IMG/VR virus record: IMGVR_UViG_3300028654_000012
Coordinates: 1-64,000 of that record
From: a virus
Strand: one strand, 5' to 3'
DNA length: 64,000 nucleotides
Position 1 is the stretch's first letter. Each line of letters begins with the position of its first letter. Position numbers and translations under genes: made by a program. This document shows, piece after piece, positions 1 to 64,000 of this stretch. The notes below the pieces were generated by a model. It did not search any database and was not told where the DNA came from. It worked only from the letters and a program-made list of their open reading frames with translations.

Positions 1-2
1 CA

Positions 3-1625
3 CGTGCAACGTATGCAGCCTCATGGGAGTACGGTAACTATCTCCTATCCCGCCTTGCTGCAGATGGCGTTGAGAAGATTGCGGCCACTATGGACGCAAC
101 TATCCTTAGTAAGGAAGCAGCTGGTGCAGTAGGTAAGGATCAGTATAAGCCTGCGGCTCCTCATGCTCCTTCTAAACTAAAGAAAACTGATGAGCAGGGT
201 GTAGATATGGACGGTGGTGGATTCCCTGCGACTCCTCAGGCTGGTTCCGGTAAGGAATGGCCTTCACAGAAGTCTATCGGTAAGGATCAATATAAACCCG
301 TTGGTAAGGGTAAGAAAGCTTCCGATGAAGCTGGTCTAGAAGTTAAGGCCGGTCCTATGGAAGGACTCGATGGTGTTGATGGTATGAACCACCCTCATGA
401 GGAATCTCATGAAGATAAATCAGGTGCATGTATGTGCGCCATGAAGTGTTCAGCTATGTGTCCTCCAGCTTGTGAGTGCGCAAGTCACAAGGTTGAAGCT
501 GCTGCCCCTATGGCAGCTCCGATGGATATGCCTCCTGCAAAAGCTCCTGCTCCTATGCCTATGAAGGAAGCTCCTATGGACATGCCGAAAGACATGCCTA
601 AGGAACATAAAGAGCACAAGGCTCCTGAAGATAAGAAGCCGGAGATGCCTGGAGAACCTAAGGATCACAAAGAGCCTAAGAAAGAGGACCATAAAGCTCC
701 TGAAGATATGTCTGACGAAGAGAAGCTAGAGCATGTTGAAAAGATGCTTGACGCTATGACTCCTGCAGACAAGCTAAAGAAGCCTATGGAAGCTCTACAC
801 AAGGCCCTTGAGAAATTTGACGCGGCAATGCAGAAGCAGATGGAAGCTGATGCTAAGGCAGCCGAGAAGGAAGAGGCTGCTGCCAAGAAGGAAGAGGAAA
901 AGCAGGCGAAGGAAGACGAGAAGAAAGAGAAGGCGGAAGCTAAGGAAGAGGCTAAGGCTGAGAAAGCTGAAGCTAAGTCCGAAAAAGCTGCTCCTAAAGA
1001 AGAGGCTCCTAAGAAGGACGACAAAAAGGATGAAGCCCCTAAGAAGGAAGCAGATGCTGAGGCCCCTAAGACAGAAGAGAAGGAAGCTTCTGCGGACTCT
1101 AAACTCGATGCCGAGAAGAAGGATGTCGCTCTAGCTGAACATGCTAAGAAAGATATTTCTGAACTTGGTAAGCATGAGAAGGCAGAAGTTAAAGAGATGG
1201 AACATGCCGCTTCTAAGTCTGACAGAGAGTTACAGCTCGAAGCTGAGTTGACGACCCTCCGCGCCGAAAAATCTATGCGTGCAAAAGCTGAGTTCTGTAA
1301 GCAGGTTGTCTCTACTATGATCGACAAGAGACTCGTGACTGCAGACGAAGCCGATGTTCAGAAGTTAACAACAGATGGTACGCCGTTGTTTGATGCTCGT
1401 GCACAGGCCTTCAAGCTAGCCGCTGATCGCCAGCACGCGCTGTTGCTCAAGATGGACAACTCTTCGTTGAAGGCGTTCGCAGAGTCCATTGAGAGGATCG
1501 CAAAGCCCGCTGGGACGAATACTACTGCGTCATACAGACTAACCAACCTTCCGTACACGGGTGGTTCAGAAGCTGATTGGCTCAAGGGTATTTGTGACAA
1601 TATGGGTTCTCAGAAGGGACGCTAA
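3..1625 (+). CDS. Putative capsid scaffolding / prohead core protein (5'-partial)
   Basis: The frame is open from base 3 (RATYAASWEYGNYLL...) through the ATG at 90, so the gene probably starts upstream of the window. Very K/E/A/P-rich and coiled-coil-like; lies just before the decoration and capsid genes. Confidence 0.6.
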   Translation, partial: RATYAASWEYGNYLLSRLAADGVEKIAATMDATILSKEAAGAVGKDQYKPAAPHAPSKLKKTDEQGVDMDGGGFPATPQAGSGKEWPSQKSIGKDQYKPVGKGKKASDEAGLEVKAGPMEGLDGVDGMNHPHEESHEDKSGACMCAMKCSAMCPPACECASHKVEAAAPMAAPMDMPPAKAPAPMPMKEAPMDMPKDMPKEHKEHKAPEDKKPEMPGEPKDHKEPKKEDHKAPEDMSDEEKLEHVEKMLDAMTPADKLKKPMEALHKALEKFDAAMQKQMEADAKAAEKEEAAAKKEEEKQAKEDEKKEKAEAKEEAKAEKAEAKSEKAAPKEEAPKKDDKKDEAPKKEADAEAPKTEEKEASADSKLDAEKKDVALAEHAKKDISELGKHEKAEVKEMEHAASKSDRELQLEAELTTLRAEKSMRAKAEFCKQVVSTMIDKRLVTADEADVQKLTTDGTPLFDARAQAFKLAADRQHALLLKMDNSSLKAFAESIERIAKPAGTNTTASYRLTNLPYTGGSEADWLKGICDNMGSQKGR

Positions 1626-1759
1626 CCCATCTACAATTTAGGGTTTGCAAAGCGGCTGACAAGGTAATAGCTACCCAAGATAGATTGCTTGGGAACGCAA
1701 AGTAACGTAAAAGTAAAAGAATCGTAAATCTAAGTTACATTTAATAGGAGAAAAACAAG

Positions 1760-2260
1760 ATGGCTATTCAAGTTATTAAGGAAGTCAATCGAGATGCAGG
1801 TTATTCCGTAGCTAGTGGTGCAACCATTATCGCCGGGCAGCCTCTCGAGCTGTTCCCTGACTCCAACACTGTTCGGCCCTACTCTGGCGTGTCTGGTTCT
1901 TTGCCTCTCGGACTAGCCTCAGACAGCAACCTGATGTTTCCGCTACAAGGTGCAAACGGTCTTACAGCTGGTGCAGGTTATGACTATACTAATTTCGATC
2001 GCGGTGGTCTAGTAGGCGCGTTCGTAAACGGTGGAGAATTCGCGTTGTCTGCAGATGTATATGCAGCTCCGACGGGAACTGTATACCCATACAATCCAAC
2101 GGATACGTACACGCTAAACATGCCCGTCACGGCCGATTCATCTGGTCTAATCAGAGGTGGCGTTCCGGCTTCTGCTACGAATCCAGTAATTGGTACGGTT
2201 ATGGCAGTAACAGGCTCCGCGCCCGTGACGCTGCTACAAATCAAGCTACTTAACGCGTAA
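1760..2260 (+). CDS. Putative head decoration / capsid-stabilising protein
   Basis: AGGAG RBS; 166 aa, G/P/A-rich and beta-like; sits between scaffold and major capsid genes, the usual position for this gene. Confidence 0.55.
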   Translation: MAIQVIKEVNRDAGYSVASGATIIAGQPLELFPDSNTVRPYSGVSGSLPLGLASDSNLMFPLQGANGLTAGAGYDYTNFDRGGLVGAFVNGGEFALSADVYAAPTGTVYPYNPTDTYTLNMPVTADSSGLIRGGVPASATNPVIGTVMAVTGSAPVTLLQIKLLNA

Positions 2261-2293
2261 GTTAAATAGTATATAATATTAGGAGAAATGCAA

Positions 2294-3262
2294 ATGAGTG
2301 ACATGAATGCAGTTCCTGCAGATGAGCAGATTTTTGGTCTGAACCTTACTGCTTCGCAGGTTGAGGAAAGACTTACTCGTCTCATGAATTCTCCTGGTGG
2401 GCGTCAGACAATCGCTCAGCAGATGCTCTCGCCGCTAAAGAGAGACTTGCTGTTTGAAGGTCGGATTCGCCAGTTGTATCAGACGTATAAGCTCGCTATG
2501 GGTGAGGAAGCCGTATTCGACGCAGACTTGGACGTTCCAGCAGCTAGTATTTCGGTAGAAGGTTTGCCGCAGCAGCTAGAAGTTAAGTCAGATCGTATCC
2601 GCGTTGAAACTTCGCCTATTACTGTTCGCCCCTTAGTTCGTTGGAATGAGTCGAATTTCCGTAAGTTCGACATTCTGAATCGGGCACAGGAACGTGCTAA
2701 AGCGTCTATCCAGCTCCAGGAAGATTCTCGAGGTTTTAATCTGTTGCAGTATGCCGCAAGTCTAACAAACCAGCCGAACGTAGCGTCCCTAGCGGGTACT
2801 ACTGCGGCTTCAAGTAATCCATCACTTCTTACCGATACGTCGGGTAAGTTGTCTCAGGAAACTCTTGTCAATGCAATCGTTACGCTTCGTTCTAAGCTAG
2901 TCCCTTGCAGCAAGATTTTCTTGAACCCAATTCGTTCCGCTGACCTTATGTTGTTCAATACGGTTATCGGTTCTGCGGGTGGTGCTGGTATCTTCGCGCC
3001 GAACTTCCAGGATCAGGCTCTTAAGGCTGGCCGCGTTGGAAACATTTGGGGCGTAGAAGTCCTCGAAGACATCATTGTTCCTTCCGCACAGGTGTATGTC
3101 CTCGCGCCGGCTGATTACCTTGGTGTACTAGCCGTTCGTACGGATCTATCTGTTGAGACCCTGAAGGATTCTAACAAGTTCGCGGACGTGTTCGCGATCT
3201 GGGAAGATGTAGGGTTCGTGATCCGCTTCGCGAAGGGTATTGTACAGATTACCGTAAGCTAA
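2294..3262 (+). CDS. Major capsid protein (HK97-like fold)
   Basis: ~322 aa. N-terminal GRQTIAQQMLSPLKRDLLFEG and C-terminal GNIWGVEV...IVP...VYVLAPADYLGVLAVR...WEDVGFVI resemble large-phage capsid proteins. AGGAG at 2281-2285 fits the ATG at 2294 better than 2288. Followed by a strong terminator. Confidence 0.8.
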   Translation: MSDMNAVPADEQIFGLNLTASQVEERLTRLMNSPGGRQTIAQQMLSPLKRDLLFEGRIRQLYQTYKLAMGEEAVFDADLDVPAASISVEGLPQQLEVKSDRIRVETSPITVRPLVRWNESNFRKFDILNRAQERAKASIQLQEDSRGFNLLQYAASLTNQPNVASLAGTTAASSNPSLLTDTSGKLSQETLVNAIVTLRSKLVPCSKIFLNPIRSADLMLFNTVIGSAGGAGIFAPNFQDQALKAGRVGNIWGVEVLEDIIVPSAQVYVLAPADYLGVLAVRTDLSVETLKDSNKFADVFAIWEDVGFVIRFAKGIVQITVS

Positions 3263-3301
3263 TTAGTAATCCGCATAGCTTATTTAAAGATTACCTCAAA
3301 C

Positions 3302-3345
3302 GGGGGAGTTGGGAAGTAAATCTCCCAACTCCCCCCTTTGTTTTA
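3302..3345 (+). terminator. Rho-independent terminator after the major capsid gene
   Basis: 13-bp perfect stem GGGGGAGTTGGGA (3302-3314) / TCCCAACTCCCCC (3323-3335), 8-nt loop, followed by CTTTGTTTT. Confidence 0.9.
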
Positions 3346-3521
3346 TATATGGTCCGATTTGACGTTCGAGTAATAGATGGTTCGGAATGTGTCGTAGGTT
3401 CACGAGTTGGTATTTCTCGCATCGTGGATGTATGTTACGAAATTTGTCTTACATCTACGTTAAAAGTAACGGGACGCCGTAACTTAAAAATGCGTTTAAT
3501 AAATCTCTCGGAGAAAACAAA

Positions 3522-4400
3522 ATGGCATTAGTACCTAAAGTCATTACAAGTCTAATTAATGAAGAAATTATTTTAGACGACGTAAGAGGTTTTGCAGGCG
3601 GAGAGGTTCGTATTCCCGCTCTAGCTGCTAATCTTGATCTTACCACGATGGCAACAGAAGATGCTTTGGCAGCTTCTTTCCATCTAGCACACATCGCTAA
3701 TGTAGGAGATGTTACGGTTAACCAAGGTTTTACAGTTGGGGTACCTTTTCCTGCAGCGCCGTTCACAGGTAATCCATATCCTGATGCATCTATGGGTTAT
3801 GCTCTTTCAGCTTCTTCCACAATTACCAACGTAGGTGCTTCGGTAATTACAGGAGACCTTGATCTTTATCCTGGAACTTCAGTAACTGGCTTTCCTCCAG
3901 GAGTTGTACATGGGGCGCAAAATATTGCTAACGCTACTGCCCAGTCTTCACAGGCATCAGCTCTAGCAGCATTTACTGCAGCTAACGCACTTGGCGGTGC
4001 AACAGTTCTTACAGGAGATCTACATACTCATAGTCCCTTAGCTCCTGGCGTCTATTCGTACGCTTCATCTGCAGCCTTGACGGGAACACTAGTATTAGCG
4101 GGTTCTCCCTCTGATACATGGGTTTTCCAGATTGGTACTACGTTAACAACCGCATCTGCTTCTGTAATGTCCATGTCGGGCGGAGCAGTAGCGAGTAACG
4201 TACTCTGGGCAGTAGGCTCTTCAGCTACTCTCGGTACAGGTAGTACATTGGAAGGAAATGTTATCGCTGACGCAAGTATTTCTTTGAACGGCGGTAATAC
4301 AGTTAATGGACAGTTGGCAGCTCTTACCGGCGCGATTACAATCGCAGGCGCTAGTACGGTCACTGCTCCTAGTAGCTTCAATGGCGTAACGTGGGCGTAA
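3522..4400 (+). CDS. DUF3494 ice-binding-like domain protein with an N-terminal putative virion-anchoring module
   Basis: About 3798-4365 carries the DUF3494 pattern YALSASSTITNVG...GDLDLYPGTSVTGFPPG...PGVY...LTGTLVL...WVFQIGTTLTTAS...NVLWAVGSSATLGT...GQLAALTGAITI. The first ~70 aa align with the N-terminus of the 39141 fibre. Confidence 0.85.
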   Translation: MALVPKVITSLINEEIILDDVRGFAGGEVRIPALAANLDLTTMATEDALAASFHLAHIANVGDVTVNQGFTVGVPFPAAPFTGNPYPDASMGYALSASSTITNVGASVITGDLDLYPGTSVTGFPPGVVHGAQNIANATAQSSQASALAAFTAANALGGATVLTGDLHTHSPLAPGVYSYASSAALTGTLVLAGSPSDTWVFQIGTTLTTASASVMSMSGGAVASNVLWAVGSSATLGTGSTLEGNVIADASISLNGGNTVNGQLAALTGAITIAGASTVTAPSSFNGVTWA

Positions 4401-4421
4401 TTAGGTAGTTTTAATCAGGGC

Positions 4422-4457
4422 GCTGGTCCCCTTCATAGGCCAGCACAATTTTGTTTT
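4422..4457 (+). terminator. Possible weak terminator
   Basis: GCTGGTC / GGCCAGC stem (one G-T pair) followed by AATTTTGTTTT. Confidence 0.4.
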
Positions 4458-4483
4458 AGTAACGATACGAACGGAGAAATAAA

Positions 4484-4981
4484 ATGGATTTAAGCAACGA
4501 GAAGTACAAATGCGCTATTCAAAGCGGTGAAGGACTAATTTTAGTAGACCTTTATATTCGGACCGCTGATAATAAAATTTTACGCCCTGTAAAGTTACAG
4601 AAGGGCGAGTATGTTCCTAATGAGGCCGTAGATGCCTCCGACATTTTAAAATCACGCCTTGGCGGGTCTCTAGGTAGATCTATCAAGATGGGTTGGATTG
4701 TTGTTGAGAATCCCGCTCTCCCCGCTGAGGTAGAGAAGAAAGAAGTTCCTGCTATGGATGTTCCCAAAATGACCAATGCAGGCATTACTGAAGTAGCCGC
4801 AGGCATTGTCAAGCCTAATCAGATATCAAATCCGATTTCCGGAGTAGTTACGCCAAGAGAAAATAGTCCTTGGCCTAAAGATACAGAACTACCTGTAATT
4901 CAGTTGATGTCCGATAAGGATTCTAGGACTGATAATTCTATGGCTATTACAGAAACATCTCATCTTAAAAAAGATAACTAA
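4484..4981 (+). CDS. Hypothetical protein
   Basis: 165-aa ORF with a GGAG RBS inside the structural operon. Confidence 0.6.
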   Translation: MDLSNEKYKCAIQSGEGLILVDLYIRTADNKILRPVKLQKGEYVPNEAVDASDILKSRLGGSLGRSIKMGWIVVENPALPAEVEKKEVPAMDVPKMTNAGITEVAAGIVKPNQISNPISGVVTPRENSPWPKDTELPVIQLMSDKDSRTDNSMAITETSHLKKDN

Positions 4982-4987
4982 AATATC

Positions 4988-6823
4988 ATGTCAGAATATA
5001 ATCTACAACCCTCCTACCCTGATGTAAGCGCTCTAACAACCAACGACAAGGCTATCTCTGTAGTCTATGGCCGTGTTCCTGTAACAGGGGTCTTAGTTCC
5101 TCTCCAAGTAGATGCTTCTGGCGCTTTAGTCACTACTGGAGGTGGTGGAGGCGGAACTCCTAGTGGCCCCGCTGGTGGAGATCTATCTGGTACTTACCCT
5201 AATCCAACAGTAGACATAGCTACTAATATTCGTGGAGGAAGTCCCTCAGAGCTCCTAATTCAAACGGCCTTTAATACTACTGGTTTCGTAGCTGCAGGGG
5301 CCGTAAATCAAATTCTGTCACTTAACATTGCAGGTAATCCTATTTGGACGATTGCTCCTGCAATCAGTGCGCAGTTTATGACCTCATTTCCTACCCTTAA
5401 CCAAGATACTACAGGTACTGCAGCTATAGCGAACTCGTTAGCTACTTCTTCTTCTCCGGTTAGTGTAAGTGCAGCTGTTCCTCCTACAATAGGTCAAACT
5501 TTGGTGGCTACCGATGCTACTCATGCTACTTGGCAAACTCCTTCTGCTGGAGCTCCTGCGGGTTCAAACGGTGAAATACAATTTAATAACTCAGGAGTTT
5601 TTGGAGCGTCTAATGAATTTTCAGTAGATCTGAGTGGAAATGATCCATTAATTTTCTTAGGAAATGGGGTTGGTACTGCAGGGGCTTATACATATCTTTC
5701 AGATCACGATCAATTTACTGTATACTCCAACTATAATGTTAATTTGGATGCTCAACTATATCCTATAGGTTCTTCGTGGATTATGACGATGGGTCCGGGA
5801 GGAGGAGGTTTCCATCTTAATAGGGCTGCTCCCGGTACTACTGCTTTTAATCCCTACTTTACAGTAGATGAAGCAGCACAGGTAGGTATAGGTGTTGGAA
5901 ATAATGCTCCCCGTACAACTTTAGACGTACTAGTAGGATCTCCGAATACTCTAGGAGATGCCCTAACTGCTGCTGTTATTACAGCTGGAACTCCCGTAAA
6001 TCCTTCTGCAGGACAGCTTTCAATTCAAGCTAACGACGATCAGGCAGTGGATATGGGCGGAGTACTCACCTTTGTTGCACGCTATATCACAGGAGACCCT
6101 GGTGGCGCGGCAATGGCTGCCATAAGAGGTGCGAAAGAAAACGGTACTTCAAACGATCTAAATGGATACCTCTCCTTTCATCCTAGGAGACAAGGGATAA
6201 GCTATGATTTCCCTCAGTCTGAGAGAATGCGCTTAACGTCCCAAGGATTCTTAGGTATCAATACAACTACTCCTAGTGCTCTCCTAGATGTAGAGGGAGC
6301 TTCAGGAACTACTCTTAAGATTGTAGATACTAACCAAGGTGCAGGTAAGGTCTTAACATCCGATGCTTCAGGTAATGCCAGTTGGCAAACTCCGTCTGCT
6401 CCGATTATGCCTTATGGTTATTTTTATGCTCTCATGCCTGGAGATAACGCGGCAACTGTTGCTCAAGGTACTGCAATTGAATTCCCTCAAGATGGAGCAG
6501 CGAATGGAATTGTTAGGTCAAGTGCTACTCAGTTTACCTTACCTAATACAGGTACCTATGAAGTTTCCTGGCAGGCAAGTATTAATGAAGCTTGCCAAAC
6601 CGTTCTATGCATTAATGGTGTAGAGCAAGCTCATTCTGTAGTGGGCCGTGCTACAGGTACTAACCAGATTTCAAATACAGTATTGATTACGGCTACTGCG
6701 GGCGATCTAGTAAGTATTCAGAACCCTGCAGCTACTGCTACAGTATTAACGCTGACACCTAACGCAGGAGCGGGAGCAGTTTCACCTGTTTCAGCTTCAG
6801 TGGTAATTAAGCAACTTCAATAA
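4988..6823 (+). CDS. Fibre/adhesin with a C-terminal BclA/C1q-like domain
   Basis: Fibre linker motifs (PSGPAGGDLSGTYPNPTV, GKVLTSDASGNASWQ). The C-terminal ~140 aa (YGYFY...FTLPNTGTYEVSWQ...VVGRATGTNQI...VSASVVIKQL) match the BclA-C/C1q jelly-roll pattern. Confidence 0.7.
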   Translation: MSEYNLQPSYPDVSALTTNDKAISVVYGRVPVTGVLVPLQVDASGALVTTGGGGGGTPSGPAGGDLSGTYPNPTVDIATNIRGGSPSELLIQTAFNTTGFVAAGAVNQILSLNIAGNPIWTIAPAISAQFMTSFPTLNQDTTGTAAIANSLATSSSPVSVSAAVPPTIGQTLVATDATHATWQTPSAGAPAGSNGEIQFNNSGVFGASNEFSVDLSGNDPLIFLGNGVGTAGAYTYLSDHDQFTVYSNYNVNLDAQLYPIGSSWIMTMGPGGGGFHLNRAAPGTTAFNPYFTVDEAAQVGIGVGNNAPRTTLDVLVGSPNTLGDALTAAVITAGTPVNPSAGQLSIQANDDQAVDMGGVLTFVARYITGDPGGAAMAAIRGAKENGTSNDLNGYLSFHPRRQGISYDFPQSERMRLTSQGFLGINTTTPSALLDVEGASGTTLKIVDTNQGAGKVLTSDASGNASWQTPSAPIMPYGYFYALMPGDNAATVAQGTAIEFPQDGAANGIVRSSATQFTLPNTGTYEVSWQASINEACQTVLCINGVEQAHSVVGRATGTNQISNTVLITATAGDLVSIQNPAATATVLTLTPNAGAGAVSPVSASVVIKQLQ

Positions 6824-6826
6824 ACT

Positions 6827-7210
6827 ATGACATATAACCTAAAGCCTTCATATCCTAACGTAAGCGTTTTAACTACCAATGATAAGGCTATTTCCGTATT
6901 ATATGGCAGATATACTGACGGTACATTGATTCCAATTTTAATTGATAGCTCAGGCACTGTAGCTACAGCTAGTGGCAACGTCCTTGCTTTTAACAGTAAT
7001 CCTAGTGTAGGAGGGTCTCCTACAGAAGCTTTAACTATACCTGGACTTCTAGGTACAGACACTATCTTAGCAGTTACTCAGGTAACTCCTGGATCTATAT
7101 CTACCTCTTCTATCGTAGGATATTCAGGGCAAGCAAATAACGCTTTAACTGTTCAGTGGACTGCTAACGAAGGATCAGGCGCTGTCGTAAGGGTAATGGT
7201 TAATCGGTAA
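6827..7210 (+). CDS. Small virion protein sharing its N-terminal module with the 4988 gene
   Basis: MTYNLKPSYPNVSVLTTNDKAISVLYGR is nearly identical to MSEYNLQPSYPDVSALTTNDKAISVVYGR. Confidence 0.7.
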   Translation: MTYNLKPSYPNVSVLTTNDKAISVLYGRYTDGTLIPILIDSSGTVATASGNVLAFNSNPSVGGSPTEALTIPGLLGTDTILAVTQVTPGSISTSSIVGYSGQANNALTVQWTANEGSGAVVRVMVNR

Positions 7211-7219
7211 AATATAACT

Positions 7220-9445
7220 ATGGCACAAACTAAAGTCACCGCCGAAGATATTACTTCTAATGTAGAACTAGTCCCCGCTCCTGGAGGATCTCCTCTTGTT
7301 GCAGATGGAGCGGGTAACGCAGTTTGGTACGATAATAGTGGGCAGGACTATCAGATACTATTTCCAGATCCAGGCCTTAATACTACGCCTTGTGGAGGTC
7401 CTGATGGATTTGACTCTACTAGCATAAGGGTAGACGACTCAGGCAATATTAAGCCGGGCGAAAACTTATTTGATCTAATAAATATTTCAGGAAATCTTAC
7501 GCAAGGTAATCCGGCAAGCTTAGTACTTAGTTGCGTATCTAGTCCTCTTACTACGGGAAGTATGTCACTTGTATGGGATGGCCAAATTAATGGGTGGTCA
7601 GGTACATGGACTCTATCTCCTAATTCAGGCCCTGTAGTAATTACAATAGGTCTTAATGGAGCTGGAGGTTCTCTCGTCTCTGACCCTTCAGCAAAGACTA
7701 TAGCTTTCTGGGAGGAAGGAGGATTCCTATTTAACGATCCTAACTTATCATGGAATCCTTCTACTCACACTCTAGGGTTAGGAAGTTTAGGATATCCAGA
7801 AGTTTTCTTATCGGCCACAGATGTTAGTGGTAGAGGCCTTCTCTTTGAAACTACTACCGGTGCGGGTATCCATTGTAATGATTGCTTATTTTTAGCTACT
7901 AACGTAGCAGCTCCGGATCAGGATTGCTTTTTAGCCCTAGAATCGCCGGCAGCTCAGTGGTTGGTAGTTTCTGAAAACTCCGATGGTGCATTCAAAATTT
8001 CATACAATACCTCACCTAATCCTGTAACAAGTCCGCTATACATCGGAGTAGCTGCTCCTAATGATTGTATACATGTTTCTAGCGCCGGAATCGTAGGACT
8101 TGGAAATAATAATCTCCAAGTAAATACTAGTGGTGACTTAATAAAGATTAAGAATGTATCCTATAGCTGGCCTTCTGCTCAGGCTGCCCTATCAAACTAC
8201 GTATTAACTAATGATGGTTCAGGAAATCTGTCTTGGGGTCCGGGAGGAGGCGGAGGAGGAGGTGGAGGTACTTATTCTCGTGTAAACGCTACCGGAAATA
8301 GCGCTACAACGGTTTTTACTGTACCTACGTATACTTTAGGGAACAACGCTCTCTTAGTTTATAATGATGGAGTACTGCTAACTAAGACTGTAGACTATGC
8401 AGAAACTAGCACTACATCTATTACCTTTACAATCGCGCCCGTAACAGGAGCGTCGTTATCTTTCATAGTAGCTACTGCAGGTGCTGTGGGTAGCTTAAGT
8501 GGCGGAACCGCCGGAGAAGTACCTTACCAAGCGGCAAGTGGAGTTACTTCCTTTACATCTGTAGGTACTACAGGACAGGTATTAACTTCAAATGGAGCAG
8601 GAGCCCCTACGTGGACTACTCCTGTAGCCTCAGCAGCAGGTTCATCTACCCAGATTCAGTACAATACTGGGGGCTTATTCGACGCTAGCTTTAAACTCAT
8701 TTGGGACAATACTAATAGTCAAGAATCTATCTTAGGGCATTCTTCAGGCGCTTTTACAAATGGTGCCCTGTCACTCACTGTTTATAATGGTGCAGGAGTT
8801 TATCCTGTTCCAGCAGGAGTATCTTTAGGTGATAGTGTTGTAAGTGGATTTGGTGCTGGAAACATCCATATTACCGTCTCGGATAACTTCGGATCTCGCC
8901 CAGCCTTAACAGCTAAGTCCACGAGCGGTGTTACTAACGTAGGTATCGGTACAGTTACTCCTTCTGCTTTTTTCTCTGTAGGGCCTTCCTCACAGTTCAG
9001 CGTTGATAATGCAGGTAATGCAACGGCCGTTTCATTTACAGGTCCTTTAACGGGTAATGTTACTGGAAGTGCTTCGGCAGTGGCCGGAATTACTGTTTCA
9101 GGGACTCCTTCTACAAGTCAGATACTAACAGCTACATCTTCCACTACTGCCAATTGGCAAGCCCCGGCGGCTCCAGCAGCAGCAGGATCTACAGGGGCTG
9201 TTCAGTTTAATTCTGCGGGATCTCTTGCAGCAGATACAACTAACTTCTTTTGGAATAATACGAGTAAGGCGTTAGGTATTGGAACATCTTCACCGAATGC
9301 GGCAGCAATCGTTGATCTAACTTCTACCACACAAGGTTTCTTACCTCCGAGAATGACTACCACTCAGAGAGATGCTATTGCAAGTCCTCCTTCAGGACTT
9401 ATTATTTATAATATTACTACGGGAGAATTAGAAACTTTCGTATAA
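7220..9445 (+). CDS. Fibre protein
   Basis: 741 aa, G/S/T-rich, with recurrent fibre motifs (GQVLTSNG, QIQYN, VGIGT, GFLPPRMTTTQRDAI). Confidence 0.7.
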   Translation: MAQTKVTAEDITSNVELVPAPGGSPLVADGAGNAVWYDNSGQDYQILFPDPGLNTTPCGGPDGFDSTSIRVDDSGNIKPGENLFDLINISGNLTQGNPASLVLSCVSSPLTTGSMSLVWDGQINGWSGTWTLSPNSGPVVITIGLNGAGGSLVSDPSAKTIAFWEEGGFLFNDPNLSWNPSTHTLGLGSLGYPEVFLSATDVSGRGLLFETTTGAGIHCNDCLFLATNVAAPDQDCFLALESPAAQWLVVSENSDGAFKISYNTSPNPVTSPLYIGVAAPNDCIHVSSAGIVGLGNNNLQVNTSGDLIKIKNVSYSWPSAQAALSNYVLTNDGSGNLSWGPGGGGGGGGGTYSRVNATGNSATTVFTVPTYTLGNNALLVYNDGVLLTKTVDYAETSTTSITFTIAPVTGASLSFIVATAGAVGSLSGGTAGEVPYQAASGVTSFTSVGTTGQVLTSNGAGAPTWTTPVASAAGSSTQIQYNTGGLFDASFKLIWDNTNSQESILGHSSGAFTNGALSLTVYNGAGVYPVPAGVSLGDSVVSGFGAGNIHITVSDNFGSRPALTAKSTSGVTNVGIGTVTPSAFFSVGPSSQFSVDNAGNATAVSFTGPLTGNVTGSASAVAGITVSGTPSTSQILTATSSTTANWQAPAAPAAAGSTGAVQFNSAGSLAADTTNFFWNNTSKALGIGTSSPNAAAIVDLTSTTQGFLPPRMTTTQRDAIASPPSGLIIYNITTGELETFV

Positions 9446-9457
9446 GAGGAAATTACC

Positions 9458-10147
9458 ATGGGATGGCAACCGTTAAGCTCAGGATCGAAAACATTAAATT
9501 TTCAAGAATTTACTTCCTCAAATACTTGGACAAAGCCTACAGGGGTTACCTCTGTGTGGGTATATCTTGTTGGGGGTGGAGGAACAGGCGGCTCTGGCGG
9601 CGGAGGCGGCTTCACTGTAGTGAGTGGGAAAGCGGCGGGCCATGGAGGTGGAGGTGGTGGAGGCCAGATAATTTATAAGCCCGTAACTGTCGCGGGAAAT
9701 GTCTCCGTAACTATTGGTGGAGGAGGTTCTCCTTCATCATTCGGATCTCTAAGTGCAGCTGCCGGAAATAATGGAACAGCAGGAGCTCCTAGTGCCCTCG
9801 ATAGCGGTACTACTTTAGGTACAAGTGGTACGTGGGGAGGGCCAGGCGGATCAGGTGGTGGCGGTGGAGCAACTGCCGGATCTAGCGGTACCCTAGGAGG
9901 CTCCTTCGATGGAGCTAGTATACGTAGTGCAGGCGGAGCTAGTGGAGATGGCGGGGCATCATATGGGGCAGGAGCTGCAGGGGTTACTATTAGTGCTGGA
10001 GCTGGCTCAGGTATTAACGGAAACGGAGCAGCTAACAATACAGGAGGAGGCGGCAGTGGCGGAACTGGAGCAACTGCAGGTAACCTTGCTAATGGAGCCG
10101 GAGGAGCTGGTGGATCGGGCTACTGTCGCGTTGAGTGGTACGCCTAA
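9458..10147 (+). CDS. Glycine-rich fibre-tip-like protein
   Basis: FTSSNTWTKPTGVTSVWVYLVGGGG...GGAGGSGYCRVEW is the glycine-rich domain typical of phage fibre C-termini. Confidence 0.75.
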   Translation: MGWQPLSSGSKTLNFQEFTSSNTWTKPTGVTSVWVYLVGGGGTGGSGGGGGFTVVSGKAAGHGGGGGGGQIIYKPVTVAGNVSVTIGGGGSPSSFGSLSAAAGNNGTAGAPSALDSGTTLGTSGTWGGPGGSGGGGGATAGSSGTLGGSFDGASIRSAGGASGDGGASYGAGAAGVTISAGAGSGINGNGAANNTGGGGSGGTGATAGNLANGAGGAGGSGYCRVEWYA

Positions 10148-10158
10148 AGGAAATTACT

Positions 10159-10548
10159 ATGACTGAATATGCTCAAATAAATAATAATTTAGTTACTTGG
10201 GTAATCGTGGCAGATGCTAACCATATCGCTACACGTACTGACGGACCGTGGGTACTTACTCCAAGCCATGTCGAGATAGGTTATTCTTATCAAAATGGAA
10301 TTTTTTTATCTCCTCTACCTTCGTCAATGTCTTTAGTAGGGGGAGATATTCTAGCTCTAGTTACTACAGTTGTAGCTGATTCTGACTATACTTATCAGTG
10401 GCAGAAAGATGGTGTAGATATGGCTGGCGAAGTGAGATGCTCGTACGTTGTAGGAAACGTTTCATCTGGAGATGCGGCTACCTATACATGTAATGTCACT
10501 TGCGGAGTAACTACAGCAAGTACCTCAATAGTAGTAACAGTATCATAA
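10159..10548 (+). CDS. Fibre-associated protein with an Ig-like domain
   Basis: AAGGA RBS before the ATG at 10159. C-terminal YTYQWQKDG...DAATYTCNVT is an I-set Ig signature. Confidence 0.65.
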   Translation: MTEYAQINNNLVTWVIVADANHIATRTDGPWVLTPSHVEIGYSYQNGIFLSPLPSSMSLVGGDILALVTTVVADSDYTYQWQKDGVDMAGEVRCSYVVGNVSSGDAATYTCNVTCGVTTASTSIVVTVS

Positions 10549-10551
10549 TTT

Positions 10552-11505
10552 ATGACTAATATACATCCTATCCTACTTACGCAGACAGGTACTGCTCCTA
10601 CAACAGGGCAGGTATTGACTGCTACTTCTACTACAGCAGCTAACTGGGCCACTCCTACGGGAGGAGCTCCTAGTGGTTCTGCTGGCGGAGATTTAGCAGG
10701 GACCTACCCTAACCCGACTGTAATAGCTGTTGAATCAGCTACTACTCGTATCGTGTTAAATGGAGCCACAGCTCCTACTAACGGTCAAGTACTAACCGCT
10801 ACCTCAGGTACAGCAGCTAACTGGCAAACTCCTGTATCGAGTTATCTATCTCTATCCGGAGGTACTTTAACAGGTCCTCTATTTATAAATGGAGCAACTG
10901 CAGGTATTACTCCTTTGATTTTAGAAGGGCCTTCGGCAACGGCCCACCAACCCATTTTAGAATTCTTAGACACTACAACTAGTGCCTCTTCTTACATCGG
11001 TTTCGCGACACAAATATTGTCAGGTGCAGCTACTGATGATATGGGAATTCGTTCTGCAGCTGCTTTATCTTTCGGTACAAATGGAAGTGCTACTGTACGT
11101 ATGTATATGGATACGAGCGGTAACGTATCCATTGGATCTAGTTCTCCGGGATCTCTTCTAGATGTAGTAGGAGCTATTCGCGGTAAACAATTTACAGATA
11201 CTACTAACGCAATTGGTTCTTCAGGATCTTCTCAGACTATTAACTGGACTTCCGGAGCTATAGTTACTACTACCCTTACAGCTAACTGCAGTATAACTTT
11301 TTCAGGGGCAATTGCAGGACAGACTCTTACTATGTTCTTAACGCAAGATGGTACAGGCTCGAGAACAGTTACTTGGTCGTCATCCCCAAAGTGGCCGGGT
11401 GGAACAGCTCCAACATTAACTACAACGGCTAGCAAAACGGATATTATTACTATGTACTACGATGGTACTAATTTCTGGGGTTTCACGGGCGGGCAGAACT
11501 ACTAA
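10552..11505 (+). CDS. Fibre protein
   Basis: GQVLTAT...ANW repeats and PSGSAGGDLAGTYPNPTV. C-terminal LTQDGTGSRTVTW...KWPGGTAPTLT...DII is a common phage fibre terminal domain. Confidence 0.7.
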   Translation: MTNIHPILLTQTGTAPTTGQVLTATSTTAANWATPTGGAPSGSAGGDLAGTYPNPTVIAVESATTRIVLNGATAPTNGQVLTATSGTAANWQTPVSSYLSLSGGTLTGPLFINGATAGITPLILEGPSATAHQPILEFLDTTTSASSYIGFATQILSGAATDDMGIRSAAALSFGTNGSATVRMYMDTSGNVSIGSSSPGSLLDVVGAIRGKQFTDTTNAIGSSGSSQTINWTSGAIVTTTLTANCSITFSGAIAGQTLTMFLTQDGTGSRTVTWSSSPKWPGGTAPTLTTTASKTDIITMYYDGTNFWGFTGGQNY

Positions 11506-11506
11506 C

Positions 11507-13300
11507 ATGAGATTAGGTACTGCAATAATGGCGGAGGCTTTATCGAATACTAAATCTACTATAGATACTATAGTAGCTACAGTTAGTATTGGAGGCCAAC
11601 CTGAGGGCCTCGCCTATGATGGTAATACCCACGTATGGGTTTCTAATCTTACAGGTCAAACAGTTTCTAGAATAAACATAGCTACGAATGTTATTGATTC
11701 CGCTCCTACGTTAGGAGGGGATCCTAATTATACGATGTATACCCATTGGCGTATGTGGATGGCCCGGTTTATTTTTAATGATTCTGCGGTATATGATTCA
11801 ACAACAGTGACCTCTGTAACTACAGCAAATCTTCCTTATGCGGGTTCTAATACTCAACTTGCTTACGACGGATTACATGCTTGGGGGATATATAATACGG
11901 GTAGCGGATTTACTCCAGCTAAGTTCGACGCCACTACTGGAACACTTGTATCTTTCGTACCTACTGTTAACGGAAGCGCCACTTCTGGTCCTATCTGTTT
12001 TGACGGTACTTATATTTGGTGTGCCTATGCATTTCCTATTCTGAAGAAAATAGATCCTGTGGCTATGACAGTAGTAGCTACTGTTAATGTAAGTGCCGCT
12101 TTTAATAACTTTGGAGATCTATACTTTGGGGGAGGCTATGTATGGGTATCTGACAATTTTGGTTCCTTATTTAAAATAGATCCTAATTCTCTTGCTATAA
12201 CTCAGATCGCTATCTCCGGACAAGGAATGGGAATGGTCTATGCTAATGGATATTTATGGTTAGTAGACGATTATACTTATACCCTCTTAAAAATAAATGT
12301 TAGTTCAAACACCATAGTTAAAACTATAACAGGATTTAATGTTCCCTTTGCAGTAGATTACGATGGAACTAATCTATGGGTAGCTAATAACGGTAATGGT
12401 ACCGTAAGTAAAGTATATATAGGTACAGACTCAGCTAGTGGGAATATCGTAAGCACAGTATCTTTAACTGCAGGTTCAAATCCTACAGCTGTTTGTTTTG
12501 ACGGGGCAAATATTTGGTCGTCTAATCAAACTACTAATAAAGTGACTAAGATTTTAGCTTCTACAGGAGCTATTGTAAATAGTTATTCAGTAGGTACGAG
12601 TCCTCAAGATATTTGCTTTGATGGAACTAATATTTGGACGGCTAATAGCGGTAGTAATAATGTAACTAAAATTTTAGCCTCTACCGGTGCAGTAGTTAGT
12701 ACCCCTTCAACGCAGTCGATTCCCCAAAGTATCTGCTATGATGGTACTTTTATTTGGACGGCTAATCGTGGAAGTGACTCCGTAACAAAGATCACTGCCT
12801 CAACTGGGGCTGTCGTAGGTTCCTACCCTGTAAATCAAGTTCCTGAGTACCTTACAGTTGTAGGAAATAAAATATGGGTATCATGCCTTATCAACGGCTA
12901 TGTTGATTCAGTAGATCAATCTACGGGTACTAGTACCACTCTCGTAGCTTTAAATGCAGGAGGGGCTCTCGCAGGCCCCATGTATTACGATGGGTTATAC
13001 GTTTGGTTATGCAATGGAAGTACTATAATACAGATGAATTCCTCTACGGGAGCTGTAATAGCTACCTTCCCTTCAGGAGCTGTAGCCGCCGCAGGGACAG
13101 TTCCTGTGGGACCCTATTTATGGGTGCCTGACGACAATAACGGAGCAGGAGTATCTAAATTACTGGCCTCCACTATGACAGTACTTAATACTTATCCGAC
13201 AGGGGCGGGCTTCGTAAATAATCGTAAGAGTGTTTTTGATGGGACCTATTTATGGATCCCTCAGTTTAGTAATGATACTGTAACAAAGATGGCTGTTTAA
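11507..13300 (+). CDS. Tandem beta-propeller (YncE/NHL-like) adhesin
   Basis: About 14 repeats of [FY]DGxxxW at roughly 40-aa spacing. The ATG at 11507 follows the upstream stop, so it is preferred over 11462. Confidence 0.7.
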   Translation: MRLGTAIMAEALSNTKSTIDTIVATVSIGGQPEGLAYDGNTHVWVSNLTGQTVSRINIATNVIDSAPTLGGDPNYTMYTHWRMWMARFIFNDSAVYDSTTVTSVTTANLPYAGSNTQLAYDGLHAWGIYNTGSGFTPAKFDATTGTLVSFVPTVNGSATSGPICFDGTYIWCAYAFPILKKIDPVAMTVVATVNVSAAFNNFGDLYFGGGYVWVSDNFGSLFKIDPNSLAITQIAISGQGMGMVYANGYLWLVDDYTYTLLKINVSSNTIVKTITGFNVPFAVDYDGTNLWVANNGNGTVSKVYIGTDSASGNIVSTVSLTAGSNPTAVCFDGANIWSSNQTTNKVTKILASTGAIVNSYSVGTSPQDICFDGTNIWTANSGSNNVTKILASTGAVVSTPSTQSIPQSICYDGTFIWTANRGSDSVTKITASTGAVVGSYPVNQVPEYLTVVGNKIWVSCLINGYVDSVDQSTGTSTTLVALNAGGALAGPMYYDGLYVWLCNGSTIIQMNSSTGAVIATFPSGAVAAAGTVPVGPYLWVPDDNNGAGVSKLLASTMTVLNTYPTGAGFVNNRKSVFDGTYLWIPQFSNDTVTKMAV

Positions 13301-13310
13301 AGGAATTACC

Positions 13311-13802
13311 ATGTCAATTAATGAAGGCAAATTAAGCGAGAAGGAGCAGAAGCTAGTTAATGAGTGCAAGATCCTTATGCCTGAACGTTTTCGGGCGACA
13401 GCGACCGATGATCGTATCCTTCAATTCATAGAAATTGTTATTGCTGACATCAACGTAATACCTCCTCTAAGCACTTATAACGCGCAGTCATTGCCCGATG
13501 TGATTCGCCCTATAGTTCGTTTCGGTGTTTCTATGTACGCTGAGATTTTTCAACAAATGCGCGCTACCTTAGACGACTTTACTTGGAGCGACCAAGGCGT
13601 GACAGTGGCTATTGATCAGACGGCTAAGATCAATATTTCCCTAACTAATATGACTCGAATCTACGAGCGTATGATTACTAACTATAAAAAGACTCAAATC
13701 TTCAATGCAGGTGCCTCACTAGGTACCCCTCGATTTAATACGGCATTAGGTCAGTTCTTAAAGATCGCGCTAGGTACGTCATTCCTCTGGAATAGTCCGT
13801 AA
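13311..13802 (+). CDS. Putative head-tail adaptor / neck protein
   Basis: 163 aa, helical, first gene of the neck module. Assignment rests mainly on gene order. Confidence 0.45.
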   Translation: MSINEGKLSEKEQKLVNECKILMPERFRATATDDRILQFIEIVIADINVIPPLSTYNAQSLPDVIRPIVRFGVSMYAEIFQQMRATLDDFTWSDQGVTVAIDQTAKINISLTNMTRIYERMITNYKKTQIFNAGASLGTPRFNTALGQFLKIALGTSFLWNSP

Positions 13803-13804
13803 CA

Positions 13805-13833
13805 TTGTCGTAGCAATAGTATAGATCTATTAT
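13805..13833 (+). promoter_or_regulatory. Candidate sigma70-like promoter
   Basis: TTGTCG-N17-TATTAT in the 13803-13854 intergenic gap. Confidence 0.3.
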
Positions 13834-13854
13834 AGTAATAACAGGGACACTATC

Positions 13855-14331
13855 ATGCAAAAACTAGGTAAGTTATCCGACAGTGAAGCTAATAGTACGG
13901 CGCCTCTAAAGGGGTCGTACCGTGTTGTTTTGGATATGGACTTCACAACGGGGGCCACGCTAGCGAACCTAGATGCTTCCCTGAAAGCTCTAGGAGCTGT
14001 TGATATTTCTATTGAAAAATATCAAGCCCCTGTAAAGTTCTTCACTGGAGAGCCTGTAGAGCTCACAGCGCATTTCAAATGTCAAAAGCCTATTTACGTA
14101 GACGCATACCAAAATTTAATTATTTCAGATCAGTTAGCGGACAGCAATGTTTCTTCTGCAGGTGAGTATGAAGTAACTATTCCTAAAGGAATTGTTGCCG
14201 AAGTCAATAAGTCTTCATCAGAAGATGAGGTAGAACTGTTATTTACAGGCTCTGTCATTGAGTTTAATGAGAAAGTAGCCTATCTAGGTATCATTAGAGT
14301 ACCTAGTTGCTTAGTGAGGAAATCTTACTAA
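13855..14331 (+). CDS. Hypothetical protein
   Basis: 158-aa ORF in the neck region. Confidence 0.6.
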   Translation: MQKLGKLSDSEANSTAPLKGSYRVVLDMDFTTGATLANLDASLKALGAVDISIEKYQAPVKFFTGEPVELTAHFKCQKPIYVDAYQNLIISDQLADSNVSSAGEYEVTIPKGIVAEVNKSSSEDEVELLFTGSVIEFNEKVAYLGIIRVPSCLVRKSY

Positions 14332-14332
14332 C

Positions 14333-14971
14333 ATGGCGATGCCTAGTACAGTAAGTGGCGTTCAAGTTACTAATCTATTAAGTGGATTTCGGTTTTTAGT
14401 TGAATGGGATCTAAATAATGGTGGAGAAGTAGTAACTGCTTATAAAGTTTTCAGATCCCCTAATCAGGGACATGGATATAGCCTAGTTGCTACAATCACT
14501 TCTCCCGGATTTCAGTATGTTGATAAAGTACCTTTTACTTACGGAGCAGTTTTTTATTACAAAGTAATAGCTATAAACGCTAGCGGTATCATGGGTGATA
14601 TTACGCAGGCTGAAGCTGTTACTGATGAAACATTTGACGATTTTGATGAAAAGCCTTTTAGATCAGTAGCTATTGGTCCCGACTCGTTTGTCTTTAATGA
14701 AATTCCAGGTGGGCCGTTAGATAATACTAATTTTACGTTTACAACAGCTCAATATTTTAGAGCAGGAACTTTACAAGTTTATATAGATGGTATGAGAGTT
14801 CAGCCTACTAAAGTGTATACGGAAGGGGCTGATCAAAAGAGTTTTACATTGGTAGCTACAGCTCCTACGCCAGGCTCGGTTAATCCTATACTAGCAATTT
14901 CAAACAGCTCAGGGCTATGGCCTCCTAGCGCCCCTAACGATTTTATAATGGTAGATTATCTAGCACTCTAA
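14333..14971 (+). CDS. Fibronectin type III domain virion protein
   Basis: VEWD...YKVFRS...YVDK...YYKVIAIN is an FN3 pattern, followed by a small FTTA...LQVYIDG...YTE module. Confidence 0.65.
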   Translation: MAMPSTVSGVQVTNLLSGFRFLVEWDLNNGGEVVTAYKVFRSPNQGHGYSLVATITSPGFQYVDKVPFTYGAVFYYKVIAINASGIMGDITQAEAVTDETFDDFDEKPFRSVAIGPDSFVFNEIPGGPLDNTNFTFTTAQYFRAGTLQVYIDGMRVQPTKVYTEGADQKSFTLVATAPTPGSVNPILAISNSSGLWPPSAPNDFIMVDYLAL

Positions 14972-15198
14972 TGATTAGAAAAGAAGGAGACGTAATCGAG
15001 CTTAAGTCGGAAGTTAAAGTGCTAAAAGCGTTTGCTATTGAAGATCAGATTTACTACGTAGTTAGACCTGTTAATACGTACAGTGAGTCTCTTTGGATTA
15101 TTGCAGGCGACGGTTCACCTCTTAAAATTACTACCGAAATTTTGGAAAAGGCCTCATTAGCTGTAGCTCACATAATTGATGAAGAGGCGGATAACTAA
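14971..15198 (+). CDS. Hypothetical protein
   Basis: 75-aa ORF coupled by TAATG overlaps on both sides. Confidence 0.6.
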   Translation: MIRKEGDVIELKSEVKVLKAFAIEDQIYYVVRPVNTYSESLWIIAGDGSPLKITTEILEKASLAVAHIIDEEADN

Positions 15199-15746
15199 TG
15201 TCTCATTTACAGATACTCCCCGCTATTGCAGAACGCGTTGACCCCTTAGTAGAACGCTTTCTCGATATGCGGAATAAGTTTCAGTGGATGATGGGCGTAG
15301 GCGGAGAAACAGTACTACTCTATCAGCGTCGTGAGCAAGGTAAGCTTTGTCCCTTCTACGATCCTATTCGTAGGCAACATAGACAGGATATCGATGAGGT
15401 TTGTTTTGGTACTAACTTCGTCGGAGGATATTATCCCCCTGTATCGATTTTTGTTAGTATTAATCAACCAGGCAGTCAGCAGAAGATTAGATTATATGAA
15501 GAAGGTCTTCGTAGAGAATTCGTTCCTACATGCTGGGCTCTCTGGGAACCTATCTTAAAAAATAGAGATTTTATCGTTCGTAGAGATGGTTCAAGACTTT
15601 GGATTACTGATGTTACTACAAGTCGCTGGAGACATCATACTCTTAGAAGCCTTTTTAAAGTAGAAGAGATTGAGCGTAGTGAGCAGATCTACAAGATTCC
15701 GTTACCAGGTATTTTTCCTGGAATTAGCAGTGGGGGTTCATACTAA
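15198..15746 (+). CDS. Putative head closure (stopper) protein
   Basis: GETVLLYQR...CPFYD...VCFGTNFVGGYYPP resembles large-phage head-closure proteins; neck position. Confidence 0.55.
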   Translation: MSHLQILPAIAERVDPLVERFLDMRNKFQWMMGVGGETVLLYQRREQGKLCPFYDPIRRQHRQDIDEVCFGTNFVGGYYPPVSIFVSINQPGSQQKIRLYEEGLRREFVPTCWALWEPILKNRDFIVRRDGSRLWITDVTTSRWRHHTLRSLFKVEEIERSEQIYKIPLPGIFPGISSGGSY

Positions 15747-16195
15747 TGACTCAAGAAGAAAGATCCTCCTACAATAAAGCTCATTATCTAGCTAATAAAG
15801 AAAAGAAGCTTGCTCATGCTAAACAATATTATAAAGATAATCAAGCGGAAAGAGACGCGCATGACAAGGAATATAAGACTAGGTATTCGGCGGTAAGAAC
15901 TTCTTATCGTAAGGCGCGAAGACATACTCCTGAAGGCCTTCTTTCCATATTAAAGCAGCGGTGTAAGAAAGCTGGAACTACTATTGAACATTATAATTCG
16001 CTCTCTAAAAAGTGTTCTTTTACGCATTGTGAAGCGATCGAACCTGGAGGCAATGGTGATTGGCATCTAGATCACGATCATGCGACCGGAAAGTTTAGAG
16101 GCTTACTTTGCGCAAGACATAATCGCCTGTTAGGGGATGCTCGGGATAGTAAGATAGATTTACAAGATGCGGTAGACTACTTAGGGAGAATATAA
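15746..16195 (+). mobile_element. Free-standing endonuclease VII-type (HNH) homing endonuclease
   Basis: C..C...LDHDHATGKFRGLLCARHNRLLG.ARD is the EndoVII signature, with a basic N-terminal DNA-binding arm. Inserted between neck genes. Confidence 0.8.
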
Positions 16196-16198
16196 ATC

Positions 16199-16846
16199 AT
16201 GCCAGTTCCTAGTCAACCCGTTACACCGCCTATTCTTACCGGACCTGTTATCTCTCGTAGAGTAAGAGATGCTATAGTTGTTAACTTAAGAAATCAGTTT
16301 GCCTTGGATCCTGTGTATCCTTACATTGAGAATCCAGATGGTACTCTTAATATTAATACTACGGCTCCTTATACTCAGATCGCTATTAACGATGCAACTC
16401 CTATAGATTTTTTAATCTACCCTTGTATTACGGTAGAGAATCTCTCAGGTGAAGAGCACAGATTTTTGCAGCAAGATTATTTCGAACAGTTTAAAGATGC
16501 GAACGGAAACGTTTTCAATCGCCGCGGTGCGCCTATGACGATGGAAGTAACCATCAAGGCGAAGGCGCTTGACACAGTTGTAAGAGATCAAGTTCTAGAT
16601 AGGCTTTATGAAAGGTTCAAGATACTCACCGACTATTTGTCTGCCAGCGGTGTAGGAGTAGTAAAGACCAGCTTACTAGCAGATGACAGAGAATTCCCTT
16701 ATGACAGATGGATTTATACTTCGGGAATTCGTATGACGCTGTACGTAGAGTGGACTGAAATCAATCCTATCGGTGCTACTCTTAAAAAGATTACTGGTAC
16801 AGTAACTACTGAGGATCAGGCAATTAGTGAATCCTTTAAACTTTAA
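16199..16846 (+). CDS. Putative tail terminator / tail completion protein
   Basis: 215 aa, directly upstream of the sheath; YPCITVE...MEVTIKAKA pattern. Assignment rests mainly on gene order. Confidence 0.5.
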   Translation: MPVPSQPVTPPILTGPVISRRVRDAIVVNLRNQFALDPVYPYIENPDGTLNINTTAPYTQIAINDATPIDFLIYPCITVENLSGEEHRFLQQDYFEQFKDANGNVFNRRGAPMTMEVTIKAKALDTVVRDQVLDRLYERFKILTDYLSASGVGVVKTSLLADDREFPYDRWIYTSGIRMTLYVEWTEINPIGATLKKITGTVTTEDQAISESFKL

Positions 16847-16879
16847 ATAATTTAAACAATACTTTGGAGAAATAACAAT

Positions 16880-19207
16880 ATGGCAAATAATCCTCCGTTA
16901 TCCGCAGAAGGCGCCGAGTCGGGAGTAGTGGTAGAATTTGTACCCTCTACTGCTCAGCCCAATATCTCTGGCGGAATTAGAACTGTAGCCCTTATCGGAA
17001 CCGGTAAGACTACTAAGACTCTAACTGCTACTCTTACTAGAGGAGCTCCAGCTACACCCTTAGCTCCCGGAGCACCTGACTTAGCTTCGGCTTTGCCCTA
17101 TGCTATCTTAGCTGCTTCAACTGTTACTAACGTAGGAGCTTCAACGTTAGTAGGAGATCTAGGTCTTTTTCCAGGTACTTCTGTTACAGGGTTTCCTCCA
17201 GGCACATTATCTGGTGCCGAGAATATCGGTAACAGCTTAGCTCAGCAGGCTCAAGTCGATGCTACTGCAGCTTATACCAATCTAGCTCTACGCGTAGGAG
17301 CTATTGATGAAACTGGTAACGACCTCAACACTATTACCGGACCCGGTCTCTATAAGTGGACATCTTCTGCAGCTCTCACAGGGACGATGACTCTGACGGG
17401 GTCAGCTACTGATGTAGTTATCTTTCAAATTGGTAGTACTCTAACTACGAGTTCTTCTCCGGCTGTAGTACTTGTAGGTATTTTACCTCAGAACGTATTC
17501 TGGCAGGTAGGCTCTTCAGCTACTCTAGGTGGAGGTACCTTCCAAGGTGTTCTCTTAGCCAATACTAGCGTCTCTGTAAGTGCGGCTTGCGTAGTTACAG
17601 GGCAGCTAATCGCGCTCAACGGAGCAGTAACTATCGCTGCTGCTTCTTCCATTACTGATAACGTTCTTGAAGGAGCTGCTACAGATATTCTACTTCCTCC
17701 AGCGTTCTCACTACCTTCTACGATCACTGATGCTACTTACGTTAATTATAATCTAGGAATCGACTATACCCTAGTAGATGGCAACGTAACTTGGCTTACC
17801 GCTCCTGCATCTTTTACAAGTAATGTAAACGCTACGGGTGGATTAAACGTTACGGGGTTAACCTTTATCGTTTCTTTCAACGGAGCTACTCCAGTAAACT
17901 TTACCTTTACGGGAAGTAACCCTGTCAGTCAGGCGAGCATCGTTTCTCAGATGAATACCGCGTTTGGTGCTCAAGGTGCTGCTGCAGCTTTCGGATCATT
18001 TATTACACTCTCTAACTCAAATCCTCCGGGACCTGTTAATACTATTCAGGTACTTGGTGGAACGGCTAACGCTGTCCTAGGATTTACAGGTGGATTAATC
18101 GCGAAAGGACCTCAGCAACCTACTCCTACGATTGGATTGGTTCCTGGAACTATGTATTCCTTTAGCTATCAGTCACCTAAGGTTTCAGCAGATTATGTTC
18201 CTACAGTTTACTACGATCTACAAGATCTAATCAACGATATGGGGCCTGTTCCTACTAACACAGCTACTCCTCCAGCGGTTTATAATCTTCAGTCTTCGGA
18301 CTATACGTTACCTCTTGGAGCTCAAGTAGTATTCCAGAATAGTGCTAACTCCGGAGCCGTAGTTGCTATGCAGCTAGATCCGGCGGATGAGCCGGCCTTG
18401 ACAGGATTCCAGAATGCCCTAAACAAACTACTAGCAGTACCTAACATTAATATCGTGGTATGTCTGACAGGAGATCCAAACTTATACCCAGCTATCTTAG
18501 GTCACGTAACTAATGCTAGCGCTCCTCTAGAAGGTAACTTCAGAACTGCCATCGTAGGTATGCATGGTAATCCGTCTATTGCTACGGCTACTGGATATGC
18601 CTCAGGCTTCTCTGCAGGAGGTAATGGTAGACGTATCTTGTTAGTTTATCCTCCAGCTGCATCTATCCCTGCAACTAATGGTGCCGTTCAGACTGACGGA
18701 GCTTTTATTGCAGCCGCGATTGCAGGTCTTCGTATTAATAGTAACTATGACGTGGCTGAGCCTCTTCTGAGAAAGCAGTTACAGGGTATTAATAGTATTC
18801 CGGCTAATCTTCTTCGCTCACAGAAGTTAGCTCTTCGTAATGGCGGAGTTACGGTAGTTGAAACAGTCAACGGTATCATTCGCGTTATGGAAGATACTAC
18901 GACTGATAGATCTACTGTTGACGCTGAGAACTATTCAGTTACAGAGATCATCGACTTCGTAGCAGAGTCTACTCAGTCTACATTGAATAATCTATTCATT
19001 GGAATCAAGCTCTTAAACGATACCCCAAGTATGATTGTAACTACTCTTAATCTGTTACTATCCACGTTTGTTGACCTACAGATTATTAATGGATTCACTA
19101 ACGTATCTGCAACAGTTAACTCTATAGATCCGTCACAGATAGATGTTTCTTTCGACATCGCTCCCGTATATCCTTTGAGATACATTTCAGTTACATTCTC
19201 TATCTAA
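16880..19207 (+). CDS. Tail sheath protein with an inserted DUF3494 ice-binding-like domain
   Basis: Sheath N-terminus (VALIGTG) and C-terminus (AAAIAGL...EPLLRKQL...GGVTVVE...IRVMEDTTT...IDVSFDIAPVYPLRYISVTF). The DUF3494 motif runs from about 17099 to 17657. Confidence 0.85.
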   Translation: MANNPPLSAEGAESGVVVEFVPSTAQPNISGGIRTVALIGTGKTTKTLTATLTRGAPATPLAPGAPDLASALPYAILAASTVTNVGASTLVGDLGLFPGTSVTGFPPGTLSGAENIGNSLAQQAQVDATAAYTNLALRVGAIDETGNDLNTITGPGLYKWTSSAALTGTMTLTGSATDVVIFQIGSTLTTSSSPAVVLVGILPQNVFWQVGSSATLGGGTFQGVLLANTSVSVSAACVVTGQLIALNGAVTIAAASSITDNVLEGAATDILLPPAFSLPSTITDATYVNYNLGIDYTLVDGNVTWLTAPASFTSNVNATGGLNVTGLTFIVSFNGATPVNFTFTGSNPVSQASIVSQMNTAFGAQGAAAAFGSFITLSNSNPPGPVNTIQVLGGTANAVLGFTGGLIAKGPQQPTPTIGLVPGTMYSFSYQSPKVSADYVPTVYYDLQDLINDMGPVPTNTATPPAVYNLQSSDYTLPLGAQVVFQNSANSGAVVAMQLDPADEPALTGFQNALNKLLAVPNINIVVCLTGDPNLYPAILGHVTNASAPLEGNFRTAIVGMHGNPSIATATGYASGFSAGGNGRRILLVYPPAASIPATNGAVQTDGAFIAAAIAGLRINSNYDVAEPLLRKQLQGINSIPANLLRSQKLALRNGGVTVVETVNGIIRVMEDTTTDRSTVDAENYSVTEIIDFVAESTQSTLNNLFIGIKLLNDTPSMIVTTLNLLLSTFVDLQIINGFTNVSATVNSIDPSQIDVSFDIAPVYPLRYISVTFSI

Positions 19208-19213
19208 TAATCC

Positions 19214-19777
19214 ATGGCAATACCAGTAGTACCTAATACTGACGCACGGTTAGCTACAGCAACCTCTTTTTATATACTGAGAGAGGATGCGGTATCTCCT
19301 GCGGCAATCTTTGGCACTATTAATCCTAACAATATTATTTCACATATGGTTCAAGTATTAGCTATTTCTAATTTTACTGAGAACCAAACTAGAACGACTA
19401 CCAGCCGATGGGAAGTAGATAGTGACATTCCTGGGCAAGCCTTAGAAGTACTTCAGTCTCCTACAGATAGGACCTTGTCTATAAAGCGTATGGTGTTATA
19501 CTCTTCAGACTTTATAGATGTGGCTAGATATGGATCTGAATTAACTACGGGTGGTATAACAGACGGAAGTATTCTTAATCAGCAGCAAAAGCCTTTTATC
19601 TTTATACGTTTAGATACAATGCCTCCTAACTCTAACTTGAGTAATCAGGTTACTATGTATAGAGGATGCATCTTTACAAGCATTGGTAGAACTTATTCGT
19701 TAGATAGACCTACTGACCTATCTGTATCAGAGGATGTCGAAATTAAATATGGTGCCAGACAGCAACTAGTTGTCTAA
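19214..19777 (+). CDS. Tail tube-like protein, paralogue 1
   Basis: Follows the sheath gene; RTLSIKRMVLY and TMYRGCIFTS motifs; similar to the next gene. Confidence 0.6.
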   Translation: MAIPVVPNTDARLATATSFYILREDAVSPAAIFGTINPNNIISHMVQVLAISNFTENQTRTTTSRWEVDSDIPGQALEVLQSPTDRTLSIKRMVLYSSDFIDVARYGSELTTGGITDGSILNQQQKPFIFIRLDTMPPNSNLSNQVTMYRGCIFTSIGRTYSLDRPTDLSVSEDVEIKYGARQQLVV

Positions 19778-19796
19778 TTTTTGAGAGGTTAATACA

Positions 19797-20327
19797 ATGG
19801 CCATTCCTACGCTTCCTAATACAATCGCACGGTTATCTACATCAATCACTATTCGATTGATCCCTATCGATAATCTGAACTCATCCATTTTATCAAATCC
19901 TACTGCATTTACATCTGCAGCTCTCCAGGCGGCACCTATTGGCGCTATTGAATCGTTGACAGAAAGTAACGATCGCCCAGCTAAACAGCGTTTTCAGATG
20001 AATGCTGCAGCACCGGGAGTTGTCGTAGAATTGCTACCAGGATTAGTTGCTCCTAGAACGCTAGAAGTTAAGAGAGCTGTTTTGTATGATTCAGATGCTC
20101 TTGACGCTCTACAGATTGCTAATGGTGACGTTGTTTTCCAGAGCTCCCCATTCGCTATCGTAAAGGTAGAGTCTGCCCCTGCAGCTTCTACAGTTCCTAC
20201 TAGAGTTACTATTTATCGTGGATGCTGGGTAACTAACAATCCTAAGATTTACAGTTTGGACAATGACCTGAAAATCGTTCAGAACATGGTTATTGCGTAC
20301 ACGGAAAGAGAAGTAGTTTCGTCTTAA
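19797..20327 (+). CDS. Tail tube-like protein, paralogue 2
   Basis: MAIPTLPNTIARL vs MAIPVVPNTDARL; RTLEVKRAVLY; TIYRGCWV. Confidence 0.6.
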   Translation: MAIPTLPNTIARLSTSITIRLIPIDNLNSSILSNPTAFTSAALQAAPIGAIESLTESNDRPAKQRFQMNAAAPGVVVELLPGLVAPRTLEVKRAVLYDSDALDALQIANGDVVFQSSPFAIVKVESAPAASTVPTRVTIYRGCWVTNNPKIYSLDNDLKIVQNMVIAYTEREVVSS

Positions 20328-20367
20328 TACTTTTTCGTAAACAGACGTTGCCAGAGAGGAAAAGATA

Positions 20368-20739
20368 ATGGCTACAGAAGTGATGCCCGAAAAGACAGTC
20401 GATTTGAGTTCAGTACTACAATTGGGACGTATAGAGAAGACTAAGGAAGTGTTCAAGGGATTATCTATTACCCTACAAACCCTTTCTGCGTCCCATCAGC
20501 AAAAGATCCTCGCCGCATTACCTACCGATAACCAAGATGCTCTCGGGCGATATGCTACGCTTCAAATTGAAACGTTAGCTTCTGCAACCGTAGCTATGAA
20601 TGGTGTTAAAGCTGACTATGCAAGTTGGAAGTCAATGTATTCCGAAATGCAGAGTCGGGTTCTACAAGAAGTATACGCTTTCTATGTTGAGCTTGTAGAA
20701 GAGCAAAACTCTGTGATGGACAGTTTAAAAAAAACTTAA
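20368..20739 (+). CDS. Tail assembly chaperone (G-like, short form)
   Basis: 123 aa between tube and tape measure genes; ends at the slippery sequence T TTA AAA AAA ACT TAA. Confidence 0.75.
   Translation: MATEVMPEKTVDLSSVLQLGRIEKTKEVFKGLSITLQTLSASHQQKILAALPTDNQDALGRYATLQIETLASATVAMNGVKADYASWKSMYSEMQSRVLQEVYAFYVELVEEQNSVMDSLKKT
20724..20734 (+). other. Programmed -1 ribosomal frameshift site
   Basis: Canonical X XXY YYZ heptamer T TTA AAA followed by an A8 run. Confidence 0.8.
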
Positions 20740-21062
20740 CTGATCCTGATTTCCGGGCCGACTATGAAATTTGCAGACTTCTTCATTGTGCTCCGGATGA
20801 CGCAAAGTTTTTAAATTTAACACCGGCACAAAGACTCTGGTTTACTTTACATATACGTAAAGATAGATCAGAATTACTTGAGATAGTAGAACATCTTACT
20901 AAATTCATTCGTCCCGAAGCCTTTCCTGATCTTCAGCCTGAAGGTAAAGTATCTGAAGCTACAGATTGGCTGGCAGATATTCAAAAGGGTACAGGAAAGA
21001 ACCTGTCGTTGGATGATCTGGATGACTTGGGCGATATTGATACAATCGAGAGAGTTAGATAA
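20727..21062 (+). CDS. -1 frameshift extension of the tail chaperone (GT-like); absent from the ORF track
   Basis: The -1 frame is open for 111 codons with no Met (KKNLTDPDFRADYEICRLLHC...RLWF...IERVR) and stops 3 nt before the tape measure ATG. Confidence 0.8.
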   Translation, partial: KKNLTDPDFRADYEICRLLHCAPDDAKFLNLTPAQRLWFTLHIRKDRSELLEIVEHLTKFIRPEAFPDLQPEGKVSEATDWLADIQKGTGKNLSLDDLDDLGDIDTIERVR

Positions 21063-21065
21063 TAT

Positions 21066-22793
21066 ATGGCGACAATGGACGCAGGTGGATCGGATGCTGG
21101 AGGCCAAGTGCCTCAACAGCCTACCCCGACTCCCTCTACTTCTCCCCAACAAAATCCCGTAAATCTTGATCCTTCCCTGCAGGGTAAGCTTCAAGCTATT
21201 AGGGACAGTCTGAGCAAAATTAATGACGAGAGTGATGACTTCGTTGAGAAGCTTGGAGAAGTAAGTGCCGAATTCTCTGGTCTAGAAGACACTGTAGATC
21301 AATTATCTGGTAAACGAAAGAAAGCGGCTGCCTCCGAGTTAGCGGATATCGATGTTATTCTTAAAGCACGTCTTGACGCTTTATCTAAAGAAGATAAAGA
21401 ACAAGTTCGAATGGAGCAAGAGTATCAGCGAAGGATAGCTCTACAGAGAAGTGCTGCCCAGCGTGAAGTAGCTCGAGCGATGGGTGAAAGACGCCCTCAG
21501 GCAGATATAGAGAACATTGAGGCGGGTTATTCAAGTAGAATAGCCGGTATTAATCGTCCTGAAAAAGAAAGTGCGGGTATGTTCAGTCAGATGCAGACAG
21601 CTGCTGCATCCATGAAAGACCTTGTCACTAATATAACCAAGTCTACTCCTTGGCAACAGGCTCTTAAGTTGGGACCGGCCGAAGCTCAGGCTCAAGCAGC
21701 TATGTACGGTGCAGGCCTTGGAGGTATTAACGGAGGAGCACGATTACAGAGCGCTATTGATAAAGGGGCAGGCGCGGGTAACGGCATTATGGGCCCCGTA
21801 GAGATTCAACAGCTAGTTAAGACCTTAGCCAGTATGAGTCCTAAGTTAATGACTGAGAATGCTCAAAGTCTAAGTACTTTCATGGGGATCTCAGGCAAGT
21901 TCGGTATGTCTATAGATGAAAGTGCTGATATGTTGGGAGATGCATCTGCTCGGATAGGTGTGAGTGCAGACGAGCTGTCTACTACAGAACTTTTCGCAGC
22001 CGATGTCAAGACTAAGTTAGGGATGGCTACTAAAGAAGCTACAGAGCATATCGTAGATATGTATGAGGCAGCGCGTGCTGGCGGCGCCGATATGAGACTC
22101 GTGGCAACGGTGATGGACGGTTTTAATAAGAATATTAATTCTCTAGGCGTGGCTATGAGTAAAGCAGAGGCTTCTCGATTTACTCAAAATCTAGCTGCCG
22201 GTCTATCCAGTATGTCAGCTACTAATTTAGTAGGGTTGACTTCTTTCAAGAATGGTACAGGATTACCTTCTAATGAAGAGGTTATGAATTCTATTAAAAA
22301 TCCCGCGGGATTACTCCAAAACCTTTTTGATAAGACTATAAAAGGTATGCCTTTAGCTAATCAACTTCCAGGACTTGATAAGATTGCAGCTATGGCAGGT
22401 GTTTCTTTCCAAGGTAATCAGCAGAGAATGGCTGCTCTAGAGATGCTAAATGCGGGGAAGCTTGCAGGTTTAGATACAAAGGGATTAGAGAAGTATGCGG
22501 TGCAGCCCGAGCAAGTAGCTAAGTTGCAGACTGAAGGATGGGAAACTTTGAAGCACATGAAGAATCCTATTGATAGAATGAGTCAAAATTTAGAGAACAT
22601 TGCAAAGCCTCTGTCGCTATGGCTGAATAGGCAACTCAATACTAACGCGGCTCAGAGAGCGGGTACTGTAATTATGGGAGCTTCCCAGGCTTACGATATA
22701 GGTAAGTCGGCAGCTAATGCTGTAGGTGCCGTAAAGCAAGCCCAAGGGGCTATGTCTGTAGAGGGAGAAGCTGCTGCCGCAGCAGCTCTTTAA
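21066..22793 (+). CDS. Tape measure protein
   Basis: 575 aa, helical, A/M/L-rich; directly after the frameshifted chaperone. Confidence 0.75.
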   Translation: MATMDAGGSDAGGQVPQQPTPTPSTSPQQNPVNLDPSLQGKLQAIRDSLSKINDESDDFVEKLGEVSAEFSGLEDTVDQLSGKRKKAAASELADIDVILKARLDALSKEDKEQVRMEQEYQRRIALQRSAAQREVARAMGERRPQADIENIEAGYSSRIAGINRPEKESAGMFSQMQTAAASMKDLVTNITKSTPWQQALKLGPAEAQAQAAMYGAGLGGINGGARLQSAIDKGAGAGNGIMGPVEIQQLVKTLASMSPKLMTENAQSLSTFMGISGKFGMSIDESADMLGDASARIGVSADELSTTELFAADVKTKLGMATKEATEHIVDMYEAARAGGADMRLVATVMDGFNKNINSLGVAMSKAEASRFTQNLAAGLSSMSATNLVGLTSFKNGTGLPSNEEVMNSIKNPAGLLQNLFDKTIKGMPLANQLPGLDKIAAMAGVSFQGNQQRMAALEMLNAGKLAGLDTKGLEKYAVQPEQVAKLQTEGWETLKHMKNPIDRMSQNLENIAKPLSLWLNRQLNTNAAQRAGTVIMGASQAYDIGKSAANAVGAVKQAQGAMSVEGEAAAAAAL

Positions 22794-22801
22794 AATAATA
22801 T

Positions 22802-23302
22802 ATGGCTATTAAAACTCCTTTAATTTTAAACGGCGTTAAATTCCAAGTAAATCCTATGGGTCTTAGTCTTGACTCTAAGGTGGTATCTACTTCTCTAGTT
22901 ACTCAGGGAGGTATTAGATTCCAGACTTGGTATGACTCTCCTCAAATCTTAACTATCTCAGGTATGTCTGCGGGTGAATCAGCCTATCAAGAATTACAAT
23001 TCTTAAAAACTAATTTCGAATATACTAATACTAAAGGTCTCAGTAGATTGTTTTATAAGAACTCTACCTACATCGGATTTATTCAAAGTATAACAGTTTC
23101 GCATAGTGTAGATGCTCATCTAAGATTTCCTTACCAGATAGTGTTCCAACTTATCCAGGGCCAGAAGTTTAATTTCTACGACTTCGCGTTTAATCCTACA
23201 GGATTGATTTCAAGTTCGTTAAACCAGGTTACAAGTATTATTAACGTACCTATTTCTAACGCCGCTAATAATTTGAATACAGCTGCCTCAAAAATAATAT
23301 AA
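22802..23302 (+). CDS. Putative tail tube initiator / baseplate hub-associated protein
   Basis: Position after the tape measure; TQGGIRFQTW...LTISG motif. Confidence 0.45.
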   Translation: MAIKTPLILNGVKFQVNPMGLSLDSKVVSTSLVTQGGIRFQTWYDSPQILTISGMSAGESAYQELQFLKTNFEYTNTKGLSRLFYKNSTYIGFIQSITVSHSVDAHLRFPYQIVFQLIQGQKFNFYDFAFNPTGLISSSLNQVTSIINVPISNAANNLNTAASKII

Positions 23303-23303
23303 T

Positions 23304-25925
23304 ATGAGCTTAGAAGGAAATAACGCCTCACTTCAAAAAGATTTCTTGAAGGTAAGAGTATTCTTATATAAATATACCCCTCCCTTCACAAGAACTAATG
23401 GTCAAGCCGGAGGACCATTTACTCCTTCATTAAATCAAAATGTTACGTCCGCTAGTCAGCCTTCTACTACTGAAAATTCTTGTATCTACGAACAGAACTT
23501 AAAGGTAGCTAGATTCGATTGCCCTTTTAATGCTTCTTATTTCTCAAGGTTCGAACTTACACCTTATCTCAGTGGGTATAATGTAATACAGTCCATGAAG
23601 GATATGGAAAATAGCTTAGACATACAGCTTTTAAATGATGTAGTCTCTATGTCGAGTCTTCAGCCTCCGGCGCCTATAACTGCCCCTAATACCTCAGCTT
23701 TCGTTCAGGCAGCTAATGCCTACAAGACAGCTTATCAGGGAGGTAATCCTCCTCAGTCCGTACGTAGACCTACTTTCTTCCCGAACGCTACTAGTACTCC
23801 TAATAAGCCTGATGGTATTTATAATTATAGTTTAAATCCTTATAAACAGGGTACTGCAGCTCCTACGCCCTTATCGGCAGATAATTTAATTACTAATATT
23901 GCCCAGTATTATACTGAAACAGCTACTGAATTTGAATTGGATTCTATCAGAGTAGAGCTCGCCATGCGCCTGAGAGGTGTTACAGATCCTACTCGCCTTG
24001 CGGCGCTACAACAGATTTTCGGACAGCTTAATTATCAAAATCCTGGAAGTCTTACACTACAGGAAATTCGTGAGAACTTCCAGAATGCTAATGACTCCTC
24101 TACAGGTATAGGGAATAATTTAGGGTCAGACGGTTTGCTACTTAGCGATCTAGTGCAGAAGTTTGATATGATCTCCGTAGTAGTGTATAGATGGCCTTTT
24201 CCTCCAAATTTAGTCGAGCAGTATCTTACTAATACTCAGCCTAATTTTTTCGACACTGAGCCTATGATGTTTGCGTGTCCTACTACGCTTTTGCCTACAT
24301 CGCAGATACCTTCTAAGTCTGTGGGAAATACTACCACCATCCCTCTGTACGAGAGTGAATTTTTAGGCTTTACTTCGGACGTTAATTTTGTTTCTACTCC
24401 AGGTGCTGCAGCTCCTATGCTTAATATTAAAGCTAGGGGAGTAGCTAGTCTTCTAGGGGCGTCTAAGCGAATCTATGGGGCTACTGTTTATCAGCAGGGT
24501 ATTTTTGACATGGGCGAATTGCCTAATGTAGGCGGTGGAACATCTCAGGCCTTAGTCTTTCAGAACGTTATGCAAGCACTTAAGAAAGATAGCGCGGGTA
24601 ATAGTAGAACTACTTCCCCTATAGATATGATTAAGCTCTTACTAAGTGAGTTTTACCATATCAAATTTTATCCAGGTAATCTTACATGCTACATTGATAT
24701 ACGCGAAATGGAATATAATAACAACGTAGTAGGAGCTACTTCAGCCGGAATTACTATTCCTACGGATGCTGCAGCTAATAATACTCCTTTAGCTAAAGGT
24801 ACACCTAGTAGAGGATCTACTAACTTTCTTAGTATTCCCTCTTATCTCTACGGGCTTGTTATGCAAATGCGTAAGTTTAATGTTCAGGTTACGGGAGAAC
24901 AAGTTCCTCGTCTTTATAGCTTTCAGGCCGATGCTGTAGGAGATTCTCCTTTAGAGGTTAATCTAAATTTCTTCGCCACAGAAGCTTTTACACCTTATTT
25001 TACTCGACTAAGTGATGCGTTAGGAAACTACAATCCTTCTCTCAAGACCCCTAAAGAAATTATTGCTGAAATTAACACGATGGCATATACTGAATTTTTT
25101 GAGACTCCTGGAGGAAGGTTAGTTTTCAGACCTCCTCAGTATAATAATACCGCTAGTATAACTACGGGTACTTCATCCGATCCTAATACTAACGCTATGA
25201 TGTCTGATTCTTCGCAAATAATTCCTATCAGCTATACCTATACTGACACTAAGGAGCACCTACTTTCAGGTCATCAGATGAGTGTTTCATTACAAATCAT
25301 GCCTGATCCTATACCTCTTTTATATCCTCGTTATGTAAACGGTAAGGTATTGAGTCAATACGGATTTCTACAAGAGGAGCCTCTTTCTAATCCTAACGCT
25401 AAGCCTAGAAATCTTTCCCAGCAGCCTCCGGGAGAGTTATCAGGCATATTTCAGTTTTGCCGATTCTTTTATGAATATAACAACTCTCTCCTAAAGAACG
25501 GAGTGGTCAACTATGTAGGAAGTAATCAGGTAGAAGTAGGTCAGACTTTCTTCGATGTTACTAATCAAAAATTTGGTTATGTTACGACTATTTCTAAACA
25601 AGCTCAGGTAGGGGGAACTTACACTGCTGCAGCTTCTCTAACGATGGTACGTAACGCAATGCCTACATTTAACACAGAGCCTATAGGTGTTAATACTCCT
25701 ATTGCTCCAGCTGTTTACGCATTACCTACTTTAGAAAGTGTAGTAAATGCGTACAATACTGATGCTAATTCAATTCTGACGAACGCTACTCCCCTTATAT
25801 CCTCTTTAGGAGCTATTCCTAATAGGAATGCGGGTGTGCAGAAGATGAGCGTATTTAATAGTTTACCGAGTAACACTTCTTCTCCGAACAATGCGTTAGC
25901 GGGGAATACTTCTAACGTAGCATAA
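23304..25925 (+). CDS. Putative baseplate hub protein
   Basis: 873 aa; EFFETPGGRLVFRPPQY and the C-terminal VEVGQ...GYVTTIS...ASLTMVR pattern; gene order. Confidence 0.55.
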   Translation: MSLEGNNASLQKDFLKVRVFLYKYTPPFTRTNGQAGGPFTPSLNQNVTSASQPSTTENSCIYEQNLKVARFDCPFNASYFSRFELTPYLSGYNVIQSMKDMENSLDIQLLNDVVSMSSLQPPAPITAPNTSAFVQAANAYKTAYQGGNPPQSVRRPTFFPNATSTPNKPDGIYNYSLNPYKQGTAAPTPLSADNLITNIAQYYTETATEFELDSIRVELAMRLRGVTDPTRLAALQQIFGQLNYQNPGSLTLQEIRENFQNANDSSTGIGNNLGSDGLLLSDLVQKFDMISVVVYRWPFPPNLVEQYLTNTQPNFFDTEPMMFACPTTLLPTSQIPSKSVGNTTTIPLYESEFLGFTSDVNFVSTPGAAAPMLNIKARGVASLLGASKRIYGATVYQQGIFDMGELPNVGGGTSQALVFQNVMQALKKDSAGNSRTTSPIDMIKLLLSEFYHIKFYPGNLTCYIDIREMEYNNNVVGATSAGITIPTDAAANNTPLAKGTPSRGSTNFLSIPSYLYGLVMQMRKFNVQVTGEQVPRLYSFQADAVGDSPLEVNLNFFATEAFTPYFTRLSDALGNYNPSLKTPKEIIAEINTMAYTEFFETPGGRLVFRPPQYNNTASITTGTSSDPNTNAMMSDSSQIIPISYTYTDTKEHLLSGHQMSVSLQIMPDPIPLLYPRYVNGKVLSQYGFLQEEPLSNPNAKPRNLSQQPPGELSGIFQFCRFFYEYNNSLLKNGVVNYVGSNQVEVGQTFFDVTNQKFGYVTTISKQAQVGGTYTAAASLTMVRNAMPTFNTEPIGVNTPIAPAVYALPTLESVVNAYNTDANSILTNATPLISSLGAIPNRNAGVQKMSVFNSLPSNTSSPNNALAGNTSNVA

Positions 25926-25926
25926 T

Positions 25927-27078
25927 ATGGTAACATTATACGAAGGAATTGTCACTGGAGATCTTAGAGTACCTAATAGTCTTCTAGGAGATAATACCAC
26001 TGTAGATTCTACTACTGGATCTACTACTTTGGATCCTCTCGTAGGGACTGTACAAGTTTTCTTAGAAGAGCCTCAAATTACTGTAAACGCTACTATTGGA
26101 AATCTTTATGGATTACAATTAGTGCCTCAGAAGTCTTCAAAGGTATTAGTTTATCGTACGTATAATGATCAGGCTCGAATTATCCATGTTTTAGAAGACC
26201 TACAGCCTCATCCTATCTGGAGTTTTAACGATTCCAATACTACTTATTTCCAAGCAGGAGAAGTAGGTATTCAAGCTATCGGAGATGTTAATTCTAGTGT
26301 TCCCCAAGATGGTGGATCGGTATGGTGTCAAAATTCAGGGGATGTTACTATATACTCCGGCTCATTAACTCAAAGTATTGCAGTTAGTGACACTTTACAG
26401 GAAGTGAATATTGCAGGGACTACAGTCTCAATGGCAACTAATACTAGTGCCGTTGCTACTCAAGCTCTTACAATTACTACTGACGCGACAGGGCTTTCTT
26501 CTTCACAGTGGGGAATACAGAATCCTACTACAGGAGTATTTCTCAACAGTATAAGTATTAGCTCTTTAGGAACTATTAATTTAGGTATTTCAGACCCTAT
26601 TTTAGGTACGCTGATATCGGGGTTAAGCTACACTTCAGTACCTTCTATTTCACAGCCGTTAGCAGGCTTAACATTAATTGGCCCCGGATCAATTTCTTTG
26701 ACCGCTCTAGAAATTGATCTTACAGGATTATTAAGTATCAAGGGAAATACTACTATACTAGGCGCCTTAACTGTTACAGGGGTTACCTCTATTACAGGGA
26801 ATTTAGGGGTTGTAGGAGCTCTCTCAATAAGTGGTCCTGTAACCTTTGGAGGAGCCTTATCTCTTTCAGGGAGTCTGAATGTCTTAGGATCTGCTACAAT
26901 TGAAGGAGGATTGTCTGTTACAGGAGCTACTGAACTTGTAGGGGACACTGAAGTTTTAGGCGGGTTAGATGTTACGGGAATTTATAGTGTAGCAGGTATT
27001 CCAGGTCTTACAGGAACATTTTCATTAGGAACAGGTACTATCACTGTTCTTGGGGGCTTAGTCATCGCTGTAACTTAA
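25927..27078 (+). CDS. Central spike protein (gpV/gp5-like beta-helix)
   Basis: OB-fold-like N-terminus and 6-residue G-x-L-x-V-x repeats in the C-terminal third. Confidence 0.65.
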   Translation: MVTLYEGIVTGDLRVPNSLLGDNTTVDSTTGSTTLDPLVGTVQVFLEEPQITVNATIGNLYGLQLVPQKSSKVLVYRTYNDQARIIHVLEDLQPHPIWSFNDSNTTYFQAGEVGIQAIGDVNSSVPQDGGSVWCQNSGDVTIYSGSLTQSIAVSDTLQEVNIAGTTVSMATNTSAVATQALTITTDATGLSSSQWGIQNPTTGVFLNSISISSLGTINLGISDPILGTLISGLSYTSVPSISQPLAGLTLIGPGSISLTALEIDLTGLLSIKGNTTILGALTVTGVTSITGNLGVVGALSISGPVTFGGALSLSGSLNVLGSATIEGGLSVTGATELVGDTEVLGGLDVTGIYSVAGIPGLTGTFSLGTGTITVLGGLVIAVT

Positions 27079-27079
27079 T

Positions 27080-27643
27080 ATGGGTCTACCACAATTAATA
27101 GCCGGAACTAAAAATGTAAATCCCAAATATTTCGGAGGGGCTGTTGGCCTCGCCGCAGTCTTGTGTATTGAAGATTTTTTAAATGTGTTAGCTCAAAATC
27201 CAGTTATTCTAGCTACTTTTAAAAATCTCTTACAGACTCTAATTGTCTTTGTTAACTTACAAGTTGAAACTTTACAGCTTTTCGTAGATACTTTACTTCT
27301 CCAAATAGATATTATTACTCCCCTTATTCAAGAATACGCGGCAGTAAAGTCGCAGCTTGCTTCAGAGTTAGGCCAATTTGGTATCAGTAAATTTACAGCT
27401 TGTCCGCCAATTTTATATATTCAAAATGCTATGACTGCCCAAGCTTCTGGCACATCAGTTTTAGGAAAAGTTTTTAAGGGTGTTAGAAATATGGACGCCT
27501 ATATTATGGGTCTTCAGTTTAAAGTTCTCAAGCTTAAGAATCAAATTCAACAAATTAATGCTTACATTGCAGAGCTTAATGCTACTACTATTATATTTCA
27601 AGCGATTATCAACGCTATAGACGCACAGTATCCGAGCATCTAA
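27080..27643 (+). CDS. Hypothetical baseplate-region protein
   Basis: 187-aa helical ORF between the spike and gp25-like genes. Confidence 0.55.
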   Translation: MGLPQLIAGTKNVNPKYFGGAVGLAAVLCIEDFLNVLAQNPVILATFKNLLQTLIVFVNLQVETLQLFVDTLLLQIDIITPLIQEYAAVKSQLASELGQFGISKFTACPPILYIQNAMTAQASGTSVLGKVFKGVRNMDAYIMGLQFKVLKLKNQIQQINAYIAELNATTIIFQAIINAIDAQYPSI

Positions 27644-28113
27644 TGGATTTCTATCTGAGAACCCCTAAAAATTTTAACGATCCTAACCAAGCTGGAATCA
27701 TAGGTAATTTCTACTTTGGAGATGGTACTAACGATCTCCAGGTAGATACTAACGGAGATTTTTCACTAATTCAGGGAGCTGCAAATTTAGATCAAGGTAT
27801 GGCTAAAATCTTGTCGACGGAGCAAGGAGCCAATCAGTTTTTTGATCTATATGGTTCCCTTCTATGGGGTCTAATTGGTAGTACTACTGATCTCCAAACG
27901 TTGACTGCATCAGTTCAAGGGACCGTTATTGACGCCCTTACTATCTATCAGTTTATTAATCAAAGTAATCCTAATTTAGATGAGCAGATTAATACCCTAG
28001 AGAGTATGAACGTTACCTCCGTATCAGTTGATTATATAGAAGTAGACCTGACTGTTATTACCATGTCTGGTCTACGGGTAGGTACTACGATTACCGCAGG
28101 TAATCCTAGTTAA
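27643..28113 (+). CDS. Baseplate wedge subunit (gp25/gpW-like)
   Basis: NDLQVDTNGDF.LI.G..NL.Q...KIL.TE.G...YGS.L pattern; precedes the J-like gene. Confidence 0.65.
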   Translation: MDFYLRTPKNFNDPNQAGIIGNFYFGDGTNDLQVDTNGDFSLIQGAANLDQGMAKILSTEQGANQFFDLYGSLLWGLIGSTTDLQTLTASVQGTVIDALTIYQFINQSNPNLDEQINTLESMNVTSVSVDYIEVDLTVITMSGLRVGTTITAGNPS

Positions 28114-28116
28114 ACT

Positions 28117-29550
28117 ATGGCAATTCGAACTTTAACAGAAATTATTAGCGACGCGGTCGCCTTTATTCAATCGCAAATTCCTTCATTATCTCTGCTTCCT
28201 GGAAGCGTAGCTCGAGATGTTGTGGTAGAATCTCCTGCTCAAGAATTTGCCAATGTATACACTGAATTGCAGCGTTTAGAGGATATACAAACACTATCTG
28301 ATCCTAACGCTTTTACCACAACTGAGATTACGGCTGCTGCCGCAGATGTAGGTTTGACGCCATTACCAGCGACCCCTTCTTTAGGCTTTGTCACCTTTAG
28401 AGCTAACACTCTGACGACTAACGTCTCTATCGCAGCTAATACGACCGTAAGTACTAGTCCTACTACCTTAAGTCCTAGCACTGTATCTTTCCAGGTTACT
28501 GCAGGTGGTACGATGTTTTCGGCAAATGCTTCGTCGTACCTGAATCCTGTAACAGGCCTTTATGAGCTTCAGCTGCCTGTCCAATCTGTAGATGACGGTT
28601 CGGCGACTAACGTAGCCGCAGGGACTATTACTACGCTGCTAATGCCTATCACAGGTATTACTTCAATAACAAATGCTGCTCCTACTTCGGGCGGATCAAA
28701 TGCTGAGACTAATACTGCTTTAGCAGCTCGCATCATATTAAAACTATCCGGAAATAATGTAGGTACCGCAGCAGGTATCCAATCTTTAGTTGAGACTAAC
28801 AGTTCTGTCATAGATTCTCTAATTATTAAGCCAGGCGATCCTTTATTAACTAGGGACCAATTCGGAAATTCTGTTAACGTAATTATTCAAGGTCAAGTTG
28901 TAACACAAGTTGTAGATGTTGATACCTATCACACAGGTACTCCTACTTATGTAATGGGCCAGCAACCTGTGGATTCAGTAGTATCTGTAACGGGCATCGT
29001 AGGAGGTAATCCTTATACCTTTATACCTACTATAGATTATTCTGTGTATATTGACTACTACAGCGTTTATACAGGTTCTGTAGATGCTACTTCGTCTATA
29101 ACTTTCTTAAATACAGGTCAATCTCCTGATACGGGCACAGTTATAACTATCACGTACTCAATTAATTCATTAATTTCCACACTACAGGCCCTACTAGATG
29201 CTGACTCCAATAAGATTTTAGGTTCTGACGTCCTAGTTATGGAAGCTACAGAAGTGTTAGTACAGGTGGCGGCTTCTATTACGGTACTTCCAGGATATAC
29301 TCATGGAGACGTAGCGCTGCAGGTAGTTACTAACGTAGGTAATTATATTAACTCTCTAAAGCTGGGTCAGTCTGTACTGAATGCTAAGCTAATTGCTATA
29401 ATTGAAGATACTACGGGAGTAAGTGATGTGCTTACCTTGCCCGTAACTGTTTTGGCAGAGTATCCTCCTTATATAGGATTCGTATCTACTCTAGACGTTA
29501 TTATACCTGAAACTGCTTACGCCTTTGCTAGCACTATTAATATTACTTAA
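28117..29550 (+). CDS. Baseplate J-like protein
   Basis: PGSVARDVVVE...PATPSLGFVTF...NVAAGTI...ITNAAPTSGGSNAET...L.ARI. Confidence 0.8.
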   Translation: MAIRTLTEIISDAVAFIQSQIPSLSLLPGSVARDVVVESPAQEFANVYTELQRLEDIQTLSDPNAFTTTEITAAAADVGLTPLPATPSLGFVTFRANTLTTNVSIAANTTVSTSPTTLSPSTVSFQVTAGGTMFSANASSYLNPVTGLYELQLPVQSVDDGSATNVAAGTITTLLMPITGITSITNAAPTSGGSNAETNTALAARIILKLSGNNVGTAAGIQSLVETNSSVIDSLIIKPGDPLLTRDQFGNSVNVIIQGQVVTQVVDVDTYHTGTPTYVMGQQPVDSVVSVTGIVGGNPYTFIPTIDYSVYIDYYSVYTGSVDATSSITFLNTGQSPDTGTVITITYSINSLISTLQALLDADSNKILGSDVLVMEATEVLVQVAASITVLPGYTHGDVALQVVTNVGNYINSLKLGQSVLNAKLIAIIEDTTGVSDVLTLPVTVLAEYPPYIGFVSTLDVIIPETAYAFASTINIT

Positions 29551-29573
29551 TAAATTTATGGTGAATAAACTAT

Positions 29574-39140: not shown

Positions 39141-42100
39141 ATGAGTATAATTCCGCAGGTAGTTATAAACTTAACCGACGAGGCTATTACTCTGTTCGAC
39201 GTCAGAGCATGGAATACTAAGCCTATCGTTCTACCTCCTTTCAACACTCAGCCTGGCGGCGTTCCTGTAGATCTTTCCCTTCTTGCTCTTGATGTAGATT
39301 TAACTAAATCTTTCCATTTGAAGCATTTATATCGCACAGGAAAGATTCACGTAAACTCTACTTTCTTAGTTAGCCAGCTTCAAGCTGGTACGATGGGAAT
39401 TGATGAAGTAGCAATAATCGGAATTCCTACTGTCGGCCAAGCCCCCATCGCCACGAGCCCGACTACTGCTGTCTGGCAGAGTCTTCCGGTAACGCTTCCT
39501 CCTTCAGGACCTGCTGGCGGAGATTTATCAGGAACCTATCCTAATCCTACTGTTGTCTCCGCAGCCGGAAATTTTACAGTAGCGGCGGGACAAATTCTTA
39601 CCCCTACTATTACTTCTTTACTAGGATCTGGAACCGCTCTTTCGATTCGAGCTAATGATGGACAAGGAGGTGCTCCTGGAGGTACTCTTTCTTTAGCTAG
39701 CGGAGCTAGTTCCGGGGGTTTGCCCGTAGGATCTGGAGCTACTATTACCCTTGCAGGAGCACTAAGTCCTGCTACAATTTCGATGGTAGCTGGAAATAAT
39801 GGTTTTGGAACTACTGGAGCATCTTTCAGTCTGGCAGGAGCGGCAGGAGGAGTAGGCGGAGATGCTACTCTTACGGGTGGAACGGGTCAAGGTAACCATG
39901 GCGGCTACATTAATCTTAATACAGGTGGAGGAAGTAGCTCAGGAGCTATCCTCTTTCAGATCGCTGGAACTGAGGCTGCTAGAGTAGATGCATCAGGTTA
40001 TTTCGGTATTGGAACTACTTTACCTTCTACGGCTCTTACTGTTCAAGGAGCCACTAATTATGGCGTAATTAAAGTTCTGAGTGCAGCTCCTGGCGGTGAA
40101 GCTAGTATTGGCTTTAGGCCAATTGATGGGACTGACGGAGGCGTTAACGATTGGGTTATTGGCTCTACAGTTAACGGTAGTGGAAATAATTTTGTTTTCT
40201 GGAATCAATCTAATAACTTAATTACAATTGATCCCTCAGGCAATATGAATCTTGCCTTTGGAGGATTAACTGCGAATAGTTTAACTACTCCTACTCTGCA
40301 AGTTAATGGCTTAGAGACGATAGTTGGCTCTGACAATGGATTTCCAGGTAACGGTTTAGTAATTGTCCCTCCTAATCACACACAGACTGCTACTTATGGG
40401 TGGGGCGGAATAACAACTTCGTCTATCTTCGTCATACAGACTGGAGGGGGGCAGAATCTTTACCTCAATCCCTCATTCGCCGGCGGCTTCGTTGGCATAG
40501 GTATTGATCCCAATGTAGGATCTCCTTTAGGTCCTTTACAGGTTCGTGCGGCGGCTGATATAAATCTTTTGGTAAATGCCGCAGCTGGAGCTCTTACCCT
40601 CTCTGCTATTAACGATGTAAATAGTGCTAATGTACCTTTTGCGATTCGAGCTTCTAGTCTATCTCTCGATAATGGTGCAATTACTACTGATGGTAGTGGT
40701 AATGCTACTTTCAGAAGTGTAGCTATCAGTACTGATGGTTCTCCCATTTTTTCAGCAGGGTATGACCTCAAAATTAGAAGCACCACCTCTCTCTTAGGGA
40801 TTCACACCGATTATACGGGAGGTATCCCCACTCTAGAATTTGGTTGTGGTGATGTAGGTACTATTGCTCGAATTACTACTAATGGATCTACGAATCCTAT
40901 TGTGCTTAGTGCGGGAGGAGTTGATAGTGTATTGTTCTCTCCTGCGGGGCAAGTTGGATTATATGGAAATAATACTTCTCTAGGCGCCCTCGATATAGGA
41001 GGTAATCTTCTCATCTCTACCGCCTCGGTTATTAATCCTGCTCCAGGTAATACCGGAAGTATAAATATCTTTGCAGGTAATACCCAAGATTCTGCGGCTG
41101 TTGCAGGTAATATAAATATAGCTGCTGGTGCTGCGAATACTAATGGCGCTTCAGGCGGTAATGTCTCCATTAGCGGAGGATATTCCGTAGGAGGAGTTGT
41201 CGGAGGGCCGAGCTTAACTCTTTATGGAGCTCAAGGCAATCCAGGTACTCAAGTATCGGGTGCAGCAGCTATTAATGGCGGAACGAATGGTCAAGGAGAT
41301 GGTGGCGCAGGCATCCTTCTAAATCCGGGGAATGGATCAATCGGGGGCGGCTCCGTAAATATAAGCGCAGGAAGTTCTGCGAGTAGGCCTGGAGGAGATA
41401 TTATACTTTCTCCGGGAGTAGGTAGCACTACAGGTCACGTTCAAATTCTAGATGGCTCCCAAGGTGTAGGCAAGGTTCTAACCTCTGATGCTTCGGGTAA
41501 TGCTTCCTGGCAAGCTTCCGCAGGATTTGCGATAGGTTCGGTAATTGCTACCTACATAACGGGAGTGCAGTCCTCAGCTTTCGCCACTTTCGATGGCGTT
41601 AATATGTGGGTTAGTGGCCAAGGAAGTTCAGGTACTCTTGCAAAGATATCTCCTGATGGAGTAAGTACTGTACTCGGAGGAATAGGTTCCTATCCTTACG
41701 GACAGGTTTTTGACGGTAAGAATATATGGGTTCTGGGAAATAATGCGGAAACCATTATCAAGGTTGAACCTAATGGTACTACAACTCCTTATCCTCTTCC
41801 AATTAATAATCCTATATTTGGAGCTTTCGATGGTACTAATATTTGGGTTACCGATGGAACTAGTAATGCTGTCGTAAAAGTAGCTCCAGACGGAACTCCT
41901 ACTGCTTATACGGGAGCGGTATCTAATCCTTACGGTATAGCCTTTGATGGTCAAAATATGTGGGTGGCTAATTCGACGGATGGATCTGTTTCTAAAATAG
42001 ATCCTAGCGGGGTCATGACCAATTATCCTATCCCAGGTGTTTCTCAGTCTTACGGTATAGCCTTCGATGGTGCTAATATGTGGGTAACAAGTCCTATAGA

Positions 42101-42638
42101 AGGGGCCGTTACCGAAGTAGCACCTGATGGATCAGTTATTGCTACTTACTTCGGAATTCCTGGAGCCATATGGATTGCTTTCGACGGCACTAACATGTGG
42201 GTGGTTAGTAATACTGTAGGAGATGTTACTCGCGTTGCTCCCGATGGATCATTTATTTCCTATCCCGGAGTTACAGGTTTCTCAAACGGTATAGCCTTTG
42301 ATGGTCAAAATATGTGGGTGGTTGGCGGTGCTGATAATACTATTAGTGAAGTTCAAGCTCTACCCCACTTTTATAGAACCAATTCTCCTTCAGACTTAAC
42401 AGGATTTGCCTTAGCTAGTTCTATAAAGGGCGCACCTTCTAGCAGTGCAACTGTAGCCGTTCCGATCTCTTCGGTTACTACTTACACCGTAACTCATAAT
42501 TTAGGATACTATCCATTAGTACAGATTCTAAATAGCTCAGGCTTCATGGTTATTCCTAATTCTCTATTCCATACAGATATGAATAACTTTACAGTAACTT
42601 TTACTCTTCCGGTAACAGGCACGATCATTTACAGGTAA
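39141..42638 (+). CDS. Giant fibre/adhesin with a C-terminal 7-blade beta-propeller
   Basis: 1165 aa. N-terminus homologous to the 3522 protein; G-rich beta-helical repeats; seven FDGxN[MI]W repeats. Confidence 0.75.
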   Translation: MSIIPQVVINLTDEAITLFDVRAWNTKPIVLPPFNTQPGGVPVDLSLLALDVDLTKSFHLKHLYRTGKIHVNSTFLVSQLQAGTMGIDEVAIIGIPTVGQAPIATSPTTAVWQSLPVTLPPSGPAGGDLSGTYPNPTVVSAAGNFTVAAGQILTPTITSLLGSGTALSIRANDGQGGAPGGTLSLASGASSGGLPVGSGATITLAGALSPATISMVAGNNGFGTTGASFSLAGAAGGVGGDATLTGGTGQGNHGGYINLNTGGGSSSGAILFQIAGTEAARVDASGYFGIGTTLPSTALTVQGATNYGVIKVLSAAPGGEASIGFRPIDGTDGGVNDWVIGSTVNGSGNNFVFWNQSNNLITIDPSGNMNLAFGGLTANSLTTPTLQVNGLETIVGSDNGFPGNGLVIVPPNHTQTATYGWGGITTSSIFVIQTGGGQNLYLNPSFAGGFVGIGIDPNVGSPLGPLQVRAAADINLLVNAAAGALTLSAINDVNSANVPFAIRASSLSLDNGAITTDGSGNATFRSVAISTDGSPIFSAGYDLKIRSTTSLLGIHTDYTGGIPTLEFGCGDVGTIARITTNGSTNPIVLSAGGVDSVLFSPAGQVGLYGNNTSLGALDIGGNLLISTASVINPAPGNTGSINIFAGNTQDSAAVAGNINIAAGAANTNGASGGNVSISGGYSVGGVVGGPSLTLYGAQGNPGTQVSGAAAINGGTNGQGDGGAGILLNPGNGSIGGGSVNISAGSSASRPGGDIILSPGVGSTTGHVQILDGSQGVGKVLTSDASGNASWQASAGFAIGSVIATYITGVQSSAFATFDGVNMWVSGQGSSGTLAKISPDGVSTVLGGIGSYPYGQVFDGKNIWVLGNNAETIIKVEPNGTTTPYPLPINNPIFGAFDGTNIWVTDGTSNAVVKVAPDGTPTAYTGAVSNPYGIAFDGQNMWVANSTDGSVSKIDPSGVMTNYPIPGVSQSYGIAFDGANMWVTSPIEGAVTEVAPDGSVIATYFGIPGAIWIAFDGTNMWVVSNTVGDVTRVAPDGSFISYPGVTGFSNGIAFDGQNMWVVGGADNTISEVQALPHFYRTNSPSDLTGFALASSIKGAPSSSATVAVPISSVTTYTVTHNLGYYPLVQILNSSGFMVIPNSLFHTDMNNFTVTFTLPVTGTIIYR

Positions 42639-42642
42639 TCAA

Positions 42643-45600
42643 ATGGAAATTATAGGTAACTTAATTGTAGACGGAACGTCTCTCCTTGATGATGGGGCTA
42701 TCACTACTGATGGTGCAGGTAATATTACTGCTAACAGTATAACGGCCGCTGTAACTGGAACTTCTACTACTGCAATCAACTTGCAGGGCGGGGCAATAGG
42801 GGAGATTCCGTTTCAGACAGCTACAGATGCTACGGGATTTGACTCCCTATTTAATTGGAATGACGCTTCCCACTATTTAGGTATTGGCACTTCTACTCCT
42901 GGCTACGGTGTTGATCTTTATGGAAATGTAGGCGGAGCGGGTACTAAAGGGGTATTCCGGGCAGTAGGTGATGGAGTAAACGGTTTCTTTAGAGCTGAAG
43001 CTTACGGAGTTAGTAGTTCAGGGGCTATTACTGGCGGCTTAAGTATGAGAGGTGCCCGAGGGAGCTTCGCTGTTCCTACTGCAGTGCAGCAGAATGATAT
43101 CATAGGTTCTGTAAACTATAGAGGTCATGACGGTACCGCATTTCCAGGTAGCCCTACGGTCAGTATATTTGCAAATACCTCTGAAATATGGACTCCTACA
43201 GCTCATGGTACTAATCTTATCATGAACTGGACTCCTACAGGTACTATTACTCAGACAGGCCAGCTAGTACTAAATGGATCTTCTTCTGGAGGTGTAGTAA
43301 ACAACATAGCTCTAGGGCTAGTGCAGCCGGGATCTCCGGGGGTAAATCTTAATTTTAATCGTCCTAGTGGTAACGCTTCGCTCATTAATAATGCTGTTGG
43401 AGGGTCTTTAAGTCTCAATGCCCAAACTGCTGGGGGAATTGTAAATGTTAATGCTAACAACGGCATTAATGTTGTTACTAGTAATAATAATGTTAATCTC
43501 ACTGCAGGCAATGGTGTTTTCATCCAGTCTGGTAATGCGGGGGGAACTAGCGGATTCAACGTTAACTGTTCGGCTGCCAACGGCGGCGTTAACATTAATT
43601 CAGGAACTACCGGTCGCGTAGATATTTCCGCAGGTCTCAGTGCAGGTGGCCAAGGTATTACAATGCACTCTGGACCTGGTGGATTTACAGTTCTCGCAGT
43701 GGGAGGAGGTAACGTTAATTTACAGCCTGGAGGTGATATTAATTTGACACCTACTGGAAATGTAGGCGTTAATACTTCAGGTACATTCAATGTTAACACC
43801 GCCAATCTCAATGCCTCAAACGGAACATTAAGGGTAATTTCGACTTCTGGGCCCGCGTTCTTAGAGTTGGTAGCTCCGGGACAGCCCCAATGGAATGTAG
43901 TTGTTGATAATGGCAACGGCCATTTCTTTATCCAGAATAATAGTACGGGCGCACAGATAGTTTCCCTCGATAAGAATGCCCCTAATAATTCTATTAACGT
44001 AGATTCTGCGGGAACGGTACATTTAGCGACGGGCTTAAATGTGTCTCCATCTGCAGGCTCTGCTGTTATAGAGTTAGATGGCCATCCCGCCACGTGGCAG
44101 CTTATTTCGCAGAATGCTTCTGGTGCCTTTAGTATTAGAAGTGTTTCCGGCTCAGCTAATACGGTCAATATCGAGTCTGGCGCTCCGCAGAATTCTTTAT
44201 ACATTGGAGCTTCTGGCGTAGGTATTGATACTGCTAATGTAACAAGACAGCTCACAGTAGGAGGGTCAGGGCAAATTCTGGCGGGGACGGAATCAGCGGG
44301 ATTGTTACTTCTTCCAGGTCTTATTTTTGCAGCAGGTTCTGGAGATATTAACGTAGTTACAGACTTTGGTAGAGTTAAGCTTCAGGACTCCACTGGCGGT
44401 GCAACAGCTATGTATCTCACCGGAGGTTTGCTAGGGCTTGGTACTCAGACGCCTGGTTTCAAGCTTGATGCAGTAGGAGATATCAATACTTCTACGGTTT
44501 ATCGCGTAGGAGGCTTCCCTGTAATGGATGGTCTGGGAGCTTACGCTCTTAAAGACTCTGGGGGTACTGTAGATGTTTCTGCCGCAGCAGCTCCTAGTAC
44601 GGGGCAGGTATTAACCGCAACTGATGCTAATCATGCTACGTGGCAAACTCCTTCAGGAGGAGCTCCTCCAACAGGAACTGTATTAGGATCCTTCACTGTA
44701 TCTGACTTTACCGAAGCTCTATGTTTTGACGGTACTTATATCTGGACAGCAAATTCATTTAGTGGTCCTGGAAGCGTATGTAAGCTCTTGGCATCGACTG
44801 GAGCGCTAGTAGCTACTTATACGGTGGGAACGCGGCCGACTGGCGTGACTTATGACGGTAACAATATCTGGGTTACTAACGTAACAGATAATACTGTAAG
44901 CCAAATTGTAATCGAGAGCGGCGTAGTTCTAGGGCCTTATCCAGTTCAGACTCTTCCGTGGGAATCTACTTTTGATGGAACTTATCTCTGGGTAGTATGT
45001 GAGGGAGGATACTTACAGAAGCTAGCTGCTTCCGGAGGCTCAGTAGGATCCGTATTGCAGACTATTAGTTTACCTGGCGTTAGTCCCTTCGCTGTTTGTT
45101 TTGATGGTACAAATGTATGGGTTGCAAATTCAGGCGGGAATACTGTAACTAAAGTTCTCGCCGCGGATGGGAGTATTGTAGGAACTTATGCAGTAGGAGC
45201 TAGTAACTGCCAGCCGGGAGCTGTTCTGTTCGACGGTACCTATATTTGGACTGCTAACTACAACGATAGTACGGTAGGTAAGATTTTAGCTTCTACAGGA
45301 GCTCCTGCTAATGGCGCTCCATTTGCGACCGGCTCAGCTAATCCGTTCAAGATGACTTACGATGGTACCTATATTTGGGTGCTTAATCAGTCGGATACTC
45401 ATTGCGACCAGATTCTTGCAGAGACGGGTGAAGTCGTAGCTACTTTCCCTACTAATGCATTTACAGATGGTATTTGCTTTGCAGGTGATAGTATCTGGAT
45501 TGGTATTTACTTTGGATTTAACCAGGTAGGAAAGCTTGCAGATACTGTTCCTCCCTTCCACCCCAATATATTACCTCGCGCAGCACTTCTCTCTGCAGGC

Positions 45601-46590
45601 CTGGCTCTACCAGCAGGAGCTGCTGGAGGGGATTTATCTGGCTCGTATCCAAATCCGGCGGTAAAAGCTATTGATGGTGTTCTTATATCCGGAGTTCCTA
45701 TGGCCGGCCAAGTTCTAGTAGCTATAGATGGCACTGATGCTTCTTGGCAAGATATTGTATCCGGATCAGGTTCTGCCGGCTCCTTAACAGCGTGGACAGG
45801 ATCTTCTACCTTAGGGAATGCTTCGAGCTTTACAGTTTCAGGTAATGTAATCGCTACGGGGCAGTCGGTTGTTTACGGAGGAACTAATAACACCGTTTCA
45901 GATGCTATTAACGGGACAGGTTTAGGTATTTTTGCGGGCTATAATAATACTATCACTGGAGATATAGGTTCCGTAATTGCTGGGGGTAATAGTAATCAGA
46001 TTTTAGATGCGGGTAATCATAATAACGCAGCTAACTTCATAGGCGGAGGTACTAGTAATCTTATCGACGGAGATACGGGAGGAGGGGGAGGTCATAGTGC
46101 TATCCTCGGAGGTTACGGTAATCACATCGATGGAAACGCCGGCGGAGATGGTATAATTCTCGGGGGATCTACTAATCTCATCACGTGTGGCAATGGCGTA
46201 ATTATTAACGGTAGTAGTAATGTTGTATCAGGATTTAACTCTATTGCGGCAGGTCAGCAAGCTGTTGCGGCTAATAATTATGCATTCGTATGGGCAGACT
46301 CCACAGCATCTCCTTTTTCTTCAACGGCAGATAATCAATTCTCTATCCGCGCATCAGGCGGAATCTACTTAAAAGGCCCTGTATCTGTTGTTGATGGCAC
46401 TCAAGCTGTGGGATATGTTCTAACTTCAGATGCCTCAGGTAATGCTTCGTGGCAGGCGCCTAGTGCTCCTTCTCCGTTTCCTCTTCTAGCATCCGATCCA
46501 GGAAGCCCGACTACAGGTCAAACGTGGTTTAATACCACTGATAGCCAGTTCAAAGGTTATAACGGTACTTCTATCGTAATCTTAGGATAA
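42643..46590 (+). CDS. Giant fibre/adhesin with an internal 7-blade beta-propeller
   Basis: 1315 aa. Seven [FY]DGxxIW repeats, GG..N-type beta-helix repeats near the C-terminus, and a terminal PTTGQTWFNTTDSQFKGYNG. Confidence 0.75.
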   Translation: MEIIGNLIVDGTSLLDDGAITTDGAGNITANSITAAVTGTSTTAINLQGGAIGEIPFQTATDATGFDSLFNWNDASHYLGIGTSTPGYGVDLYGNVGGAGTKGVFRAVGDGVNGFFRAEAYGVSSSGAITGGLSMRGARGSFAVPTAVQQNDIIGSVNYRGHDGTAFPGSPTVSIFANTSEIWTPTAHGTNLIMNWTPTGTITQTGQLVLNGSSSGGVVNNIALGLVQPGSPGVNLNFNRPSGNASLINNAVGGSLSLNAQTAGGIVNVNANNGINVVTSNNNVNLTAGNGVFIQSGNAGGTSGFNVNCSAANGGVNINSGTTGRVDISAGLSAGGQGITMHSGPGGFTVLAVGGGNVNLQPGGDINLTPTGNVGVNTSGTFNVNTANLNASNGTLRVISTSGPAFLELVAPGQPQWNVVVDNGNGHFFIQNNSTGAQIVSLDKNAPNNSINVDSAGTVHLATGLNVSPSAGSAVIELDGHPATWQLISQNASGAFSIRSVSGSANTVNIESGAPQNSLYIGASGVGIDTANVTRQLTVGGSGQILAGTESAGLLLLPGLIFAAGSGDINVVTDFGRVKLQDSTGGATAMYLTGGLLGLGTQTPGFKLDAVGDINTSTVYRVGGFPVMDGLGAYALKDSGGTVDVSAAAAPSTGQVLTATDANHATWQTPSGGAPPTGTVLGSFTVSDFTEALCFDGTYIWTANSFSGPGSVCKLLASTGALVATYTVGTRPTGVTYDGNNIWVTNVTDNTVSQIVIESGVVLGPYPVQTLPWESTFDGTYLWVVCEGGYLQKLAASGGSVGSVLQTISLPGVSPFAVCFDGTNVWVANSGGNTVTKVLAADGSIVGTYAVGASNCQPGAVLFDGTYIWTANYNDSTVGKILASTGAPANGAPFATGSANPFKMTYDGTYIWVLNQSDTHCDQILAETGEVVATFPTNAFTDGICFAGDSIWIGIYFGFNQVGKLADTVPPFHPNILPRAALLSAGLALPAGAAGGDLSGSYPNPAVKAIDGVLISGVPMAGQVLVAIDGTDASWQDIVSGSGSAGSLTAWTGSSTLGNASSFTVSGNVIATGQSVVYGGTNNTVSDAINGTGLGIFAGYNNTITGDIGSVIAGGNSNQILDAGNHNNAANFIGGGTSNLIDGDTGGGGGHSAILGGYGNHIDGNAGGDGIILGGSTNLITCGNGVIINGSSNVVSGFNSIAAGQQAVAANNYAFVWADSTASPFSSTADNQFSIRASGGIYLKGPVSVVDGTQAVGYVLTSDASGNASWQAPSAPSPFPLLASDPGSPTTGQTWFNTTDSQFKGYNGTSIVILG

Positions 46591-46593
46591 AAT

Positions 46594-47386
46594 ATGGGAA
46601 CAAAATATACGGTAGATAACAGCGGTGATTTAGCTCTCTCAGGTAACATAAGTATAGGCGGCCAATATCAGGTAGAAGGCGTTCAGCTTTCTAGTGAGGA
46701 TCTCTCCGACGGAGGTGCTCTTAATGCTTCTTCTGTAGGAGGCGTCACTTTATCAGGCACTCCTACTAGTGGACAAGTGTTGACGGCTACTAGCAGCACT
46801 ACTGCCGATTGAGAAACTCCCGCTGGTGGAGGTGGATCTCCCGGAGGCAGCTCAGGTAATATTCAATATAATAATTCAGGCTCCTTCGCAGGTAGTGGGG
46901 CAATGAATTTTGATGGCTCCAATATTTCTCTTACCGCGATAGGTACTGGCGGGGCTACTCTGGCAGGAGGTAATGGACATAATCTAGGAGTGGGAGGAAC
47001 TGTTACTATTAGTGGCGGTCCTACTAATGCAGGATCAGGAGGTTCCGTTAATATATCTGGAGGATCCTCTTTCTTCGCGGACGCGGTACCTGCAGGATCT
47101 ATCTCTCTAGTTGCAGGGAGTGCTGCTAACTTCGGGGACTGAGGGAAGTAATAGTTCTGTAGTTATATCAGCGGGAAGTCCTTCAGATATAACTCCTGCC
47201 TTAGAATTAGGTGTTGCTAATGGTGGACTGGAAACGCAAGGGCAGAGTCCTGTAAGTCCGTCTTACCCTACGACGGATGTAAATAATATTCTACTGGCTT
47301 ATCTGTTTACTCCAGGAAGCCCGTTACTGTCTAATACGACAGCTATTACTAATTCGGATATTAATAATAATGTACCTGGTAGATAA
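46594..47386 (+). pseudogene. Disrupted or chimeric fibre gene
   Basis: An in-frame TGA (46810-46812) sits at the conserved Trp of the GQVLTATSSTTAxWxTP motif. The same frame continues to 47142, and near 47126 the sequence switches, in the +1 frame, into the tail end of the ~110-aa repeat. Confidence 0.7.
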
Positions 47387-47409
47387 ATTAATTTAAGAGG
47401 AAATTCAAA

Positions 47410-47880
47410 ATGAAAATCAGATATGATGGAAGTGGGAACATCAACGCGGCGTGTGTAAATGCTTCTAATTTAGGGGGCTCTACAGTTGTTACGGTTCCTG
47501 ACAATGCAGCCCTTTTAGCTAACCCTTGGAAATATAAATGGAATGTTTCAACCAGCTCTTTAATTCTTAGAGAAGCTGTGGTTCTTACAACAACTGCGCC
47601 TTTGGTTGACGGAATTCCTACGGCGGCTGCAGATGGTTCAACAACTATTGTAGTTACCGTTAAAGCTTATACTCCTTCAGGGACGCTAGATACTTCTGCA
47701 ACCTTTCCGGTTGTTGTAAACGACGTTAACGCGCGGCCTCCTGTAGCTCCCGTGGCATCGGTCACATTGGTTGCAGGTGTTGCTACCTTTTCTCTTACTT
47801 CAGCTTCTGCTAAAAGAATGATTTTGGCGGCCAGCTCTCCCAACGTGTTTAGCGGATCTCTTACAGCCGTCTTCGCTTAA
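47410..47880 (+). CDS. Putative virion protein with an Ig-like (invasin/Big-type) domain
   Basis: AAADGSTTIVVTVKA...GVATFSLTS; GAGG RBS. Confidence 0.55.
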   Translation: MKIRYDGSGNINAACVNASNLGGSTVVTVPDNAALLANPWKYKWNVSTSSLILREAVVLTTTAPLVDGIPTAAADGSTTIVVTVKAYTPSGTLDTSATFPVVVNDVNARPPVAPVASVTLVAGVATFSLTSASAKRMILAASSPNVFSGSLTAVFA

Positions 47881-47935
47881 TAATTAGTCTCAGGGTTATA
47901 TCTAAAGTGTATTAATTATACTGGAGATATAATCT

Positions 47936-48667
47936 ATGCAAACAATAGTTGAGAGATGGACAAAGATATTAGGTGCTATAGCCTTAGTTGCTTTACTTAT
48001 TACTAGTGCTGTTTATATACACTTATATAATCTAGAAAAGCAAACAAGAGAGACACAGGAGGAGGCCGCTAAGGGCTTGCCTCCGGATGTTTTGGCCAAA
48101 TACATCTTAAAAAACAGAGAGCTTCTTTCGATGGTTAAGGACGCTCAAGGTAAGACGGTTGTCAAGACGGTTTATGTTCCTGATGAAGCTCAAGTAACAA
48201 TCGTCACTAAAGAAAAGGCTGATCTTCAGGGTAAATATGATTCTTTAATGTCTCAATTGTTAGCGGCTAAGACTCCTCAAGATATAGCCGCTATCCAGAC
48301 CAAGCTTAAAGGTGTGGTTGATCAGATAAATCAACCCGATACAGTCACCGTTAAGACTTGGGGTTTAACGTCAAGATTCGGATATGGATTAGTAATCTCA
48401 CCCTCAGTTAAAACGACAATTCCTTACAATGGGGGGTCTTTAAATCTACCTGTAACTCCATCATTAGATTGGAAGTGGGGTTATGCAGGAAGATACTCGG
48501 GTATTTTACAGATTAATCCGGTATTCGTGGGGCCTGGGCTTACTCGTCATATAGACGATTTCACGCCTTCGTTTCTTCACATGAACAACTTAGAGCTCGG
48601 CGTCGTTGGTGGCGTAGGTTGGACTGGTGGAAAATACATAGGACTTGATTTGAGAAATAACTTCTAA
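47936..48667 (+). CDS. Membrane-anchored coiled-coil protein, spanin candidate
   Basis: N-terminal TM helix, central coiled coil, C-terminal amphipathic beta-strands ending in Phe; adjacent to a holin. Confidence 0.45.
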   Translation: MQTIVERWTKILGAIALVALLITSAVYIHLYNLEKQTRETQEEAAKGLPPDVLAKYILKNRELLSMVKDAQGKTVVKTVYVPDEAQVTIVTKEKADLQGKYDSLMSQLLAAKTPQDIAAIQTKLKGVVDQINQPDTVTVKTWGLTSRFGYGLVISPSVKTTIPYNGGSLNLPVTPSLDWKWGYAGRYSGILQINPVFVGPGLTRHIDDFTPSFLHMNNLELGVVGGVGWTGGKYIGLDLRNNF

Positions 48668-48687
48668 ATTATGTTTGAGATAATCGC

Positions 48688-49125
48688 ATGTCTAATTTGT
48701 TCAAGGCGTGGCTTAATCCGACCTTTGAAGTAGTTTCATCCACATCGGCATTAACTAAAGTAGGCGTAGCAACAGCTTCGTTTATTTTCGCATCTGTTCT
48801 TAAGGCTCTCACTCCGTCAGTGATAGGCACTATTTTTCTGCTTGTCTTAATAGATACTATTACTGGCTTGATGGTCGCGGTCAAAAAGAAAAAGGTCTCT
48901 TCGAAGAAGTGGTATAAGTCTTTAATAAAGCTAAGTAATTATTCGGCTTTAATTATAGTAGGCGGTCTTGCAGGAGATATTTCTCTCTTAGCCTGGCTAT
49001 CTAGTACTTTCCTACTATTAATTGTTATTACTGAATTAATAAGTATATTAGAAAATATATCTATTGTTCAACCTGAGCTTATACCAGGCAATATAATTAA
49101 GGTGCTCCATCTACTGAAGGACTAA
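48688..49125 (+). CDS. Holin (Phage_holin_4_1-like)
   Basis: LLVLIDTITGLMVA.KKKKVSS...K...Y...IIV...ELISILENI pattern. Confidence 0.75.
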   Translation: MSNLFKAWLNPTFEVVSSTSALTKVGVATASFIFASVLKALTPSVIGTIFLLVLIDTITGLMVAVKKKKVSSKKWYKSLIKLSNYSALIIVGGLAGDISLLAWLSSTFLLLIVITELISILENISIVQPELIPGNIIKVLHLLKD

Positions 49126-49409
49126 TGGGTATCATACCTATTTACTTTAATCGTGACCTAGGAGTAGCCTGTCCCCACCTAATCGATGTGCGCCCTCCTA
49201 CTCAGCTGGTAGCCCAGCTCGAGATTAAAGTGATTCTGAAATATGCCCCTTATCTTACTAAGAGTAACTTAGGGTATATACCAGCGGAGGTTTATCCCGG
49301 CCTCCAACTACTAACACTGTTACATGGTACTTCTGAATATCTAAAGATTTGTGACCCCTGTGTGGACGTTATGGCTTACGCCAGGTCTCGAATCTATCAT
49401 ATGTTTTAA
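49125..49409 (+). CDS. Hypothetical protein
   Basis: 94-aa ORF coupled by TAATG to the holin; last gene before the non-coding gap. Confidence 0.5.
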   Translation: MGIIPIYFNRDLGVACPHLIDVRPPTQLVAQLEIKVILKYAPYLTKSNLGYIPAEVYPGLQLLTLLHGTSEYLKICDPCVDVMAYARSRIYHMF

Positions 49410-49424
49410 TTTGTACCACTATCG

Positions 49425-49447
49425 GGGGATGGTACATCCCCTCGTTT
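49425..49447 (+). terminator. Possible terminator ending the structural/lysis operon
   Basis: GGGGAT-GGTAC-ATCCCC stem-loop followed by TCGTTT. Confidence 0.4.
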
Positions 49448-49670
49448 ATAATGGAATAATTACTTTAGTAATTATGGAATTATAAACGATATCTATACTA
49501 CTATCTAGATCTAGATCTATATCATGATAGCTATCTAGATACAACAACAACAGCTATATACGTGAATATATTATATTTATATATAATCATATATCAGTAT
49601 ATGTATAATTATATAGATATGTATATAGATCATATAACAACAGCTATAGCTATATATCATTCGGACCGTG
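49445..49670. other. AT-rich palindromic non-coding region, candidate replication origin
   Basis: Palindromes ATCTAGATCTAGAT (49503-49516), TATCATGATA (49520-49529), TATCTAGATA (49532-49541) and TATAGCTATA (49645-49654). Direct repeat AACAACAGCTATA at 49546 and 49636 flanks a nearly pure A/T tract. Confidence 0.5.
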
Positions 49671-49931
49671 GTATCATAGACAACTCCGCAGTAAAGACAA
49701 TCCCTCCAAACGCGCAAGCAACACCTCCTTTAAATAGCGCTAATCCTTTCAAAACCCCTCCTTACTTGTTCAGCAACTTCATTTCTGCCCCTTTGTATAA
49801 GAAGTGCTTCTAAATCTAATGTAGCTCATTTAAAACGCTTATCACCTCTTGTCGTCAATTCCGGTAATGTTTAATCGGAGATTTTGTAGAATTAGGTGAG
49901 CAGTAAACTTGATTTAGTAAGGAGCATTAAC

Positions 49932-50189
49932 ATGACGCAGACAGGTACAGTTAAGTGGTTTGACCCTAAGAAGGGTTATGGATTTATCGTTGCAGATGGA
50001 GTAGGGGACGTATTCGTCCATTACTCTGACATCGAGCAGGTTAAGGGGTTTCGCAGCCTACGGGAAGGCCAGCTCGTAAGCTTTACCCTAATCAGTTCTG
50101 ACAAGGGGCACAAGGCCTCTAATGTCGTACGGGTAGATGCCGGGGTGCCTACCACAGCGACACAGAAAGAGACGGTTTCAGTAGCCTAA
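49932..50189 (+). CDS. Cold-shock domain protein
   Basis: GTVKWF, RNP-1 KGYGFI and RNP-2 VFVHY; AAGGAG RBS before the ATG at 49932. Confidence 0.95.
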   Translation: MTQTGTVKWFDPKKGYGFIVADGVGDVFVHYSDIEQVKGFRSLREGQLVSFTLISSDKGHKASNVVRVDAGVPTTATQKETVSVA

Positions 50190-50596
50190 TGAAAAAGTCT
50201 CCTCAAGACCTAGAGCTCTTAAAAAAGCTTTCAGAAAGAAAAGCGCCAACCGTCGCTTTTGATCTTGATGGGACTCTGGCCGAATTCTCTAACTGGAACG
50301 GATACGCTTCCATAGGAGACCCTGTACCGCGTATAGCCCAGCTCGCTCGGAAGTTTAAGAAAGAGGGGGCCTTCATAGTGATTCACACCTGTAGAATAAC
50401 CACTGCAGACAATAAAGTATATATAGACTCTGTAAACACGGTGAGCCAGTGGTTGAAGACAAATAGAATTCCCTATGATGAAATCTGGCTTGGAACAGGC
50501 AAGCCTCACGCTGATTATTACGTTGATGACAGAGCGGTTAACGCTACCTGTGATCACTGTATTAATAAGATGACTTCTGCGCTTCTCCACTCTTAA
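50189..50596 (+). CDS. HAD-superfamily hydrolase/phosphatase
   Basis: VAFDLDGTL motif I and KPHADYYVDDRA motifs III/IV. Confidence 0.8.
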   Translation: MKKSPQDLELLKKLSERKAPTVAFDLDGTLAEFSNWNGYASIGDPVPRIAQLARKFKKEGAFIVIHTCRITTADNKVYIDSVNTVSQWLKTNRIPYDEIWLGTGKPHADYYVDDRAVNATCDHCINKMTSALLHS

Positions 50597-50784
50597 TGGA
50601 CGAAGCTACTAAACCCTGGAGTCCCTTAGAATTTGTTGAGAGAATAGCTCCACCAGATGCCGATGAAGCTTGGTTTAGACAAGCTTTGATGTGGGCAGAC
50701 TTGTGGTCTTGTAGTCTCAAGAAATATACTGCGAAGCAACTCCAGAATGAAAATAAGCCTAACCAAGACGGACCGACTATCTAA
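50596..50784 (+). CDS. Hypothetical protein
   Basis: 62-aa ORF coupled by TAATG to the upstream gene. Confidence 0.45.
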   Translation: MDEATKPWSPLEFVERIAPPDADEAWFRQALMWADLWSCSLKKYTAKQLQNENKPNQDGPTI

Positions 50785-52288
50785 AGAAGCTTTAGAATGT
50801 CTCTGCGCCGAGAATATCCCCTATTCCGGAACTGCTACGGTTAGTAACGTATTAACCCAAATCACAGGAAATTTACCTACCTGCTTCTGGGCAGACCTAT
50901 CCCACAGAATGTCTTATGAAGTACCTGGAGCGAATTTTTCTGCTCATTTTCAGAACGGCTACTGGGACGGCCGAAAGAAACTCTTTAACAAGAGACTATT
51001 AGTTTTACCAACGGGCCTAATTACTATTCTTCGAGAAACTTGCAAAGACCATTTCGTGTCTTTAACGATTAAAGATATACGTATCAAGCCCGCCCTAGGA
51101 AATCCCATACCTCTACATGGATTAGCTTTAAGAGACTATCAACTAGCAGGAGTTACAGCCGCCCTATCTAAACAGAGAGGGATGATTCATTTCCCTACAG
51201 GCGCAGGCAAGACAGAGATGATTGCCGATCTCATTAGCAAAACAAATCTACCTACCCTTGTTTTAATTCACAAGCAGGATATTTTTCATCAACTAACAGA
51301 AAGGCTCCACAACCGCCTAGGAGTTCCTATTGGCAAAATAGGCTGTGGAGTTGTATACCCCCAAAACATAACTGTAGCAATGATCCAAACCGTTTTCAGA
51401 GCCTACGGCGGAGATCTAAAGAAAGTAAAGGACGTAGACAAGGATGACACCATCATTCCTAAGCCTGAGATTATCAGACAGTGTATCGAAAGAGCGGAGT
51501 GTGTTATCATCGATGAGGCTCACCACACGAGTGCTGATATCTTTTCAGAAGTACTACCTAGATGTACTAAAGCTTTTTATAGATGGGGATTTTCTGCAAC
51601 GCCTTTTAGAGAAGATGGAGCTGATCTATTACTAGATGCTCACACAGGCCCTGTATGCACCAAGATATCTGCCTCTGAACTTATTAAAAAAGGCTACCTC
51701 GCCAAGCCCGATTTTTATCTATTAAACTTTAATCACGGCAAACCTCCTGCAACACCTTACGCAGGCTTTTATACCCAACAGATTGTAAACAATCTATCAC
51801 GTAATAAACTAATTGTTCAAGCTACCTTAAAAGCAGTAGCCTCTGGAAAGACATGCTTAATAGCTGTTACCAGAGTAGAGCACGGAGAAGTGTTAGAGGC
51901 TATGCTGGATGAGGTCCTCCCAGGGAGAGTAAAATTTGCCAGTGGTAAAAGAGACTCTGATGAACGTAAGAAAATTTTATCAGATCTGGATGCTCGAAAG
52001 CTAGATGTAGTTATTTCTACTTCCGTATTTGGTGAAGGGGTAGACTGCCCCAGCCTTAACGTATTAATTAATACTAAAGCGGGCCAATCCGGGGTAGATT
52101 CTCTACAGTTAGCTGGAAGAGCTCTTCGAGTAACCCCTACAAAGAAAACAGCTACCATCATAGACATCTACGATGACCAGTGCAAATTTTTCGGCAAACA
52201 CTCCAAGAGACGTTTCGAAGTATATCAGTCTGAACCCGAGTTCCAACTCAAGAAAACAAATTCTGTCGATGATATTACGTTCAATTAA
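50747..52288 (+). CDS. Superfamily 2 helicase (UvsW-like)
   Basis: PTGAGKT, IIDEAHH, SAT and QLAGRALR motifs. Confidence 0.9.
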   Translation: MKISLTKTDRLSKEALECLCAENIPYSGTATVSNVLTQITGNLPTCFWADLSHRMSYEVPGANFSAHFQNGYWDGRKKLFNKRLLVLPTGLITILRETCKDHFVSLTIKDIRIKPALGNPIPLHGLALRDYQLAGVTAALSKQRGMIHFPTGAGKTEMIADLISKTNLPTLVLIHKQDIFHQLTERLHNRLGVPIGKIGCGVVYPQNITVAMIQTVFRAYGGDLKKVKDVDKDDTIIPKPEIIRQCIERAECVIIDEAHHTSADIFSEVLPRCTKAFYRWGFSATPFREDGADLLLDAHTGPVCTKISASELIKKGYLAKPDFYLLNFNHGKPPATPYAGFYTQQIVNNLSRNKLIVQATLKAVASGKTCLIAVTRVEHGEVLEAMLDEVLPGRVKFASGKRDSDERKKILSDLDARKLDVVISTSVFGEGVDCPSLNVLINTKAGQSGVDSLQLAGRALRVTPTKKTATIIDIYDDQCKFFGKHSKRRFEVYQSEPEFQLKKTNSVDDITFN

Positions 52289-52323
52289 CGAAACGATTTG
52301 TCGGATTTGTTGTAATATGTAAT

Positions 52324-52725
52324 ATGAGCATTAAAGCAAGTGAAGCAACAGTTGGAAACAAATATCTAGCCTCTGACGACATCCCCGTAGAGGTTCTTCA
52401 AATCGAAGCAAATGCGGTTACAGTTAGATCGGGTAAGACAGGGAATACTGTGACGTTGCCTTTAGAATATCAGCTGAGAGAAAGTGAAGGAGAAATAATC
52501 ATGACGACAGAGAACACGGCAGGTGCACCTGCCCAGGTAAACTCACCTAAGCGCGGAGCCAAGTCTGCACTTATCGATGAGGGTCTACGTGGTAGTCTTC
52601 CTACAGATGAAATTGTCCGTAAGGTCCTTGAGGCCTTCCCGGACCTATCTGAGAAGAATGTCCGTAACCTAGTTAGCGTTCGCCGGTCTAAGCTCAAAAA
52701 GCTTCCGACCTCCCCGACTGCCTAA
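52324..52725 (+). CDS. Hypothetical protein (possible DNA-binding C-terminus)
   Basis: 133-aa ORF with a basic helical C-terminus. Confidence 0.55.
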   Translation: MSIKASEATVGNKYLASDDIPVEVLQIEANAVTVRSGKTGNTVTLPLEYQLRESEGEIIMTTENTAGAPAQVNSPKRGAKSALIDEGLRGSLPTDEIVRKVLEAFPDLSEKNVRNLVSVRRSKLKKLPTSPTA

Positions 52726-52746
52726 GATCACCTAAGAAGTCGCGTC

Positions 52747-52777
52747 GCCCTCCGCGCGAGTAAGAAATACGGAGGGC
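52747..52777 (+). promoter_or_regulatory. GC-rich hairpin covering the RBS of the 52789 gene
   Basis: GCCCTCCG / CGGAGGGC 8-bp stem; the 3' arm contains GGAGG. Confidence 0.45.
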
Positions 52778-52788
52778 ACCTATTTTAT

Positions 52789-53196
52789 ATGTTAAAAATT
52801 AAGCGTGATAAGTCTTTAGATCAGACAACACCCACCGAATTCGTCAAGTACTTCGTAGGAAAATACCGCCAAGAACTCAAAGCAGATTACCCTGTGAACT
52901 ACGCACGAGACTGTGTTATTATGTCTCAGGTTTTAGATAAGTTTTATAAAGAGGGTAAGGCGCGTAAAGATGTATTTCCCTTCATTGACGAAATGTTTGC
53001 ATCCTATAACGATCGCCCGAGAACGCTACCAATTGATATTAGATTTCTATTAGCTGCAGCTCCTTCTTATTTTAAAAATGGTGGAGATCTTGCCTCTAAA
53101 AAGGTAAAGAATAGTAAGATCGAAATAACTCCCGAGCTTAAGGACTGGCTTGTGAAAGAAAAAGAGAAGTGGTTAAAAAAATCTAATGCTAAGTGA
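52789..53196 (+). CDS. Hypothetical protein upstream of the helicase loader (possible replication initiator partner)
   Basis: 135 aa; overlaps the start of the DnaC-like gene. Confidence 0.5.
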   Translation: MLKIKRDKSLDQTTPTEFVKYFVGKYRQELKADYPVNYARDCVIMSQVLDKFYKEGKARKDVFPFIDEMFASYNDRPRTLPIDIRFLLAAAPSYFKNGGDLASKKVKNSKIEITPELKDWLVKEKEKWLKKSNAK

Positions 53197-53878
53197 ACGC
53201 GATAAAAAGAAGCTGGCGCTTCTTAAAGAACAACTAATTTCAGTCTGTCCTAAGTGTAATGGGACAGCTATAGGTTGTTCATGCCTAGACGCTTTTCGGG
53301 TAGAGTTCAGAAAGGTTAAATCTAATTTACCTGCCAAGTACAGATCAGCAAAGGTAGAAGATATTACACACCCTCAAATTCTAAAAGCTAGACAAGCTTT
53401 ACAGGACTACGTAAATAAAGTAACGGAACATCGAGCATCAGGCATGGGATTAGTATTATATGGGTCTACAGGACTAGGAAAGACCTATCTGGCTAGTGCA
53501 GTTTTAAACGAAGCATTTAAGTTCGGGTACACAGGATATTTTACTACTTTAGACAGGTGTGTTAACGAGTACGCGAGTGGATGGAAAGATATAGATTTAA
53601 AAATGGAATTCACATCATCAGTTCTAGAAAAAGACTTTCTAGTACTAGATGAGGTAGGTAATGAATCTAGAACCAATGTAGCCCTAGTAAGAGGGTGTCT
53701 TAATGATATTCTAAGACATAGATCAAATAGTTTACTACCTACGATTATAACGTCTAATTTAGCTTTTGAAAAGTTCGCAACTGCATACGGCGAGGAAGTA
53801 TACTCACTACTGCACGAGTCAAGCATTCCTGTCCCTTTCGAAGGAATAGATTTTAGGAAGGGGATGACCCAAGTATGA
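53186..53878 (+). CDS. DnaC/IstB-like helicase loader ATPase
   Basis: CPKC...CSC zinc motif, GSTGLGKT Walker A, LVLDEVG Walker B, PTIITSN. Confidence 0.85.
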   Translation: MLSERDKKKLALLKEQLISVCPKCNGTAIGCSCLDAFRVEFRKVKSNLPAKYRSAKVEDITHPQILKARQALQDYVNKVTEHRASGMGLVLYGSTGLGKTYLASAVLNEAFKFGYTGYFTTLDRCVNEYASGWKDIDLKMEFTSSVLEKDFLVLDEVGNESRTNVALVRGCLNDILRHRSNSLLPTIITSNLAFEKFATAYGEEVYSLLHESSIPVPFEGIDFRKGMTQV

Positions 53879-54807
53879 GCGCGAAATCTAGGCCGGGAAA
53901 CGCAATAGCCGAAAGAACTAGAAGATTTGATTTTGGGGAGGAAGAACCTACCTCCAGAGAATACTGTCAGTATAGTATTCTGGAGAACGGCCAATATACG
54001 TTAGGGCTATCTACAGTGCCTAAGCTTCCCTCAGGTGCTTATAATATAGAGTGGACACCTCAAAATGGTATCGTCTTTAAAAAGAGAGTAATCAAGGGAG
54101 ACGAATTCCTTAACCTGGAAGAATCTCTGTCAGGTAATTTATTTAAGGAGATCACCCAATTCTGGCAGAAGGGGCCTATCTTTAAGAAGTATGGATTACT
54201 CCATCGCAGAGGCTACCTTCTTTATGGTCCTCAAGGATCGGGAAAATCTAGTATCATCTCTCAGACAGTACATGAGCTAGCCACTAGAGAAAATGGGGTC
54301 TCTTTTATCTGTGATCAGGTAGGTGTAATGGCCGACGCTCTTTCTTCTTTTAGAAAGGTAGAACCTGATAGACCTGCCATCTGCGTCTTCGAAGACATTG
54401 ATGACATCATTGAGCACCAAAATGAGGCGGTTCTATTATCAATGCTAGACGGAGAAACTCAGATAGATAAGGTGATTAACATCGCTACTACTAATTATCC
54501 CGAGAAGCTCGAAGATAGAATTATTGCTCGGCCGCGTAGATTTGATAGGGTGATTAAAGTAGATATGCCTAATTCCAACCTGAGACGTGCATACTTTAAA
54601 GAGAAGTTAAACTTAGGTGTTGAAGATCTAAATAAGTGGACGTCTGACACAGAAGGTTTGTCTTTCGCGTGCTTAACTGAATTAGTGATTAGCGTAAAAT
54701 GCCTTGACCATGATTACGATGAAACTTTAAAGACGCTGAGAGGCATCTTAAAGTCCAAAGTATCCAGCAAGGACGATGTAAGTAAACCAGGATTTGCACT
54801 CAGCTAA
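53875..54807 (+). CDS. AAA+ ATPase
   Basis: RRGYLLYGPQGSGKS, CVFEDID, ATTNYPEKL...RPRRFD. Confidence 0.9.
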   Translation: MSAKSRPGNAIAERTRRFDFGEEEPTSREYCQYSILENGQYTLGLSTVPKLPSGAYNIEWTPQNGIVFKKRVIKGDEFLNLEESLSGNLFKEITQFWQKGPIFKKYGLLHRRGYLLYGPQGSGKSSIISQTVHELATRENGVSFICDQVGVMADALSSFRKVEPDRPAICVFEDIDDIIEHQNEAVLLSMLDGETQIDKVINIATTNYPEKLEDRIIARPRRFDRVIKVDMPNSNLRRAYFKEKLNLGVEDLNKWTSDTEGLSFACLTELVISVKCLDHDYDETLKTLRGILKSKVSSKDDVSKPGFALS

Positions 54808-56159
54808 TGAATATTACTTTAGAAAAAACATTCCTTAAGAAATCCCTTTCGTCACTGACAGGGTTTCAGGAACTGCCTCAGCTTCAGTTTACGGATGAAC
54901 TTCTTCAGGACCAGACGTGTCGCAAGTTATATGAAGTAGCCAACTGGTATTATACTAAATACCAGAACCTAGTCTCTGCCGATACTCTTAAACTTCTACT
55001 AGATAAGTCTACAAAGATCGACGGACCTTCTAAGGAAAGAGTCTTCTTACTATATACTGAACTTCAAAATACATCTGATCCTGCGGATCAGAATATTAAG
55101 TTTGTAGTTGATCAGTTAAAGGATGAGAGGCGTAAAGATTTACTGAAAGAAACGCTACTAGTATCTGCTAATAACTTTGAATCAGGTAAAGTAGATCAAG
55201 CTTTGTTAGATTTAAAGAAGGGTATTAACAAGATTGAATTAAACATCAAGGAAGACATTAGAGAGGGATATCTCCATGAATCTTCTGACTCCCGCTGGGA
55301 TAGATATCAGGATATCAAGAATAACCCTGACAAGTTTAAAGGTATTCCTATTGGATTTCCTTCATTAGATATAACTACTAACGGAATCAGACCTGGACAG
55401 TTAATGGTTGTTATTGCAGGAGTAAAAGAAGGTAAGTCAACGTTTCTTTTAAACGCCGCATACCACGCCTCAATAATGGGCTACAAGGTTTTGTATGTTT
55501 CAGTTGAAATGCCTAAGGAGCAGATAGAGAGACGCTATGACGCTAGAGATAGCGGTCTTTCTTATAGCCGGATTAGAGATGGTAGATTAACTCCTGCCGA
55601 AGAGAAGATATATCAGGAGTGTATTACACGACAGAAGGGTAGACCTGGTAAATTCTATACCCTCGACGCCCATGACTGCTCTACGTCGTACCTAAAATCT
55701 AAGCTGTTAAGCTTCCCGTATAAGTTTGATCTAGTAGTCGTTGATTACTTAACTTTGATTAAGTCTTCTAAAGCAGGCCAATCAAGTAGAGAGATGTGGC
55801 AAACCGTAGGAGATATCACGTACGAGATACGCGACATTGCGCGAGAACTGAATGTTCCGATCATCACTGCGGCACAGGCAAATCGCGATGGAATGAAAGA
55901 ATCTAAGTACAAGTATGGCGTCGAAAATATCGGGCTATCTCACTTAATCTCCGCCCATGCAGATACTCTAATCTCACTACGCCTGGTAGATAGAGATGAG
56001 CTCGAGATTAACGATGTAGTAGAAATGACTGCCGCTACTATTGCTGTACGCGATGATAAAGCTTGCCGATTCACATTGGACGCTTGCTTCGATAAAATGC
56101 TGTTAGTTGAAAGACAGTTGCGCTTAACTGGAGATACTACTCCTAGTAGATCTTACTAA
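54807..56159 (+). CDS. dnaB: Replicative DNA helicase (DnaB family)
   Basis: GIPIGFPSLD...GIRPGQL, EGKST, SVEM, LVVVDYL and PIITAAQANR motifs. Confidence 0.9.
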   Translation: MNITLEKTFLKKSLSSLTGFQELPQLQFTDELLQDQTCRKLYEVANWYYTKYQNLVSADTLKLLLDKSTKIDGPSKERVFLLYTELQNTSDPADQNIKFVVDQLKDERRKDLLKETLLVSANNFESGKVDQALLDLKKGINKIELNIKEDIREGYLHESSDSRWDRYQDIKNNPDKFKGIPIGFPSLDITTNGIRPGQLMVVIAGVKEGKSTFLLNAAYHASIMGYKVLYVSVEMPKEQIERRYDARDSGLSYSRIRDGRLTPAEEKIYQECITRQKGRPGKFYTLDAHDCSTSYLKSKLLSFPYKFDLVVVDYLTLIKSSKAGQSSREMWQTVGDITYEIRDIARELNVPIITAAQANRDGMKESKYKYGVENIGLSHLISAHADTLISLRLVDRDELEINDVVEMTAATIAVRDDKACRFTLDACFDKMLLVERQLRLTGDTTPSRSY

Positions 56160-56221
56160 GTACCCGCAACAAACTTCTAAATTGCTCGTATAAGATATAA
56201 GAAGGATAATTTAGGAGTAAT

Positions 56222-56917
56222 ATGTCAAAAGCAACCGAAGCGCAAAAAGCCCACTTAAATCAAGTTAACGCAGATCTGATGCCCATCTTTTTCAAGTATC
56301 ATGATACTAAAATCAAATTACAAACAGTAACGGATCCAATTATTAAAGACGCTCTTGAGTATGATGCAATTCAATATCGTAATCAAGCGGTTGAAAAAGT
56401 ATTGGCGGAGCTGAGCGATTATCTCGATTCATTAATATATAGTTGGAATAACCATTTTGATTATAGTGAAGCTAAGTCATATGCGTACGAGAACCTATTA
56501 GAAGCGGTACAGAGATATAATCCTCACGTAACGCCTTTTTGCAAGTTCACTTCGTTCTTTTATATGTATAATCAAAACATTTTTAAGAATCTTTTAATTG
56601 GAACTCGGGCAAAGAAGAGGGACGTTTTTAAGACAGATTCACTTGACGCAACATGGGAAAGTTCTAGTGATGATATTGACACACCTAAGATATCTGAAAC
56701 TAATTTAAAAGATACTCCTTCCGAAGATCCTTCCGCTCAGTTAGAGACCAAATTAATAGTCCAAGAACTTTATAAGAAAGCTTCTCCTAAGCAAAAGAGA
56801 ATCTTAAAGAGATTATACTTTGGATATAGCCGTGCTGACATCGCTCGATCCTTAAAGATGTCTCAGACACGAATTAATTCTTTAATCAATCAACTACCTG
56901 CTCTTCTAGAGAAATAA
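56222..56917 (+). CDS. Phage RNA polymerase sigma-70-like factor
   Basis: Region-2-like LLEAVQRYNP...KFTSF and region-4 HTH SPKQKRIL...GYSRADIARSLKMSQTRI. Confidence 0.7.
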   Translation: MSKATEAQKAHLNQVNADLMPIFFKYHDTKIKLQTVTDPIIKDALEYDAIQYRNQAVEKVLAELSDYLDSLIYSWNNHFDYSEAKSYAYENLLEAVQRYNPHVTPFCKFTSFFYMYNQNIFKNLLIGTRAKKRDVFKTDSLDATWESSSDDIDTPKISETNLKDTPSEDPSAQLETKLIVQELYKKASPKQKRILKRLYFGYSRADIARSLKMSQTRINSLINQLPALLEK

Positions 56918-56977
56918 TGCATCTTCTATTTTTAATTACTCTTGAAGTAATAGGGCTCCTTGGCTTATTAGCTTTAG

Positions 56978-57484
56978 TTGTCATTCTCACAATGTAAATT
57001 TATGGACATATTCGACGTTCTAGATAAATATAAAGTAGACTACCAAGCGCAGGGCACGCTATACGTAGCCTATTGCCCTTTCCATGATGACGCAGGTAGA
57101 CCTAACTTCACTATATATCCTACTACGGATAGCTATTTTTGCTACGCATGTAAGAAAGGAGGGGGCCCTGTAGAATTTGTAATGGCGGCAGAGGGTAAAA
57201 CTAAAGAAGAAGCTACTCTCATAGTTCATGAAGACTTATCTTTCTTAATTAAGAAGTTAGAAGAAGAGCCTCCTACGCACCCTGTTAACGATGAGGCTAA
57301 TCTTCAATTAAGTATCCAAATTAGAGACTTCTTAAAAGATAACCCCAATAAGATATCTAAGGTACTAGGAATTTGTCGTAGGGTAGATGATACTTTAAAT
57401 AAAGGACCTCTTACCCGTGAAGAAGCCGCTGATTTAACTCAGAGGGTTACTAAAGTTTTAAGTTCGTTAAATGACAAGATGTAA
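56978..57484 (+). CDS. Stand-alone CHC2 zinc-finger protein (primase Zn-binding domain)
   Basis: CPFHDD...PNFTI...YFCYAC. No TOPRIM domain follows. The true start may be the ATG at 57002. Confidence 0.8.
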   Translation: MSFSQCKFMDIFDVLDKYKVDYQAQGTLYVAYCPFHDDAGRPNFTIYPTTDSYFCYACKKGGGPVEFVMAAEGKTKEEATLIVHEDLSFLIKKLEEEPPTHPVNDEANLQLSIQIRDFLKDNPNKISKVLGICRRVDDTLNKGPLTREEAADLTQRVTKVLSSLNDKM

Positions 57485-57516
57485 TATTATAAGGTAGCAT
57501 ATTTAAAGAGGATAAC

Positions 57517-58200
57517 ATGAAAACAATTTTGATTTATAGCGGCGGACTTGACTCAACCACTTTGCTTTACCAGTTGAAAGCGCAGGGACGTGACGTTAAG
57601 GCCCTCTCTATCAACTACGGTCAGCGTCATTCAAAGGAACTAGATTTCGCTAAGAGAAACTGCGATGCGCTGGGAGTGGAGCACCGAACGGTAGATCTCT
57701 CTTCTCTTAAACCCTTACTGGGGGGAAGTTCTCAGACGGATGCTAGTGTAGCTGTTCCCGAAGGTCATTATGCCGCGGAGAACATGAAACTCACGGTAGT
57801 GCCTAATCGTAACATGCTTATGTTATCCGTAGCAGCTGCCTGGGCGATTGCGGAAAAGGCTGATACTATTGCCTACGCGGCGCACTCCGGAGATCATGCT
57901 ATCTACCCTGACTGTCGTGAAGAGTTTGTAGATGCTTTGAACAAGGCGTTAGGATTAGCTGATTGGCATACCGTTCAGATCGAGAGACCTTTTATCAACA
58001 TCTCTAAATCTGATATTGTTAAGTTGGGCAACGATCTTAAGGTACCTTTTGCAGATACTTGGAGTTGCTACAAGGGTGGAGATAAAGCCTGCGGAGTATG
58101 TGGTACGTGTTACGAGAGGCGCGAAGCTTTCGTAGAGGCCGGCGTTACGGACCCTACTCCTTATCTAGACTCTACTACTAAGTTTCAGGTCCCGGCATAA
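57517..58200 (+). CDS. queC: 7-cyano-7-deazaguanine synthase
   Basis: SGGLDST, YGQRHSKEL, VPNRN, YPDCR and TWSCY...CGVCGTC motifs. Confidence 0.95.
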   Translation: MKTILIYSGGLDSTTLLYQLKAQGRDVKALSINYGQRHSKELDFAKRNCDALGVEHRTVDLSSLKPLLGGSSQTDASVAVPEGHYAAENMKLTVVPNRNMLMLSVAAAWAIAEKADTIAYAAHSGDHAIYPDCREEFVDALNKALGLADWHTVQIERPFINISKSDIVKLGNDLKVPFADTWSCYKGGDKACGVCGTCYERREAFVEAGVTDPTPYLDSTTKFQVPA

Positions 58201-58201
58201 T

Positions 58202-58381
58202 ATGAGTATTAAGAAATCTAAATACTACCTAGTAAAGCATATGGCTGGCCCCGACATCATTAAGACAAATGATAAGAGGAAGATTAAGGCTTGGCTTACT
58301 AAATTCTATGAGGATTGTTCAAATCCCCCGGATCTAAATAGGCATATCTCCATACGTGAAATCGAAGTAATATCTGTATAA
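58202..58381 (+). CDS. Small hypothetical protein (59 aa; not in ORF track)
   Basis: MSIKKSKYYLVKH...EIEVISV fills the gap between queC and the 58387 gene. Confidence 0.5.
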   Translation: MSIKKSKYYLVKHMAGPDIIKTNDKRKIKAWLTKFYEDCSNPPDLNRHISIREIEVISV

Positions 58382-58386
58382 ATATC

Positions 58387-58632
58387 ATGAAAGAAAAACT
58401 AACTAAGCGGTACTCAAGAAAGCTATCCTATAAATACGCCTCAGAAGAGTTCTCTACGGAACTAACCCGAGAAGTAGATTATAATACTAAAGACGAATTC
58501 TTAGCTGCTAGTGAGAAGCTCGCCGCTCAAGTTAAGGCTCTGACAGCCCGAGATCTAGAGAAGCATTCTGAACTTTTGAAAGAAGCTGTCGAAAACGGCG
58601 ACGCTGTTAAAACACAGGAAACTACAGTTTAA
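58387..58632 (+). CDS. Hypothetical protein
   Basis: 81-aa ORF. Confidence 0.55.
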   Translation: MKEKLTKRYSRKLSYKYASEEFSTELTREVDYNTKDEFLAASEKLAAQVKALTARDLEKHSELLKEAVENGDAVKTQETTV

Positions 58633-58635
58633 TTT

Positions 58636-59178
58636 ATGATGACCGTTGAACAGAGACGAGAACTTTTACAGGAGATTAACTCCATACGTCTATCTCTCGA
58701 TAGTGATCCTGCTACTACAGGTCTTAGTCTCGTTAATGGCAAGATTGCTGAGATTCATGCCCATAAAGAGAGAGTAGGGCATATCTTATCTCAGGCCATT
58801 GAAAACGAGAGGGAAGCTAACAGACTACTCAATGAAGCTAAACTTGAGCACGAGATTAAGCTAAATAAGATTCTCGCTACTGATGAGACTGTAAGAACTC
58901 AGAAATCTCAGGATATGCGTATAGTGGCGGGTAATGCCTTAATTCCAGCTGAATACCTTCGCGTAAGACAGCTAGAAATAGAAGCGGCTGATGCCGACGC
59001 TTTCCATAAGATAGTTCAAGCCAAGTACAATCATCTAGAAGGAACTAACTCTAGCGTTTCTAGACAGATCACTGTAATTCAGTTACAGTTAGAGATTGGT
59101 GAAATTGAACGCAGATTTCCCGGTCAATGGCAGGCAGCTCCTGGACAAGGTCGTACAATAACAGTCAAAGGAAGCTAA
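58636..59178 (+). CDS. Coiled-coil protein (possible UvsY-like recombination mediator)
   Basis: Long helical protein close to SSB and RecA. Function inferred from context only. Confidence 0.35.
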   Translation: MMTVEQRRELLQEINSIRLSLDSDPATTGLSLVNGKIAEIHAHKERVGHILSQAIENEREANRLLNEAKLEHEIKLNKILATDETVRTQKSQDMRIVAGNALIPAEYLRVRQLEIEAADADAFHKIVQAKYNHLEGTNSSVSRQITVIQLQLEIGEIERRFPGQWQAAPGQGRTITVKGS

Positions 59179-59354
59179 TGGCCCGAATTGGTCTTAAGGC
59201 TCTAGGCGTTAATCTAGACCCTATTAAACATCTTACGATAGAAGAAGTATTCGGTTCAGGAATTGTTGCAGTAACAGAATGTAATAAGAAGTGGTGGAAG
59301 ATAATTAGAGATAAGGATCTTAAAATTAAATTGGACGTTAAGGGAGTAAAGTAA
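59178..59354 (+). CDS. Small hypothetical protein (58 aa)
   Basis: TAATG-coupled start at 59178 (MARIGLKALG...). Confidence 0.45.
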   Translation: MARIGLKALGVNLDPIKHLTIEEVFGSGIVAVTECNKKWWKIIRDKDLKIKLDVKGVK

Positions 59355-59355
59355 C

Positions 59356-59841
59356 ATGGGTTTTAAAATTAAGAAAGAAAAGGACATCGAAGAGGGAGAT
59401 TATCTCGCTCGTTTGTCAGATGCACAGCCTCACACAGGAGCCTTCGGCCCTTGTATTAAGTTTCAGTTTGAGGTCGTGGAAGGTGAATTTGCTGGACAGG
59501 AAGTCTCAATGATTCGTCCTGCACGTCTTGCAATGGGTAATAAGCTTGACAGAACGCTTCAGGAGATGGGTTTAGATACATCACAAATCACTGACGAAGT
59601 GGATGTAGATGTACTGAAGGGTAAGGTGTTCAAGGTTCGCATCGAGAACAAGACTAGTACAAAGGGTAAGGTGTTTGCTAACGTAATCACTGCGCGCCCG
59701 GTCTCCGGTGGATACTCTGCTCCCGTAGCTGCCACTCCTTCAACTCCTGCAGCTCCTCAGCCTCAGGTTCTACGGTCAGCGCCGCCAGCTAGACCTCAGG
59801 TAAATGCTTCTCAGCCTCCAATCGAAGACGTACCTTTCTAA
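59356..59841 (+). CDS. Single-stranded DNA-binding protein (OB-fold)
   Basis: OB-like core, a P/A-rich linker and the acidic tip IEDVPF. Confidence 0.75.
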   Translation: MGFKIKKEKDIEEGDYLARLSDAQPHTGAFGPCIKFQFEVVEGEFAGQEVSMIRPARLAMGNKLDRTLQEMGLDTSQITDEVDVDVLKGKVFKVRIENKTSTKGKVFANVITARPVSGGYSAPVAATPSTPAAPQPQVLRSAPPARPQVNASQPPIEDVPF

Positions 59842-59853
59842 TAGGAGATCAAG

Positions 59854-59964
59854 ATGAGTGAAATGGAACAAGCTAACGTAGAGCATTTGAGAGCTCAGAC
59901 AAGACTTATCAATGCTCAAGCCGCAAGTCTCGAAGCAGAACTACGTAATAAATATACGAAGTAA
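59854..59964 (+). CDS. 36-aa helical peptide (not in ORF track)
   Basis: AGGAG RBS; MSEMEQANVEHLRAQTRLINAQAASLEAELRNKYTK. Confidence 0.55.
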   Translation: MSEMEQANVEHLRAQTRLINAQAASLEAELRNKYTK

Positions 59965-59977
59965 ATAAGGGGAAATC

Positions 59978-60970
59978 ATGGACACTAAGTCGCTAAAAAG
60001 CACTTTAGATCAGATTGAAAAGGATTTGGGCCTAAAGGTACAGAAGCTGTCGGATGCTCCACCTTTAGATATCGAAACTATTAGATCGGGATCTTTCCTG
60101 CTGGACGATGCCTTAGGTGTTCCAGGATATCCTCGTGGTAGAATTATCGAAGTCTTTGGTGCTCCTTCAGGCGGAAAGACCTCCCTTGCTTTGGCCGCAG
60201 TCGCGGAAGCTCAGCGGGGTGGAGGCGTTGCTGCATTTATTGATGTAGAACATGCATTCAGTAAGCAGTACGCACGTGATCTGGGAGTGGATGTAGATAA
60301 TCTATACTTTGTACAACCTGATTACGGCGAGCAAGCTCTAGAGACTCTTGAACGACTCATTGCCTCGAATGCCTTTGATATCATCGTCTTAGACAGTACT
60401 GCAGCTCTAGTGCCTAAGGCGGAGTTGGATGAGGATATGGAAAAACAGTCAATGGGGCTCCAAGCGCGACTCTTGAGCAAAGCTTGCCGCAAGATTACTC
60501 CTATCATTGGTAAGACGAAGACGGTAGTAATCTTTATTAACCAGATTCGTCAGAGCATGTCTATGTACGGATCCCCTACTACAACTCCTGGAGGAGAAGC
60601 TCTCAAGTTCTACAGCTCCGTCCGTCTGAGTGTTAGAAAGGTATCGGGCTCGGAATTGAAAGAAGGGTCTAATATCTTAGGTCATAAGATGGCTATCAAC
60701 GTAGTCAAGAATAAAGTAGCCCCTCCTATGAAGACGGCTGAACTTACCTTCCTATATGGTAAGGGCATTGATAGAGTTACCGATCTAATCGAGTACGCTC
60801 TAGATAAGGGGTTCTTAGAACATAAAGGGCATACCTATATCTTCGAAGATCAGAAGTGGGTAGGTAGAGAGAATGCTGCCGAAGGCATTCGTAATAATCC
60901 TGAGATCTATAAAGCTATCGCTCAGAAGGTAATGGATACTCAGGGGACAAAAGCTACAGCGAGTAACTAA
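59978..60970 (+). CDS. recA: RecA recombinase
   Basis: GYPRGRIIEVFGAPSGGKT, AFIDVEH, MGLQARL, FINQIR and TTPGGEALKFYSSVR motifs. Confidence 0.95.
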   Translation: MDTKSLKSTLDQIEKDLGLKVQKLSDAPPLDIETIRSGSFLLDDALGVPGYPRGRIIEVFGAPSGGKTSLALAAVAEAQRGGGVAAFIDVEHAFSKQYARDLGVDVDNLYFVQPDYGEQALETLERLIASNAFDIIVLDSTAALVPKAELDEDMEKQSMGLQARLLSKACRKITPIIGKTKTVVIFINQIRQSMSMYGSPTTTPGGEALKFYSSVRLSVRKVSGSELKEGSNILGHKMAINVVKNKVAPPMKTAELTFLYGKGIDRVTDLIEYALDKGFLEHKGHTYIFEDQKWVGRENAAEGIRNNPEIYKAIAQKVMDTQGTKATASN

Positions 60971-61476
60971 TGACTGCTCTCACTTCAACAGACGGAACTA
61001 CTTTTACTATAAACCTTCCTACTAATAGTTCTACTACTACCTCTGCATCCACTGCATCCACTGCATCCACTGCAGGAGTTTGTATTAGTAATAGTGGGGG
61101 TGGAGGTCAGTTAGGAACTTACGGTCCTTGTATACATGGTAACTATGGTCAATGCTATACCTGTTACCCCTCATATACTCAGACATGTACGTGCGCCGTA
61201 TATGGTTCTGTATGCCCCATACATACTCTTCAAAATAGCGGCTCAATAACTGTTACCCCCTCATGGACTACTTGGCCTCCTGCTCCTCCGGCCGTAGACC
61301 TACACGCTAAAGAAGGTCATGCTGTTACCCACGAAATGGTGACCGACTCTAAAGGATTAAAGATAGTATTTAAATGTTCTTTCTGCTCTGAAGTTATCTA
61401 TAAAAAGTACATAGTTCGAATCCCTCGAAAAGTCAGAGAAGAAAAATGTCTAGTAAGAGTACTCAACCACAGGTAG
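60970..61476 (+). CDS. Cys/His-rich hypothetical protein
   Basis: CIHG...CYTC, CTC...CPIH and CSFC motifs; S/T-rich N-terminus. Confidence 0.55.
   Translation: MTALTSTDGTTFTINLPTNSSTTTSASTASTASTAGVCISNSGGGGQLGTYGPCIHGNYGQCYTCYPSYTQTCTCAVYGSVCPIHTLQNSGSITVTPSWTTWPPAPPAVDLHAKEGHAVTHEMVTDSKGLKIVFKCSFCSEVIYKKYIVRIPRKVREEKCLVRVLNHR
61043..61074 (+). repeat. 9-bp tandem repeat (CTGCATCCA x3.5)
   Basis: Read directly; encodes the ASTASTASTA run. Confidence 0.9.
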
Positions 61477-61655
61477 AGTCGTGGCTTTGCTGTACTCTTA
61501 CCCCTGAACTTATCTGCGCTAGATGTGGATTACTTGTTTGTGAAGCACATTCAACCGTAGGCGGATTCAGAGAAGTTTGGGAGAGAACAGGTCCTTGCCC
61601 TAAAGATCCTGAAGAGATGGGTCATTATTGGCACGTATCGCCCCGCAACAATTAA
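61446..61655 (+). CDS. Small Cys-rich protein (zinc-finger-like)
   Basis: CC...CARC...CEAH...CP...H. Confidence 0.45.
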   Translation: MSSKSTQPQVESWLCCTLTPELICARCGLLVCEAHSTVGGFREVWERTGPCPKDPEEMGHYWHVSPRNN

Positions 61656-61678
61656 TACGATTACTCGTATTATAAAAT

Positions 61679-62395
61679 ATGAAACTAAAAGTCAATGAAA
61701 TTTATGGGCCCGTAAAGCAGGGCGAAGGTAAATCATCTGGACTAGATGTTCTCTTCTTGAGACTATCTGGATGCAACTTAGCTTGTTCTTGGTGTGATAC
61801 TCCTTACACATGGAACTGGGTAGGTACCAAGTTCGTTCACCCGGAGAAGTTTGATCCTATGAAAGAAATCGTTTTCATGGATACTAACGAAGTTAAGGTT
61901 GAATTAGATAAGCTTAATACTAAGGCCGTAGTAATCTCTGGTGGAGAACCTATGCTCCAACAGAAGCCTCTCCTCCCCTTGATTCAGGCCCTCAAGGCCG
62001 ATAACTATTGGGTTGAGATTGAGACAAATGGTACTATAGCTCCCGAGCCCGAATTTCTTAATCTGGTAGACCAGATTAACTGCAGTCCTAAATTATCCAA
62101 TTCAGGGCCTGATAATCGTCTCTCTATGAGAGAAAGACCTGAAGCACTTACTGCTTTAGCTGATTCCCCTAAGGTCTCTTTTAAGTTTGTAGTATCCTCT
62201 GATAAGGATATGGTGGAGATTGACTCACTAATTTCTAGGTTCTCTATGAAAGAGGTTTACCTCATGCCGGAAGGTAAGACTCGGGTAGAACAATTAGCTC
62301 GCCAGGATAAGATTAAAAAGCTTTGTGAAGAAAAAGGATTCAAGTTTAGCCCCCGACTACATGTATTAGAGAATGACTCTAAACGGCGGATCTAA
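61679..62395 (+). CDS. queE: 7-carboxy-7-deazaguanine synthase (radical SAM)
   Basis: VNEIY...QGEG, LRLSGCNLACSWCDT, SGGEP, IETNGT, SPKL and SPRLH motifs. Confidence 0.9.
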   Translation: MKLKVNEIYGPVKQGEGKSSGLDVLFLRLSGCNLACSWCDTPYTWNWVGTKFVHPEKFDPMKEIVFMDTNEVKVELDKLNTKAVVISGGEPMLQQKPLLPLIQALKADNYWVEIETNGTIAPEPEFLNLVDQINCSPKLSNSGPDNRLSMRERPEALTALADSPKVSFKFVVSSDKDMVEIDSLISRFSMKEVYLMPEGKTRVEQLARQDKIKKLCEEKGFKFSPRLHVLENDSKRRI

Positions 62396-62398
62396 ACT

Positions 62399-63424
62399 AT
62401 GGCTCACCTTTATCATCTTCTTACCTATCTATTTGTACTAGGCGTTGTCGTTACCCTCCATGAAATGGGCCATTATCTGGCCTGCAAATCTCAAGGAATA
62501 AGAGTAGACACCTTCTCCCTAGGCTTCGGCCCAGTACTAGCTAGCACTACTCTATGGGGAACTCTTTTTACACTCAGGCTAATACCCTTAGGGGGATTTA
62601 TTATTCCTGCTGGAGCCGGCAACCGCCCTGAAACTGCTACTGAAGGAGAGTACTTCAGTAAAGCGTGGTATAAGCGCCTTATCGTAGTATACGCAGGACC
62701 AGCTATGAACTTCGTTCTAGCCTTCCTTATCTTTGTAGGATTACTGTGGGCTAGAGGAATTCCTAGCTACACTGATGATTCTATTATAGGGCAGATGGAG
62801 AAAGGTTCCTTAGCGGACAAGGCTGGGCTACTTCCCGGTGACGAAATAATGTATGTCAACGAGGAACCTGTAGACACTTGGCATCGTATGCGGTTGGAGA
62901 TTTCTGTTTCAGGACCGGACTTAAGCCTTGTTGTTCTCCGAGGACACGCTTTAAAAACTTTTCACATTCCTTTCGGAATAGAACCTCCCCGCCTCCTAGG
63001 AATCCTGCCTCTGCAAACATACACTCCTCTAGGTTTAGTAGCCGCTAGTAAGGAAAGTGCTAGTATATGCACTTTCCAAGTCACTCAAACTTACCAAATC
63101 CTTTCAGCTAATTTAAGGCATGGTAAGAAAGCCGAGCTAGCAGGCCCTATAGGCATCTATCAAGCTGTAGCACAAGCCTCCTCAGATTGGGTAGAGACTT
63201 TTTCGCTCATGGCTATAATCTCACTATCACTAGGCATCTTTAACCTACTACCTATTCCTCTATTAGACGGAGGAACAGGAGTTCTATTCTGGTGGGAAGG
63301 ATTAACCGGAAAGTATCCCTCCACCTTAGTTGTAAATATATTCCAGCTAGTAGGCTTAGTTGTTATAGGCTTTATTCTCCTGTTCGCCACAGCAGGAGAT
63401 ATAGGCAGACTTCTAGGTCATTAA
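62399..63424 (+). CDS. rseP: RseP-like site-2 (M50) intramembrane metalloprotease with a PDZ domain
   Basis: HEMGH, FSLGFGP, PLGGF, AGPAMN, PDZ-like AGLLPGDEI, and NLLPIPLLDGG. Confidence 0.9.
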   Translation: MAHLYHLLTYLFVLGVVVTLHEMGHYLACKSQGIRVDTFSLGFGPVLASTTLWGTLFTLRLIPLGGFIIPAGAGNRPETATEGEYFSKAWYKRLIVVYAGPAMNFVLAFLIFVGLLWARGIPSYTDDSIIGQMEKGSLADKAGLLPGDEIMYVNEEPVDTWHRMRLEISVSGPDLSLVVLRGHALKTFHIPFGIEPPRLLGILPLQTYTPLGLVAASKESASICTFQVTQTYQILSANLRHGKKAELAGPIGIYQAVAQASSDWVETFSLMAIISLSLGIFNLLPIPLLDGGTGVLFWWEGLTGKYPSTLVVNIFQLVGLVVIGFILLFATAGDIGRLLGH

Positions 63425-63462
63425 TCCCCTTCCTAAAGAGAGTTACTACCTGTATTAATTAG

Positions 63463-64000
63463 GTGGTTACAATCAAATCTCTTCGCCTGCAAAACTTCCA
63501 GGCACACAAAGACACTACTATAGACTTTGACGATTACTTCAATTGCGTTATTGGGGCAACTCGATCAGGTAAGTCCGCTATGGTACGAGCTCTTAATTTC
63601 CTAATATATAATGTATGGCACTCTGCTTATGTAAGGCATGGTAGTACCGAGGTAGTAATCACCGCGACTTTATCAAATGGGTTCACCGTTGTTCGTACCA
63701 AAGGGGATAAGATTAACCAGATTGATGTAAGAGACCCTCAGGGAAAGGTTAAGACATATGATAGTTTCGGTACGAACTTACCTAAGGAAGTGTGTACTGT
63801 GCTAGGTATTAATCCCCTTCAGATAGATGAAGACGAGTTCATTATGTCTAACGTGGTAGACCAAGATGAACCCATGTTCCTCTTAAAAGAAAGTGGACCT
63901 ACTAAAACAAAGATCCTTGCTCGATTAGCCGGGTTACATTGGATAGATTTTGCATTAAAAGACCTTAATAAAGATAGGCGGCGACTATCCGGAGAAACAG
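63463..64000 (+). CDS. SbcC/Rad50/gp46-like ATPase (3'-partial; not in ORF track)
   Basis: A GTG start gives MVTIKSLRLQNFQAH...NCVIGATRSGKSAMVRAL...DQDEPMFLL, open to the window end. Confidence 0.85.
   Translation, partial: MVTIKSLRLQNFQAHKDTTIDFDDYFNCVIGATRSGKSAMVRALNFLIYNVWHSAYVRHGSTEVVITATLSNGFTVVRTKGDKINQIDVRDPQGKVKTYDSFGTNLPKEVCTVLGINPLQIDEDEFIMSNVVDQDEPMFLLKESGPTKTKILARLAGLHWIDFALKDLNKDRRRLSGET

What the first reader, a model, noticed from the sequence alone, without database searches (positions are those of the whole stretch)
17040..17680. Ice-binding domain inserted into the contractile tail sheath
Seen: the DUF3494 domain interrupts the sheath N-terminal region between ...TLTATLTRG and AATDILLP..., and the sheath core is intact downstream. 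Established: sheath subunits polymerise as six-start helices. Inference: a 575-aa tape measure suggests roughly 85 nm of tail and on the order of 100 copies in a regular array (rough estimate). Such multivalent display could greatly amplify ice binding or even template ice, and contraction would change its geometry.
Basis: partly seen in the sequence, partly recalled or inferred. Interest (0 to 1): 0.85.

Follow-up and report, generated by a model that had tools for sequence, protein, structure and literature searches.

The report
Ice-binding-fold domain on phage sheath
The tail sheath protein of a large uncultured soil phage carries a complete copy of the fold that cold-adapted microbes use to grip ice, probably displayed about 130 times on the outside of the tail; what it binds (ice, slime or cell surface) has not been tested.

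Summary
Observation confirmed. ORF 16880..19207 (775 aa) is the only tail sheath gene in this 116.7-kb IMG/VR phage record. About 210 aa (aa 56-265, nt 17045-17674) form a complete DUF3494/PF11999 domain (E=2e-38). Homologues 75-79% identical lack exactly this segment. The AlphaFold model superposes the insert on solved ice-binding proteins (Z 28-31, rmsd 1.4-2.4 A) and the rest on assembled sheath subunits (Z 19-24). Low-confidence linkers flank the insert. The insert is under purifying selection (dN/dS 0.06). Contigs from independent samples span both junctions.

New context:
- The phage has four such domains on virion-module proteins.
- Related phages carry DUF3494 at three different sheath positions.
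- Phage domains form their own clade, and a single origin of the sheath inserts is rejected (AU p=5e-6).
- None of 50,697 catalogued phage genomes has the domain, but at least 182 IMG/VR stretches do.

The "ice" reading is unproven. The habitat is rhizosphere, and the family also occurs in non-freezing habitats. The flat Ser/Thr face (78% S/T, no charge) is equally present in cellular homologues. Flexible linkers argue against a rigid ice-templating lattice.

This scan found the same theme before on other phage DNA. I found no paper describing it.

The parts
16880..19207 (+). Tail sheath gene, 775 aa; the only sheath gene in the 116.7-kb record
   Evidence: Structural match to assembled sheath subunits of phage 812, phiCD508 and pyocin R2 at Z 21-24.
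16880..17044 (+). N-terminal arm and first core strands (aa 1-55)
   Evidence: Conserved in all homologues. VIA alignments to solved sheaths begin at model residues about 28-35. Strands E35-40 and E45-53.
17045..17674 (+). DUF3494 / IBP-1-fold insert (aa 56-265). It has a Pro/Ala-rich N-linker (aa 56-71), the Pfam match at 17105-17644, and a short C-linker (aa 262-268).
   Evidence: Pfam E=2.2e-38. Absent from P0003 and P0004. 6EIO phmmer E=1.4e-34. Foldseek TM 0.84-0.88. VIA Z 28-31 over model residues 61-265. dN/dS 0.062. GC3 0.30, like the rest of the gene.
17675..18148 (+). Domain X (aa 266-423): a beta-rich accessory domain with two short helices, shared with insert-less homologues. It holds a second insertion hot spot near aa 363-372.
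   Evidence: pLDDT 75-93. The fold was not assigned here.
18149..19204 (+). Conserved sheath core (aa 424-775)
   Evidence: PF17482, PF04984 (below cut-off), PHROGs 2839, 279 and 10244. tblastn to annotated sheaths of Bacillus phage G, Rhodococcus phage E3 and cluster C mycobacteriophages. dN/dS 0.041.
3810..4349 (+). Paralogous DUF3494 domain in the 292-aa ORF (3522..4400), just downstream of the major capsid gene (2288..3262)
   Evidence: 49% identical to the sheath insert.
30615..31169 (+). Paralogous DUF3494 domain in the 674-aa ORF (29574..31598), directly after Baseplate_J
   Evidence: 54% identical. Among the window's copies it lies closest to the sheath insert by path length in the domain tree; no well-supported branch joins the two.
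33620..34162 (+). Paralogous DUF3494 domain in the 1226-aa fibre/baseplate-like ORF (31598..35278)
19214..20327 (+). Two paralogous ORFs of 187 and 176 aa after the sheath; tail tube candidates by position only
   Evidence: No Pfam or PHROG match.
21066..22793 (+). 575-aa Ala/Gly/Met/Gln-rich ORF; tape-measure candidate by position and composition only
   Evidence: (no family match).
28117..29550 (+). Baseplate J-like wedge protein, which anchors the baseplate module
   Evidence: Pfam PF04865 E=3.8e-17. PHROG 6 E=5e-33.

Best explanation
The sheath protein is a multi-domain ('type 3') contractile sheath subunit. Its conserved core (aa 1-55 plus 424-775) polymerises around the tube. Two accessory domains loop out of that core: a complete DUF3494 beta-solenoid (aa 56-265), tethered at both ends by flexible linkers, and then a beta-rich domain X. 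The DUF3494 fold has its N- and C-termini side by side, so it can plug into a loop without disturbing the host protein. On the assembled tail it should project from the outer surface about 130 times. It is one element of a virion-wide coat: the same domain sits in a capsid-adjacent protein, a baseplate protein and a fibre-like protein. I think it most likely works as a low-affinity, high-avidity adhesion module, the functional analogue of the Ig-like domains found on other phage sheaths, heads and fibres. It would bind through its flat, uncharged Ser/Thr-rich B face to an extended hydrated surface. Shown: the insert, its fold, its boundaries, purifying selection, recurrent independent insertion, and a phage-specific domain clade. 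Inferred: outward display, copy number, avidity and ligand. For the ligand I rank non-ice surfaces as a class (host envelope or EPS glycans, soil or plant surfaces) slightly ahead of ice. Ice remains the single best-precedented ligand.
For: Architecture and boundaries. Fold: the insert matches solved ice-binding proteins at Z 28-31, rmsd 1.4-2.4 A over about 200 residues; the core matches sheath subunits at Z 19-24. Flexible tethers: pLDDT is below 50 at aa 55-71 and 262-268. Plug-in topology: the solenoid loop order is b1-b6-b5-b4-b3-b2, so the termini are adjacent (PMC7277481; PMC11645318 abstract). Outward location of extra sheath domains: PMC9230969 and T4 gp18 (PMC3004832). Maintained function: dN/dS is 0.062 for the insert and 0.041 for the core, at dS of about 1; GC3 is fully ameliorated. 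Recurrence: DUF3494 sits at three different sheath positions in related phages, 10 more sheath fusions occur in IMG/VR, and monophyly of the sheath inserts is rejected (delta lnL 152, p-AU 5e-6). Each sheath insert type is placed in the domain tree nearer to non-sheath virion copies than to the other sheath insert types; for types 2 and 3 these include copies from the same phages. Coat theme: four copies in this phage and three each in relatives G002-G004. Adhesin precedent: cellular homologues are fused to Big_5, LPXTG anchors, autotransporters and proteases, and the literature describes DUF3494 as both 'ice-binding and substrate-binding'. Habitat: rhizosphere.
Against: No binding assay exists, and no non-ice ligand has ever been shown for PF11999. 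Every solved relative is a true ice-binding protein. The B-face equivalent has no aromatic or charged residues, which is unusual for carbohydrate-binding sites and typical of ice-binding sites. The tube and tape-measure assignments rest on position only. Virion incorporation and absence of proteolytic removal of the domain are untested.
Confidence: 0.45

Rival explanations
1. True ice-binding virion. The DUF3494 domains bind ice or its quasi-liquid layer through the B face. About 130 copies on the sheath plus the copies elsewhere give high avidity. This would protect the particle in freeze-thaw soil (by inhibiting recrystallisation around it) or hold it at ice and brine-vein surfaces where hosts concentrate.
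For: The nearest characterised relatives are all ice binders: EfcIBP 6EIO (38-40% identity) and AnpIBP 7BWX (34-36%). AnpIBP residues S153 and T156, needed for ice binding (PMC7277481), map to an identical SSATLG strand at aa 212-217. All 27 outward B-face-equivalent positions are small, 21 are Ser or Thr, and none is charged or aromatic, against 24% S+T in the whole domain (p about 1e-10). EfcIBP protects cells and proteins from freezing damage. Seasonally frozen soils are common.
Against: The habitat label is rhizosphere, not cryosphere. The same face composition is found in 157 cellular homologue domains from unknown habitats (mean 64% S/T), so it is not diagnostic. The family occurs in hot springs, caves and groundwater. 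Solved structures are biased towards ice binders. No assay exists.
Confidence: 0.35
2. Ice-templating (nucleating) array. The helical lattice of sheath-borne domains orders water well enough to nucleate ice, and contraction switches this geometry.
For: Only the high copy number and helical order of sheaths, plus the general idea (my own recollection, not checked here) that large assemblies of ice-binding surfaces can nucleate ice.
Against: The linkers on both sides have pLDDT below 50 and pTM is 0.49, so no fixed orientation is predicted. The tether is at one end of the solenoid, so the B face runs along the projecting axis rather than facing outward as one common plane (inference). The Pfam scan at E<=0.01 listed only PF11999 and the two sheath families, with no ice-nucleation repeat family.
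Confidence: 0.05
3. Structural brace. Neighbouring DUF3494 domains, or DUF3494 and domain X, pack against each other and cement the extended sheath or tune contraction.
For: Extra sheath domains have been proposed to stabilise the tail, as with phage 812 domain II (PMC9230969). Ice-binding faces tend to pack face to face in crystals. Purifying selection is strong.
Against: The same domain sits in a baseplate protein, a fibre-like protein and a capsid-adjacent protein, where lattice neighbours differ. It occupies three different positions in related sheaths. The tethers are flexible. Close relatives assemble without it.
Confidence: 0.1
4. Neutral passenger or selfish cassette with no function for the phage, or an assembly chimera.
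For: The domain behaves as a mobile cassette among virion genes. An Endonuclease VII gene lies two genes upstream.
Against: dN/dS is 0.06 at dS of about 1.3. Codon composition is ameliorated. The frame is intact in all copies. Sheath insertions are recurrent and independent. The junctions are confirmed in independent samples.
Confidence: 0.03

Closest known systems
EfcIBP (PDB 6EIO) and AnpIBP (PDB 7BWX/7BWY): single-domain DUF3494 / IBP-1 ice-binding proteins
   Same: The fold is the same over the whole domain (Z about 31, rmsd 1.4-1.5 A, 36-40% identity). It is collinear with the Pfam model. The SSATLG strand holding the mutationally validated AnpIBP residues S153 and T156 is conserved. The B face is flat, small-residue and Ser/Thr-rich.
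   Different: Those proteins are free, secreted or cell-surface proteins of cold-habitat organisms, with measured ice activity. Here the domain has no signal peptide context, is spliced into a loop of a phage sheath subunit, belongs to a phage-specific clade, comes from a rhizosphere phage, and has no activity data.
Multi-domain (type 3) phage tail sheath proteins, such as T4 gp18 and phage 812 sheath (Evseev et al. 2022, PMC9230969; Leiman et al. 2010, PMC3004832)
   Same: The conserved core is built from the N- and C-terminal parts. Accessory domains are inserted between them and lie away from the tube. Large genomes tend to have multi-domain sheaths. Proposed roles are adhesion or stabilisation.
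   Different: The accessory domains described there are mostly Ig-like sandwiches, or helical in AR9 and PBS1. The words 'ice' and 'solenoid' do not occur in that paper's main text, which surveys 112 sheaths. No catalogued phage genome encodes the domain.
Ig-like decoration domains on virions (T4 Hoc type; weak carbohydrate adhesion)
   Same: It works alike by inference: a non-essential accessory domain displayed in many copies on head, tail and fibre proteins, and shuffled among structural genes.
   Different: The fold is different (a beta-solenoid with a helix, not a beta-sandwich). The ligand is unknown. It is not a member of that family.
Ice adhesins with DUF3494 tips (such as SfIBP_1, PDB 6BG8)
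   Same: A DUF3494 domain is presented on a larger surface-exposed scaffold for attachment (Z 27.4).
   Different: Those are bacterial cell-surface proteins with a terminal domain. Here the scaffold is a virion lattice and the domain is internal.

Membership tests
PF11999 / DUF3494 (IBP-1 fold) | Match to the Pfam model above the gathering score, over the full length and collinear | tested here: met
   132.5 bits against 28.7; model positions 1-205 of 208; aa 76-255. Same result in six-frame search of the genome.
PF11999 / DUF3494 (IBP-1 fold) | Discontinuous triangular beta-solenoid braced by one long alpha-helix | tested here: met
   AF2 pLDDT 76-95 with helix 119-137. Foldseek TM 0.84-0.88. 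VIA Z 28-31, rmsd 1.4-2.4 A.
PF11999 / DUF3494 (IBP-1 fold) | Flat B face of small, hydroxyl-bearing residues, including the equivalents of AnpIBP S153 and T156 | tested here: met
   Mapped through the alignment and the residue list in PMC7277481. 27 of 27 positions are small, 21 of 27 are S or T, none is charged or aromatic, and SSATLG is identical. The feature is family-wide, so it does not discriminate ice binders.
Functional ice-binding proteins | Measured thermal hysteresis, ice recrystallisation inhibition or ice shaping | not testable with these tools
   Needs recombinant protein and ice assays.
Functional ice-binding proteins | Origin in an ice-associated habitat or organism | tested here: inconclusive
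   All 19 holder runs are labelled rhizosphere metagenome. Location and climate are not available, and habitats of related contigs could not be retrieved.
Contractile tail sheath (PF17482 / PF04984) | C-terminal sheath domain above the Pfam cut-off | tested here: met
   PF17482 scores 43.2 bits against 26.9 at aa 686-774.
Contractile tail sheath (PF17482 / PF04984) | Subtilisin-like sheath domain PF04984 | tested here: inconclusive
   22.7 bits, below the cut-off of 31.4. However, PHROG tail sheath 2839 gives E=5.5e-30, and structural matches to sheath subunits reach Z 19-24.
Contractile tail sheath (PF17482 / PF04984) | Located in a contractile tail gene module, and the only sheath gene | tested here: met
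   There is a single PF17482 match in the record. Downstream lie a baseplate protein (27643..28113; PHROG baseplate families), Baseplate_J and a tail-collar fibre. The tube and tape measure are positional only. The record is about 56% complete.
Contractile tail sheath (PF17482 / PF04984) | Presence of the full-length protein in assembled virions | not testable with these tools
   Needs virion proteomics or cryo-EM.
Type 3 multi-domain sheath (Evseev et al. 2022) | Core formed by the N- and C-terminal parts, with two or more accessory domains inserted between them | tested here: met
   Sheath alignments cover model residues about 30-55 and 424-708. The excursion at aa 56-423 holds DUF3494 and domain X.
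Bacterial ice-nucleation proteins (InaZ type) | Long tandem array of 16-residue repeats | tested here: not met
   The Pfam scan at E<=0.01 returned only PF11999 and the two sheath families. The insert is a single 200-aa globular domain.
Ig-like virion decoration domains (Hoc type) | Immunoglobulin-like beta-sandwich fold | tested here: not met
   The insert is a beta-solenoid. The resemblance is functional and positional only.

The most novel reading that the evidence does not exclude
This is a naturally ice-binding virus particle. The DUF3494 domains on the sheath (about 130 copies), baseplate, fibre and a capsid-adjacent protein are active ice binders. By avidity they would make the virion a potent inhibitor of ice recrystallisation or an ice adhesin, letting a whole lineage of roughly 200-kb soil phages survive or exploit freeze-thaw cycles. 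Repeated independent insertion into the sheath would then record selection for more ice-binding surface.
Probability: 0.33. Interest if true: 0.85.

Novelty: new variant of a known kind. Interest (0 to 1): 0.6.

Why it matters
Accessory domains on phage sheaths are known, but those described are almost all Ig-like and their roles are guessed. Here a fold with a well-defined physical activity (binding ice or ordered water) has been recruited at least three separate times into the sheath of one lineage of large soil phages, and into their baseplates and fibres. It is kept under strong purifying selection. This gives a concrete, cheap experiment: express the 210-aa domain and a polysheath, then run standard ice and glycan assays with the S212/T215 face mutants. 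Either outcome is informative. A positive ice result would be the first ice-binding virion and would bear on phage persistence in seasonally frozen soils. A negative one would provide the first handle on the non-ice function of the many DUF3494 proteins in temperate microbes. The plug-in topology and the defined empty-site homologues also make this sheath a natural scaffold for studying domain display on contractile tails.

Tried and rejected
1. Combined alignments for folding. A4, A6 and A8 were rejected because MAFFT spread the DUF3494 sequences over the sheath core (checked). Only the small balanced set A7 placed them on the insert, so core depth in the model is only about 14 sequences.
2. 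Computing whether the flat face points outward. Model coordinates are not exposed to the script box, so no geometry could be measured. pTM 0.49 would have made it unreliable anyway.
3. Host inference. The nearest cultured relatives are remote (Bacillus phage G capsid 29%, cluster C mycobacteriophages about 25%), and the window has no tRNAs. The host is left unknown. Earlier notes call other DUF3494 phages Mx1-like, but Myxococcus phages are not named in the organism tallies or listed rows of my sheath and capsid searches.
4. Habitat of related contigs. No tool gave ecosystem metadata for the IMG/VR records, so enrichment in cold habitats could not be tested.
5. Terminase search in the record found nothing; the record is incomplete.
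6. The read laying 'joints' at 17205/17423 and 17442/17506 are 20-36-nt matches from paralogous DUF3494 copies with other letters between them. They are not deletions.
7. B-face composition as a discriminator of ice binders failed, because cellular homologues look the same.
8. Literature. No paper in the library combines 'ice-binding' with 'tail sheath'. The only paper holding both DUF3494 and 'phage' is an ocean-proteome preprint with a single DUF3494 mention; I did not open it.
9. I did not run a complex prediction. The report claims no specific protein-protein contact, and two full subunits exceed the size limit.
10. Domain X was not folded alone, so I make no claim about its fold.
Full report
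**1. What is there**

The window is the first 64 kb of a 116,673-bp linear IMG/VR virus record that CheckV rates about 56% complete. This suggests a genome near 200 kb. A complete relative with terminal repeats is 210 kb (G005).

All long ORFs lie on the + strand. They form a structural module:
- major capsid protein (2288..3262)
- the sheath (16880..19207)
- two paralogous small ORFs that are tube candidates by position
- a small chaperone-like ORF
- a 575-aa Ala/Gly/Met/Gln-rich ORF, a tape-measure candidate by position and composition only
- a small baseplate protein (27643..28113) and Baseplate_J
- two large proteins and a tail-collar fibre

The 775-aa sheath ORF has these matches:
- Pfam Ice_binding PF11999 at aa 76-255 (E=2.2e-38, collinear with the model)
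- Phage_sheath_1C at aa 686-774
- PHROG tail sheath families over aa 439-775

It is the only sheath gene in the record.

**2. Boundaries and authenticity**

A search of 5.8 billion proteins found P0002, an 88%-identical sheath with the insert. It also found two close sheaths without it: P0003 (563 aa) and P0004 (553 aa).

In alignment A1 these run directly from ...TRGS to ...ADTLTP. This places the insert at aa 56-265 (nt 17045-17674). It starts with a Pro/Ala-rich linker and ends at ...NVLEG.

The junctions are real:
- The identical protein is on nine contigs from different assemblies.
- Contigs from other rhizosphere samples bridge both junctions without a single difference, and none skips the insert.

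GC3 of the insert (0.30) equals that of the rest of the gene, so the insertion is old.

**3. Structure**

An AlphaFold2 model built on a checked alignment (A7) has mean pLDDT 74.5 and pTM 0.49.

| Region | Residues | pLDDT |
|---|---|---|
| Insert | 72-260 | 76-95 |
| Linkers | 55-71 and 262-268 | below 50 |
| Domain X | 269-415 | 75-93 |

The insert has a long helix (119-137) packed on beta strands.

Foldseek and VIA-align superpose residues 61-265 on solved DUF3494 ice-binding proteins:
- EfcIBP 6EIO: Z 31.2, rmsd 1.5 A, 38% identity
- AnpIBP 7BWX: Z 30.8
- FfIBP, ColAFP, TisAFP, LeIBP and SfIBP_1: Z 27-30

The same searches place model residues about 30-55 plus 424-708 on assembled sheath subunits at Z 21-24. 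These are phage 812, phiCD508, pyocin R2 and cyanophage A-1(L).

So the conserved core is made of the N- and C-terminal parts, and aa 56-423 is an excursion holding two accessory domains. This is the published 'type 3' sheath plan:
- In a survey of 112 sheaths, the accessory domains lie away from the tube-contacting part and are mostly Ig-like. Neither 'ice' nor 'solenoid' occurs in that paper (PMC9230969).
- In T4, gp18 domain I protrudes outward while the termini are inside (PMC3004832).

The DUF3494 solenoid has loop order b1-b6-b5-b4-b3-b2, which puts its termini side by side (PMC7277481). That explains why it can be plugged into a loop.

**4. Is the insert functional?**

I compared the window with its 88%-identical relative L009.

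| Region | dN/dS |
|---|---|
| Insert | 0.062 |
| Sheath core | 0.041 |
| Domain X | 0.10 |

dS is about 1.3 in the insert. The domain is therefore maintained by selection as strongly as the sheath itself.

**5. Wider pattern**

The record holds four DUF3494 domains:
- in a 292-aa ORF just after the capsid gene
- in the sheath
- in the 674-aa ORF after Baseplate_J
- in a 1226-aa fibre/baseplate-like ORF

They are 48-54% identical to one another.

Related phage contigs G002, G003 and G004 each carry three copies, the sheath included. The complete relative G005 has none.

A full scan of 1.84 billion representatives with the insert-less sheath found 874 relatives. The best 150 listed range from 194 to 2,138 aa. 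Of 70 scanned, 6 carry PF11999 and 21 carry DUF4815.

DUF3494 occupies three different positions in these sheaths:

| Type | Position | Seen in |
|---|---|---|
| 1 | right after the N-arm | this phage and G001 only |
| 2 | inside domain X, before the core | the commonest form |
| 3 | deep inside sheaths of 1,050-1,110 aa | G002 and G003 groups |

Ten more type-2-like fusions turned up in IMG/VR.

In a tree of 183 domains, all 17 phage copies fall in one clade, separate from 156 cellular domains (support 99; 100/99). That clade also holds a few metagenomic proteins, at least some of them phage-encoded.

Each sheath insert type is placed nearer to non-sheath virion copies than to the other sheath insert types. 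For types 2 and 3 these include copies from the same phages. An AU test rejects a single clade of sheath inserts (delta lnL 152, p=5e-6).

The simplest reading is one ancient capture by this phage lineage, followed by cassette shuffling among virion genes. The sheath would then have been entered independently at least three times.

**6. Novelty check**

- tblastn of the insert against 50,697 catalogued phage genomes found nothing at E<=1e-3.
- One peptide pattern found 182 confirmed stretches in IMG/VR.
- No paper in the library pairs 'ice-binding' with 'tail sheath'. The only paper pairing DUF3494 with 'phage' is an ocean-proteome preprint with a single DUF3494 mention, which I did not open.
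- This scan has met the theme before on other phage genomes, with similar, untested conclusions. These are AI notes and not independent evidence.

**7. Does it bind ice?**

For:
- All solved relatives are true ice binders.
- AnpIBP's ice-binding site is listed residue by residue in PMC7277481. I mapped it through the alignment, in which the deposited chain is offset by 6.
- The strand with the mutationally essential S153 and T156 is identical here (SSATLG, aa 212-217).
- All 27 outward positions of the equivalent face are small, 21 are Ser or Thr, and none is charged or aromatic. The whole domain is only 24% S+T (p about 1e-10).

Against:
- The same face composition is seen in 157 cellular homologue domains (mean 64% S/T), so it is a family trait and not a discriminator.
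- All 19 runs that hold the sequence are labelled rhizosphere metagenome.
- The literature states that DUF3494 proteins occur in hundreds of bacteria from non-freezing habitats, where they may bind other surfaces. It describes the family as 'ice-binding and substrate-binding' (PMC11645318, PMC12337378).
- Cellular homologues are typically fused to surface-display modules.

My odds are about 45% for a general surface-adhesion module with a non-ice ligand and about 35% for ice. A structural brace gets about 10%, and the remainder covers everything else.

**8. The array idea**

The copy number of about 130 follows from T4, which has 138 gp18 in 23 rings of 40.6 A and a 64-kDa tape measure. The tape-measure candidate here is 575 aa.

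A rigid, lattice-matched ice-templating surface is unlikely. The domain hangs on two linkers predicted to be disordered, and inter-domain confidence is low. The tether is at one end of the solenoid, so the flat face runs along the projecting axis rather than forming a common outward plane (inference).

Avidity from many flexibly tethered binders is plausible whatever the ligand.

**9. Verdict**

The feature is a new variant of a known kind: a multi-domain sheath with an accessory fold not described on phages. The recurrent insertion is well supported, and the next experiment is clear.

Noticed in passing
window 15746-16195 (+): An Endonuclease VII / HNH-type ORF (Pfam E=1e-13; PHROG endonuclease VII) sits inside the tail module, two genes upstream of the sheath. 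It may be a homing endonuclease.
   Followed up: no
window 19214-19777 and 19797-20327 (+): Two paralogous ORFs (187 and 176 aa, similar N-termini) directly after the sheath. Neither has a Pfam or PHROG match. They are probably duplicated tail tube proteins.
   Followed up: no
sheath aa about 363-372 (window about 17966-17995); P0005, P0008, P0010: A second insertion hot spot lies inside domain X. Type-2 sheaths carry DUF3494 there. P0005 carries tandem DUF4815-type modules there. 21 of 70 sheath relatives have PF16075.
   Followed up: partly
window 17045-17674 compared with L009:3166-3795: 11 of the 25 amino-acid differences in the insert are changes to threonine in the relative G001. This suggests directional enrichment of Thr on the domain surface.
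   Followed up: no
window 17040-17060 and 17668-17685: Both insert junctions carry GGAGCT..GCTACA (encoding R-G-A-P-A-T and E-G-A-A-T). This is either microhomology left by the insertion event or chance. It is less clear in G001.
   Followed up: no
window 3522-4400 (+): A 292-aa ORF just after the major capsid gene consists of a roughly 95-aa N-terminal part plus a DUF3494 domain. It is a candidate head decoration protein, but has no PHROG match.
   Followed up: partly
window 39141-42638 (+): A 1165-aa ORF with a Vgb_lyase / SGL-type beta-propeller region (aa 829-999), downstream of the fibre genes.
   Followed up: no
IMG/VR loci L096-L172: DUF3494 host ORFs on viral contigs range from 251 to 2,567 aa. 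Nine ORFs carry two or three copies. Only 10 of 85 are sheaths, so most carriers are other, largely unannotated virion-size proteins.
   Followed up: partly
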